A stretch of 64,000 bases of DNA from Eledone cirrhosa (Eukaryota). The stretch is taken from assembly GCA_964016885.1 (NCBI GenBank), contig OZ024740.1, forward strand, positions 152,086,001-152,150,000, in the 5' to 3' direction. The notes under the pieces were generated by a model that was not told the DNA's origin, made no database searches, and saw only the letters and a list, made by a program, of their open reading frames with translations. This document shows positions 1-64,000 of this stretch, piece after piece (the stretch's first letter is position 1; each line of letters begins with the position of its first letter). The position numbers were made by a program, and so were the translations under genes.

Positions 1-140
1 CCTCGCTCTGTCTCTCTTTCTCTCTGTGATATTTGACTATACTATGATTTGGGCTTACCTTATTCCTATATATATGTTTTTGCATGTCAATTATTAGATT
101 CAAACTTACAATGATTGGCATTATATATATATATATATAT

Positions 141-1700
141 ATTTCGTTTCTGAATTTGTTTAGCAAGATTCTTTATCTGAAACCGTGTGTTGAAACCGAT
201 ATTGTTATACTTTGGGAGGGTCATGTTGCCAATAAGAAACTCACGCGCCAGTTGCTTTCACTTCAATTTATTATAATAAATTTATAATAAATTTATAAAT
301 TTATAAATTTCTGGTTGGTTGGTTCCACAACCAGATAGTTGTCATATTGTCATAGTTCTTTCGTCACACACTCTGTGACCTCTTCAGTGACTGGGATTCC
401 TTTCTTTGTTTTTGTGTCTCTCCTTTGTTCTGTCCTACGCCATTTTTTTTCTGTGTGTGTGTTGTGTGCTCAGTCTGCGCATGCGCCACATCCGGGTGTC
501 TGTGTGTGTTTATGTTCATTTATTTATTTGTTTATTTACCTGTTACTGGTTGGTTGTTTGTTCTATGTGTGTGTGTGTATTCATTTTGTCCTTAATTGTA
601 AGTTGTGATGTTGCTGTTCCACTCATATTTTCTATTTAATTTTGGTTGTAATTCTTTTATGTTTATTGCCTCTGTGATTTGTCTAAACATTGCGTCTTTT
701 CTGTGTGTAGATTCTATTTTTATTTCTATGTTCTCTAATTTACCCTTGTGTTCTATTTTAGCATGTTGGTAGAGTACAGATGATTCTTTACTATCTTGAA
801 GGTCTCGCCAGTGTTCATTTATCCGTTCCCCTACACTACGAGCTGTCTCACCTATGTACACTATATTTTTGTCTCTACATTGTCCTTCAGTACATCTTAT
901 GCTATACACTACATTTCTAGTTTTACAGTTAATATGGGGGCTTATTTTACAGGTTATACAATTCTTATCTATACATGAGGGTCTTTGAAAAGGGTATGTC
1001 TTGCTAATAAGTGTTTTTACGGAGGTACCTGGTCTTTCTACTATCTTAATATTGAGTTTATGTTTATCTAGGGCCCTTCTAAATTTGTAAGCTAATTCAC
1101 CTCTAGGGGTTGTATCGATGAACATTACACTCTGGTATTTATTGCTATCATACCATGAGTTTATTCTATTAGCCCTTGTTCCTAGTTCTTTCTATTCTAT
1201 TCCAAAATTTGCTCCTGTACAAGGGGCAGGTCCCATTTATGTCATTATTTACCATTTTTTCCCATTTGGTTCTGGCTCCTCTATACACTCTGATTTTATC
1301 TCTCTGATTGTAGCCAGAGAACTGCATACGGTGGATGAAGTGTTGTATGTGTCTCTCTAGTTCTTCGGCGTTGCACATGCGGGACACGTTTCTCATCACC
1401 CGTACCAAATCCGCAATCAGTATGTTGATTTTGGTATGGTCCGAAACGGCTGAGTTTCGGTGGATCAGATGTTTGGAAGTCATGGGTTTGGCATAATGGG
1501 AATGGAGGATTTGTTTTTTGTTATTAATGGTATCTAACCAGAGCTCTGTGTCTAGTACAGGTAATCGATGGTTGGGGTGTTTACTTGGGTAGTCTATAGT
1601 AACTCTAATGCTCTGGTGGATGGAGTTAGCTATTTGCTGGAGGCTTTCCATTGTGTTTTTCTCTAGTTCCTGACTGTTCTCTAGTGGGGGTGTCTTAACT
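141..1700 (-). mobile_element. Penelope-like retroelement, 5'-truncated: RT C-terminal region, Cys linker, GIY-YIG endonuclease, pLTR/3' tail
   Basis: ORF 1169-1717 has PLE RT/thumb motifs (LPVLD..W, HYAKPM, MQFSGY). After one frameshift near 1185, ORF 592-1125 has a C-x4-C-x2-C linker, VVYSIRC...YIGETARSVGERINEH and RQITEAINI...LN. Ends in (TA)n at 122-141. Confidence 0.92.
349..391 (-). ncRNA. Minimal type I hammerhead ribozyme motif in PLE pLTR
   Basis: GUCA-CUGAAGA-G-GUCACA(gagug)UGUGAC-GAAA-GAAC-UA-UGAC on the minus strand. Confidence 0.75.
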
Positions 1701-2206
1701 TGACATACCCTTTTCAAAGACCCTCATGTATAGATAAGAAATGTATAACCTGTAAAATAAGCCCCCATATTAACTGTAAAACTAGAAATGTAGTGTATAG
1801 CATAAGATGTACTGAAGGACAATGTAGAGACAAAAATATAGTGTACATAGGTGAGACAGCTCGTAGTGTAGGGGAACGGATAAATGAACACTGGCGAGAC
1901 CTTCAAGATAGTAAAGAATCATCTGTACTCTACCAACATGCTAAAATAGAACACAAGGGTAAATTAGAGAACATAGAAATAAAAATAGAATCTACACACA
2001 GAAAAGACGCAATGTTTAGACAAATCACAGAGGCAATAAACATAAAAGAATTACAACCAAAATTAAATAGAAAATATGAGTGGAACAGCAACATCACAAC
2101 TTACAATTAAGGACAAAATGAATACACACACACACATAGAACAAACAACCAACCAGTAACATGTAAATAAACAAATAAATAAATGAACATAAACACACAC
2201 AGACAC

Positions 2207-2264
2207 CCGGATGTGGCGCATGCGCAGACTGAGCACACAACACACACACAGAAACAAAATGGCG
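2207..2264 (+). promoter_or_regulatory. Candidate pLTR promoter with ETS-, NRF1- and YY1-like motifs
   Basis: CCGGATGT, GCGCATGCGC and AAAATGGCG within about 60 bp, just upstream of the hammerhead. Mirrored at about 438-496 on the minus strand. Confidence 0.5.
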
Positions 2265-2311
2265 TAGGACAGAACAAAGGAGAGGCACAAAAACAAAGAA
2301 AGGAATCCCCA

Positions 2312-2354
2312 GTCACTGAAGAGGTCACAGAGTGTGTGACGAAAGAACTATGAC
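2312..2354 (+). ncRNA. Minimal type I hammerhead ribozyme motif in the inverted pLTR
   Basis: gtca ctgaaga g gtcaca gagtg tgtgac gaaa gaac ta tgac. Confidence 0.75.
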
Positions 2355-2503
2355 AATATATAAACAACTATCTGGTTGTGGAACCAACCAACCAACCAGA
2401 AATTTATAAATTTATAAATTTATTATAAATTTATTATAATAAATTGAAGTGAAAGCAACTGGTGCGTGTGTTTCTTATTGGCAACATGACCCTCCCAAAG
2501 TAT

Positions 2504-2589
<86 letters not shown>

Positions 2590-2592
<3 letters not shown>

Positions 2593-3230
2593 AATTAAAA
2601 TACTAGAGTGTGTTGGAGTTAAACACCCTCTTCGTATTATAGAAATGACAGTAAAGGTATAGCTCAATGTAATTAAACAGAGCCGAAGAATTATGAAAAT
2701 AAACCAAAGAAGCCTTCAATACATCAAAAGTCTTTATTAGCCAACAATGTTTCGTCCTATTAAGGGCTCATCAGGGCAATTAAAGCTATAAGAAGCACTA
2801 TCGGCCAATACAAGCCAAAAACTCAGAAGAATATGGAGTGTACATACATTAAAGCATAGGAAAATTATCGGGTAAAAATTATCAAGTAAAAATTGCTAAG
2901 GAAGTAAATAACATTTTGAACCATATTACAAATATAGTCCAATGCAAAAACTAAAGCTAAACAAAGGTGGTGATATAGAGCGGGAATTATTGTACTATAT
3001 ATAATATAATATAATATAATATAATATAATATAATATAATATAATATAATATAATATAATATAATATAATTGATAATGATACACTCCATATTCTTCTGAG
3101 TGTTTGGCTTGTATTGGCCGATAGTGCTTCTTATAGCTTTAATTGCCCTGATGAGTCCTTAATAGGACGAAACATTGTTGGCTAATAAAGACTTTTGATG
3201 TATTGAAGGCTTCTTTGGTTTATTTTCATA

Positions 3231-3232
<2 letters not shown>
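2590..3232. mobile_element. Non-coding PLE-type inverted-repeat fragment (arms 2690-2842 and 3080-3232) around (ATAAT)n, flanked by (TA)n
   Basis: About 150-bp arms are near-exact reverse complements, and each carries a hammerhead motif. Confidence 0.8.
3145..3182 (+). ncRNA. Minimal hammerhead ribozyme (minus-strand twin at 2740-2777)
   Basis: GCC-CUGAUGA-GUCCU(uaau)AGGAC-GAAA-CAUUG-UU-GGC, with canonical core and G-C closing of helix II. Confidence 0.85.
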
Positions 3233-4021
<789 letters not shown>

Positions 4022-4253
4022 TAGTGGACTAGGTCTAAAAATATTGGTTGCCAGATGAAGGGAGCCCACCTACATATAGAATGCTATCATTTAATTTTTA
4101 TAATGAATAAGTAACATTTTCAAAAATTACATAAGAAGAAACAAAACCGTGCAATCAAATTTTTGTGGAAAAATATCTTACCTTCACCAATAAAAAATAT
4201 TATGTATTTTGCGAATTCAATAATGTCCTTTGGTCTTTCACACTCACTCAATA

Positions 4254-4365
4254 TACGAGGTGGGTCAGAAAAGCTCCAGGACTGATATCACAAAAGCTTT
4301 ATTTCAAACCCAAGCTTCACACTAAGAGTTTTCTTCTTCGAATTAATGCCCCGACACACCTCGTA
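4254..4365. mobile_element. Mini-mariner (MITE) of the same family as 43220-44145
   Basis: TACGAGGTGGGTCAGAAAAG... left TIR joined to a short ...GACACACCTCGTA right end, with TA flanks. Confidence 0.8.
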
Positions 4366-4594
4366 TATATATATCACATAAGAAACTTAGAAACAGTGGT
4401 GCGACGAATAAATTTTTTTAGACATATTACAATCGTTTCTCTGGCGACCAGCTCGAGGCACGATCGATGCAATGATCGAACCTGACTCTCCGTTACTTAT
4501 GTGATATTATACTCTGCTCTGTAAGAGCATCGAGTGTTCAAACGGCCTACCGCTTACGGAGGCTTTAAGCATCCCACATCAATTATGTCTGTGT

Positions 4595-4671
<77 letters not shown>

Positions 4672-4676
<5 letters not shown>

Positions 4677-5589
4677 GTTTACATATATATATAAAGTCAT
4701 AGATATATATGTGTTTTGCAACGGGTCACGTTGTGGCTCAATGAAGAATTAATAAATTAAATAATCAGAGCTATATATCATAAAACATGTCTATAGAATC
4801 ACCAGATAGATTTCTTCATAGGAGCCTTTATACTTATAGCTTGATCTAATTGATTTTTTATATGGTTAATTATGCTAATTGGGAGAGGAAACGGTATATA
4901 TTTTATCTGGTGATTCTATACATATGTTTTATGATATATAGCTCTGATTATTTAATTTATTAATTCTTCATTGAGCCACAACGTGACCCGTTGCAAAACA
5001 CATATATATCTATGACTTTATATATATATATATGTAAACCTTTATATGTAATAATCTCCCGTTAGGTTGAGATACAATTTGGCTGTATTGGGCTGCGTTT
5101 TCTAGCAAAAAGCCTACCAGCCGTAAGCAACTATCACATCCTTTCTAACTTGACCGCTGCTACGTCACGATTCTTAGCCATTTTTTAATGTATTCTTGGC
5201 GTGATCACTGGAAAATTAATTGTCTAAATTTGAGCTAACTCCTGAAGATTCCGAAGCTCTAGATATCCCATGTTATCGGATGTCTTAAAATGCGGACGAA
5301 ACCATGGTAGAGGTAATTAAATATGTACACTTTTCTTCTAGTTTATTTTATACCTAATTCTGTTTAGTTGACTGTATATCTGGTGGATTTATACATGCTG
5401 TCGAAATATTCGATAAATACTCCGTCGTAACCGCCGCGAAGGGGCTGCTTTCGGTTATTTGTCGGAGATTTCTTCATAGGAGCCTTTATTCTTATAGCTT
5501 GATCTAATTGATTTTTTATATGGTTAATTATGCTAATTTGGAGAGGAAACGGTATATATTTTATCTGGTGATTCTATAGACATGTTTCA

Positions 5590-5590
<1 letters not shown>
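4672..5590. mobile_element. Non-coding PLE-type element with inverted and direct terminal duplications in (TA)n
   Basis: 4672-4805 is inverted at 4905-5047. 4808-4930 is repeated directly at 5467-5590. Internal hammerhead. Confidence 0.7.
5239..5312 (+). ncRNA. Hammerhead motif with enlarged helix II loop
   Basis: CUC-CUGAAGA-U-UCCG(~39 nt)CGGA-C-GAAA-CCAUGG-UA-GAG. Palindromic helix III. Confidence 0.75.
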
Positions 5591-5639
<49 letters not shown>

Positions 5640-5737
5640 CACCTTCACCACTAATTGATTTGACAAATGTCTTTAATCCATTGATACCAAATATTATTTG
5701 GTCAGTAGTTCGTGTGTAAGTATATACATATATATAT

Positions 5738-5770
<33 letters not shown>

Positions 5771-6364
5771 CTTGTGTCTATATTATGTTTGCATCCATGA
5801 ATGAATAGACTTAGTGGAATGTACAACCACTGATTCTAGCTATTTGCACTATCATATTTTTTGGCTTCTAGTAATACCCTGGGTTGCCCAAATGCTTTCC
5901 TTAATTGTTTTATTTATTTTTTTTTTTATGTTATTCTTTCCCTTAGATTTCAGGCATTGGTCCCTAAAATACTACTGTGGGCTCTGCAATGCTACTGTAG
6001 GCTCATGCAATGCTACCGTGGGCCTCCTCATGCAATGCTACCGTGATTAATCTCATTTGCATATGAAGCTGCATAAGTTGGCTCAACTTATAATAAAAAA
6101 GAAATAGGACATCACCAGAGGGCGTTAGCGCCCCGGTGTTTGCATAGCTACGGCTTCCTAAGTCCGAATTTCTTTGGAGATACGAAATATTTATACAAAT
6201 TGTATAAAGCTATGCTTGAAGCGAAATCCTATTTTTTTTATTATAAGTTGAGCCAACTTATGCAGCTTCATATGCAAATGAAATTAATCACCTCATTTAC
6301 ACTGACGAGAAAACTATATATTCTCGCCTGTCTTCTAGTCCAGCAGTCACAAGCGGTGGGAGGG

Positions 6365-6408
6365 ACCGAGCTGACGATGGCCAGTTAAGCCTGAAATGCA
6401 TAGACGGT
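6365..6408 (+). ncRNA. Minimal hammerhead motif in a duplicated/inverted fragment (about 6040-6480)
   Basis: ACCGag-CUGACGA-U-GGC(caguuaa)GCC-U-GAAA-UGCA-UA-gaCGGU. Direct repeat 6107-6160/6428-6480 and inverted repeat 6044-6107/6225-6290 nearby. Confidence 0.6.
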
Positions 6409-6559
6409 TGTCCCCCTTGCTTCTGCTGGACATCACCAGAGGGCGTTAGCCCCCCCGGTGTTTGCATAGCTACGACTTCCTAAAACCATATTTCTTTGGA
6501 TATATATATATGTGTGTATAGATATATATATATATAGAGAGAGAGAGAGATAGATAGAG

Positions 6560-7120
6560 AGAGAGAGATAAATCTACCAAAATATACGGTAGTGTCCAAT
6601 CCGTATGAAGAACTCAATGTAATCCAAATATCATGAAAAGAGAAGATGTATTCAAAATTTTTTCGATGAAAAACACAGGAAAACAGAGTCAAGATAAATT
6701 AATAAAAATAATGAATAAAAACAAAGAAACAGTTCCTTATATTAAAAAATTCATCATTTTACGATCGTTTCTAGGATATATATGTGTGTGTTGGTATGTA
6801 TATCATATAGATCTATGTAAAATGTTTACAACTATCAGAGGGAATATACATACCTACACATATATATGCTGTCTTCAGCATATATATGTACAGGTGTAGG
6901 TATGTATATTCCCTCTGATAGTTTGTAAAAAATTTACATAGATCTATATGATATACATACCAACACACACATATATATCATGTATCATTATATTTTGTCT
7001 GATGAGGACGTACTGTTGTACCTCTGAAATATGTATAATAAAATTTAATTGATCAAAAGAACATCTATTTTATTAATATTTGTATTTTAATATTAATAAC
7101 TCTGGAAAATATATATTGTA
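6560..7120. mobile_element. Fold-back non-coding element, same family as 42555-43100, with hammerhead at 6993-7043
   Basis: About 6775-6865 is inverted at about 6895-6978. UUUUGU-CUGAUGA-GGACGUAC(uguu)GUACCUCU-GAAA-UAUGUA-UA-AUAAAA. Confidence 0.65.
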
Positions 7121-7182
7121 GAGTGCTTCCAATCTACTGTAAAACTTATTCTTTGATGTACTCATTGAATCTTGTTCAACTC

Positions 7183-7249
<67 letters not shown>

Positions 7250-7253
<4 letters not shown>

Positions 7254-7384
7254 TTCTAGTTTCATTTTACATTATATACATTTCTCTGTATATTTTAATT
7301 ATTTAAAAATTATTTTTAAGTAAACATGATTTTTAAAAAATTATTTTGAAGTGAATGTGACCCAACGGGTCACAGGTGGTCTAG
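7250..7384 (+). mobile_element. Helitron 3'-terminal fragment (same family as 10509-17750)
   Basis: Hairpin GTGACCC-AAC-GGGTCAC followed by CTAG then T. Upstream AT-rich sequence matches the reverse complement of about 10550-10605. Confidence 0.8.
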
Positions 7385-7695
7385 TTATATATAAATGTGT
7401 GTTCGTGTAAAGCACCGTTCGAAGAGACGCTGGCCGCGAAACACGGGTGTCGCTGACAACGCAGAGAGAATGTATTATGGTTGTCTCCTAGCCTGCTAAA
7501 AATAGCAGTCGGGCTGGTTTTTTTCTTTTTTGATGTTATAAAATGAGTATCATTATATATCTCATAAATATGATGTTAAATAATTTGAGGATGTGTCTGT
7601 CTGCATGCTGGCTTTACTATATACATGTGATCTGGTTCACAGATGAAATTCTAATGTAAAATATACCTTGCGAGATAGTTGAATATGTAACATAC

Positions 7696-7812
7696 TTTTT
7701 TCAGATCTCGTGGGCGACTGCATAATTGCATTAAAACCCATGTAAGCATCAATACACTTATAACTCCACCGACTACGTTGAACACAATTAACCGGTAAGT
7801 TGCGTCTTCCAT
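7696..7812 (-). CDS. Candidate first coding exon of a host gene with an N-terminal signal anchor (MEDATYRLIVFNVVGGVISVLMLTWVLMQLCSRPRDLKK)
   Basis: 39 codons from AAAATGG to a phase-0 GTATGT donor. Hydrophobic ~23-aa stretch followed by basic residues, in non-repetitive sequence. No downstream exon identified. Confidence 0.5.
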
Positions 7813-7986
7813 TTTTTTGTTTCGCATGTTCATTTTACACAAATGTGAATAAACCTACGCAAAACGGATACCCCCTATTTCTTTTCATATATAATCACGT
7901 AGCCACGATCGTCATTGAATTATGTATCTCGGCTTTGTTAATAAAGGACACTTTAATATCTACACCGAACTTCGCATTTTCCTTAG

Positions 7987-8017
<31 letters not shown>

Positions 8018-8172
8018 TTAATACATTAACAGAGAAAGCTTTAAGCAATACTCCGACCGACTTCCGTCTCACTCAACAAACATTAGAATATACCTTAGTA
8101 TAATCCCAATTATACGTTTGGGGTGCTAACTATACGTATTTTGCGGATAGCCAGTTGTATTTTTATATGAGA

Positions 8173-8209
<37 letters not shown>

Positions 8210-9216
8210 CGTATATGTGTGTGTGTGTGTGTGTATGCATATGCACGTATATATATATGTGTGTGTATATATATATATATATTATAGAAATTCTTTCCAT
8301 TTGAAGCTTAGAAGATTCTGGTTTCGCCCTGGTAACACATACACAATGATATATATATATATATACATGGGTAATAAGTTCACAATAATGTCATACGCAG
8401 ATACTAGTGTTTCGTTGGCTTTAGTATTAACTCATTCAGTCTGCTTTGCATATATATATATATGTGTGTGTGTGTGAGTGTATTATTGAATAAAATCACA
8501 GGAGGCTGGAAATTTGAAATTCCTTTAATTTTTTATTCTGCAGGCAATATATATATTTCAATTACCAGTAAGATTCCTTTGACATCATCCGGTGCATTGC
8601 ATAACAGTTATAAAAGAAACATAGTAAACGTTGTGTACACGGAGACAAAAATAGAGATAAAAATACTTGATTCGGGGACAGCTTATGTCTAGTCCTTTAG
8701 GCTTCCTACCCTCGAATGAGTGCTTTTCACACTATCGAATTATGGTTAACTACACAGTATGAATAGTTCTATCCAATGATGAACCACCAACTTCAATGAA
8801 TATATATATAGTATATTTCTGTGTATTGTTTAGTTGTTATTGGTTCACCACTTTGAGCACTGAATGTGGTTCTGTTTGCCTGTGTGGTATTCTAGTTTGG
8901 TATTACACCGTAGTAGGTATTCTAATGGGGTAGAGTGTTAATAATATTGATAAAAAGAGCAGGAACGAAGTATAAGTATAGCATCCCTATGTTTATTCAT
9001 ATGTAATGTTGGTTTTGCCATCGATCAGATCAATGTAAGATCGGTATTGTTCGCCGACTCTAGAATCAATAGCTCATCAGACTTGTGGATTCTCTGCTGA
9101 ATGTAGATATCTCTGCGACAACGTTATATATCCTTAAAGTTTTGCCAATTCATATTCAGTGTGGTGTCATGGTATCCGTTGGATCTCTTTGGTGTGTATT
9201 ATATTTTTTTAGCTAT

Positions 9217-9400
9217 GGCGGTGAATTGGCAGTATCGGTAGAGTGTCGGACATGCTTTCCAGCATAGTTATGTCTCTTTACGATCTGAGTTCAAATCCCG
9301 CCGAGGTTAACTTTGCCTTTCATCCTTACGGGGTCGATAAAATAAAGTACCAGTAATATACTGGAATAATTGCTGGCCTTGTGCCAAAAGTAGAAACAAT
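9217..9400 (+). mobile_element. tRNA-derived SINE with target-site duplication
   Basis: A-box-like TGGCAGTATCGG, B-box GAGTTCAAATCC, core GCCTTTCATCCTT..GGGGTCGATAAAATAAAGTACCAG. TSD about ATTATATTTTTTAGCTATG. Confidence 0.85.
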
Positions 9401-9496
9401 TATATTTTTTTAGCTATGTTGGCAGTAATAGAAATAATGGAGGAAGAGAAACAGCAAGAATGGTATATGCTGGCAATGTTTTCGTTGATAGAATAA

Positions 9497-9716
9497 TGGT
9501 TTCTGATTTTGGCACAAGGCCAACAATTTTAGGGGAAGGAAAAGTCGATTAAATCGACCCCCATTGCGTTACTGGTGCTTTATTTTATCGATCCCGTAAG
9601 GATGAAAGGCTAAACTAACCTTGGCGGGATTTGGACTAAGAACGTAAAGGGCTGTGACTCTATGTCATGAAGCATGGTGTCCGACGCTCTGCCGACACTC
9701 CCAATTCACTATCCTC
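9497..9716 (-). mobile_element. tRNA-derived SINE, same family, with TSD
   Basis: Reverse complement of the same consensus. Flanking TTCGTTGATAGA(A/T)TAAT duplicated. Confidence 0.85.
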
Positions 9717-9779
9717 TTCGTTGATAGATTAATAATATATTGTCTTCCACGAATTTTATTGAAGATGCGGTGTTAAGTC

Positions 9780-10509
<730 letters not shown>

Positions 10510-11309
10510 TAGAGCCGTGACCCGTTGGGTCATGTTCACTTAAAAATATTTTTTAAATATTTAAAATATACACAAAATGTATATAATGTAAAATGACATT
10601 GGAAAGCCAATATATGTATATACATGTATGTGTGTGTGTATATGTACGTGTATATATATATATATGTTTGCGTGTGTGGGTGTCTGTGGCCTATATACAC
10701 TGGTTACATATACATCCTGTCCTAACACAAGTTATAAGATACATATAACTTAATATTCAGTCACCAAATTCAAGCTAGATACAGAAATGATGTATTCAAT
10801 TCTTTGAAGTCACCAGTCATAATTTCATTCAACAACACCACCAGCTCTCTCCCTCTCTCTCTCTCTCTCTCACAACCACTATCTGCGTTTGTATTCACAT
10901 TTCAATGGTACCTTACTTTCAAAGAATTTTCCCATTATGCGCTGATTTGGTTATTTATAAGGGTACCCGAAAAAACCCGCGTATCTCGGGATCCCGTGGT
11001 CCGATTTACGCGAAACTTGTCTTTTCACTGTATTATTCACAAGTATTTTCACAAAGAAAATATCAAATCATTTTTCACTAATAGCTATCCAATAACTCCA
11101 CTTCAAAATTCTTTTTTCTATATCTCTATGGATGCTTGACTGTTTGTTCTGAAAGATTTTTCTTCTTAAAAAGTTGCAATGTTAATGAAAATCTGGTTTT
11201 ATTTACAAAAAGTTGAAAGAAATTATTCTTACTTGTCTTAGTTTTTCCTTTTCCTTTCATTTTCTGACGTCGGAATCAACATTTTCTCATATTTACGCTG
11301 TTACAGTTT

Positions 11310-14300
11310 GTTCAAAAGAATGCTTTTGATGACAACATTCTTAGTTGACTGGGTATCCTTCAGAAACACTCTGACATTTTCTTTTCGTTTTCCGCGGCTA
11401 AGGGCTACAGTTGACCATGTTGGAATACAGGTCGTTCCAGATAAACCAAGACGTTTTCCATAGTTTGTCCTTGTGCTTTATGAATAGTCATACCGAAGCA
11501 CGATTGAACTGGGAATTGGCTTCGCTGCCAAGGGATATCATCACCTTCGGATAGATTAATTCTTTTCTAGGTATCATAACGATCTCATTTCTGAAAGCAA
11601 CAGTGTTGATTCTTGCTACTATGAGATTGTCGTGCAGTTCTTCCACAATCATGCGCGTTCCATTACAAAGCCTTGGAGGATTCAAGTTTCTCATAAGAAT
11701 TATTGGCGATCCTTTTTTCAATTCCAGGATATGTGGTGGCAGTCCTGATAGTTCAACCGAATCAAAGAATTCAGTCGGGAAATGAGTGGCATTGGCATCA
11801 CTCACAGAATTATAGGATCGGTACTCTTTTATGGTTCCAGGGAAGAGTCTGATACAGGTGGAATTGATGCTTCTCATCATTTCATTGAGAGGTACTAAGA
11901 TGCAATTGTTCGAAAACACTTCAGCTGGATTGTCGAATGAGGGGTAGATGAAATCAATACATTCTTCCATAGTTGTTGCTTGGAGAACCATTTCGTTTGG
12001 CAAAATAATTTCCTCATTTTCAGTTTTTTTTATCTTATCTTCTCCAATATCCAATAGGAACTGTGAATAGTCTCCTGCTCCCCCACCCAATCGCATGTTT
12101 GTCTTCAACTGAAATCTTTTGAAGCTTCGCCATAAGTAGGATTTTTTAATGCAGGCGTTTTCCACGTCCGCTTCATTTCCCCTTTTCACTACCGGAAGAA
12201 GCTGACGGAAATCACCACAGCAAATTGTCAAAATTCCACCGAATGCCTCATTGTTGTCGCATATGTCACGCAGAGTGAGGTCAACAGCTTCGAAGCTTTC
12301 CTTCCGAATCATAGGACACTCATCCCAAACAATCAGCCTTGTATGCTGGAAGAGGTTTGCTGTCTTTGAGTTTTTATCAATGTTGCACAGACCATTTTCT
12401 TTCACTACTATCGGTATTTTGAACCTAGAATGCGATGTTCTTCCACCAGGCATCAGTGTGGCGGCAATGCCAGATGACGCAACATCAATATCCACGTCAC
12501 CGTCTCCCCTGACTTTTGAAAGAATTAAGTTAATCAGGAATGTCTTTCCTGTTCCACCTGGAACGTCAATGAAAATCAATGCAGATGTGTTCGTCTTTAA
12601 ACTGTTACAAACGAAGTCATACACGTGTTTTTGTTCACTATTCAATAGAGGCTCCGTCTCTTCTACAAATCGTCGCTGCTCTTCTCTCCTGTATTGCAAT
12701 TCATGCAATAACTCCAAATTGCCAATATCCTGATTAGCAACAATATTATTTGGCCTTGGCAAGCTAAAGTCACTAAGACTTTTGCCCAGGTCGTTAAGTT
12801 TGTCTTCAAAATACAGAAGACATTGATCATAATGTCTCTCGCTAATCAAAAGGTTAGAGTTTCTGGTAGCCCTTTTTTCTATTTGAAGGTAATCTTCACA
12901 CAGCGAATGCTTAAATCGAACCCATAAAGCACTGGAATTGTCAATTTCCGTATTTGTGAGGAGCACGATGAATAGATCTCTCATGGCTTTGGGAAGCCTT
13001 GTTCGCTCAGCATCTTCCAGAGTCTGCTGCCAATGATCATCCGATTGAAGCAAACCTTTCTCTCTGCAGACGTCTTTGAATAATGGCAGGAGTTCTCCAT
13101 CACACATTTTCAAAGAGTTGAAGGATACTGGCCCTTTGACGTGATGCAGAAGGAGTCTTAAATAATACAGGTCACCACTTCGTGGAGAAACAGTGTATAC
13201 TCGTCCCAAAACGTTCGCCTCAAAGATCCTTGGATACTGCTCAACTGTTTTCTCCACCTTTCTCCTTTCCCATCTCTTATTACTCCAAGTGTAAAACTTT
13301 GGGACATCGGCATAATACAATGTTTTTGCAAACGGATCGCGATCGCAAAGATCCATGAATTCAGTCAGAGTCGTCTTAGCCATGTTATTGTTTACTTTAA
13401 CAGCAGCATTGACCCGAAAGAAGATTTGCTTTTCCTCAGGTAGATGAACTTGAAGGCGAACTACGGCCGGTTCTCTCTCATGAATTGGAAATCCAAGTAC
13501 CAAGGCAACAGCTTCTGAAGGACCGATATATCTTCCTGTTAAATACTATATTATCTCATCTTCCCTGTTCACTGCCCTTCATGGTATATTTGTCTGATCA
13601 CTGCCCTTCATGGTATATTTGATAACGTATTTGATTGATTTCACAGAAGAGCACATCTCTACGTTTAGGTGGCAGTTGAACAGTTTTAATAGTTTCATAT
13701 TGTAGGGAACCACCCATTCCGAAGTTATATTTCGGCTTCCCCTTCCTTCTTGGTGCCCCTCAAATCTTCCCATTCCTGGAGACCGTCTTCTGTACACAGG
13801 ATAAGAGTCCTCTCCACACAATGTATATTCATTGAAAGGCTTAGGGTACCGCTTACTGCACGTTCCATCTTTCCAACACGGCGAATTGTTAGAGCAATTC
13901 GGACCGTGGATCATGTGCTTCAGCACCAATTCATGAACCTCTGGATCTTTGTTTGGATCTGGTATTTCGGCTTGAACAAATTTATCATATTCCTGCGATC
14001 TGGGCTTGGAGGCTTCATTGATCCATAGCAAACAGTGCACATGAGGAAGACCTCGCTTTTGATATTCGACTGTCAGCACGTAAGCCATGCACTTGCCAAA
14101 TAGGCCATCTTATCCTGTAAGATACTTTCTTAACAGTTTCCGCTTCAGGTCAAATACTCTGGCAATTAAATCTGGCCTGTCATGTGACTTCTGATTCAGG
14201 AATAGGTTTTGCCGGATTTCAGGCCAGTTTGGATTGCATGTCATTGTGATGAAGAACGAAGGATTGCCGTACTTCCGTATGTACATCATGGCATCCTGGC

Positions 14301-16770
14301 ATCACTCCATCATATATCTCGGTCCACCGACAAATGTGGAAGAGAGTATGATTCGCCTGCCAATATTGCGAAAATCGTCATCATCATTCAATGCGTCAGT
14401 AAGGCCCTTGTATGTTGTAGATTGCAATGATGTTTGATTCATTCGGATGTATTGCAGTCTATCTCCTTCAATCTTCGCAGCCATGTCAACCAAATATTGC
14501 TGAAATAAACGACCGCTTCTGAGAAGTTGGTTGAATTCATTCTCATGGTTCATTATTCGATAGGCATAGTAGCGCATTGGCGTCAACTTCTTGTTGTTGC
14601 TCATTAACAGCTGATGATGTCATCCGTCATCGCCAAAAGGAAAGAATAGAACATACTGCGAACTGTCATAGGACCGATGGGACTCTGAGATTATTTGCAA
14701 TTGTCCGCCTTTTTCTTTCAACACAATGTGCCGTGCTTTTGCTTGAAGTTCGGTGCTGTTTTGTATAATAACGGCAACTTCGTTTGCAGTTTGTGCATTG
14801 AATATTCTCTCATGTTCCATTGCTGGTCTCCTATCAGGATCAATAATAATCGAAGCTTCGAGAATAGTTTTAATTTGTTCTTTTGCCATTCGAAATGAAG
14901 CAACGTAAGGGTTATATTGTCTGAGTATTATTTCCAATAATTCAACTATGTCGCGCTGAATGCCATCGTTATGGAGTATCCTGATCCTCAAATCATCAGT
15001 ATCCTGAGGATCCAAGAAGTAAATTTGAAGAAATTGGGGTTGTTCGTTGCGATTGGGGGTTAAGGAACCGATGTAATGGTGAATTTGACCATGAATAACG
15101 ATAGAAGGATTCTATCCACTCCTTGAGGAACGAACTTCTTCGGCCCCAAAAGATGTCATTTGGAACAGGCAGTTGTATTGTCTGAGGTTCTTCCTGAACT
15201 CGTTTGCCATAGGTTGATCAGTACTAAATAAACTGTGAAGGTCCTGGGGTAAAGGCTGCAGATTCCCCAACCTGACTTTTCCATTCATACAGCAAAAGTT
15301 AGCAGTTTCACCATGAAAAAGCATTGCATGACAACAGACACAGATCTTATTCATCTGTCCAACATCAGCAGAGAGGTCACGTCGTTGAACTGTCCTTGCT
15401 CTATCCCTAATGGTTTGTTGGCAAAGACGTTCAGTTCTCCGAGCGTCCGATTCATGATCTCTCTTGCTTCTGTCTCTTTCCTTCTGTTCCGCCAGACGCG
15501 CAGCTCTCCGACCATCCGATTCATGATATCTCCTGCTTCTGTCTCTTTCCTTCTGTTCCGCCAGACGCGCAGCTCTCCGACCATCCGATTCATGATCTCT
15601 CCTGCTTCTGTCTCTTTCCTTCTGTTCCGCCAGACGCTCAGCTCTCCGACCATCCGATTCATGATCTCTCCTGCTTCTGTCTCTTTCCTTCTGTTCCGCC
15701 AGACGCGCAGCTCTCCGACCATCCGATTCATGATATCTCCTGCTTCTGTCTCTTTCCTTCTGTTCCGCCAGACGCGCAGCTCTCCGACCATCCGATTCAT
15801 GATCTCTCTTGCTTCTGTCTCTTTCCTTCTGTTCCGCCAGACGCTCAGCTCTCCGACCATCCGATTCATGATCTCTCCTGCTTCTGTCTCTTTCCTTCTG
15901 TTCCGCCAGACGCGCAGCTCTCCGACCATCCGATTCATGATCTCTCCTGCTTCTGTCTCTTTCCTTCTGTTCCGCCAGACGCGCAGCTCTCTGACCATCC
16001 GATTCATGATCTCTCCTGCTTCTGTCTCTTTCCTTCTGTTCCGCCAGACGCGCAGCTCTCCGACCATCCGATTCATGATCTCTCCTTCTTCTATCTCTTT
16101 CCTTCTGTTCCGCCAGACGCGCAGCTTTCCGACCATCCGATTCATGATCTCTCCTGCTTCTGTCTCTTTCCTTCTGTTCCGCCAGACGCGCAGCTCTCTG
16201 ACCATCCGATTCATGATCTCTCCTGCTTCTGTCTCTTTCCTTCTGTTCCGCCAGACGCGCAGCTCTCTGACCATCCGATTCATGATCTCTCCTGCTTCTG
16301 TCTCTTTCCTTCTGTTCCGCCAGACGCGCAGCTCTCTGACCATCCGATTCATGATCTCTCCTGCTTCTGTCTCTTTCCTTCTGTTCCGCCAGACGCTCAG
16401 CTCTCTGACCATCCGATTCATGATCTCTCCTGCTTCTGTCTCTTTCCTTCTGTTCCGCCAGACGCGCAGCTCTCTGACCATCCGATTCATGATCTCTCCT
16501 GCTTCTGTCTCTTTCCTTCTGTTCCGCCAGACGCTCAGCTCTCCGACCACCCGATTCATGATCTCTCCTGCTTCTGTCTCTTTCCCTCTGTTCCGCCAGA
16601 TGTGCAGCCGTTGCTTTATCAGTCTCATCGATCCTTCTATTCGCATGCCTGTCCCGATCTTGTTGGCGTTGACCACTATCTTGCTCACCTTCTTCGGCTC
16701 TCCTTAGCCGTGCTTTCTTTCTACTATCGATAGACCAACCAGATGTTTTCTTTCTTCCTTGTCGAGGCAT
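11310..16770 (-). pseudogene. Helitron RepHel transposase: STPR-like repeats, Cys cluster, HUH Rep (Y2), Pif1-family SF1B helicase
   Basis: CVCCHA..CCMNGK; FITMTCNPNW; EYQKRGLPHVHCLLW; KYVIKYTMKG; PGGTGKTF, WDECPM, GDFRQLLPV, LMRNLNPPRLCNGTR. In-frame stops at about 15112, 14620 and 14302, plus frameshifts including a 29-bp duplication at about 13570-13620. Confidence 0.93.
15400..16626 (-). repeat. 69-bp coding minisatellite: 16 near-identical plus 2 degenerate units encoding ESDG(R/Q)RA(A/E)RLAEQKERDRSRRDH
   Basis: Period counted directly as 69 nt / 23 aa. Confidence 0.97.
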
Positions 16771-17770
16771 TATTTAAGAATAGAAAATCGTATTCACCTT
16801 AGAAAAAATTCCTATTACCTCAACAAATATTTTTTTAAAATCATCATTTAGAAATATTTCTAAATAATGAAAATATTGTCTGTTTAAACAACTCGTATTT
16901 TTCAAATCATATTCACTTAAAAAATACTTATTAATAATTAAAATATTCTGTTTAAAGTAAGCTGAAATATATATACTCAGTGTACAAATAATTTGTATTT
17001 TTTAAGTCATTTTCACTTAAGAATATTTTTTAAATATGCCAAGAAATATTTTTTTCCATCGTATTCACTTGAAAATAATTTTTTTTAAATGAAGATATTG
17101 TCTATGTAAATAAAGCTATTTGTGAAATCAAATTCACTTTTAAATATTTCTAAATAATTGAAATATTCTTTTTAACAAAAGCAAAAATATTTCTCTATCT
17201 GTAATCCCCCCTCTCTCTCTCTCATCCCCTCTCTCTCTCATCCCCTCACTCTCTCTCTTTCTCTCTCTCACCCCCTCTCTCTCACCCCCTCTCTGTCTCT
17301 CTTACCTACAGAATGGACAACCAAAAAACAAACGGATTATTTCTTTCGATATTCATTATAAAATAAGATAAATTGAATTTAAATGAATTCCTTGCTATTT
17401 TTGGAAAATTGAAAATATTGTCCATGTGCGATTTACGCTAAACTTGTTTTATTCAGAGTATTTTCTCATTATGCAATGTTTTGGCTATTTACGAAGTTTT
17501 GCGGGTTATGTTAATTTCGAGGTATTTTCCCAGTATGCACCGTTGTGGCTATTTACGAAGGTACCCCCAAAACCCGCGAATCTCGGGAACCCGGGGTCAG
17601 ATTTTCGCGAAACTTGTTTTATTCAATTTGTATTCCCATTTGAGAGGCAACTTGCTTTCAAAGTATTTACCCATTATGCGCCCTTTTGCCTGTATTACAT
17701 AACAGACAAGCAAGCAAGCACGCAAGATCAGAGTTTTAGTAGTATATAGATAGATATATATATATATATA

Positions 17771-18141
17771 GTGAAAAATGGAACGGGAACAAAACAGAAA
17801 GGCAGTACGAACAAAGGTTTATTAGTTTCACGCTCTTGTGAGTGGGGGGGGGGGGCGTTTCGGGCATAAGCCCTTCTTCAGGCGAAACGTGTGTGGGAAG
17901 AGAGTTCCAAGGGTGTGTAGAGGAGTGGGGGAGAAACATTTAGAAAAAAGGGGGGAGAGGAAACGGTGGAAGGGGTACAAATGAAAATAAATATAATAAA
18001 ATAATAAAAATAAAAATAAACATGAAGATAAACAAGCGGTGGAAGGGTGTGGGGCGTGTAGGGTGGTTGCGGGTGGAGTGGGGAGAGGGAGGCGGGGTGT
18101 CCGATCGGGGAGGGATGAAGGTGGTGTGTGTGTGTAGGTGT

Positions 18142-18182
<41 letters not shown>

Positions 18183-19333
18183 TGAGAGTTGGGGAAGAAC
18201 GAGGTTCCATGTTCAGGAAAAGGTGTGTGTGTGGGGTGGGGTGGTAGTATTGTTAGTTGTGGGGTGGGCGGTGAAAAGGAGAAGTGTGTTAGTGGTGTTA
18301 GGGGGGGGGGATATGTGTGTGGGGGGAGGACCAGGGCGGTCGAAGGCTAAAGGAATAGGGGTGGGGAGTTCAGGCAGGGAAGAGTGTGGGTCTGTAGGGT
18401 GAAGATGGTGCGTTGTTCGACCCTGAGGAGGGTGGCAGGTGTTCCGTGGCATTGGAGTAGGCCACAGACTGTGAGGTGGTGCGCGGAATGTCCAGGGGAG
18501 CCAAAGTGGCGGGCGATGGGGGACTCCCACCGAGACGAATATCCCGGAGGTGTTCGGTAAAACGGACCGCCAGGCGACGGCCAGTCTGTCCGGTGTAGGT
18601 TGCGCTACACTCCGTGCAGCGAAGTCCATAGACTAGGTTGGAGGAGGTGCAGCGGAAGGCGTGCCGGACAGAGAGAGAGTGGCCGTTGGAACCCTGGAAG
18701 GTGGTGGTGTTGGTGATGTAGGGGACAGGTGTTGCTACGAGGCCTGGAACAGGGAAGGGAACCGGGGGGTAGGTAGCTACGGACGAGGAGGGTGCGGAGA
18801 TTGCGTGCGCGTTTGAAGGAGGAGAGTGGTGGGGCTGGGAAGATATGGGAGGTGGAGAGGTCGGACTGGATGCGTCGGAAGAGGCGGAGGATGGTGCGGT
18901 GGAGGGGTAGGGTGGAGGGGTGGTAGGTGATGGGGAAGGGGAGGCGGTGGGTGGGTGTGCGGTGGCGTGGGGTGAGGGTGGTGGAGCGGTGGACAGCACG
19001 GGCGCGAGTGAAGGCGGTGTGGACGGCGGGGGAGACCTCTGCGGATGAAATGGCTGACTAGGGAAAGGGCCTGGGACTCAAAGTCAGCATCTCGGCTACA
19101 GAGGCGGCGGATCCTGAGGAGTTGGGAGTAGGGAATAGAGTGTTTAGTGTGTGTGTGTAGGTTGGGAGGAGGTGAAGTCGAAGTAGGAGTGGGAGTCGGT
19201 GGATTTGAAGAAGGCGGAGGTGGCGAGGGTGTGGTGGGAGTGGTCGAAGGCGACGGAGATGTCTAAGAAGTGGACGTGGGTGGTGGAGATAGAGGTGGTG
19301 AAGTGGAGGGAAGGGTGGAAGGAGCAGTAGAAG
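17771..19333 (-). mobile_element. Neptune-like PLE, 5'-truncated and frameshifted
   Basis: FHPSLHFT..HFLDISV..STDSHSY (RT thumb), PCSRPRSNTCPYI linker, CTSSNLVYGLRC..YTGQTGRRLAVRFTEHL (GIY-YIG). (TA)n on both sides. Confidence 0.9.
17856..17883 (-). ncRNA. Hammerhead core in the Neptune pLTR (3' part lost in a poly-C run)
   Basis: CUGAAGA-A-GGGC(uuau)GCCC-GAAAC. Confidence 0.6.
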
Positions 19334-20656
19334 GATATATATATATATATATATATGGCGAACGCTGGATAGCTTGTATGCACGCTTGGAATCTTTGAGG
19401 ATCCATGTTTTATATCCCTTTGTTCCTTTTCCTTGTTCTCCGTATGGATACCTACTGTTGTATACCTACTATTGTATGCATAATCTATGTTCCGTTTGTT
19501 CCTATGTTCTCTATATGTGAACCTGAATTTATATCTATATGTTTTTCTGTCCCTATTTTCGCTTCCTACAGCTCACTTCCAAAGTCTAGCAACCCTTTTT
19601 GTCGGACATGGTTGATAACATTAATACCATTGTAGTTACAACTGACTGCTATTGTGGTTAGTTATTTTTCTGCACTGTGATCATTGCTGGCCTTGTGCCT
19701 TAGGGTGGAAGCGAGGATTGTCATGATTATTATGTTAGTACTGTTTTTAATGTAAGAATTTGTTTACAACGACCCGCTCCACCAGGCCTTTTTGTTGCCG
19801 TCGTCGCCGTGGTGGGTTCATTAATGGTGTTTTTGTTGTTGTTAGAGTTGCCGCTGCCTAGGCCTCGGGTAGTGTGTACTCGCTGCCATTAACTGGGTAC
19901 TAATATCATTGATATCACTACTACTGCGACGACCAGTATGAGCGATGGGCGGTGTTGCTGTTGTTGCTGTTATTGTTGTCGTCGCTGTTGTGTTGGGGAT
20001 AGATGCCATCAAGTTTGTGTATCACTCTACCTCAGAGTTCCGTTTATTCCTCTGGCTGTTGTTATCGTTGTTGTTGTCAGCGGGGTGGTATTGTCCCTAC
20101 GACTGCTGCGTCCAGTGTAGGCGACGTTACTCGGTATTTGCTGTTGTTGTCATTGTTGTTGTTGTTGCTGTTGATGTTGTAGCTGTTGTCTTGAATGTGG
20201 CCGTCAACAAAATATATATACCCCTCCCTCCCTCAGTGTTCCATTTATTGCTTCCTCTCTCAACTGGGCTCTGGCTGCGCATAGGTTTTCATTTGATACA
20301 GATCAACACAGCATACTTGAGAGGTTACCTCTCTGCTGATTTACGACCTCAATTCCATGGGGGATGCGTGAATCCTGATTTCACTAATTGACAAGTTGAT
20401 AGCACCTCACTCCAGTAAACAGGACGGCTTGGAGACCCTTTCAGGTACTCATATGTCTGCTGGGCGCACGAGCAGAAGGACGTGTGTTTTTTTTTTCCTG
20501 CCGCCAGCATATCACTAAATCAGATTTCATCTGAGGACATCGCTCTCATAACAACAACAAATGCATGAAGCACATCTTGATTGCATGGGAGGACCGTTGA
20601 AATAATTATAATGAATAAACGTTTTGTGTAACATCAGCATCTTTATTTATGTTATT

Positions 20657-20833
<177 letters not shown>

Positions 20834-20915
20834 AAGTTTGTATATTTATGTATATATGCATCTATGTGTATATGCCTGTGTACATGCATGCATATATATA
20901 TATATATATTTCAGA

Positions 20916-20959
20916 CCGAGCTGAGGAGGACCCGCATAAGGTGAAACATTTGTTCTCGG
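20916..20959 (+). ncRNA. Minimal hammerhead motif next to (TA)n
   Basis: CCGAG-CUGAGGA-GG-ACC(cgcauaa)GGU-GAAA-CAUUUG-UU-CUCGG. Perfect 5-bp helix I. Confidence 0.65.
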
Positions 20960-21095
20960 AATGGTGAACTAATGTTGTGGGACTACTTCTATATATTTAT
21001 GCGTTGAAATATCCGAGACCCCCAGCAGATAACTGATGAAGGAAAACTTTCTCCCGTTCATGCTTTCTTCTTATTTTTAAGTATATATCTCTCTA

Positions 21096-21159
<64 letters not shown>

Positions 21160-21160
21160 C

Positions 21161-21255
<95 letters not shown>

Positions 21256-21316
21256 TACACACACATATATATATACATATACATATATATATATATATAT
21301 ATATGTATACATATGT

Positions 21317-21370
<54 letters not shown>

Positions 21371-21372
<2 letters not shown>

Positions 21373-22012
21373 GTGAGGTATATGATTTTTAATATCTATG
21401 ATCGTTGGCAAATCACTGATGAGGGACTCATTTTATAACATGTTATCCATGTGCAACCTGCAGTATTCTTCTCCCCATTTTTTCACATATATTTACCTAA
21501 ACTGCGATTCTGTTTTTCTCTCTCTCTCTTACTGCTCCCTCGTTCTCTCTGTTTCTCTTACTTTCTTTCGTCCCCTCTGTCATGTCAGTTAACACTTTCT
21601 CTCTACTGACCTCTTCCTCACACTTCCACTCACTCACTCACTGTTTCTCCCCTTCTCACTTCACCCCGTTCGCGACGAAAACAATTTCCTTCTTTCTTAC
21701 ATTGGATTCATCTCGAAAGGTCTAATTTCTACTCGCTCATATATTCACCCAGCTTATACTGATAGAATAACTATGTAGCTTGTGTCTCTTCCTATCTACG
21801 GTTAGCTTTCCTCTTTGTTGTTTACTTGTCTCACTCGCTTTACGCGTTTTAATTGTCCTAATAACTTAATTTAGTTATTATTGCACCAACGTGAGGTATA
21901 TGATTTTTTAATGCAATGAAATATCTATGATCGTTGGCAAATCACTGATGAGGGACTCATTTTATAACATGTTATCCATGTGCAACCTGCAGTATTCTTC
22001 TCCCCATTTTTT

Positions 22013-22018
<6 letters not shown>
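21371..22018 (+). mobile_element. Non-coding element with ~120-bp direct terminal repeats in (TA)n
   Basis: 21371-21490 repeated at 21889-22018 (with a short indel). Each repeat contains CTGATGAGGGA. Confidence 0.65.
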
Positions 22019-22043
<25 letters not shown>

Positions 22044-22047
<4 letters not shown>

Positions 22048-22250
22048 CGAAGGAAATGTGGTAAGGAACCAGGTGGACCATAACGCACCAAAGTACTCAA
22101 TACTTAGGGTAGTAGAGTGGGTAATAGGAACAAGTAAGACCCCGACGGCTGAGCTCAAGCCGTTTCGACGGTTAATTCTGTGTAACTATGGGTCCAGAAT
22201 TAGCCGTCGAAACGGCTTGAGCTCAGCCGTCGGGGTCTTACTTGTTCCCA
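22044..22250. mobile_element. Palindrome-capped PLE-type 3' fragment (other copies 24792-24998 and 44202-44375)
   Basis: Shared tail plus a ~55-bp-arm hairpin containing GAAA-CGGCU(UGAGCUC)AGCCG-UC-GGGG. All copies flanked by (TA)n. Confidence 0.8.
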
Positions 22251-22274
22251 TATATATATATATATATATATATA

Positions 22275-23048
22275 AAGAATTAGTATATCTGCCAACATAT
22301 ATATACACAGATGCATACCTATGCTAGCAAATATATAGGTTTTGTGTTAGTAACTTTGTGGTTCAATGCAAGGGGATGCAGAACAATTATGACGAAAGGA
22401 TTTTTCTCCATGTTGTTCCAATCGGAAACCATGTTTATTCCCTTTCAGAAACTAATTAGTTGGAGTGAAATTTTAGTAAGTAAGTTAATTTTTATAATTT
22501 TCTTATTTTACGTCTTTCATATAATTGTTCTGCAACCCCTTGCATTGAGCCACAAAGTTACTAAGACAAAATCTATATATTTGCTAGCATAGGTATGCAT
22601 CTGTGTATATATATATGTTGGCAGATATACTAATTCTTTATAATTATCTCCAAACTATTTTGTTGAGCAAAAATTTGCCAAAACTACTACTATGGTTCAT
22701 AGTAATAGCCAGGCTACTGTCTTATTATCACACCACTCCTCACTGATTGACCTCGATGTCACGTGATTGATTCTTTTGAATTTGCCACCGACCAAGTAGG
22801 CAGTGATTTTTTCAATGTCCTGGAATTTAGTCCTCGCTTGCTTTTTCCATCCACTGAATTATATTTTTGTATAAGTTCCCTGTGTCCACGCATTGCCTGG
22901 GAACTTAGCTGAGAATAGACCTCCCTGATGACGAAAGGATTTTTCTCCATGTTGTTCCAATCGATAACCATGTTTATTCCCTTTCAGAAACTAATTAGTT
23001 AGAGTGAAATTTTAGTAAGTTAATTTTTATAATTTTCTTATTTTACGT

Positions 23049-23052
<4 letters not shown>
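22275..23052. mobile_element. Non-coding element with inverted (22275-22390/22528-22640) and direct (22390-22518/22928-23052) duplications in (TA)n
   Basis: Duplications read directly. Architecture matches the other PLE-type fragments. Confidence 0.6.
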
Positions 23053-23105
<53 letters not shown>

Positions 23106-23329
23106 GAGAGAGTGAGAGAGATAAATAAATAGATATGTAGGTGTATGTGTGTATATATGTGTATGTCTGGCTACACACCTACATAGCTATATAGATCTAT
23201 ATCTATATAAGCACATAGGGGGCGTAGCTGTTATTGTTTCTTAATTGATTCTTAATTAAATCCTAACGACGCAGCCGATATCCATCCCAAATGGTTGTCT
23301 AAGGGTAGTTAAACCAGTGAGCCAATTTC

Positions 23330-23470
23330 AAAAGAACTGGTACTTTATTTTATCCACCCCGTAAGGATGAAAGGCAAAGTTAATCTCAACGGAATTTGAA
23401 CTCAGACCGTAATGGGACGTAACTATGCTAGAAAGCATGGCGTCCAACCCTCTACCGATAATGCCGCACC
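23330..23470 (-). mobile_element. tRNA-derived SINE (partial)
   Basis: Reverse complement of the B-box and GCCTTTCATCC core. Confidence 0.75.
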
Positions 23471-24036
23471 ATAACCCCAGAGTCTATCGCCCTTCCCCTC
23501 ACCCCATTCTTCTGTGACACTAGAGCCCTTGCCGTTCCCTTCCTTTACCGTTTTCATAACCACAAAAGACACTTGAATATTCAGTGTAACTCTACATTGT
23601 GTAGTGAGTACTGTTTTATTTGCTTGTATATATTCAATATTTAAATAAACTTTAAGAAATATAAAAAGTTAAAAAGCAAAACATAATTCTTATACTATCA
23701 ACAAAATTGTTGCCAGCATATGCCATTCTTCCTTTCTCTTTTATTCCATTCTTTCTAATGCTGCTACTCACTAACCAGGCTAATAAATTATAATACACAA
23801 CAATGAAATCCAACGGATACCATGACACCGCAACTGAATATGAATTGGCAAAGCTTTAAATATATGTTGTTGCAGAGGAATCTATATTCAGTAAATAATC
23901 CACAAGTCATATGATCTATCGATTCCCAAGTGGAGCGAAATCAATACCGATCGTGCTTTGAGCTGATCGATGGTGAAACCCACGTTACACGTGAATAAAC
24001 ATAATGATGCAATATTGATGCTTCCTTCCTGCTCCA

Positions 24037-24106
<70 letters not shown>

Positions 24107-24170
24107 TATATATATATACATACATAAATATTGATGTTGATTTGGTTATCAATATTAATATTATTGGGTA

Positions 24171-24293
24171 CCCACTGAAGATTTATAAGAGCCCACTTGA
24201 ATAAGTATCTGTTGATCTTATACAAGCTTCTACATAACTTGGTATAATTTCACCCAACTTGTAGAAATCTTATAATGAAACGAGTCGTCTGGG
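24171..24293 (+). ncRNA. Hammerhead motif with U.U-closed helix II and a ~78-nt loop insertion
   Basis: CCCA-CUGAAGA-U-UUAUAAGA(...)UCUUAUAA-U-GAAA-CGAGUCG-UC-UGGG. Confidence 0.75.
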
Positions 24294-24491
24294 AAGTGAT
24301 ATATTTGATATATCTCATATGAAATAATACAGCCAATTATCCAAACAATACAATATAGTTAGCACCCCAAACGTTTAATTGGGAATATACTCAGGTATTT
24401 CCTAATGCTTGTTGAGTGAGTTCGAATTTGGCCGGAGTATCGCTATTAGCTTTCTCCGATTATGTATTTATATATATATATATATATATAT

Positions 24492-24782
24492 AATTGGTGT
24501 TGGATCCTTAAAGCGTCCGTATGAGCACTCGATGCTCTCACAGAAAAAAATAGAATCAGTGTTGCGACGAATGGAATTTATTGGACATATTACAATCGTT
24601 TCTCTGGTGACCAGGTCGAGGCACGATCGAACCTGACTCTGAAAATCGCAAGGTCTTCAGATACGTCCTATGGAAAATCTGAGTCAGGTTCGATCGTGCC
24701 TCGAGCTGGTTACCAGAGAAACGATTGTGATATGTCCAATAAATTTCATTCATCGCAACACTGAATCTCTTTTTTTCTGTGA
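24492..24782. mobile_element. Fold-back element with ~100-bp arms (relatives at 4376-4590 and 38350-38470)
   Basis: 24538-24640 is inverted at 24680-24782. The left arm read on the minus strand has GAAA-CGAUUG-UA, a hammerhead 3' half. Confidence 0.7.
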
Positions 24783-24994
24783 TATATATATATAACGAAG
24801 GAAATGTGGTAAGGAACCAGGTGGAGCATAACGCACCAAAGTACTCAATACTTAGGGTAGTAGAGTGGGTAATAGGAACGAATAGGACCCCGACGGCTGA
24901 GCTCAAGCCGTTTCGACGGCTAATTCTGGACTAAATTTAGTCCAGAACTAGCCGTCGAAACGGCTTGAGCTCAGCCGTCGGGGTCCTACTCGTT

Positions 24995-25065
<71 letters not shown>

Positions 25066-25259
25066 ATACTTGGGGAGGGTCATATTTGTGTAATATTGCC
25101 AGAATTAATAACAGAACACACTCACTGTTTGGTTGGTTTTCGCTTTTCGCTTCTGTCTTTTATATCGGTAATCTAATTTATTCGGTCCTCAATGTTGCCA
25201 TTGACTGACCGACGGTCAAAAATAATACAGATACAATATAGACACAAACACATATATAT

Positions 25260-25368
<109 letters not shown>

Positions 25369-26019
25369 AGCATATTATTTTCTCAACTTCCAAAGTATTC
25401 CCCCTGATGACGGAATAATATACCCCCACACACTCCTAATCGAGAGTTTGCCTTAAGTTTAATATATTTAATTCCTTCTCTGAGTTGATATTTTATCTTT
25501 TCAGTGTGATGCCTGACTATATTAGAGACAAATAACTATCTGACATATATATATATATATATATATATATGTTCAAATTTTGAATTTGACCGCCAAAACC
25601 GGGGGTTACCTCCCTTCAGAGAAAGCACGTGACTACTAGCAGTGTTTACTACTAGCTCTTGCAACCGGAGGAGGCAGAACCGAAACTTGTTGACGAAGTA
25701 AATTCCACTGTTCTATCTTCCAAAGCCAAATTAACTTGCAAATGGATTTTATTGATTTCGGATTTACAGATTATGTAAATTTATGTAATATGTCCATGAT
25801 GGTCCAGGTAACAGTCAAACTTTTCCCTGAGTCGGTTTTTTAGTTGTTCTGGTCCTAGCGGCTCGCTTTTCGGTCGCTGGCTTCAATTTGCATAGCTGTC
25901 TAAACGTAATGTTATAACTCTAAGGTAAAATTCCTTATTGAGTGCTTTTGGCTGCACTTCACGACAGCATTCGTTAGCTTGCCCCCTCAACCAGAGCTTC
26001 GATTATGCTGTACTACTTT

Positions 26020-26092
<73 letters not shown>

Positions 26093-26237
26093 GTAAGTAT
26101 GTATGTATACGTACATACATATATGTATACAGACGTACAGTAGCATGCATATATATATATACGAACGAACAAAGCGGGCGTTATAATAAGCGTCCGCTAA
26201 ACTGATACGTACATATATGTATGTGTACCTGTATGTA

Positions 26238-26325
<88 letters not shown>

Positions 26326-26437
26326 TGCTACTGTACGTCTGTATACATATATGTATGTACGTATACATACATACTTACATTTAAGTAAGTGCCGTACTAA
26401 GAGTGAGAAATGAAATTTCGTTTTCATTTTATTACAA

Positions 26438-26504
<67 letters not shown>

Positions 26505-26606
26505 TAAAATAACAGATTTTAGTCTTCAAATTTATTATTATTACTATATATATATATATATATATATGTATATTCATACACACACACATACATATATACA
26601 CACACG

Positions 26607-26736
<130 letters not shown>

Positions 26737-26738
26737 AA

Positions 26739-26780
<42 letters not shown>

Positions 26781-27449
26781 TATGCGTTTGTGTGTGGGGG
26801 CAATATATGCATACTTGTGTGTAGGTATGTGAACAAGTCTATGTATATTATGTATGGCATATGTGGGTGTGTAAATGTGTGTGTTTGTACGTAGGTAGAT
26901 GCTTGCATGTATTTAATCTGACGATAAGCATCTTCGAGCAATAGATACCATTCCGGCTTGGTTCCATCGAAATTCTAACAATAATTGAAAAAAAATAGCT
27001 TTTGACGACCGCTTATCTCGAATGTTCCACAGCGCTGGCTGATAACTCCACTTATTCCACCTTCTTCTCCTCCTCCACTTCCTATTCAACTCACTATCTG
27101 GTCAATAGCCCCACTTTCAATACTGCCGGCATTTCTTCAAACACAACTAGAACCAAACTAATTTGCATAAATGTGGGAGCTGGGCAAGCGTACGTTAGGA
27201 GATTCGCTTTGAAATCTTTGTTCATCAATAATCGGTAGGAAAAACATCCTCGCATTGCATTTTGGGTAATCATTCCCGTTCGTTTGAGTATATATATATA
27301 AGTGTGTGTGTGGAGGGGGGGGGGGTATATACGTATGTGTATATATATATATATATGTATGTATTCATGTGTATGTGTGTATATATATATATATATACAT
27401 GTGTGTGTGTGTGTGTAAATATATACATACATATGTATGTACGTATATG

Positions 27450-27526
<77 letters not shown>

Positions 27527-27646
27527 ATGCATGTTTCTGTTTGCTTGGTCCTGTATAAGGTGCCGTGTAAAAATGTATGTATGTTTGTTTCTACGTATGA
27601 AATTTGATATCCCTCTAGTGAATTGTTTATATATAGTTTCATGTAA

Positions 27647-28620
27647 TACGAGGTTTGTCCCAAAAATAAGAATACTAATTTCTCTATGTACGACATTGTA
27701 ACGCAGCGCCACGTTGATGTATATAGACGTGTGGGGTATGACCTTGGCTGCAGGGACATATTTGTTTCAACATGATCGATTGAGTCATTCGTGAGTTATT
27801 GCTCTTTATGTATAGATATTTTTATAACCTGTTATGTTTGCCATGTAGGAAAATATCGAACAAAGTTACCCGATCAAATTTTGTGTGATGCTCAAAAATC
27901 TGCCAGAATCTTAACAGGTAATTTGCATATGCGAAAAATGTGTACAAAACTAGTACACGTGCCTGTGAAGTAAAGAGTGAACTGGTTGGAAATTTGTCAG
28001 GATTTGCTAGAAAAACTCGAAATTGGGCCAAACTGGAAAAGTAAGGAGTAGCACACGAAAAATTCTCCTCGTCCGAAGAAAGAACGCAGAGCAGATCCTG
28101 GGTGAAAATGATGGTTATCATTTTTTTCGACAGCCGTGGTATTGTTCACAAATAATTTTTACATCCATGACAGAAAATTAATCGCAGTTTCTACAAAGAT
28201 GTCTTTGAACGACTTCGAAAACGGGTCCAGCGCATCCGAAAGGACAATGTAGGAGATTGGGTATTGCACCATTTTCACACAACATTTTCAATTAGAGAAT
28301 TTCTGACGGAGAAAAATTTTCCCTTTCTTTTACATCCTCCATACAACCCAGGTCTATCTCCATGTGATTCTTAAATATTCCCTAAGTTGAAATTGAACTT
28401 GAAGGGTCATCATTTTGGGACTGTGGAAATCACACAAGAAACTGTAACCGACGAGCTAAGGACACTCACAGCAAATGACTTCTGCTGCTACGAACAATCG
28501 AAAACACGTTAGGGCGACTGTGTCACTCCCCAAGGGTCGTATTTTGAATGGAATTTCGTGTACGTTTAATATATCTTTAAATAAAACATCCGTACCCTTA
28601 CTTTTGGGACAAAACTAGAA
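27647..28620 (+). pseudogene. Decayed mariner element
   Basis: TACGAGGTTTGTCCCAAAA left end and TTTTGGGACAAAACT right end. Translates MVIIFFDSRGIVH, RLRKRVQRIR, HPPYNPGLSPCD, FPKLK, QGSYFE with frameshifts. Confidence 0.88.
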
Positions 28621-28922
28621 TAAGTCTGCATGTTTAAACATTTTCGTGTACAAACACGTGTATATAATGTACAGGTATGTCTCTTTCTTTCTCCATATAT
28701 ATATACACATATACATATATATATGTATGTATATATCTCACTCTCTCTCTATATATATATATATATGTATGTCTTTCTGTGTATATAAGCGAGTATACGT
28801 CTGTGGAAATGCGTAACTGTAAATCTTAATTAGATGTATAATTAAGATTTACAGTTACGCATTTCCACAGACGCATACTGGCTTATATACACAGAAAGAC
28901 ATACATACCATATATACATGCT

Positions 28923-29017
<95 letters not shown>

Positions 29018-30573
29018 AGATGGGTGGAACAAGTAAATATTAAAAACATTCTCTTAAAATAAATTAAAATACAATTTAAATATTCACCTGTCCAAATTGC
29101 TTTTACCTGATTCTCATTTTATATGTATATATATATATAAGCATGTATATATGGTATGTATGTCTTTCTGTGTATATAAGCGAGTATACGTCTGTGGAAA
29201 TGCGTAACTGTAAATCTTAATTATACATCACTATCTTTTAATGTGTGTGTGTGTGTGTGAGTGTGTGTACACGAAAACATGAAAGATGTATAGATAGATT
29301 TATGTGTATATATATATATATATACATAGAGAGAGGGTGAGTGAGAGAGAGAGAGAAAGACAGATAGAGGGAGAGAGAAAGAAAGAGAGAGAGATTAGAT
29401 AGATAGACAGATAGATAGATAGATTTATTTATACAAACTGGCACATACATACGTATATACATACACTTATATATATGATGTACATACGCATGTATATATA
29501 TATATAATAGAGTGTGGGTGTGTGGGTGTATGTGAGTGTGTGCGTGTATGTGTGTGGGTGTGTGCGTGTGCGTGTATGTGTGTGTGTGTGGGTATGTATG
29601 TGTGTATGTGTGCATACGCGTGTGTGTGTGCGTGCCTTAGTGTATGTATATCTATAAAATCGACTAGCATATGTACAAAACTTAAAACAAATTCCTATGT
29701 CGGAATTTTATTGAAATGGTTCGCTGCCAATTCAAGCGTGACAAATATTTTATCTTTGATAGAATTACCGCCATTTTCTGGTCCACCATATTTGGGAATA
29801 ATACTTACCTACCTTCCTCCCTCCTTACTTTTCTCTCTCTTCTCCTCTTCTTTCTCTCCCTGTGTTCTCTCACCCCCTCTCTCCATCTCACTCACACTCT
29901 CACACATCTCCCCTATTCTTTGTTACTCTCTATATATTTCTCTTATTTTCTCCCCATCTCTCTTTCTTCTTTACTTTTCATTTGTTTAGTCTCCTTATTC
30001 GATTTTTTGTTGTTGTTGTTGTTGTTGTTTTTGTTGTTGGTGGGGGGGGGTTAAGTATTATAGATGATAAATGTTCATTTGTAATTTTAGCTTTTGTTGT
30101 TGATGTTGTTGATGTTGTAGTTTTTGTTGTTTTACTTCTTATGTTATTGCCGCTGTTGCTGTTGTGTTCATCGCCGTCGCCGTCATCACTACCAACAGTC
30201 CTCATCATTATCATACTCATTCCTCTTTTCATTATCAACATCATCATTACCATCATTACTATCATCATTCCCATTGTTGCCATCATCATTACCATTGTTA
30301 TAATCATCATCATCATATTCATCATCTTCAAAAACAATAACATCATCGTTTTTATCCTCATTTTAATCTTCCCCATCAATTTCAACCCCGTTATTATCAT
30401 CGTCATTACCATCAATTTCATCAACATCATAATCTTCAGCATCACCGTCATCATCATCATCATTTTTTTTTTTTTCTATCTACTTTAAAACAGTGACACT
30501 TGTGATCCGCAAGCCTTTATCACAATACAATAATATGTAGGTACTTACTGTAACTCTTTGTTTTTCTTTCCAG

Positions 30574-30695
30574 TGCAAATCAATGTTCGATCTTCTTGGA
30601 TACGCGAACAGTCAGCAGACCTTCCGTTGTGGCTATCGAGTTAACGCACATGTCTCAAACAATGAAATATCGCCAATTCCCTAATTTTCACTCAC
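30574..30695 (+). other. Candidate 122-nt spliced exon
   Basis: Strong acceptor (ctctttgtttttctttccag) and GTGAGT donor. One frame is open throughout (ANQCSIFLDTRTVSRPSVVAIELTHMSQTMKYRQFPNFHS). No recognised homology. Confidence 0.35.
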
Positions 30696-31135
30696 GTGAG
30701 TGAAGAATCGTGATTGTTTTTTGTTGTTTTTTTGGGGGTTACTTCTGTGTCTGCGTCTTCCAATGAAGTGCCATTGATATTCTGGAAATTTGGCTCTGTT
30801 ACACTGGTGTATGTCATCGTTGATACTCCGTCTGTTTCGACGATGAACATTCAGTTCTTCGATCAAATGAACGCCCAGCTCGTGAATATACGTGTAAATG
30901 GTTGCGTATTCCACAGACACGTGTACCCTTAACATAATTCCCAGACCGAATCATTATCAGTGCTAGAGCTTTATTTGCAGGTACATTCCATTCGAAAGGC
31001 TTCCAAACAAATCCCGTCAACCCAAATTTCACTCACAAGGGTTGAGTCAACCTGAGGTTATGGTAAAGGTACTTGCAGCTGTGCCATGCAATGGGATAAA
31101 AACCAAGACCTTGTAAGGTACAAAGCGAACACCTT

Positions 31136-31194
<59 letters not shown>

Positions 31195-31210
31195 CTCTCT
31201 ATCTCTCCAT

Positions 31211-31263
<53 letters not shown>

Positions 31264-31274
31264 CATCTCTCCAT

Positions 31275-31350
<76 letters not shown>

Positions 31351-31889
31351 CTCTATCTCTATCTCTCTCTATCTCTCTCACGTGCTTCTCTGGGAGATTC
31401 GTTTTGTGACAAAGTTGACATTTTTTAAAATGTACTTACAATCCAACCCATGGGGTTCCAAACAGTTTCCATCAAAAGAATTCCACTCACATGGTATGGG
31501 TAGAGTCAAGGCTCTGGGATGACATACTGTGTGATCTAACTTAACGGTTGCGAAGCGAACTTTTTAACCATTTAGCAATGTTAAGTCCACAAACAATTCA
31601 CAGGAAAAGGGAAACTTGAGACAAATAATTATTAATAGATACTGAATAAAATCAATATTTGTTGAAAGAAAGAATAAATATTATAATGAATGGAGAAATA
31701 TTATAATTAATGCATCAAGTAATCTGCTGAAACAGATTAATTGACGTATACCAAAACAAAAACATCTTCGATATTGTTGGCTGCAGTATGGTTAAAGACC
31801 TTCAACATAACGTTACGTCTACATATCTCTATATACGTATGTGAAAATGTGTGTCTCCATACACACGTAGACACACACGTAGACACACG

Positions 31890-31949
<60 letters not shown>

Positions 31950-32196
31950 GTGTGTATAGAAGGAGAGAGAGAAGGAAAGAGAGATGATGTAATGAATAAT
32001 CATGCCAGTAACTCTCCTCAAGAGCCAGAACCATTTACCGAATCATAATAAATATTTCTACAGTTAACTTTCATTGCAACTATGAAACCCTTCAAAACCC
32101 AACAGCCATTGTTATTCCTTCTCACTGTTTTGATTTGCTTTGTTTTATTATTATTATCATTATTGTTGTTGTTATTATTATTATTGTTGTTGTTGG

Positions 32197-32228
<32 letters not shown>

Positions 32229-32763
32229 TACCCGTTTCTGTTGATAGACGGCTTATATAAATTGCAAATTATCTAATTTGTACGTAAAGCTACACCGACA
32301 ACGATACAAAGGAAGGTAGTAAGGTGAAGAGAAATTGGTTTTATACTCCAATGACAATAGATACAATAATTGTAATTATTACAAAAGCAAATAATGGATG
32401 TTTTACATTAATTTCATCATCATATACGTTTTCCTTTTTCATTGCCGTTGTTCCATGTCTGATATGTGAGTGCGATAGGTTTTTTTTTTCAAATGATACT
32501 TTTTGTTTGGTTGTTTACCTTTTTATTCTATTAGTCTATTATTCTCTTTTGAAATGTTCTGTATGAATGTTCCTTGATATACACACATAGAAGCGCTCGC
32601 ACGCCCGCGTGTGTGTGCGTGTTTGTGTTTTAAGAACGAAAGTTAATTTCTCCGCAAATATATATTTTATTTTAATCTACAAATTCCCGTTGTATAACAG
32701 CTTTGTTCTGATTGCCTTTTTTTCACTCAATTTCTCCCTCTCTCCACCTTTCTCCCATTCCTT

Positions 32764-32845
<82 letters not shown>

Positions 32846-33454
32846 CTTTCCAGCTTCCATTTTTACTCTCTTTCACCCACTCTGCCCCCCCCCCCTCTCT
32901 ACCCTCTCTACTCTCTATTTCTTGCCGTGTGTGTGTGCGTATTTAGTCATACATACAGACACATATATATATATATATATATATATTTATACACACAAAT
33001 ATATATGTATGTATTATGTGCGTGCGTGTGTATATATGCAAATGCGTGTGTTGTATGTGTATGTGTTCAATAATAATCATAGCCATTAATCAATTAAGAT
33101 ATAAAGGGAACGAAATTGTGAGCGGCCTTTCTACCTATTCATCTTTATATTTTATCTGCTATCCGTATTCTATTTTACCCGGCTTTATTAAAACCGTTTT
33201 GTTGCCATAATTCTAATGAAAGACACTGCTTATGATGGTTTTCAAATAATTTTGAAATTAATCAATCTTGGAGGAATTAGTAAAAAACTTTCTCATTAAG
33301 TTGGTGTTTCGAACATTACCATAATGACAGAATGTTGTTAGATAAATATAAACACTTTAAAATATACAGTTTAGTATTGTAGAAGCAGGGCTCGGTTTTG
33401 GGCGGTTTGGTATACAAAAATATATACATCATGATGATCATCATCATTATCATT

Positions 33455-33990
33455 TTTGCGTCCGCTTTTCCACACTTGCATAGGTTGAACGGGTCCTTCT
33501 CAGCATAGCATCACTTTATTCGCTACGTGCCTTCGTCATCTCCACTGTGAGTCTCGGCGATTGGATGTCAGCTCTCACCACCTCTGCCCAGGTCTTTCTT
33601 GGGCTACCTCTACTACGGCTCCCTTTTATTGGGATTTCTCGGCACTTCTTCACCCAGAAATCCTCATCCATGCGAATCCCATGTCCATATAGGTTTATAT
33701 CACTGGCATTCTTCTTCTCGATTACTCCTGTGCATCTTCTATATGCAACATATTCCCTTCCCGTTAGTCCATTCGTCATCCCACTACATATCTTGTATAC
33801 CCAACATTTACATTGTGTACATCGTATGGAGTTTATGCCTACTCCTTTTCTACATATTGAACATGGCCATTTCACTGAGGGAATCAGATTCCTATCTTCT
33901 TTCCTACTCACTAGTCCTTCAGTTTAGTTAGGTTTAATTCTCAGTCCTTTTGATTTCAAAATCTGTTTCCGTAGTCGGACTTATTTTTTA
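33455..33990 (-). pseudogene. RTE-clade LINE 3' fragment with internal deletion
   Basis: SKGLRINL..WPCSICRKGVGINSIRCTQCKCWV fused to YGHGIRMDEDFWVKKC...GSRSRGSPRKTW. (ATG)n tail. Confidence 0.8.
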
Positions 33991-34009
33991 GTTTTTTTAT
34001 GGAGATCTG

Positions 34010-35780
34010 TATAGAAAACAAATGGTGAACTTACCAAACGCTATATGGCTGAAAGAACTGGAACAGGACTACTGGCAACATATCCAGCAAAAGTAATATA
34101 AAATACACAGTGCAATACTAAAAGCAGCTATACAGTAAATGTCAAAAAGGAAATCCCCAGACCCAGAATTCATAACAGGTTACTAGCTGAAGAATATCCC
34201 CTTTTATCAACGAGATTTCATACGGTTTTATGTAGAAAGTAACAAGTGCACACAAGAGTTGCCCCAATGGTTATCAACTGTCACTACACTACTTATCCCC
34301 CAAAATAGCCAAATCACCCTTGCTAAAATTACCGTTTAATAGCCTACCAGAAGTTCACGTACAAATTGTATACTGGATGCCTCAATCTGTTCTTGCAGGA
34401 TCAACGTGGCCCCAACAGCATTACAACACTTGAGCAGCCTGGGGGAAAGAAGGAGATGTGGGGTTGTATAGAACGGCTACTAATTAACAAAGTGATTCAC
34501 GAAAAAACAGTAAGGAATTGTAGGAACTAGACTGTAGCGCGACTGGACGACCAGAATGTTTTTGATAGCATACCACATAGGTGGATTATCAAAGCCTTTC
34601 AGTTAGCCAAAGTCCCGCAGCGACAATTAGCTGCTATCGAACGCCTAACCAAGAGGTGATAAGGAGACAATTTATTCTGATAGTATTCACTACCAAAATG
34701 TCACCTTTCAGGTTGATAGCTTGCCAATGCTTCTCTTCATCCTTTCATTAAACCTACTATGATACCTGATCATAAATATAGTGTCCATATAAGTGGATCC
34801 AGAATTATCTCCCATCTTTTCTTTGTCGGTGACATGGAATTTTATGGGCCAGACATCAACTACATAAATCACAATTAGACGTAATTACCAACTTTTCTAC
34901 AAACATTGGAATAAAATTTGGTGAGTCCAAAAGTGTACTTTTGGAAATAAACGTGGCAAAGTTGTGCCCTCCTCTGAAAACCTAACATTGAACGGCGTGA
35001 CGATACAACCTCTACAGTCAGGTGATAATTATAAATATATTAAACATCATGAGAATGTCAGATATGATGGACCAATAGATATGGAGAAGACCAGAAATGA
35101 ATACCTCAAGTGAGTAAAGAGAATATGCTTATCAGAATTATCAGCGTACAATAAGCACATTTCCCATAATACTTTTGCTGTGGCAATCCTAACACCAACA
35201 TTTTGCCTGCTGAACTCAGCGAGATGGATATAAGGACTTGCAAGCTGCTCAGTATTACTGGAAATTTAACAGCAATGGGGATGCGGATAGGCGAGATTTC
35301 TTATGCATATCATACGTGGCCCGGATAATAACACTGAAGCAACATCTTCAAGAGAAGAAAATGGTCAACAGCCAACTTTCCCAGGATTATGGGCATGACA
35401 ATTATAATATTGTTAGGATAACCATTAACCTATAAGAGAGACATGAAATAAAGAAAATGGACCACTTCACTGAGATTGTTGACATGGGTATTTTATACGA
35501 AAAACACAGATCATAGACGGGATAAACCTTATTAAATCCTGGCATCGAGTTCCGATAAATTCATAACAATTTACTTTGAAAGATATCTCCATGCAATTCA
35601 TGAACAAAAAATCTCCACAAAGTACCTACTGCACAGAAGAGGAAGGCCGTTAGTTGAAAGTAAATGTAGGCTCTGCAAAACAAAGCTTGACGATGTTAGT
35701 CACAATATTGTTAAATCTGAAAGAATGTCTTCTCGTTACTACCTCCCCATTCCTATTAGTGATGTCATATGTTTTAGGAG
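34010..35780 (+). pseudogene. Heavily decayed R4/Dong-like non-LTR RT
   Basis: Fragments GCIERLLINK, LDDQNVFDSIPHRWI, QVDSL..LLFILSL, ISHLFFVGDMEFY, IGIKFGESKS, NTFAVAILT. Many stops and frameshifts. Confidence 0.65.
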
Positions 35781-36905
35781 AATCGTCTGTGCAGTACTCA
35801 CTACGTAGCTCATTTAGCCACACTGCATCACAATTTTCCGTATGTTTATTTTCGAGATCAGTGATTATTTTAATGTGCAGTTGACTATTGCATGTCTAAT
35901 TCTAAATCTAATTTTGTGTCAAATACTACATGTGCTTTCACGACATATTGTTGTTAAAAGATTGTAAACACTAATGAAAAATACTATTAAAAATAGCATT
36001 AAAAATGCTTCTGAGACTCAGAATATCAAACACTAGGGCATGGCATCCGCCTCAAAGACCTGTGCAGCTTTAAAATTTCTTTAAAATAAACCCTATTCCA
36101 GAATCCAACAAACACGCACCCGGAAAGATCCCAAGTCATACTGATGAGGAGCTTTTTGTATAACCTTTCATGTGATATATCGCTTGGAGATTTCCTGCTA
36201 ACTGTGATAGCCATAAGTTTTGTAATCTCTTGCCACAATGAAGTTTTCTTTTGTCGCTCAAAGTACATGTATAAGATTAAACTGAGTACAGTTGATTTAA
36301 CATGATGCTCCTTTGTACTCAGCTGAAAATGAGTACCAGCACTAGGGCTACTAGCTTACTTGAAGTATTTCTTGACGGCAGATCCCATAAAACTCGTTGC
36401 AGGTGATTCAAGAATTTATTACTCACTTGGCATTTTATAATAGCATGTAAGACTTCATGTATGAATGCGTGTATGGATGATGTATGTATGTATGTATGTA
36501 TGTATATATGTTTGTAAGTAAGTGTGTGTATATAGGTATGTATGGGTGTGTAACAATATATGCACGTGCATATTTACGTATGTATGTATATTTACGTATT
36601 TATGTATATATGTAAAATGTATGTACGTGAGTATGTATGTAGGTATGCATGTACGTACGTAGAATTCTAATATGCAAGAGGTACATTAAAATCAGTTTCA
36701 AATATTGTAACATATTAGGTTCTATGATTAATATATCCCATCCTGAGGGGGCAGGCATACAAATACATTGATGTTTAGATCAATCTATCGATAGATCGAT
36801 AGAACAATGTCAAATAGAATAGATAAGAATAGACTAGATAGATAGAAGATGGAGTGATGGATCGATCATCGATAGATGGATGCATATATGATGGATTAAG
36901 GTTGT

Positions 36906-36949
<44 letters not shown>

Positions 36950-36951
<2 letters not shown>

Positions 36952-36996
36952 TATTTCTTTATTAGCCACAGGGGCACAAAAGAAGGGGACAAATAC

Positions 36997-37049
<53 letters not shown>

Positions 37050-37100
37050 CATGTTTCTTTATTAGCCACAGGGGCACAAAAGAAGGGGACAAATACAAAG
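36950..37100 (-). repeat. Duplicated LINE-like 3' tail (…GTGGCTAATAAAGAAA) within (GATA)n
   Basis: Two ~45-bp copies separated by (GATA)n. Similar tail at about 53040-53060. Confidence 0.55.
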
Positions 37101-37158
37101 GGGGACGTGTACATACAATAAAAACGTGTAAAATATTATCATAAATACAATTTAAATT

Positions 37159-37228
<70 letters not shown>

Positions 37229-37637
37229 TTTACTCATATGTCTATTTACCGTTTCGTTAGTTGGTATATTATAAGATCATTTTCCATTTCAAGTAGCAAA
37301 CAGGAAACGGAAGTTTCAATTTACCACGAAGATATTAGCGTATTAAATGAATCATTTCAGAACCTCATTGTGTGAGCGTGTACACGCGCCCACTCGTGTA
37401 TATCTGTATGTATTAAACGTGAGGTTATGCCTGGTTTGTATATACAAATCCATATATCTATCTATCTATCTAATTATCTCTCTCTCTCTATATATATATA
37501 TATATACATATATGTGTGTGAGAGAGAAAAGCAGAGAACGAGAGAGAGAGAGAGAGGGGGGAGGGAGAGAAAGAGAGAGAGGCTCTGACAGACGAACTGA
37601 CACATACAAAGATAGATGGGTAGGTAGATAGATAGAG

Positions 37638-37679
<42 letters not shown>

Positions 37680-37680
37680 T

Positions 37681-37713
<33 letters not shown>

Positions 37714-38240
37714 CAAAGAGTATATATGTATACTATTGACACTTTATACAATAACGGCCATGTTGCACTAATGTCTTGTGGTCAAATGGGTAAAAATTGT
37801 GCAAATGTAAACCATCGTACGTAAATCAATCCAGTGATTTCTGCTTGAAGGATATTCTGAAAAGAAAAAGTGACCACTATACAGCTACTATCACCTGAAA
37901 TAAATTGGCCTGTTACAGGAAATCAACGCAGGGGATAATATATCAGAAAAGAAAGTTTTACCTTGCAGTAGTAAAAGTAAAAAAACATTTTCAGAGACAG
38001 GTTATGGAACACCAAACCCACTGGCTGTGATATTCTAATTATATATATATATGTGTGTGTTTGTGTGTGTGTGTGTGTGCGCGTGTGTGTGTTGGGTTCA
38101 ATCGGGAGTAACCACAGATGTGGGTTCGTGTCCCATGTACGTCAACAATGATCCTTTTTTCCATTCAGAGGGGTTTTTTTTAATCCCAACTAACAGACTA
38201 ATTCTATGCAGACAAATACGGCGTAAGCACAAGTTACTAC

Positions 38241-38342
<102 letters not shown>

Positions 38343-38559
38343 CGAAAAATCAGTGATGCATCGGAACTCAATTTATTGTGTTACAATTGTTTCCCTGGCG
38401 AACAGCTCGAGGTGCGATCCGTGTGTGGATCTACCTGACTCTAGACTCGCAGGTTCCTCGGACACGTCTATTTTTAGCAATGCATTGCAATGACCAATAC
38501 AATATAATTATAATTATGAAGCTGGTTTACAAAACAGAGTAGTTTGTCTTTTACAACTG

Positions 38560-40130
38560 GTACATAAGACGTATAGAAAAGGCATCATAATCCAAATGGC
38601 CAGAAAGGATCGGATAGCTTCTATTAGGAATTCAATTTGACTCCAGTTCGTCGGAATTTACTAAATCGTATCCAAAAAGCAAGATACTATGGTTTGCTGA
38701 TTGATTCTACCCCTGACCAGGCGCACCGAGAACAACTGTCAAAAGTTGTGCTATATGTTGATTTCAATATGAAAACGGTCGTTGTGAGGGAATCTTTTCT
38801 TGGATTCATTCAAGTAATCAAAATAGATGCCGCAAGCCTTGTTGAAACAATCGTAAAAGAGCTAGAAAAAGATGACCTACCACTGCAGAACTGTCGATCG
38901 CAGTGCTACGACAATGCTTCCATAATGGCTGGGCACCGCAGTGGGTTTCAGCAGAGAATGAGAGAAAAGAATAATTTGATTCACTTTGTTAATTGCGATA
39001 ACCATTCACTTAATCTGGCTGGTCTTCATGTAGTCAAAAAGGATTCTGCTAGGATGAACTTTTCTAGTTGTATTGACTCGCGATACAACTTTTTTTTCCT
39101 CGTTCAACACGACGATGGGAAGCCCTTAAAGAAGTTGCTCCAGTGGTTGTTAAATATCCTTCCGACACGCCGTGGAGTGCTAGATGTACCGCAGTCAGAC
39201 CGTGGCGAATTATTTGACGCTGATTGTTCAAGTTCTCGAAAAAATTAGTGATGATGAAACAGAGAAATGCGAGAGTAGAAGTGATGCCAGTAATCTCCAT
39301 AATCGGAACTGAGTTATGAATTCCTGAACTTGATTGGATTCTGGAATACGATTCTCTCACGAATTGACCGGGTTCAAAAGATACTTCAAGATCCAAGAAT
39401 GAATTTTCACGATGCTGCAGCTGATATAGGAGCCCTTCAACTTTATTTTAAAGAAGAGGAACATCCTTAATCCACGAGTCTCTTGAAATGGGCTTCGACC
39501 TCTGCCAGAAATGGAATGTCGATTTTCCGAGGAGGTGAGGAAGACGACAAACCAATACTGAAATTACTGAGTACGTCGAGGTGGCTGCCAGAAAAGAGAT
39601 AGAGAGAGCAATGCAAAGTTCACTCAATCGTCTTCAAACAGAAATGGAAGAACGGTTTATTCGACTTAAGGAAACCGACTCTTCATGATATCAACTATCT
39701 GTTTTATTTGGCTGCTCCTGATAACCTTGTCCTTAAACAAAGGTGCAACAGTCTTGCGGAAATATACAACTCCGACATCGACGGAAAGAAATTGTATGAG
39801 GAAATCTTGGACTGCCGATCTTTGCTGGATACTAGGACAGCTGACCCAATTTTAAAGCCGGAGGCACTTCTCCAATTCATCATACAATACGGCGATGAAT
39901 GTGTTTTTCCCAATTTGCGAATCAGCATTCAAATAATGTTGACGATTTCTATTTCAATTGCTAGTTACGAGAAGTCGTTCAGCAAGCTGAAGTTAATACA
40001 TTCGTATTTGCGAACCTCAATGGGCCAACAACGGCTAACTGACCTCGCCCTTTTGAGTGTAGAAATCGAAGAGTTTGAACGAACTGATTTCGAGGAAATT
40101 ATCAACCAGTTTTCCTCAATAAAAACGTAA
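38560..40130 (+). pseudogene. hAT transposase remnant (ZMYM1/DUF4371-like with C-terminal dimerisation domain)
   Basis: YYGLLIDSTPDQAHREQLS, RESFLGF, SQCYDNASIMAG, CDNHSLNL, FPNLRI..SYEKSFSKLKLIHSYLRTSMGQQRL. Frameshifted. Confidence 0.9.
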
Positions 40131-40521
40131 AATACTATCACAAATGTAATTTTAAAATTAATCGATTTTCCCCAATAGGGGGAGACATTTCATATGAGTA
40201 ACACATACCCCCGAAAAAAAATGTGCATCCCTCATCTCCAGGATTACGAAGAGTTTGTATCCCTATCCTCTCTTCCTCTTTTTCCTCAACCTACAGGCTG
40301 ATATAGAGAGAAGGCCCATTCACTCAGGCCATTCTCGCCACTTTCACCCACCTTTCATAAAACTTGCTGGGGTACAGCACCTCTCTCTCCATCCTGATTC
40401 TTCTTTCAAAGATAGATAGATAGATAGACACATACATACATACATACATACATACATACATACATACATACATACATACATACATACATACATACATACA
40501 TACATACATACATACATACAT

Positions 40522-40999
40522 GATGGCTGCAAACTCTGCTAAAAGTATTGCAATCGCTTGTCAGATTACAGAAAATGGTACACCTTTAGGGTACGGCCAG
40601 CCACACGAACCTGTGACATAACCTAAGCAAGCAATGACTGTGCTTTGAAGATTTTTTGAGTAGGGAAAGGCCTTGCATTCGACCAATCCCACCCTCTGAG
40701 CATCGAAAACACTACCCGAAAAGGAGAACTGGTCAACACCATCGGATGCGTCCGAAGCCACAGGGTTTTTGTGGTTTTTCTTTTTTTTTTAACAACTGGG
40801 GACCTTTCACTCCCGGGTGAGAGAAAAAAAAGTACTATTTAGATGGCTATTGAATCTGCTGAGTTCCTCATGCTTTTGCCGGGTCTTGTATTTCATCCCG
40901 CAAGCTTGGTCGGATTGCCGGTTTAGTCGCCGACGACCCGATTATGACACAGATTGTACTGGGTTACATGTTACCAGTAGCACTCGTGAGCGACCTGAC
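40522..40999 (-). mobile_element. Short non-autonomous retroposon, subfamily B, between (CATA)n arrays
   Basis: 5' ~100 nt are homologous to the family A 5' end. (ATGT)n tail. Confidence 0.6.
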
Positions 41000-41087
41000 A
41001 TAAACATACATACATACATACATACATACATACATACATACATACATACATACATACATACATACATACATACATACATACATACAT

Positions 41088-41682
41088 GGTGGCTGCCAAC
41101 TCGTTTTCGAGTACGGCCACTACTTTATATCCATGTAGGAGAACCCCTACCGATGCACTGAACGAGTGTGACTTTTTAGTCCAGCCAGCGACTTGAAAAC
41201 TCTGGTACAAACACTACACTTGCGACAATTATTGACACATAGTGCTGGGCCCATGGTACCATGTGACGACAAGTGCAGAGAGATCTCCAGATATAAAGCA
41301 ATGCCTGTGCCGTGAAGCTTTTATAGTGAGCAAAGGCACTGCACAAAGCCAGTCCCACTCTCTTAACCAAGATGATATTTACCAAAAAGAAGAACAAGTC
41401 AACATCATTGGATACCATCAGGGTTGCAGGTGTTATATCAGAGTTTTCCTTCTCCTAGAATTCTGCCAGGGGTCATCTCTCCCAGTGATTTTGGATGGCC
41501 ATTGACTCTTAAGAGCTCCTTTGCCCTTTGACAGGTTTTGTTTTTAGTCCTGCAGGATGTCCAAAGTCACCCTCCTCACCAAGAAGCCTTGGTGGGGTTG
41601 CCAGTTTAGTCGCCAACGACCCGACCATGAGACAAGTTGTACTGGGATACATGTTACCAGTAGCACCAACTGGTGACCTGAC
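41088..41682 (-). mobile_element. Bipartite non-autonomous RTE derivative, family A copy 1
   Basis: RTE-type 5' UTR motif TCTAGGAGAAGGAAAACTCTGA joined to a 3' end encoding [22 protein letters not shown] (C2H2 as at RTE ORF C-termini). (ATGT)n at both ends. Confidence 0.8.
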
Positions 41683-42031
41683 ATACATATACATACATAC
41701 ATACATACATACATACATACATACATACATACATACATACATACATACATACATACATACATACATACATACATACATACATACATACATAGGTAGAACA
41801 AAGTCATAATTTAGTGGATATATGTTTGATAACAATTAAGGAAAATGTGAAGGAATATTTTTGCAATGGATTTAAATGAATTTGAAATACACCATTTGCC
41901 GGAGTGACAAGAGGGAAGAGGTTAAGGAAAATGGAAGATCCTAGTATCTTTAAAATAGTGTTGTAATCAAGGAATTATTAGATTAAATATTTTTGATTTT
42001 AAATAGTCATTTTTGACGTGTACAAAGCTAG

Positions 42032-42154
<123 letters not shown>

Positions 42155-42493
42155 GTGTGTGTGTGTGTGTGTGGCGTGTGTGTGCGCGTGTGTGCATCTG
42201 TGTGTGTGTGTGTGTGTGTGTGTGTATACAGAGAAAGAGGGAGAGAGACACAGATAAAGGATAAAGGAAGAGAGAAGGAGAGAGGTGGTGTCTGCAGACT
42301 AAAGCGGAAAAGCCGTAGTCGTGACACAGGAAGTAAATTATAAATTCTCATAATTTACGCTAAACATAGATCAGATATAGAACAACATTAACTACATCAA
42401 TACCAAATGGAAGTTTTCAGTACATTGAGATACAAAAATCTAGCCATGTGCGTGAGTGCGTGTGAGTGCGTGTGTATGTTTGTTTAGTTCTGT

Positions 42494-42554
<61 letters not shown>

Positions 42555-42557
<3 letters not shown>

Positions 42558-43100
42558 TAATAAAATAATGAATAAAAACAAAGAAACAGTTCCTTATATT
42601 AAAAAATTCATCATTTTACGATCGTTTCTAGGATATATATGTTAGTGTTGGTATGTATATCATATAGATCTATGTAAAGTTTTTACAAACTATCAGAGGG
42701 AATATACATACCTACACATATATATGCTGTCTTCAGAAATAATATTATTTCTGAAGACATAAATAATATTATTTCTGAAGACAGCATATATATATGTGTA
42801 GGTATGTATATTCCCTCTGATAGTTTGTAAAATTTTTACATAGATCTATATGATATACATACCAACACTAACATATATATCCTAGAAACGATCGTAAAAT
42901 GATGAATTTTTTAATATAAGGAACTGTTTCTTTGTTTTTATTCATTATTTTTTAAATTTATCTTGACTCTGTTTTCCTGTATTTTTCATCGAAAAAAAAA
43001 AAAAAAAATTTTTGAATACATCTCTTTTCATGATATTCGGATTACATTGAGTTCTTCATATGGATTGGACACTACCGTATATTTTGGTAGATTTATCTAC
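42555..43100. mobile_element. ~400-bp palindrome (about 200-bp arms) plus unpaired tail, in (TA)n
   Basis: 42555-42750 is the reverse complement of 42765-42955 with a few substitutions. Same family as 6560-7120. Confidence 0.85.
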
Positions 43101-44205
<1,105 letters not shown>

Positions 44206-44372
44206 AAAATGTTTTACCCCGACGGCAGAGCTCAAGCTGTTTCGTGGACTGAAATAGTCCAGAAATAGCCGTCGAAACGGCTTGAGCTCTGCCGACGGGT
44301 TAAACATTTTCCTATTACCCACTCTACTATCCTAAGTATTGAGTACTCTGGTTCCTTACCACACCCCCTTCG

Positions 44373-44413
<41 letters not shown>

Positions 44414-44664
44414 GGAGAGAGAGGAGAAGAAAGAGAGAGAGAAAGAAAGAAAGATAACAAGAAAGAGATTTACGCCTACATCTCTCTCTGTATATGTGTG
44501 TATGTGTGTGTGTGTTTGTATGTGGGCGTATGTGTGTGTATGTGTTTATGTGTGTGTATTTATATATACATATTGATTTATACATATTGTATTATATATA
44601 CATATTGTATATATACATATTGTTTTATACATATTGTATATATACATATTGTATTTATATATAC

Positions 44665-45150
44665 AGCTTGAGATCGGTGTTGAAGTCGGACCTTCGTAAA
44701 GACATGAAAATCCGCCTCTTCATTGCTGTAGTGGAGTCTGTGCTGCTGTACGGGTCTGAGACTTGGACACTGACCAAGAAACTCACTCAGATGGTGGGTG
44801 GGTGCTACACAAGAATGCTGAGGATGGCTCTGAACATTAATCAGTATACACTGAGGATGAAAAACTCAGAGCTGTATGGGAGCCTCCCAAAAGTCAGCTC
44901 AAAAGTGACACAGAGAAGACTGAGGTTGGCTGGACATGCTCACCGACATCCAGAGTTGACATTGCACTCAGTGCTCCTGTGGGAGCCCCTACATGGACAC
45001 ACTGGAAGAAGAAGACCAAGGTTGACGTATGTTGATGCCCTAAGGACGGACACTGGTCTGTTGGAGACGCATGACATGACAGCGATAATGAGGGACAGAG
45101 AACGCTGGAGAGAACTCGTCCATGGATCTCGGGAATTTTACCCGCCCTAG
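44665..45150 (+). pseudogene. RTE-clade LINE ORF C-terminal fragment
   Basis: KIRLFIAVVESVLLYGSETWTLTK...RRLRLAGHAHRH...LLWEP..GRRRPRLTYVD. Confidence 0.85.
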
Positions 45151-45667
45151 AAAAAATTGTTTGAATTAAGAAACCTTTGGGAAATTATAACTTTAAAAGT
45201 GTCATAATAATGAGGAGACTGCAAACACCGACCATACCTGTGATCAAGGGGGGAATTTGGAAACGTTAATAACCGACTCAACATATATCTAGAGAAGCTG
45301 ATTTTCACAAAACCAGGAAGAACATGGCTACTTAGGTAGGTGTAACTGGAGTTCATAATGGAAATGTAAAATTATGTAAAACAATCCAGAAATTTAGCAG
45401 GTAATAACATGTAGATATAGAAACTCAAAATACACAAATCTACACATACAATAACATTCATACCTACACACACACACACACATTCACGCACACACACACA
45501 TATACAGATACAAACAAACAAACACATAGTCATACATATATAATTACCAAGTGGATGCTGTCTAAATTCCAATGAAAGTTTTGTTTTGTCTGAAAAACCA
45601 GCTCTATTTTTATTAGAGAGAAATTAATTAAAGTATAAAAACAGAACATACGTCTGTACATACATAC

Positions 45668-45965
45668 ATGATGATGATGGCTGTCCCCTCGTTATCGAGT
45701 ATGGCCATTGCATGATATACCATTAATAATGGTGAGGAGGGTGATTTTGGACACCCTGCAGGACAAAAAACAAAACCTGGCAAAGGGCGGAAGAACTCAT
45801 AAGAGTCAACGGCCATCCAAAAGTGTGTACATATGTATATACACATCTACCGCGTGGTTAAACCACTGGGAGTGAAGGACCCCTAGCCTTTGTAAGGGTA
45901 TTCTTCTAGGAGAAGGCAACTCAGGAAACTGGGATAACTCCGATATAAAACCTGCGGCTCAGTAG
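45668..45965. mobile_element. Relative of family A with an internal inversion
   Basis: 3' tip in minus orientation (GGCTGTCCCCTCGTTATCGAGTATGGCC) joined to 5'-UTR sequence in plus orientation (GGTGAGGAGGGTGA...TCTAGGAGAAGG). Confidence 0.6.
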
Positions 45966-45996
<31 letters not shown>

Positions 45997-46131
45997 CATA
46001 CATACATACATACATACATACATACAGGAAGGTGGCCGGTCAAAAAAATATACTCGAAATTAAGAGAAACAGAAAACATACATACATACATACATACATA
46101 CATACATACATACATACATACATACATACAC

Positions 46132-46738
46132 GGTGGCTGCCAACTCGTTTTCGAGTACGGCCACTACTTTATATCCATGTAGGAGAACCCCTACCGCTGC
46201 ACTGAACGAGTGTGACTTTTTAGTCTAGCCAGCGACTTGAAAAATCTGGTACAAACACTACACTTGTGACAATTATTGACACATAGTGCTGGGCCATGGT
46301 ACCATGTGATGACAAGTGCAGAGAGATCTCCAGATATAAAGCAATACCTGTGCCGTGAGGCTTTTATAGTGAGCAAAGGCACTGCACAAAGCCAGTCCCA
46401 CTCTCTTAACCAAGATGATATTTACCAAAAAGAAGAACAAGTCAACATCATTGGATACCATCAGGGTTGCAGGTGTTATATCAGAGTTTTCCTTCTCCTA
46501 GAATTCTGCCTTGACAAAGGCTAAGGAGTCATCTCTCCCGATGATTTTGGATGGCCATTGACTCTTAAGAGCTCCTTTACCCTTTGACAGGTTTTGTTTT
46601 TAGTCCTGCAGGATGTCCAAAGTCACCCTCCTCACCAAGAAACCTTGGTGGGGTTGCCAGTTTAGTCGCCAACAACCCGACCATGAGACAGGTTGTACTG
46701 GGATACATGTTACCAGTAGCCCCAACTGGTGACCTGAC
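46132..46738 (-). mobile_element. Bipartite RTE derivative, family A copy 2
   Basis: High identity to 41088-41682. Confidence 0.85.
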
Positions 46739-46864
46739 ATAAATATCTATATATACATATATACATACACAGATATACACATATATATATACATATACAT
46801 ACATATATACATATACATATATACATACATACACACATACATATATATACCCATATATACACAT

Positions 46865-46932
<68 letters not shown>

Positions 46933-46934
<2 letters not shown>

Positions 46935-47537
46935 TGGCTGCCAACTCGTTTTCGAGTACGGCCACTACTTTATATCCATGTAGGAGAACCCCTACCGATG
47001 CGCTGAACGAATGTGACTTTTTAGTCCAGCCAGCGACTTGAAAACTCTGGTACAAACACTACACATGTGACAATTATTGACACATAGCGCTGGGCCATGG
47101 TACCATGTGATGACAAGTGCAGAGAGATCTCCAGATATAAAGCAATACCTGTGCCGTGAAGTTTTTATAGTGAGCAAAAGAACTGCACAAAGCCAGTCCC
47201 ACTCTCTTAACCAAGATGATATTTACCAAAAAGAAGAACAAGTCAACATCATTGGATACCATCAGCGTTGCAGGTGTTATATCAGAGTTTTCCTCCTAGA
47301 ATTCTGCCTTGACAAAGGCTAAGGGGTCATCTCTCCCGATGATTTTGGATGGCCATTGACTCTTAAGAGCTCCTTTGCCCTTTTGACAGGTTTTGTTTTT
47401 AGTCCTGCAGGATGTCCAAAGTCACCTTCCTCACCAAGAAACCTTGGTGGGGTTGCTAGTTTAGTCGCCAACGACCCGACCATGGGACAGGTTTTACTGG
47501 GATACATGTTACCAGTAGCACCAACTGGTGACCTGAC
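46933..47537 (-). mobile_element. Bipartite RTE derivative, family A copy 3
   Basis: High identity to copies 1 and 2. Confidence 0.85.
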
Positions 47538-48299
47538 TGACATACATACATACATACATACATACATACATACATACATACATACATACATACATACATA
47601 CATACATACATACATACATACATACATACATACCCTACGGGTTATACACCAACCCGCTTGGACCAAAGTATGATTGAACTTGGATTTGCGGACAAAGAGC
47701 GCAGCTCCCTAATTCATAGTCTACAAATGGCTGCGATAGCTGGCACCTTCAAAATTTGCAAAACATTCTTGCGATTCAAGGGATAACAATTTCTTTTCTT
47801 TTACAACCTTTCCACCAGGAAGGTGGCCGGTCAAATAAATATACTCGAAATTAAGAGAAAGAGATAAAATACATGCATACATACATACATACATACATAC
47901 ATACATACATACATACATACATACATACATACATACATACATACATACATACATACATACATACATAGCACACAAGTCTCGGCATTGACCAGACACGGTA
48001 GAAGGTCGTTTTCTTGTGTCAAAGACGGTACTACACGCTATCTACTTCACACTCGGTCGCATATTCTGATAACAATAGCTTGCTTTACCAATGGCCTCCA
48101 GCCACTACTGGCTGCTGCTGCTGGTCAGCTGCTATGCTAACCTGTCGGTGTCAATCTCTATTTCTCTAATTTCCTTGAGAATTACGTTAAGGATAAACGT
48201 GTCTATGAAATGCCCAGTCACTTGTAACAAAACAAAAAAAAAACTAGTAGTATACTGAAGGGTAACATAATCTGCAACAAAACCTTAAGGGTCAATCCA

Positions 48300-49110
48300 T
48301 CTCGTGGTCTCAGCCTTCACTTCCCCCGAAGACAGAGAGGAATACGCACTGGAGCAGCCACTCCACCTCGATGAACTTGCACTTGCGCGTAACCAGCTCC
48401 GTCCCGTGAGCAGGAATGTGTGGTCAGGAGGCAAAGAACGCCGGAAGTTTCAACTGTCACAGGCTCAACCGTAAACTTATCAGAGAGCGAACGATACTAA
48501 GACAGTTTGCCCTCTTCGGCCTGGCTGGCAACGACGCCTGGGCTGGTAGCCGAACGTAACAGGTAGCCGCTAGAGAAGGTGTCACATGTGGAATTTGAAA
48601 TGAGGGGCTTACCCCCGCGGAACGGGAAGATTGTAATGCTGTTAAGCCTTTTACCGTCTCCTCGGCCCAGCCCCGCTGGTTCGATCTGGGCAAACCTGCG
48701 CCATCCAGGCCATATTTTATAATCTTGTTGAGAGCAACATCGCGTGGAAGGCGGCCACACTATAATGGCATGACAGTTAATGGAGACCGAAATAATCCAC
48801 AGTTGATCCTTTCTACTCAGGATTTGGGAGGTTCACAGATCCGGTGGCCAAACCTCAAGGAAACATCGATGTGCAAGTTGGTTCTGTCCAGCCTGTCTGA
48901 GGTTATGTTACACTGGATAGCATCCCATCAGTTTTGTATAGACTGGATGTCTACAGAAGGGAAAGGGGAGTGAATGTCAGCAAGGCGGACGCCGAGCTGG
49001 TTCCATGTCGCATAGGATTTTCTCGCGTTCCCTGTTTGTTCCCTGATCACAGTAGAAAGAAAATCTAGCAGTTGATCAAACAACTGGGACACTCATGATC
49101 GGAACCGACG
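48300..49110 (-). pseudogene. CRE-like non-LTR element, RLE endonuclease C-terminus, decayed
   Basis: EPAGLGRGDGKRLNSITIFPFRGGKPLI..TCDTF...AEEGK...EPVTVETSG. Confidence 0.75.
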
Positions 49111-49307
49111 ATGGTCCATTTTCTTTATTAACGATAAATATTTTCCTAAAAAAGAATAGTAAATAGTTTGCCCATCTCATTTCGCACTCACTGTGATTAG
49201 TAATAATGCCAATCCCTGTGTTATCACATACGATGGAAATTTCCTGTGATCTCCATCACAAGATATATGATGAAGACGTCAATCATATAACTGTTCAGAG
49301 AGGAAAC

Positions 49308-49545
49308 TGTAGCTTAGTAGTTAAGGTGTTCAGCTGATAATCGTAAGGCCATATATTCGATTACAGGCGTTGCGTTGTGTCCTTGAGGAATGCAATTTAT
49401 TTTACGTTTCGCCAGTCCATCCAGCTGGCAAAAATGAGTTGTACATGTAATTCAAAGTGGTAAGCTATCACACACACACTATCAAGATGAATCTTCCTGA
49501 GAATTACGTTAAAAGTACATGTGTCTGTGTAATTCTCAGTCACTG
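49308..49545 (+). mobile_element. Second tRNA-derived SINE family (fragments also at about 30830-30945, 48150-48225 and 59350-59440)
   Basis: GTAGCTTAGTAGTTAAG A-box head, GTTGTGTCCTTGAG..CCAGTCCATCCAGCTG core, CCTGAGAATTACGTTAA body. Confidence 0.6.
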
Positions 49546-49754
49546 GAAAGTTAATTTCACTTGTATGCTGTTTTGTTGTTCGTAAAACTGAAAGGTTGGA
49601 GGAAGAGTGGAGGTCCAATAACCTCTGTATTACAGAGAGAAACATGATTTTACAGCTATGCCATTCGTTGAAACAAGGCTTCTTCTTCCATCGTTTCTAA
49701 TATATTTTCATACAAATTGTTTTTCATATAGGCATTTATTGAAAAACTCATAGT

Positions 49755-49800
<46 letters not shown>

Positions 49801-50015
49801 CACACACACATAACTATGAGTTTTGCAATAAATGCCTATATGAAAAACAATTTGTATATATTTGTATATATATATGTAAGTATGTATGTATGTATACGTA
49901 CATATATATATATGTATACATATATATATGTACATATACATACATACATATTTACATTTAAGTAAGTGCCGTACTAAGAGTGAGAAATGAAATTTCGTTT
50001 CATTCTATTTCATTT

Positions 50016-50056
<41 letters not shown>

Positions 50057-50243
50057 CATATATATATTCGTGTTATATACATTTGAAACACTCCAGTCAA
50101 CGAATAATGATATAATTAGGTTCAAGCACTCAACGTCAATCGTATCCTTCCAAATCTACTGTAAAAGTCCATGACAGATTGTGCGTACATTTATGGTAAA
50201 AATGTGAAGGCTAGATATTCATAACTCATTTTATTACTTAAAT

Positions 50244-50310
50244 CACTGTAATACGTATTTCGGTGACGTTATTAATTTTGCAATCACTGACACGACTTCC
50301 TCAGACAGCG
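50244..50310 (-). ncRNA. Hammerhead motif with irregular helix II
   Basis: CGCUGU-CUGAGGA-(36 nt)-GAAA-UACGUA-UU-ACAGUG. 6-bp helix I and palindromic helix III. Confidence 0.65.
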
Positions 50311-50537
50311 TCGTTGGCATTTGTTGTGGTATATGTTTCTAATGTAAAATAAGCTATTGATAAGAGGTGGACTTGTATTCGATGTAGCTCTTCCAAGAGG
50401 AAAGACTAGCGTCCTAATCATTAAGCCTATTTTCCTACTATAGCAAGCTTTAAATTAATATAGATCTTCATAGTACTGCGCTGTTGCTTTGTTGTTTTCC
50501 GTTTATTTTTCACATACATACGCATGCACATACGCAT

Positions 50538-50644
<107 letters not shown>

Positions 50645-50645
50645 T

Positions 50646-50728
<83 letters not shown>

Positions 50729-51000
50729 CTAGATAGATAGATAGTTAGATAGATATCAGTAAGCAATGTTGCAACTGAAAAATGAAAGACAATACAAGAC
50801 ATATTTCTGAGTTTCCGATCGAATGTGTAATGTGGAAGATGATCAAAGGAGAGAAGAATTAGTGTTGGCAGTAAAAACTGACAAAGAATTTAACTACTTC
50901 GCCCATTCTTTGCTATTGTCTTCTTCTCAGAACCAACAACTATCTCCCCTTACTCTGTCTTTGTAACATAACCCCCCTCTCTCTTTCTCTCAGTCTCTGC

Positions 51001-51032
<32 letters not shown>

Positions 51033-51514
51033 GCCTCTCTCCGTCTTTTCCTTCTCTCACTTACTCTTCGTTTCTACCACACTCAGTATTCTCTCACTCT
51101 CACTCTCAAACTCCATTTCTCGCTTTATCAATCACGCTTTGACCCTCTCTAACACTCCGTTTCTATACCACTCACTAGTCGTCCCTACCTCCTACTTATT
51201 GTGTCTGATTCAATTATATAGGTGCCCGCATTACAATCCCCGACAGTTACCTCACCTAGCTCAGACCTCTACTAAAGATCTATCAATTGTTAAATGAATT
51301 TGTTACTCTCATCGTCGTCGTCGTCGTCGTTATCGATGTTCATATTGCTGTACTTTTTGTTTTATCATTTTATATCTTTATACTGTTGATATATTTTCCA
51401 GCTATATAGTTTCCTATTGTTATTCTCCACGCATATTGGTCATACACGCACAGACGCGCGTACGTGTGTGCATATGTGTGTTTATGTATGCATGTATTTC
51501 CCCACCTCTCTCTC

Positions 51515-51577
<63 letters not shown>

Positions 51578-51587
51578 GTATATTTAC

Positions 51588-51633
<46 letters not shown>

Positions 51634-51652
51634 TTATCTATATATATATACA

Positions 51653-51762
<110 letters not shown>

Positions 51763-51769
51763 TATACAT

Positions 51770-51800
<31 letters not shown>

Positions 51801-52212
51801 CAAACACACACACACACATATATATATATATGTGTGTGTGTTATGTGTGTGTGTATGCGTGTTTGTGTGTATGAGTACATGAGCGTGAGCGTATGTATGT
51901 GTTTCTAAACTATATATATTTCATTACAACTCTTCGACCCTTCCTTACGATTTTTCTGTTTTTAATTGGTCTTTCATTCCAACCACTTCCAAGATATTTC
52001 ACGGTGTTGGTCAAAGAAATTTAAATGAGTTGTTGAAAAAGATTCCAACAATTGAATTGAAGGTGTGGGAGTATAAGGCTGATTGTGCATGTGTGGATGT
52101 GTGTGCGTATGTATATACGTATGTATGTTAGTATGTATTCTCGAATGTATGAATGTATTTATGCATGTACTCTCTCTCTCTCTCTTTGTGTATATATACA
52201 TACATACACACA

Positions 52213-52310
<98 letters not shown>

Positions 52311-52473
52311 TACACACACACACACATAAATATGTGGTTAAACGCATACGTTACACTTCATACGATTTTAAACAGTAATCTTTAAAACAAACCTAATTAT
52401 GTTTGCCTACACAATACACACATACATATATATATAATATAATATAATATAATATAATATAGTATAAATATAA

Positions 52474-52571
<98 letters not shown>

Positions 52572-52629
52572 CACATATATATATATATAAATCAATGAAA
52601 CAAAAAACGAACAAACAAGAGGATGCAAT

Positions 52630-52930
52630 AATATGAAGTGTATTAGTTAGTTTCACGCTTGGAGGAAGAAGAATGAATTATATAGTCAACGTATCGGGTA
52701 TTTGCCCTTCATCAAGAAAAAACGCAAAGAAAACAAAAAATAAAATAGAAAAAATTGTTGAAATAAAATTAGAAAGGAAATTTAAAAAAAAAAGGAGAGG
52801 GAGGAGAAGGGCAGCAGTGGTAGGTGGGGGAGTTGACCGGCGTGCCTGCGAGGGGGGGGGGTGCAGACGAAGTGGGTGGTTGTGTGTAGGTGAGGTGCAT
52901 ATTGTGATGTGTGTATGCGTATGTAGATGT
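52630..52930 (-). mobile_element. Decayed 3' end of the Neptune-like family of 17771-19333
   Basis: TTAGTTTCACGCT shared with about 17822. Decayed hammerhead UUGAUGA-A-GGG..CCC-GAUAC. Confidence 0.55.
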
Positions 52931-53086
52931 TAAGTGTGATGTTGGTGGAAGTGATTTTAATCTATCTTATAAATTTTATCTTACACAAAAACCCACACTG
53001 TACCGTCCTGTGCCGACTTTGTTTTCTTAATGTGAGACCTGTGTGGCTAATAAAGAAATCATTGTTATTATCATTGGCTGTGGTAA

Positions 53087-53660
53087 GGGCGGTGGATTGG
53101 CAGTATCGGTAGAGCATCGGAGGCTATGCTTTGCGGCATAGAGTTATGGCCGTTTACGTTCTGAGTTCAAATCCCGCCTTCAAATCCCGAGTTCAAAACC
53201 TTATGGGGTATATAAAATAAAGCACCTGTAACGCACTAGAGTCGATTTAATTGAATTGCCCCTTTCCCCAAATTACTGGTCTTGTGCCTATAGTAGAAAC
53301 CATTATCATTGGCTGTAGTAGGGCGGTGGTTTGGCAGTATCGGTAGAGCGTCGGACGCAATGCCTTGCGACATAGAGTCCTGACCCTTTACGTTCTGAGT
53401 TCAAATCCCGCCGAGGTTAGCTTTGCTTTTCATCCTTACGGAGTCGATAAAATAAAGCACTAGCAATACACTGGGGCAATTGCTGGCCTTATGCCAAGGA
53501 TTGGCAGTATCGGTAGAGGGTCGGATGCCACGCTTTGAAGCATAGTGTTACCTCCCTTTATGATCTGAGTTCAAATCCCACCGAGGTTAACTTTGCCTTT
53601 AATCCTTACGTGGTCGATAAAATAAAGCAACAGTAATGCACTGGAGTCGATATAAACTAC
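53087..53660 (+). mobile_element. Three head-to-tail tRNA-derived SINE copies
   Basis: Repeated TTGGCAGTATCGGTAGAG heads and GAGTTCAAATCCC B-boxes. Confidence 0.85.
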
Positions 53661-54229
53661 TTCAAATGGCTAACATTGTGCTAACTGTAGCAACAGTTAT
53701 GGCAATTCGTATTTTACTAATATTTCCTATTTCTTTTGTTTTTATTTATAGTTAATCAATTATCATATATTTTATGAGTTTAATATCTTTCCTCAGACGT
53801 CGCTAGCTGTCATTTCTGCTACGACTCACTGAATAGATATCTTTATAAATCTTCCTGACTATTGAACCCTGACATCCCACCGCCACCATCAACCCCCGCC
53901 ACCACATCACCACATTCCAGTAGCATCAGCAGTGATATTAAAATCAAGAGTTTGATCAAAGTTACCAGGATAGCAAGAGTAAAATAGCAAAATGAAGCTG
54001 TGGCATAAAACAAAACCTATGAAATCTGTTGGCTCATGCAGTGAAACCAAAGCCACCTTCTCAGCATTTCATTTTTCATATGATTAATGCTTAGTACACA
54101 TCATCCTATACATATGTATCGTCCACTAACTCCTGATAGGGACGCTGTATTAACATACGGTGTTTATTGGGCATTTTAAGCCTGGCCGAGCCCATCCCTC
54201 TCCAGGACTGAGTACAGCAGATTTCTTCC

Positions 54230-55290
54230 AGAGAGAGGAAGAATCGACCCCAGCACTAGACTGGTACTTTTTTTTTTATCGAACTCGAATGGATGAAAGA
54301 CAAAGTTGACTTCGGTGGGATTTGAACTCAGAGAGCAGAGAATACGAAACGAATACCATAAAGCATTCTATCCGCCGTTCTAACGTCTCTGCCAATTCGC
54401 CGCCTCTCCACACATTAAACCTGCATCCTAAATATTAGGCTTCCTTTTCATGGTAAATTGACAGAGTTGTTCAAAATGGCTGTCTTTGTGGATTCCATCC
54501 TTTTTCAGGTCGGAACATTGTCGATTTCTTAGAATGAAAGAAAGGAAGAGAGAGTACGATAAAGAGAGACAGAGGAAGAACAGCAAACCAGGTACTGGGG
54601 TAGTCGTTTAAAATATCGACCTCGAAAGGATGAAAAGCAAATTGACTGGAACAGGACTTTAACTCAGAGCAAAGAGAACAAACGAATACCATGAAGCATC
54701 CTATTTGATGTTCTAAGGACTCTGCCAATTCGCCACCTTACAACCTTAGCAAGAAACAATAATAATTCTGGTTATTTATTTTAATGGTCACAATAGCACA
54801 AGGCTTTAGGGAAACTTCGACAACGAAAAAACAACACGTTGTGGGGACTAAAACGAATAAAGGGGAGATGAACTAAAAAAAAAATAAACTGTAGATATAT
54901 CAATATCGCTTTCTAACATTGGAACAAGGTCAGTTATTCGCGACAAGGAGAAAGTCAATTATATTGATCCCAGTACTTAACTGGTACTTCATTTTACCGA
55001 CACCGGAAATATGACTGGCCATGTTAACCTCGGTGAGATTTGAATTCAGAACGTATAGAGCTGGAAGAAATACTATAATGACATTTTATCCGAATCTGTA
55101 CGAATTCTGCCAATCCAACACACTATATATCAATAAGGATTTCTGATTTAGACACGAGGCCAACAAATTTGAGGTGGGAAGGTAAAGTCCATTAAGTCAA
55201 CCCCGCAAGAATGAAGAGCAAAGCTAACCTCGGTGGGATTTGAACTTAGAACGTAAAAGGCCGTGACTCTTGGCCGTAAAGCATATCAAT
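54230..55290 (-). mobile_element. Cluster of about four older SINE copies
   Basis: Repeated GGATGAAAG..AAAGTT..CTCGG..GGATTTGAACTCAG motifs. Confidence 0.75.
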
Positions 55291-55639
55291 AATGATGATA
55301 AATAGCAAAAGTAAACAATACAAAAAAATAGAAGTCAACAAAGAAAAGTTCCCCAATAGTAAGTGTCACCTAGGGTAATTCCAGAAAAAAAACACACCAC
55401 ACACAAAATCCCGGATTACTATGTAACATCAAAGGTATTGAGAGTGCACACATCCGGTTTCTTTCCTCCTGTTTATAAAAATGTGGGCAAAGTAAAGCCT
55501 CCCAGTATCACTGCTAAATGAAAATTGATGAAATGCGAAAATGATTTGCTTATATATGTATTTATATAATTATTCACTTATATATATATATATATTGAAT
55601 TTCATAACATCTTGTTACACACACACACATACATATATC

Positions 55640-55699
<60 letters not shown>

Positions 55700-55709
<10 letters not shown>

Positions 55710-56345
55710 TGTAGTTCCGGTCTGTTTGTTTGTTCACGAACTCCTCCTATGGTTTTGGAGATAGACCCCCCATAACCATATATATTCTGAAACTACATTG
55801 CCCAGGGTACTTGGATAAGTATATTTCATTTTAATCAACGGGTTCCCCTGGGGCACAAATCCTCGCTGAAATGTTTTCCTTTCGATTTATATGAAATTTA
55901 AACCATAGGTAAATGACAAGATATGATGCCTATTCACAAAATTTCAATAATATTAAGACACCCTAATGGGGATTAAACCCCCTATAGTGAAAGTTTTGGA
56001 AGCTCATAACTTGAATCACAAAATTTCAATAATATTAAGACACCCTAATAGGGATTAAACCCCCTATAGTGAAAGTTTTGGAAGCTCATAACTTTGAATT
56101 TCTAATTTGAAAATAATGCTTACACAAAAATGAAATGATCAAGTTTTGAATTGATATTTTGAAAAAAGTTATTTACAAGAAACAAAATAAGAATAAGATT
56201 TAATAATGTAATTTTGATTTGATATATTAAAAAAAATAATGTTTTCCAATTTTTCATGCATTACATTTTACATTGAGTAATATTGAAATGCAGAGTTTTT
56301 CTCCATAAATTATATCACTGATTTAAAATCAATCAATTTGTTTTA
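55700..56345 (+). mobile_element. Probable non-autonomous Helitron-type 5' region with an 82-bp tandem duplication (55934-56098)
   Basis: TATATAAAGTT..GTCTGTTTGTTTGTT start resembles Helitron/DINE-type left ends. Duplication read directly. No 3' terminus found. Confidence 0.4.
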
Positions 56346-56608
56346 ACTATATATATATATATGCGAGAAAAACCACAAACCCTCCATCTCAATTCTACTT
56401 TTGAAAAGCACAAGAACTGCGGAACCAAATCGATATTTTTTTTTTTTTAAAGACTCCAGTTGCATTTTCGATTTCATCTTTTTTCCTTATACTTTCACTC
56501 GTGTAGGACACCACTTTTTTTTTCATTTTGTAAAAAGGCCTCACTTTCTAATATATATATATATATATATATACATTATATACATACATTATATATATAT
56601 ATACTTTA

Positions 56609-57005
56609 ATACTTTGGGAGGGACAAGATGCCAATAAAAACACAAGCACCGGTTGGTTTTTATTTCAATTTATTATTTCGAGTTGGTTAGTTTAATGACC
56701 GGATGGTATTTTATTTATTGTCAAAGCTCTTTCGTCACACAGTCTGTGACTAAACAAAATGGTGTAGAACAGAACAAAGAAGACACTAAATGAAAAAAGA
56801 GTCAATGAGGAGGTAAAGAATGTGTGACAATAAATAAACAACCATCCGGTAATTAATCTAACCAACAGGAGATTTATAATAAATATAAGTGAAAATCAAC
56901 ATGTGCGTGTGTTTTTATTGGCAACATGACCCTCCCAAAGTATAACTATCTATTTCAAAACACATTTTCAGATAATAGATCTTGCAAAAGAAATACAGAA
57001 CCAAA
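56609..57005. mobile_element. Diverged inverted pLTR pair of the PLE family at 141-2510
   Basis: ATTGGCAACATGACCCTCCCAAAGTATAAC and tail shared. The left arm breaks at the GTCACA hammerhead helix II. Confidence 0.75.
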
Positions 57006-57009
57006 GTAA

Positions 57010-57044
<35 letters not shown>

Positions 57045-57381
57045 CTTTGTTTTTGTTGTGCCGCAGTAAAGGTTACTTAACTAAATGTATTATGTCCATG
57101 TCAACTGATGACGTCGCCGATTGAACTGCATCATGATCTAATGAAGAATTCCATTAAGCACAGAAATACTTATTATGGCGAATTATGCAAGAAATTAATT
57201 ATTGGAACCTGGCCTTCACATATGTTTCATCGAAGTATTTAACTCCGTTCCTGCACCGCCCACATCTATAACAGAAGATACAGATGACATTGTCTGCTTT
57301 TTTATTATTACGCCATAGATGCTGATTGGAATGACTGGATCACAAACCCAACCAACTATTAGTGAAACTATACAGCGTAAA

Positions 57382-57556
<175 letters not shown>

Positions 57557-58451
57557 CATATATTTGCTTTATGACTGTCTTGCAAGACCACTAGATAGCT
57601 AGATAGGTAGTTAATCGGTTCATACATACATTTATATATATTACACGCATACATACATGTATAAAAGAAGGAAAGAAAGAAAGAAACTTCCAGAACATAG
57701 CAATATACACGTAGTTATTCGTAAATGAAAAATAATCTGTAAATGGCGAACGGATTACATTAGTTGAATTTTCTGTGTCTGCTGGGAGAGCCAAAGAAGT
57801 CCGTCTTAAGATATATGAGTAGAGCAGACGATAAATCAATACACCATACAATACGTGAACGGAATATGATCGAATGGTGAAGGAGTTCGTTTTTCAATCA
57901 TTAGGTCCATGGTTTGATCTCACTGCGTGGCACCTTGAGCTCGTATCAATTACCACAGCTTCACAACTCCGGCCTACCCATTCCTCATGAGCGAGGGAAA
58001 GAGTTACGCCCCTTTACGATCTGAGTTCCGCCCCTATACGATCTGAGTTCAAATTCTGCCGAGGTTACCTTTGCCTAATACCAGTAATACACTGGAGTCG
58101 ATTTAATCGAGTTTCTCCTTCCCCAAATATGTTGGTTTTGTGCCTAAATTAGAAAACAATATTTATAGAATTTTATATTTGCTACATTTTGCCTGCAAAT
58201 ACAACATCTTCTAATCGGTTAACCATGAATTTTAAATATACAACCATCACAACGCATTACAATAAATTACATGTGATAGTATTTGATAACAAAATTATTA
58301 GTTGAAAATACTGTACGTAATAAAGGCATCTATGAATTATGCTATGCTACTAATTAGCATGATATACTAACTGGCCTCGTAGAAATTCCACGGTTATATT
58401 CAAATAATGACCAAGTATTAAATGATAAGTATCTATATGACATTTGAAATG

Positions 58452-58538
<87 letters not shown>

Positions 58539-58549
58539 CATATATATAT

Positions 58550-58590
<41 letters not shown>

Positions 58591-59060
58591 GAGAGAGAGA
58601 GAGAAAAAAGAGAGAGAGAGAAATGGCTTCTACAGGACTAGAACTGTTTCATTTGAAGGAACTCATCAGGAAAGAGCTTTCCTTGTGATTTCCTTCAAGT
58701 GAAAAAGTTCTAGTCCTGTAGAAGCCATTTCTATATTAAATATTGTAAATACTCTACTATGTATTGAGTACCTTACTTACTGTGGTTACCCCCGATTGAA
58801 CCCAGGATACACACACACACATATATATATACATCATATATATATATATATACATATATATACATATATATATATATATGTAAACACGATATCTTACTTT
58901 CTTCTTGCTTTTTTTCTTCCTTCCTTTCTTTCATTGATGACCCTCGTTCTATAAGAGCACCACACTTTTTCCCTGACGTCACATAAAATTATACGTGTAC
59001 TTGTAGCTTAATTGCTATATATTAAAGTTTTTACTCTCGTCTCTTACTCTACTGTACAGC

Positions 59061-59271
59061 GTTTGGCTTGTATCAGACGCTAGGCCAGCAGTACCGGTGA
59101 TATGGGTCAAAACTGTCAAGGGATCACCTCATAATGTCCACCAATAAAAATATGAACGAAGGACACAGAACTCCACGATTATCGGCCGTTGAGGTGAACT
59201 TTGGCAGTTTCGACCCCTACCAATGGTACTGCTTGGCCACCCGGGGTCACAGCGTCTGACGCAAGCCTAAA
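59061..59271. mobile_element. ~210-bp fold-back MITE-like element
   Basis: Imperfect ~70-bp inverted arms (GGCTTG..CAGACGCT..GCAGTACC..CACCTCA / TGAGGTG..GGTACTGC..AGCGTCTG..CAAGCC). Confidence 0.7.
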
Positions 59272-60420
59272 TATGCTATTCATACATACATACATACATA
59301 CATACATACACACATACATACATACATACATACATATGTATGTATGTAATGCTCAGTTAGGTGCACGTTAATTCCATGAGCGGGCTGTTCGGTTGATCAA
59401 GCAACTAAGACACTAGTCATCGTAACCGACGGAGGTCCGACAGACAGAGAGAGAGAGAGAGAGAGAAAAGAAGAAGAAGAAGAAATATCTTTGTTACATT
59501 TAGGATTCTTGCTATTGGTATTGTTTATTTATATATTTCTCCATTGTATGTTGTTCTTTCTTTTTCTTAAATGAAGATTTTGTATTATCATATCTTCACA
59601 ATAAGATGGAGAGATATTGAATTTTCTTTCTATTTTCTTTTATATATTTCTTCCCTTTTTCATTTCTTCTCTTCTTTCCTTAATCTATCTTTCTATCTTC
59701 TCCACTCCTCTCTCCTTTTATCTTTCTTTCTATCTTATTCACCACCCTCCTTTCTTCCTTTCTTTTCTTTATTTATTTCTTACTTTCTATTTGTCGACAA
59801 GGTAGAACAAGCAAAATTAATAAATACACATGTAAACATGATTTAATTAAAAATAAAATCTTAAAAATGAAAACAAAAAAAAATTACAAAAACAATAAAC
59901 GTTGGTGAAGTTGTGCGGTGGTTGCCGGAATCGGATAGAAGTGAAATCTTGTACAGCTGTCGGAGATGATTATTATTAAACTCTGCTGGAGGGAAAATAC
60001 CCCCCCCCCCCCCCGCCCCTAAAAAAAAATATTAAAACGGAGTTACGTGAAATTATTTTGGTTTATGTCGGCAGTCACAGCAACTGAGAATGAAATATAC
60101 GAAACAATGAAAAACAAAAAAAATCCAACCGAGGTAATCAATGCAGGAAGAGGGTGGCGAGCGATTTTAGAAAGATAAGCATTGGCTGGATGGAGTGTAC
60201 AAAATAGTAAACGAATGTAATGCTATAGGCAAGTCAAAGAAAATGGAATTTCTATGGACGATCAACCTTCTAGAAACTAGCAGTCAAAATCTCCCTCAAA
60301 TCACACCATACCATTTTAGGAATCTATAGAAAAACTACACCCATCACTCGCAATCGCTAAGGGTTTTAAGTGCCCATGGATCAAGCAAAACAATTTGACT
60401 GCCTCGATATCTTATGAACA

Positions 60421-60477
60421 GTGGGATGGGAGCATATTTGCTTTGTTGCCAACAAAGCAAATATGCTCCCATCCCAC
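60421..60477. repeat. Perfect 28-bp-arm palindrome with 1-nt spacer
   Basis: GTGGGATGGGAGCATATTTGCTTTGTTG-C-CAACAAAGCAAATATGCTCCCATCCCAC. Confidence 0.95.
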
Positions 60478-60719
60478 GCTAATGATTTAACCCCAGGTCA
60501 ATCCTGTAGAGCCGAGCTCCTGCTTTTTAAGGGTCTGTATCATTAGCGTTGCCATCAAAGCAAAGAGAGAGAAATCTGAGCTGTGGGTTGTTCAATTCTA
60601 GAAAATAAAACAAAGGAAAGTTGCCGATCGTCAGATCGGCTAAAAGAAACAATATTTCCATCGTCTTTCTTTTGCTGATACTATCAGCCGGTTTTAACTC
60701 CTAGCAGAAGAACCAACGT

Positions 60720-61545
60720 ACATCGACCTCAAAAGGATGAAATGCAAAATTAACGTAGACAGGAATTGAACACAGAACGTAGAGACGGAAGAAATATGGC
60801 TGAGCATTTATCAATGTTTTAGCGACTTTGATAATCCACATCCTTTATGATGGTTTCTGATTTAGGTACAAGGCCAACAATTTGTGGGGAGGGGAAAATC
60901 GATTAAATCAACCCCAGTGCAAAACTACATGTCGTAAAGCATGTCCGACTCTCTACCGATGCCAATCCACTATCCTTCAACCCTTTATAATAACAATCGT
61001 TTTTATCACAAGCACAAAGACAGGAATTTTTAAGGGAGAGAAATACTCGATGAATAGATAGCAGTAAATATAGTAATTTATTTTATCGACACCGGGAAAA
61101 TGAATGGTAGAATTGACGTTTCCACAGTTTGAACTCAGAACATAAAGATAATTCTATATGATCTGATATTGAAATATCGTAAATATTTTTCACCCACCTA
61201 CACACTATACCATACTTGTATTTATCTATCAAGAGAGTTGAATTTTCAATCCTCCGAACGAGAAGCAAGAAGGAATTTGAAAGTATATAGTTGTCACAAA
61301 GGAACAAAAACACAAATTTGGTATGGAGGTAGTCGATGAAATCGCACACCTCAGTACTTAGCTGATATTTTATTTTATTGACCTCAGAAAGGTGAAAAAT
61401 TGAACTTTGCGGGATTTTAACTCAGAACGCAAAGTACCGCAAAACATTTTGTTCTGTGCGTTCAGGATTGTGTCAATCCACCGCCTTCATATAAATGGTT
61501 TCTAATTTTGACACAGGGCCGGCAAATTTGGGGAGGAAAGGAAAG
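60720..61545 (-). mobile_element. Cluster of decayed SINE copies
   Basis: Same core motifs as the other SINEs, diverged. Confidence 0.65.
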
Positions 61546-62014
61546 TGAACTGTATGAAAACAATTGAAAAATCACTCTATGTGAATTATTGAAAGCCGCT
61601 CGGAGAGTGGTGTTTTTCTTAGTAATAAACAATAAAATGTTAACTTGTTATCACAGTATGATTACGATAGAATTACAATACTTTGAACTACATTACACTA
61701 CAAACGTGCACACCAGTAAAACATGGAATTAACAAAAGAAAGTTAAATGCATTTCAAGCGCAGGTTAGTGGGGTAGGTCACACACGTGTCTAATTAACAG
61801 TAAGAATGATTCAGGAAATTAGTTAAGCCTTTTGATAGGAACTCAGCCAATAACGGCTGTTTCTATGAAACACACCACCGATTTTTTTTATCTAAATAAA
61901 AATCTTCCAACACTATTTTACAAGAACCATCTGTTAAGTTACTGCCATAGTAGTAAAACAATTAATAATTTTGAGAAATCCTCCTCCCACCATCACATTT
62001 TTTAAAGATTAACT

Positions 62015-62450
62015 CAAATAAGGAGCCTGGGCGCAGCTGGCTTTCGATCTCAACTGAAGCCAGCAGGCCTAGACCGCGGAGATGGCAAATGCCCCGACGG
62101 AATCACCCTCTTCCCATTCGAAGAAGGTAGATCCCTCATCTGGGACGCCACCTGCTGCGACATGTTCTCCGTCTCCAACTTAGTCGCTTCGGCCACAAAC
62201 CCCGGCATCGCGGCCCGCCTCGCAGAAGAACGAAAAATAAACAAATAACGGAGTTTGTCCGACCGCTTCATCTTCGCACCGGTCGCCATCGAGACCTCAG
62301 GCATACTTGGACCCCATACAACTGAGTTCCTCCGCAAGATCGGAATGTCGACTGCCCGTCTGAGGAAGGACCCCGCGAGGCTGGGTGACTGTTGCAGCGG
62401 GTGTCACTGGCCATTGTCCGCGGAGCGCAGCCCTTCTTCCCCCATGCCCT
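62015..62450 (+). pseudogene. CRE-like non-LTR element 3' fragment (RLE domain)
   Basis: KPAGLDRGDGKCPDGITLFPFEEGRSLIWDATCCD...AEERKINK*..FAPVAIETSGILG...LLQRVSLAIVRG. Confidence 0.85.
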
Positions 62451-63039
62451 AGGCCCAATCACCCTCCCCTTTCTCCTGCGACACTAGAGTTCTTGCCATC
62501 CCCTCCCCTTCCCGATCATTTTTCTTTCTTTTTCTCTCAATATTTTCCTTCTTTTTCTTTTTTTAATATTGTTGTTATTATCATTATCATTATTGCTGTA
62601 AATAAAAAAAATATTTCATATGAAGAAACAGGAGCAAGAGGAGAGGCTATGAATATTTCACCGGCAGCCATAGAATACGAATGTATATGTGTGTGTGTAC
62701 GTGTGTACATAGATAAGTTCATAAACGCATATATATATGTATGTATTCATTTATTATGACTTTTCTGAGATCGATAAAATAAGTACTGAGAGGGTGCATT
62801 TTCATTGAATACATCCATACCAAATTTGTGTTTTTGTTTCTTTATGACAAGACTCAATTTAGCCATAATAAATTGATATTTAAACTCTACTTCGATATGG
62901 AGTATTCTTTCTTCTCGTCCGTCAACTACGGATATCGAAGTAGAGTTTAAATATCCATTTATTATGGCTATATATATATGGTCCACCTCCCTCGATGTTA
63001 AGTCCATATATGCAGTCATCCGCCACGCCGGTAGCAATT

Positions 63040-63720
63040 TGGCCCTCCTCTATTTCCTCAGCCTTCGTTCATCGCACCAATCTCCACCTCCACACTTATC
63101 TGCCTGGCTGATTCTCTTTCTCGGGTGAGATATACCAACAGACGACAGAAGTGGCCATGGGCCCCAGCTACGGCAACTTATTCGTCGGCTATGTTGAGAC
63201 CCAAATCTTTTCCCAATATACCGGCCCCACTTCTGACCTATATAGATACATTGATGACTATCGGCGCCACGTCACTTACCTGAATACAGCTCGATCCCTT
63301 CCTTTGTTCTTTCTACTCCTCCTCAATCTCCACCACTTCCTGGATATCTCTATTTCCATTGACCACTCTACTCGCCCCCTCATCACGTGTGCCTTCTTCA
63401 AACCTACCGACTCCACCTCCTGCAATCCTTTCCATACCAAACACTCCATCCCCTACTCCCAATTCCTTCGTCTCTACCGTCTATACAGTCGAGCCCATAA
63501 TTTTGAGGCTCAGGGTCATTGCATGGCTAGACGCTTCTCCCGATGAGAATACCCTTACCCTGATACAAGTCACGCTCATCTGTAGCCGTGGAGTCGACCA
63601 CACGTTTGTCCTTACACCGAGTCACTCCCCCTAACCCACCAACAGGCTACCATTTTCCCTTACTTACCACCCTTCCAATGTGCACACAATATTAACAACG
63701 TTCTCGTCCGCAGTTCCCTA
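63040..63720 (+). pseudogene. Neptune-like PLE RT fragment
   Basis: YQQTTEVAMGPSYGNLFVG..YRYIDD..HFLDISI..FKPTDS..SIPYSQFLRL. Confidence 0.85.
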
Positions 63721-63906
63721 CCTTCTTCCAACTTGGGGTAGGGCTGATCGGAATCATGGAAATGGTGCATCGGTCCAGGTAACTCAAATTTCCTACTCAC
63801 ACGAAGTCGTCTTCCACATTGATTGACGTATAAGTGTACACTTTAATCAATTAGTTTCAAATTTTAATAATACGGACTTACTCAAATTATATAAGTTCAC
63901 ACACAT

Positions 63907-63962
63907 ACAGGATGTCCACAAAAATGTATACACACTTTGTATACATTTTGTACACACCTGTA
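63907..63962. mobile_element. Tiny Tc1/mariner-type palindromic MITE
   Basis: TA-CAGG...AAAATGTATACA / TGTATACATTTT...CCTG-TA. Confidence 0.55.
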
Positions 63963-64000
63963 CAGGCAATATTTATTAGAATGCTGATGAAGTGTGTATA

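Follow-up and report, generated by a model that had tools for sequence, protein, structure and literature searches.

STPR domains bind AT-rich double-stranded DNA in its major groove. The STPR domain of Bombyx FMBP-1 (BmSTPR) is described, in the relevant passages of PMC4856987, as contacting DNA phosphates through R6, R9, L10, Y16 and R20 and thymine methyl groups through M13, S14, Y16, A17 and L21; the base-contacting positions are 13, 14, 16, 17 and 21, and recognition is mostly by shape. According to the same passages, the best ligands are (atac)n, (atat)n and (tata)n, with one helix per 4 bp, and four units bind with higher affinity than three. That STPRs are associated with Helitrons has already been published: passages of the HELIANO report list them among 20 domains that are stable cargo of Helitrons, nearly always of the HLE1 type, and among 17 domains found in ORFs separate from the transposase (PMC11417382). 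Within the open-access literature, HELIANO was the only report found on STPRs and Helitrons together, and no paper on variation in STPR repeat number in Helitrons was found there. The Helraiser transposase has a basic N-terminus, a zinc-finger-like motif, Rep and PIF1, and its DNA binding is reported in part of PMC4778049 to need the N-terminal 489 residues. Lastly, passages of PMC12001565 describe the 166-bp arrays of Heli2Xen and those of DINE/HINE, which lie at element ends or fill non-autonomous copies.

We analysed a stretch of 64,000 nucleotides (hereafter the window) from Eledone cirrhosa, whose genome is 3.0 Gb in size and rich in microsatellites. An initial annotation had proposed that the window contains a Helitron transposase with about 18 tandem STPR-like repeats. 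Canonical (HLE1) Helitrons start with 5'-TC, end with CTRR-3', and insert between A and T without target duplication. The element in the window and its parts are as follows.

10509..17750, minus strand: full-length copy of an HLE1 (canonical) Helitron, 7,242 bp, between host A and T (5' TC, 3' CTAG, colinear sisters)
17751..17770, no strand: TA-rich tract at the 5' flank (sequence, sister comparison)
17737..17750, minus strand: 5' terminus starting TC (identical start in many sister copies)
16771..17750, minus strand: 5' non-coding region, 980 bp (sister comparison)
15112..15114, minus strand: first premature stop, closing an ORF of 552 aa (same-codon stop in 3 of 59 copies)
13582..14619, minus strand: Helitron_like_N and Rep, broken by stops at 14304 and 14112 (Pfam, motifs)
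14035-14067, minus strand: HUH motif
13615-13632, minus strand: tyrosine motif
11303..13548, minus strand: PIF1 helicase region with a stop at 13548 and frameshifts near 11565 and 11410 (Pfam, motifs)
12541-12555, minus strand: Walker A
12319-12330, minus strand: Walker B
10509..10532, minus strand: 3' hairpin (10518-10532) and terminal CTAG (10509-10512) (sequence; conserved in sisters)
10472..10508, no strand: (TA)n tract at the 3' flank (TRF)

The junctions with the host read A|TC at 17751/17750 and CTAG|T at 10509/10508, the 3' hairpin has a 6-bp stem and a 3-nt loop, and dispersed members of the family share these ends but have differing flanks. Both PF14214 and PF05970 matched, and the HUH and tyrosine motifs are followed by the PIF1 helicase. 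This copy is catalytically dead: RepHel lies in the frame of the array, but behind six stops (15114, 14622, 14304, 14112, 13548, and one more where there is a small insertion near 13581), and two frameshifts interrupt it as well. The copy is 1.5-1.6% divergent from the family majority, with a dN/dS of 0.80 in the body, and it has lost about 530 bp of its 5' non-coding region, which measures 980 bp here whereas five siblings have 1,505-1,597 bp. A 29-bp tandem duplication (13565-13621) in the linker between Rep and helicase produces a net in-frame insertion of 9 bp that carries a stop. In many sisters as well as in this copy, 115 bp of the 5' non-coding region (17511..17625, minus strand) are a direct repeat, at about 80% identity, of 10913-11027 in the 3' non-coding region. 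Next to the element, at 18213-19572 (minus strand), a frameshifted fragment weakly matches GIY-YIG (E 0.034) and may resemble the reverse transcriptase end and endonuclease of a Penelope-like retroelement; a phage tblastn search with this GIY-YIG-like frame gave no match.

The array occupies the beginning of the coding region.

16627..16770, minus strand: ATG, basic leader and degenerate pre-unit (ORF, unit register)
16627-16695, minus strand: the pre-unit, a weaker 19th unit upstream of the array (unit register)
15385..16626, minus strand: STPR-coding minisatellite, 18 x 69 bp as assembled (TRF, Pfam, unit register, structural model)
16558-16626, minus strand: degenerate first unit (unit register)
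15454-16557, minus strand: 16 core units (unit register)
15385-15453, minus strand: degenerate last unit (unit register)
15280..15342, minus strand: CxxC...CC Cys cluster, the zinc-finger-like motif of Helitron transposases (motif, relatives, alignment to Helraiser 7lcc)

TRF detected 17.2 copies of a 69-bp period with 96% matches at 15425-16608, and together with the unit register this gives 18 units, 16 of them core units with a mean pairwise difference of 2.7%. The count of about 18 repeats of 23 residues, 16 of them nearly identical, was therefore correct, as was the end of the array at 16626, whereas its start is at 15385 and not at 15400. The 552-aa ORF extends from the ATG at 16770, which is followed by a leader with a putative NLS, to the stop at 15112-15114; it includes 414 residues of repeats and the Cys cluster, the Cys residues of which are nearly invariant across 82 aligned relatives. 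The core units are of nine distinct types arranged in a non-trivial order, and the junctions of the array with both flanks are clean and in register. Variants in this copy (7 nonsynonymous to 1 synonymous) affect positions 3 (D/G), 5 (R/Q), 6 (R/K), 8 (A/E), 19 (S/R), 20 (R/K) and 22 (D/Y), and thus include the R/Q, A/E, D/Y and R/K alternatives noted initially at positions 5, 8, 22 and 20.

The identity of the repeats as STPRs was upheld by the HMMER comparison that had been suggested. Pfam STPRs (PF21107) matched the ORF in seven stretches at E 1.4e-26 and 93.1 bits, compared with a cut-off of 27 bits. In the other open frames of the array, EBNA2_N (71 bits) and DUF547 (32 bits) also appeared, with no passing stretch, and were dismissed as repeat artefacts. 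Because of such inflated scores we tested four units alone, which scored 25.8 bits, just below the 27-bit cut-off, indicating that repetition inflates the score of the whole array. A strict 23-residue period with E1, T/S2 and R9, the definition of the STPR period given in part of PMC4856987, is nonetheless seen in all 16 core units. The unit keeps E1, S2, R6, R9, L10 and R20 of BmSTPR, including all four residues (E1, R6, R9 and L10) that had been named as conserved, and has Q13, K14, R16, D17 and R21 in place of the hydrophobic M13, S14, Y16, A17 and L21; these thymine-contact residues are a feature of the Bombyx protein and are outside the definition of the STPR family. FMBP-1 of Bombyx was the sole sequence match of the array in the PDB, and a profile of the array region aligned to FMBP-1 (E 1.1e-5) and to Helraiser residues 7-282 (E 1.3e-40), the basic N-terminal stretch included. 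AlphaFold, applied to the last four units together with the Cys region, predicted that each unit forms a helix of 20 residues and a linker of 3 (helices at 3-22, 26-45, 49-68 and 72-94), with a pLDDT of about 98 across the repeats. When the predicted model was compared with 48,161 chains by VIA-align, the best match was 5d23 (rmsd 1.2 Å, 64 of 64 residues), although at 6.6 the Z score is modest and this structure may be one that AlphaFold had learned. The 50 VIA-align matches listed, all of them filled by the repeat region, did not include 7lcc. The structure prediction, which the initial annotation had also called for, fits an STPR array.

We then determined the repeat number across the family, as had been proposed. 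Using the flank 3' of the array as query, we obtained 135 candidates, of which only 40 were scored, and a search with the array itself added 29 copies chosen for length; both array anchors were present in 60 of these 69 copies, and the nine without one or both were dropped. The 36 of the 40 flank-picked copies that have both anchors carry 2-24 units, with a median of 4 and with 2-4 units in 25 of the 36. Overall, sister copies range from 2 to about 115 units, the longest array being that of L070 (G000:C3:350,268,706-350,276,533), which spans 7,887 bp and is already out of frame at the first unit. The 18 units in the window are therefore a long allele, but not the longest. Unit number showed no clear link with the divergence of the copy (Spearman 0.20, P 0.16, n=51). 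An ATG at matching spacing is present in 36 of 55 family-A copies, and 38 near-complete copies give a majority body with 1,360 open codons. STPRs and RepHel were therefore joined in one frame in the parent; the fusion of the repeats to the Cys cluster and RepHel had been correctly recognized. At least one stop or frameshift was found in all 38 near-complete copies (21 of 59 copies, with incomplete bodies, were left out of this count). Nine of 35 located 3' ends run head-to-tail into the 5' end of another copy (L033, L034, L037, L041, L047, L051, L060, L064 and L097).

A tree of 63 copies was star-like, and the copies with long arrays formed no clade; the copy in the window has only 0-3 derived non-CpG variants in common with each of nine other long-array copies. 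Its nearest sister, L031, has a different insertion site, 8 units and other private variants. The two have 15 derived changes in common (11 nonsynonymous, 3 synonymous and 1 stop), and the common stop suggests that their parent was already dead, although it may not have been inherited, being located at a CpG and recurring in two other copies. Common ancestry with the 20-unit L074, which has a similar first unit, was rejected, as there were no shared derived variants in the body. If the array had been static, about 17 private mutations would be expected in the 1,104-bp core, but only 6-7 were seen (P ~0.006), and three of these are present in several units each. In the order of the units, block duplications can be recognized in this copy and are striking in L070, where they are of higher order. 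The initial annotation had taken the open and homogeneous array as a sign of recent expansion or homogenisation. The small number of private mutations, the amplification of several of them and the star-like tree support this conclusion, but the stop-free state itself is weak evidence, since four of the six frames are open across the array.

The unit variants across the family match the neutral expectation. Among 55 family-A copies, distinct variants of the core unit comprised 213 nonsynonymous, 69 synonymous and 18 stop changes, the mutational opportunity being 145, 43 and 10, respectively (single-base changes in the 69-bp unit create a stop in 10 of 207 cases). The dN/dS-like ratio was 0.93, and 0.98 for variants found in at least two units; it was calculated from raw counts, which include transition and CpG bias, and without nine variants (7 nonsynonymous, 2 synonymous) that recur in at least eight copies and were taken as ancestral or CpG hotspots. 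One stop variant was repeated in 27 units of L070, four of L073, four of L040 and two of L067, and stop-bearing and out-of-frame arrays have expanded equally well. Among arrays with at least 12 units, five of ten were stop-free, compared with 4.8 expected, and the chance of a stop-free array was 0.69 for this copy.

In programmable arrays of the TALE or PRDM9 kind, variation is concentrated at base-contacting positions under selection. In this copy, positions 13, 14, 16, 17 and 21 do not vary; the variable positions avoid the base-contacting ones, and hence nothing points to a recognition code. The proposal that the long array and its variable positions tune recognition of the element ends or of (TA)n is therefore not supported: the copy is dead, its family's unit variants match the neutral expectation, stop-bearing arrays were amplified, no position that varies in this copy contacts bases in STPRs, and the long arrays form no clade. 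Instead, the 18-unit array very probably arose by neutral minisatellite growth after insertion from a parent with about 3-4 units. That parent would have encoded a transposase in which about 3-4 STPR units were in frame with the Cys cluster, Rep and the PIF1 helicase, and while it was active its short STPR arm probably bound AT-rich double-stranded DNA via the backbone, as the Bombyx STPR does; a targeting role for such a short arm in active elements is plausible. The near-identical 69-bp units would constitute a variable-number tandem repeat in every inserted copy, and slippage or unequal exchange after insertion could then add or remove whole units or blocks, with unit mutations, including stops, being carried along in the amplified blocks. 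The stop-free 552-aa frame would be a by-product, open because the unit is a multiple of three, because there are few routes to a stop, and because few independent mutations were amplified.

Some long arrays are nonetheless located in intact or nearly intact coding regions. Subfamily B (L082, L088, L089, L094 and L095) is about 5% from family A and has few lesions; all five of its copies have 7-12 units, and its dN/dS of about 0.2 relative to family A indicates purifying selection, so that active parents must have differed in unit number. A second Helitron family, 41% identical in protein, has 2-22 units with a median of 4 (15 of 30 loci were measurable; the 15 without the upstream anchor were dropped). 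It includes L130, the only lesion-free full-coverage copy among the 30 loci.

L130:2676-7811 (G000:C2, about 315,526,175-315,531,310), plus strand: unbroken STPR-RepHel transposase of 1,712 aa with 13 units and all catalytic motifs (ORF, motifs)

The array of L130 is common to no sampled copy, and its closest relatives have 2-6 units. Of two snail gene models belonging to one family, one has about 12 units (P0001) and the other about 8. The long arrays in the unbroken frames of L130 and P0001, and the 7-12 units of subfamily B, count against neutral growth as the explanation. Among the proteins retrieved, the Cys cluster was found in 140 of 153 and a clear upstream period in 62 of these 140; this period was 23 in 49 of the 62, mostly with 2-5 units, the query favouring such matches. 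Pfam STPRs gave 2,173 candidates in this genome. We also observed an apparent tandem triplication in the second family, in which three near-identical copies (L177-L179; G000:C25, about 598-627 kb) lie about 10.4 kb apart with one 3' flank, and a further Helitron family (L138; G000:C1, about 231.98 Mb) in which a different, Ala-rich 23-residue unit precedes the Cys cluster.

One could envisage that repeat number is itself an evolvable working feature, with longer arms raising the affinity for (TA)n or similar microsatellites and steering insertion there, and that the copy in the window descended from a long-armed parent. The ligand preference of BmSTPR for (atac)n, (atat)n and (tata)n, its tighter binding with four units than with three (passages of PMC4856987), the 7-12 units of subfamily B and the unbroken frame of L130 with its 13 units are all compatible with this idea, but a clade of long arrays is absent, the nearest relatives of L130 have only 2-6 units, and the thymine-contacting M13, S14, Y16, A17 and L21 are Q, K, R, D and R here. 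The non-tandem 3' flanks of the window's family begin with T(AT)4 more often than expected (11 of 26, against a background of 19% for AT sites within the window; P 0.006), although this background was taken from a single window and TA tracts can lengthen once an element has inserted, and T(AT)4 was found at 12 of 22 3' flanks of the second family when counted by eye; however, Helraiser, according to part of PMC4778049, already favours AT-rich targets. We regard this view of repeat number, with descent of the copy from such a parent, as very improbable. A more general proposal is that the STPR arm steers canonical Helitrons into (TA)n and AT-rich microsatellites, that arm length (about 3-4 units in the family, about 7 in subfamily B and 13 in L130) acts as a fast-evolving targeting dial, and that dead copies seed protein-derived satellites; taken as a whole, this seems unlikely.

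Neutral growth also has to be weighed against the possibility that the 552-aa protein with its STPRs and Cys cluster is made, either as a domesticated DNA-binding protein or as a repressor of Helitron movement. The frame is open from the ATG through the Cys cluster, the model has a pLDDT of about 98 over the repeats, and the 90 codons after the array contain only two amino-acid changes; yet both changes after the array are nonsynonymous, as are both changes in the leader, and in the array the 7:1 excess is in the same direction. The frame from the ATG to the Cys cluster is open in 11 of 60 copies, an independent look-alike with 18 units and 571 aa exists in L075, and this copy has lost about 530 bp of the 5' non-coding region. 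Production of such a protein is thus highly improbable. That the unit number was inflated by an assembly error is harder still to credit: Logan contigs and RAD reads from four runs contained family-type pieces only, and none of these short-read sequences crossed the whole array, but the nine core unit types in their non-trivial order, the clean in-register junctions on both flanks, and private variants that differ between the long arrays of the family all argue against such an error.

By itself, the copy in the window has little significance: it is a dead transposon that carries a long allele of a variable repeat. The family, in contrast, presents a satellite DNA born from a protein-coding repeat of a transposase and graded from 2 to about 115 units within one genome. 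It also bears on how Helitrons choose AT-rich targets: the domain to which their N-terminal STPR arm corresponds binds (ATAT)n and (ATAC)n best, and the unbroken 13-unit transposase of L130 makes the idea of targeting by the STPR arm testable.

Among known systems, the HLE1 Helitrons in passages of the HELIANO report, which give no repeat numbers, resemble the present element in that STPRs (PF21107) are associated with RepHel in a canonical Helitron (PMC11417382); in contrast to the separate ORFs reported there, the family majority, L130 and P0001 each encode STPRs and RepHel in a single frame. Helraiser/Helibat1 (7lcc; described in part of PMC4778049) has the same 5'-TC, hairpin, CTAG-3' and A|T target and likewise a basic N-terminus, a zinc-finger-like motif, Rep and PIF1, but it is reconstructed and active, and the linker to its Cys cluster is preceded by about 100 residues, whereas the copy described here is broken and has 414 repeat residues. 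With the STPR of Bombyx FMBP-1 (5d23, 5d2q and 5d2s) the array shares the 23-residue period, E1, S/T2, the backbone contacts R6, R9, L10 and R20 and, as judged on our side from a predicted model, a helix and a short linker per unit in zig-zag geometry; the hydrophobic thymine pocket of Bombyx (13, 14, 16, 17 and 21) is, however, occupied by polar or charged residues here. The units of host STPR proteins, according to passages of PMC4856987, number 3-7, mostly 4, and are 60-80% identical, in contrast to the 18 units here, which are about 97% identical in DNA. The arrays of Heli2Xen and DINE/HINE are similar in that they too are tandem arrays of varying length carried and spread by a Helitron (passages of PMC12001565), but the array described here, unlike those, derives from the protein-coding repeat of the transposase.
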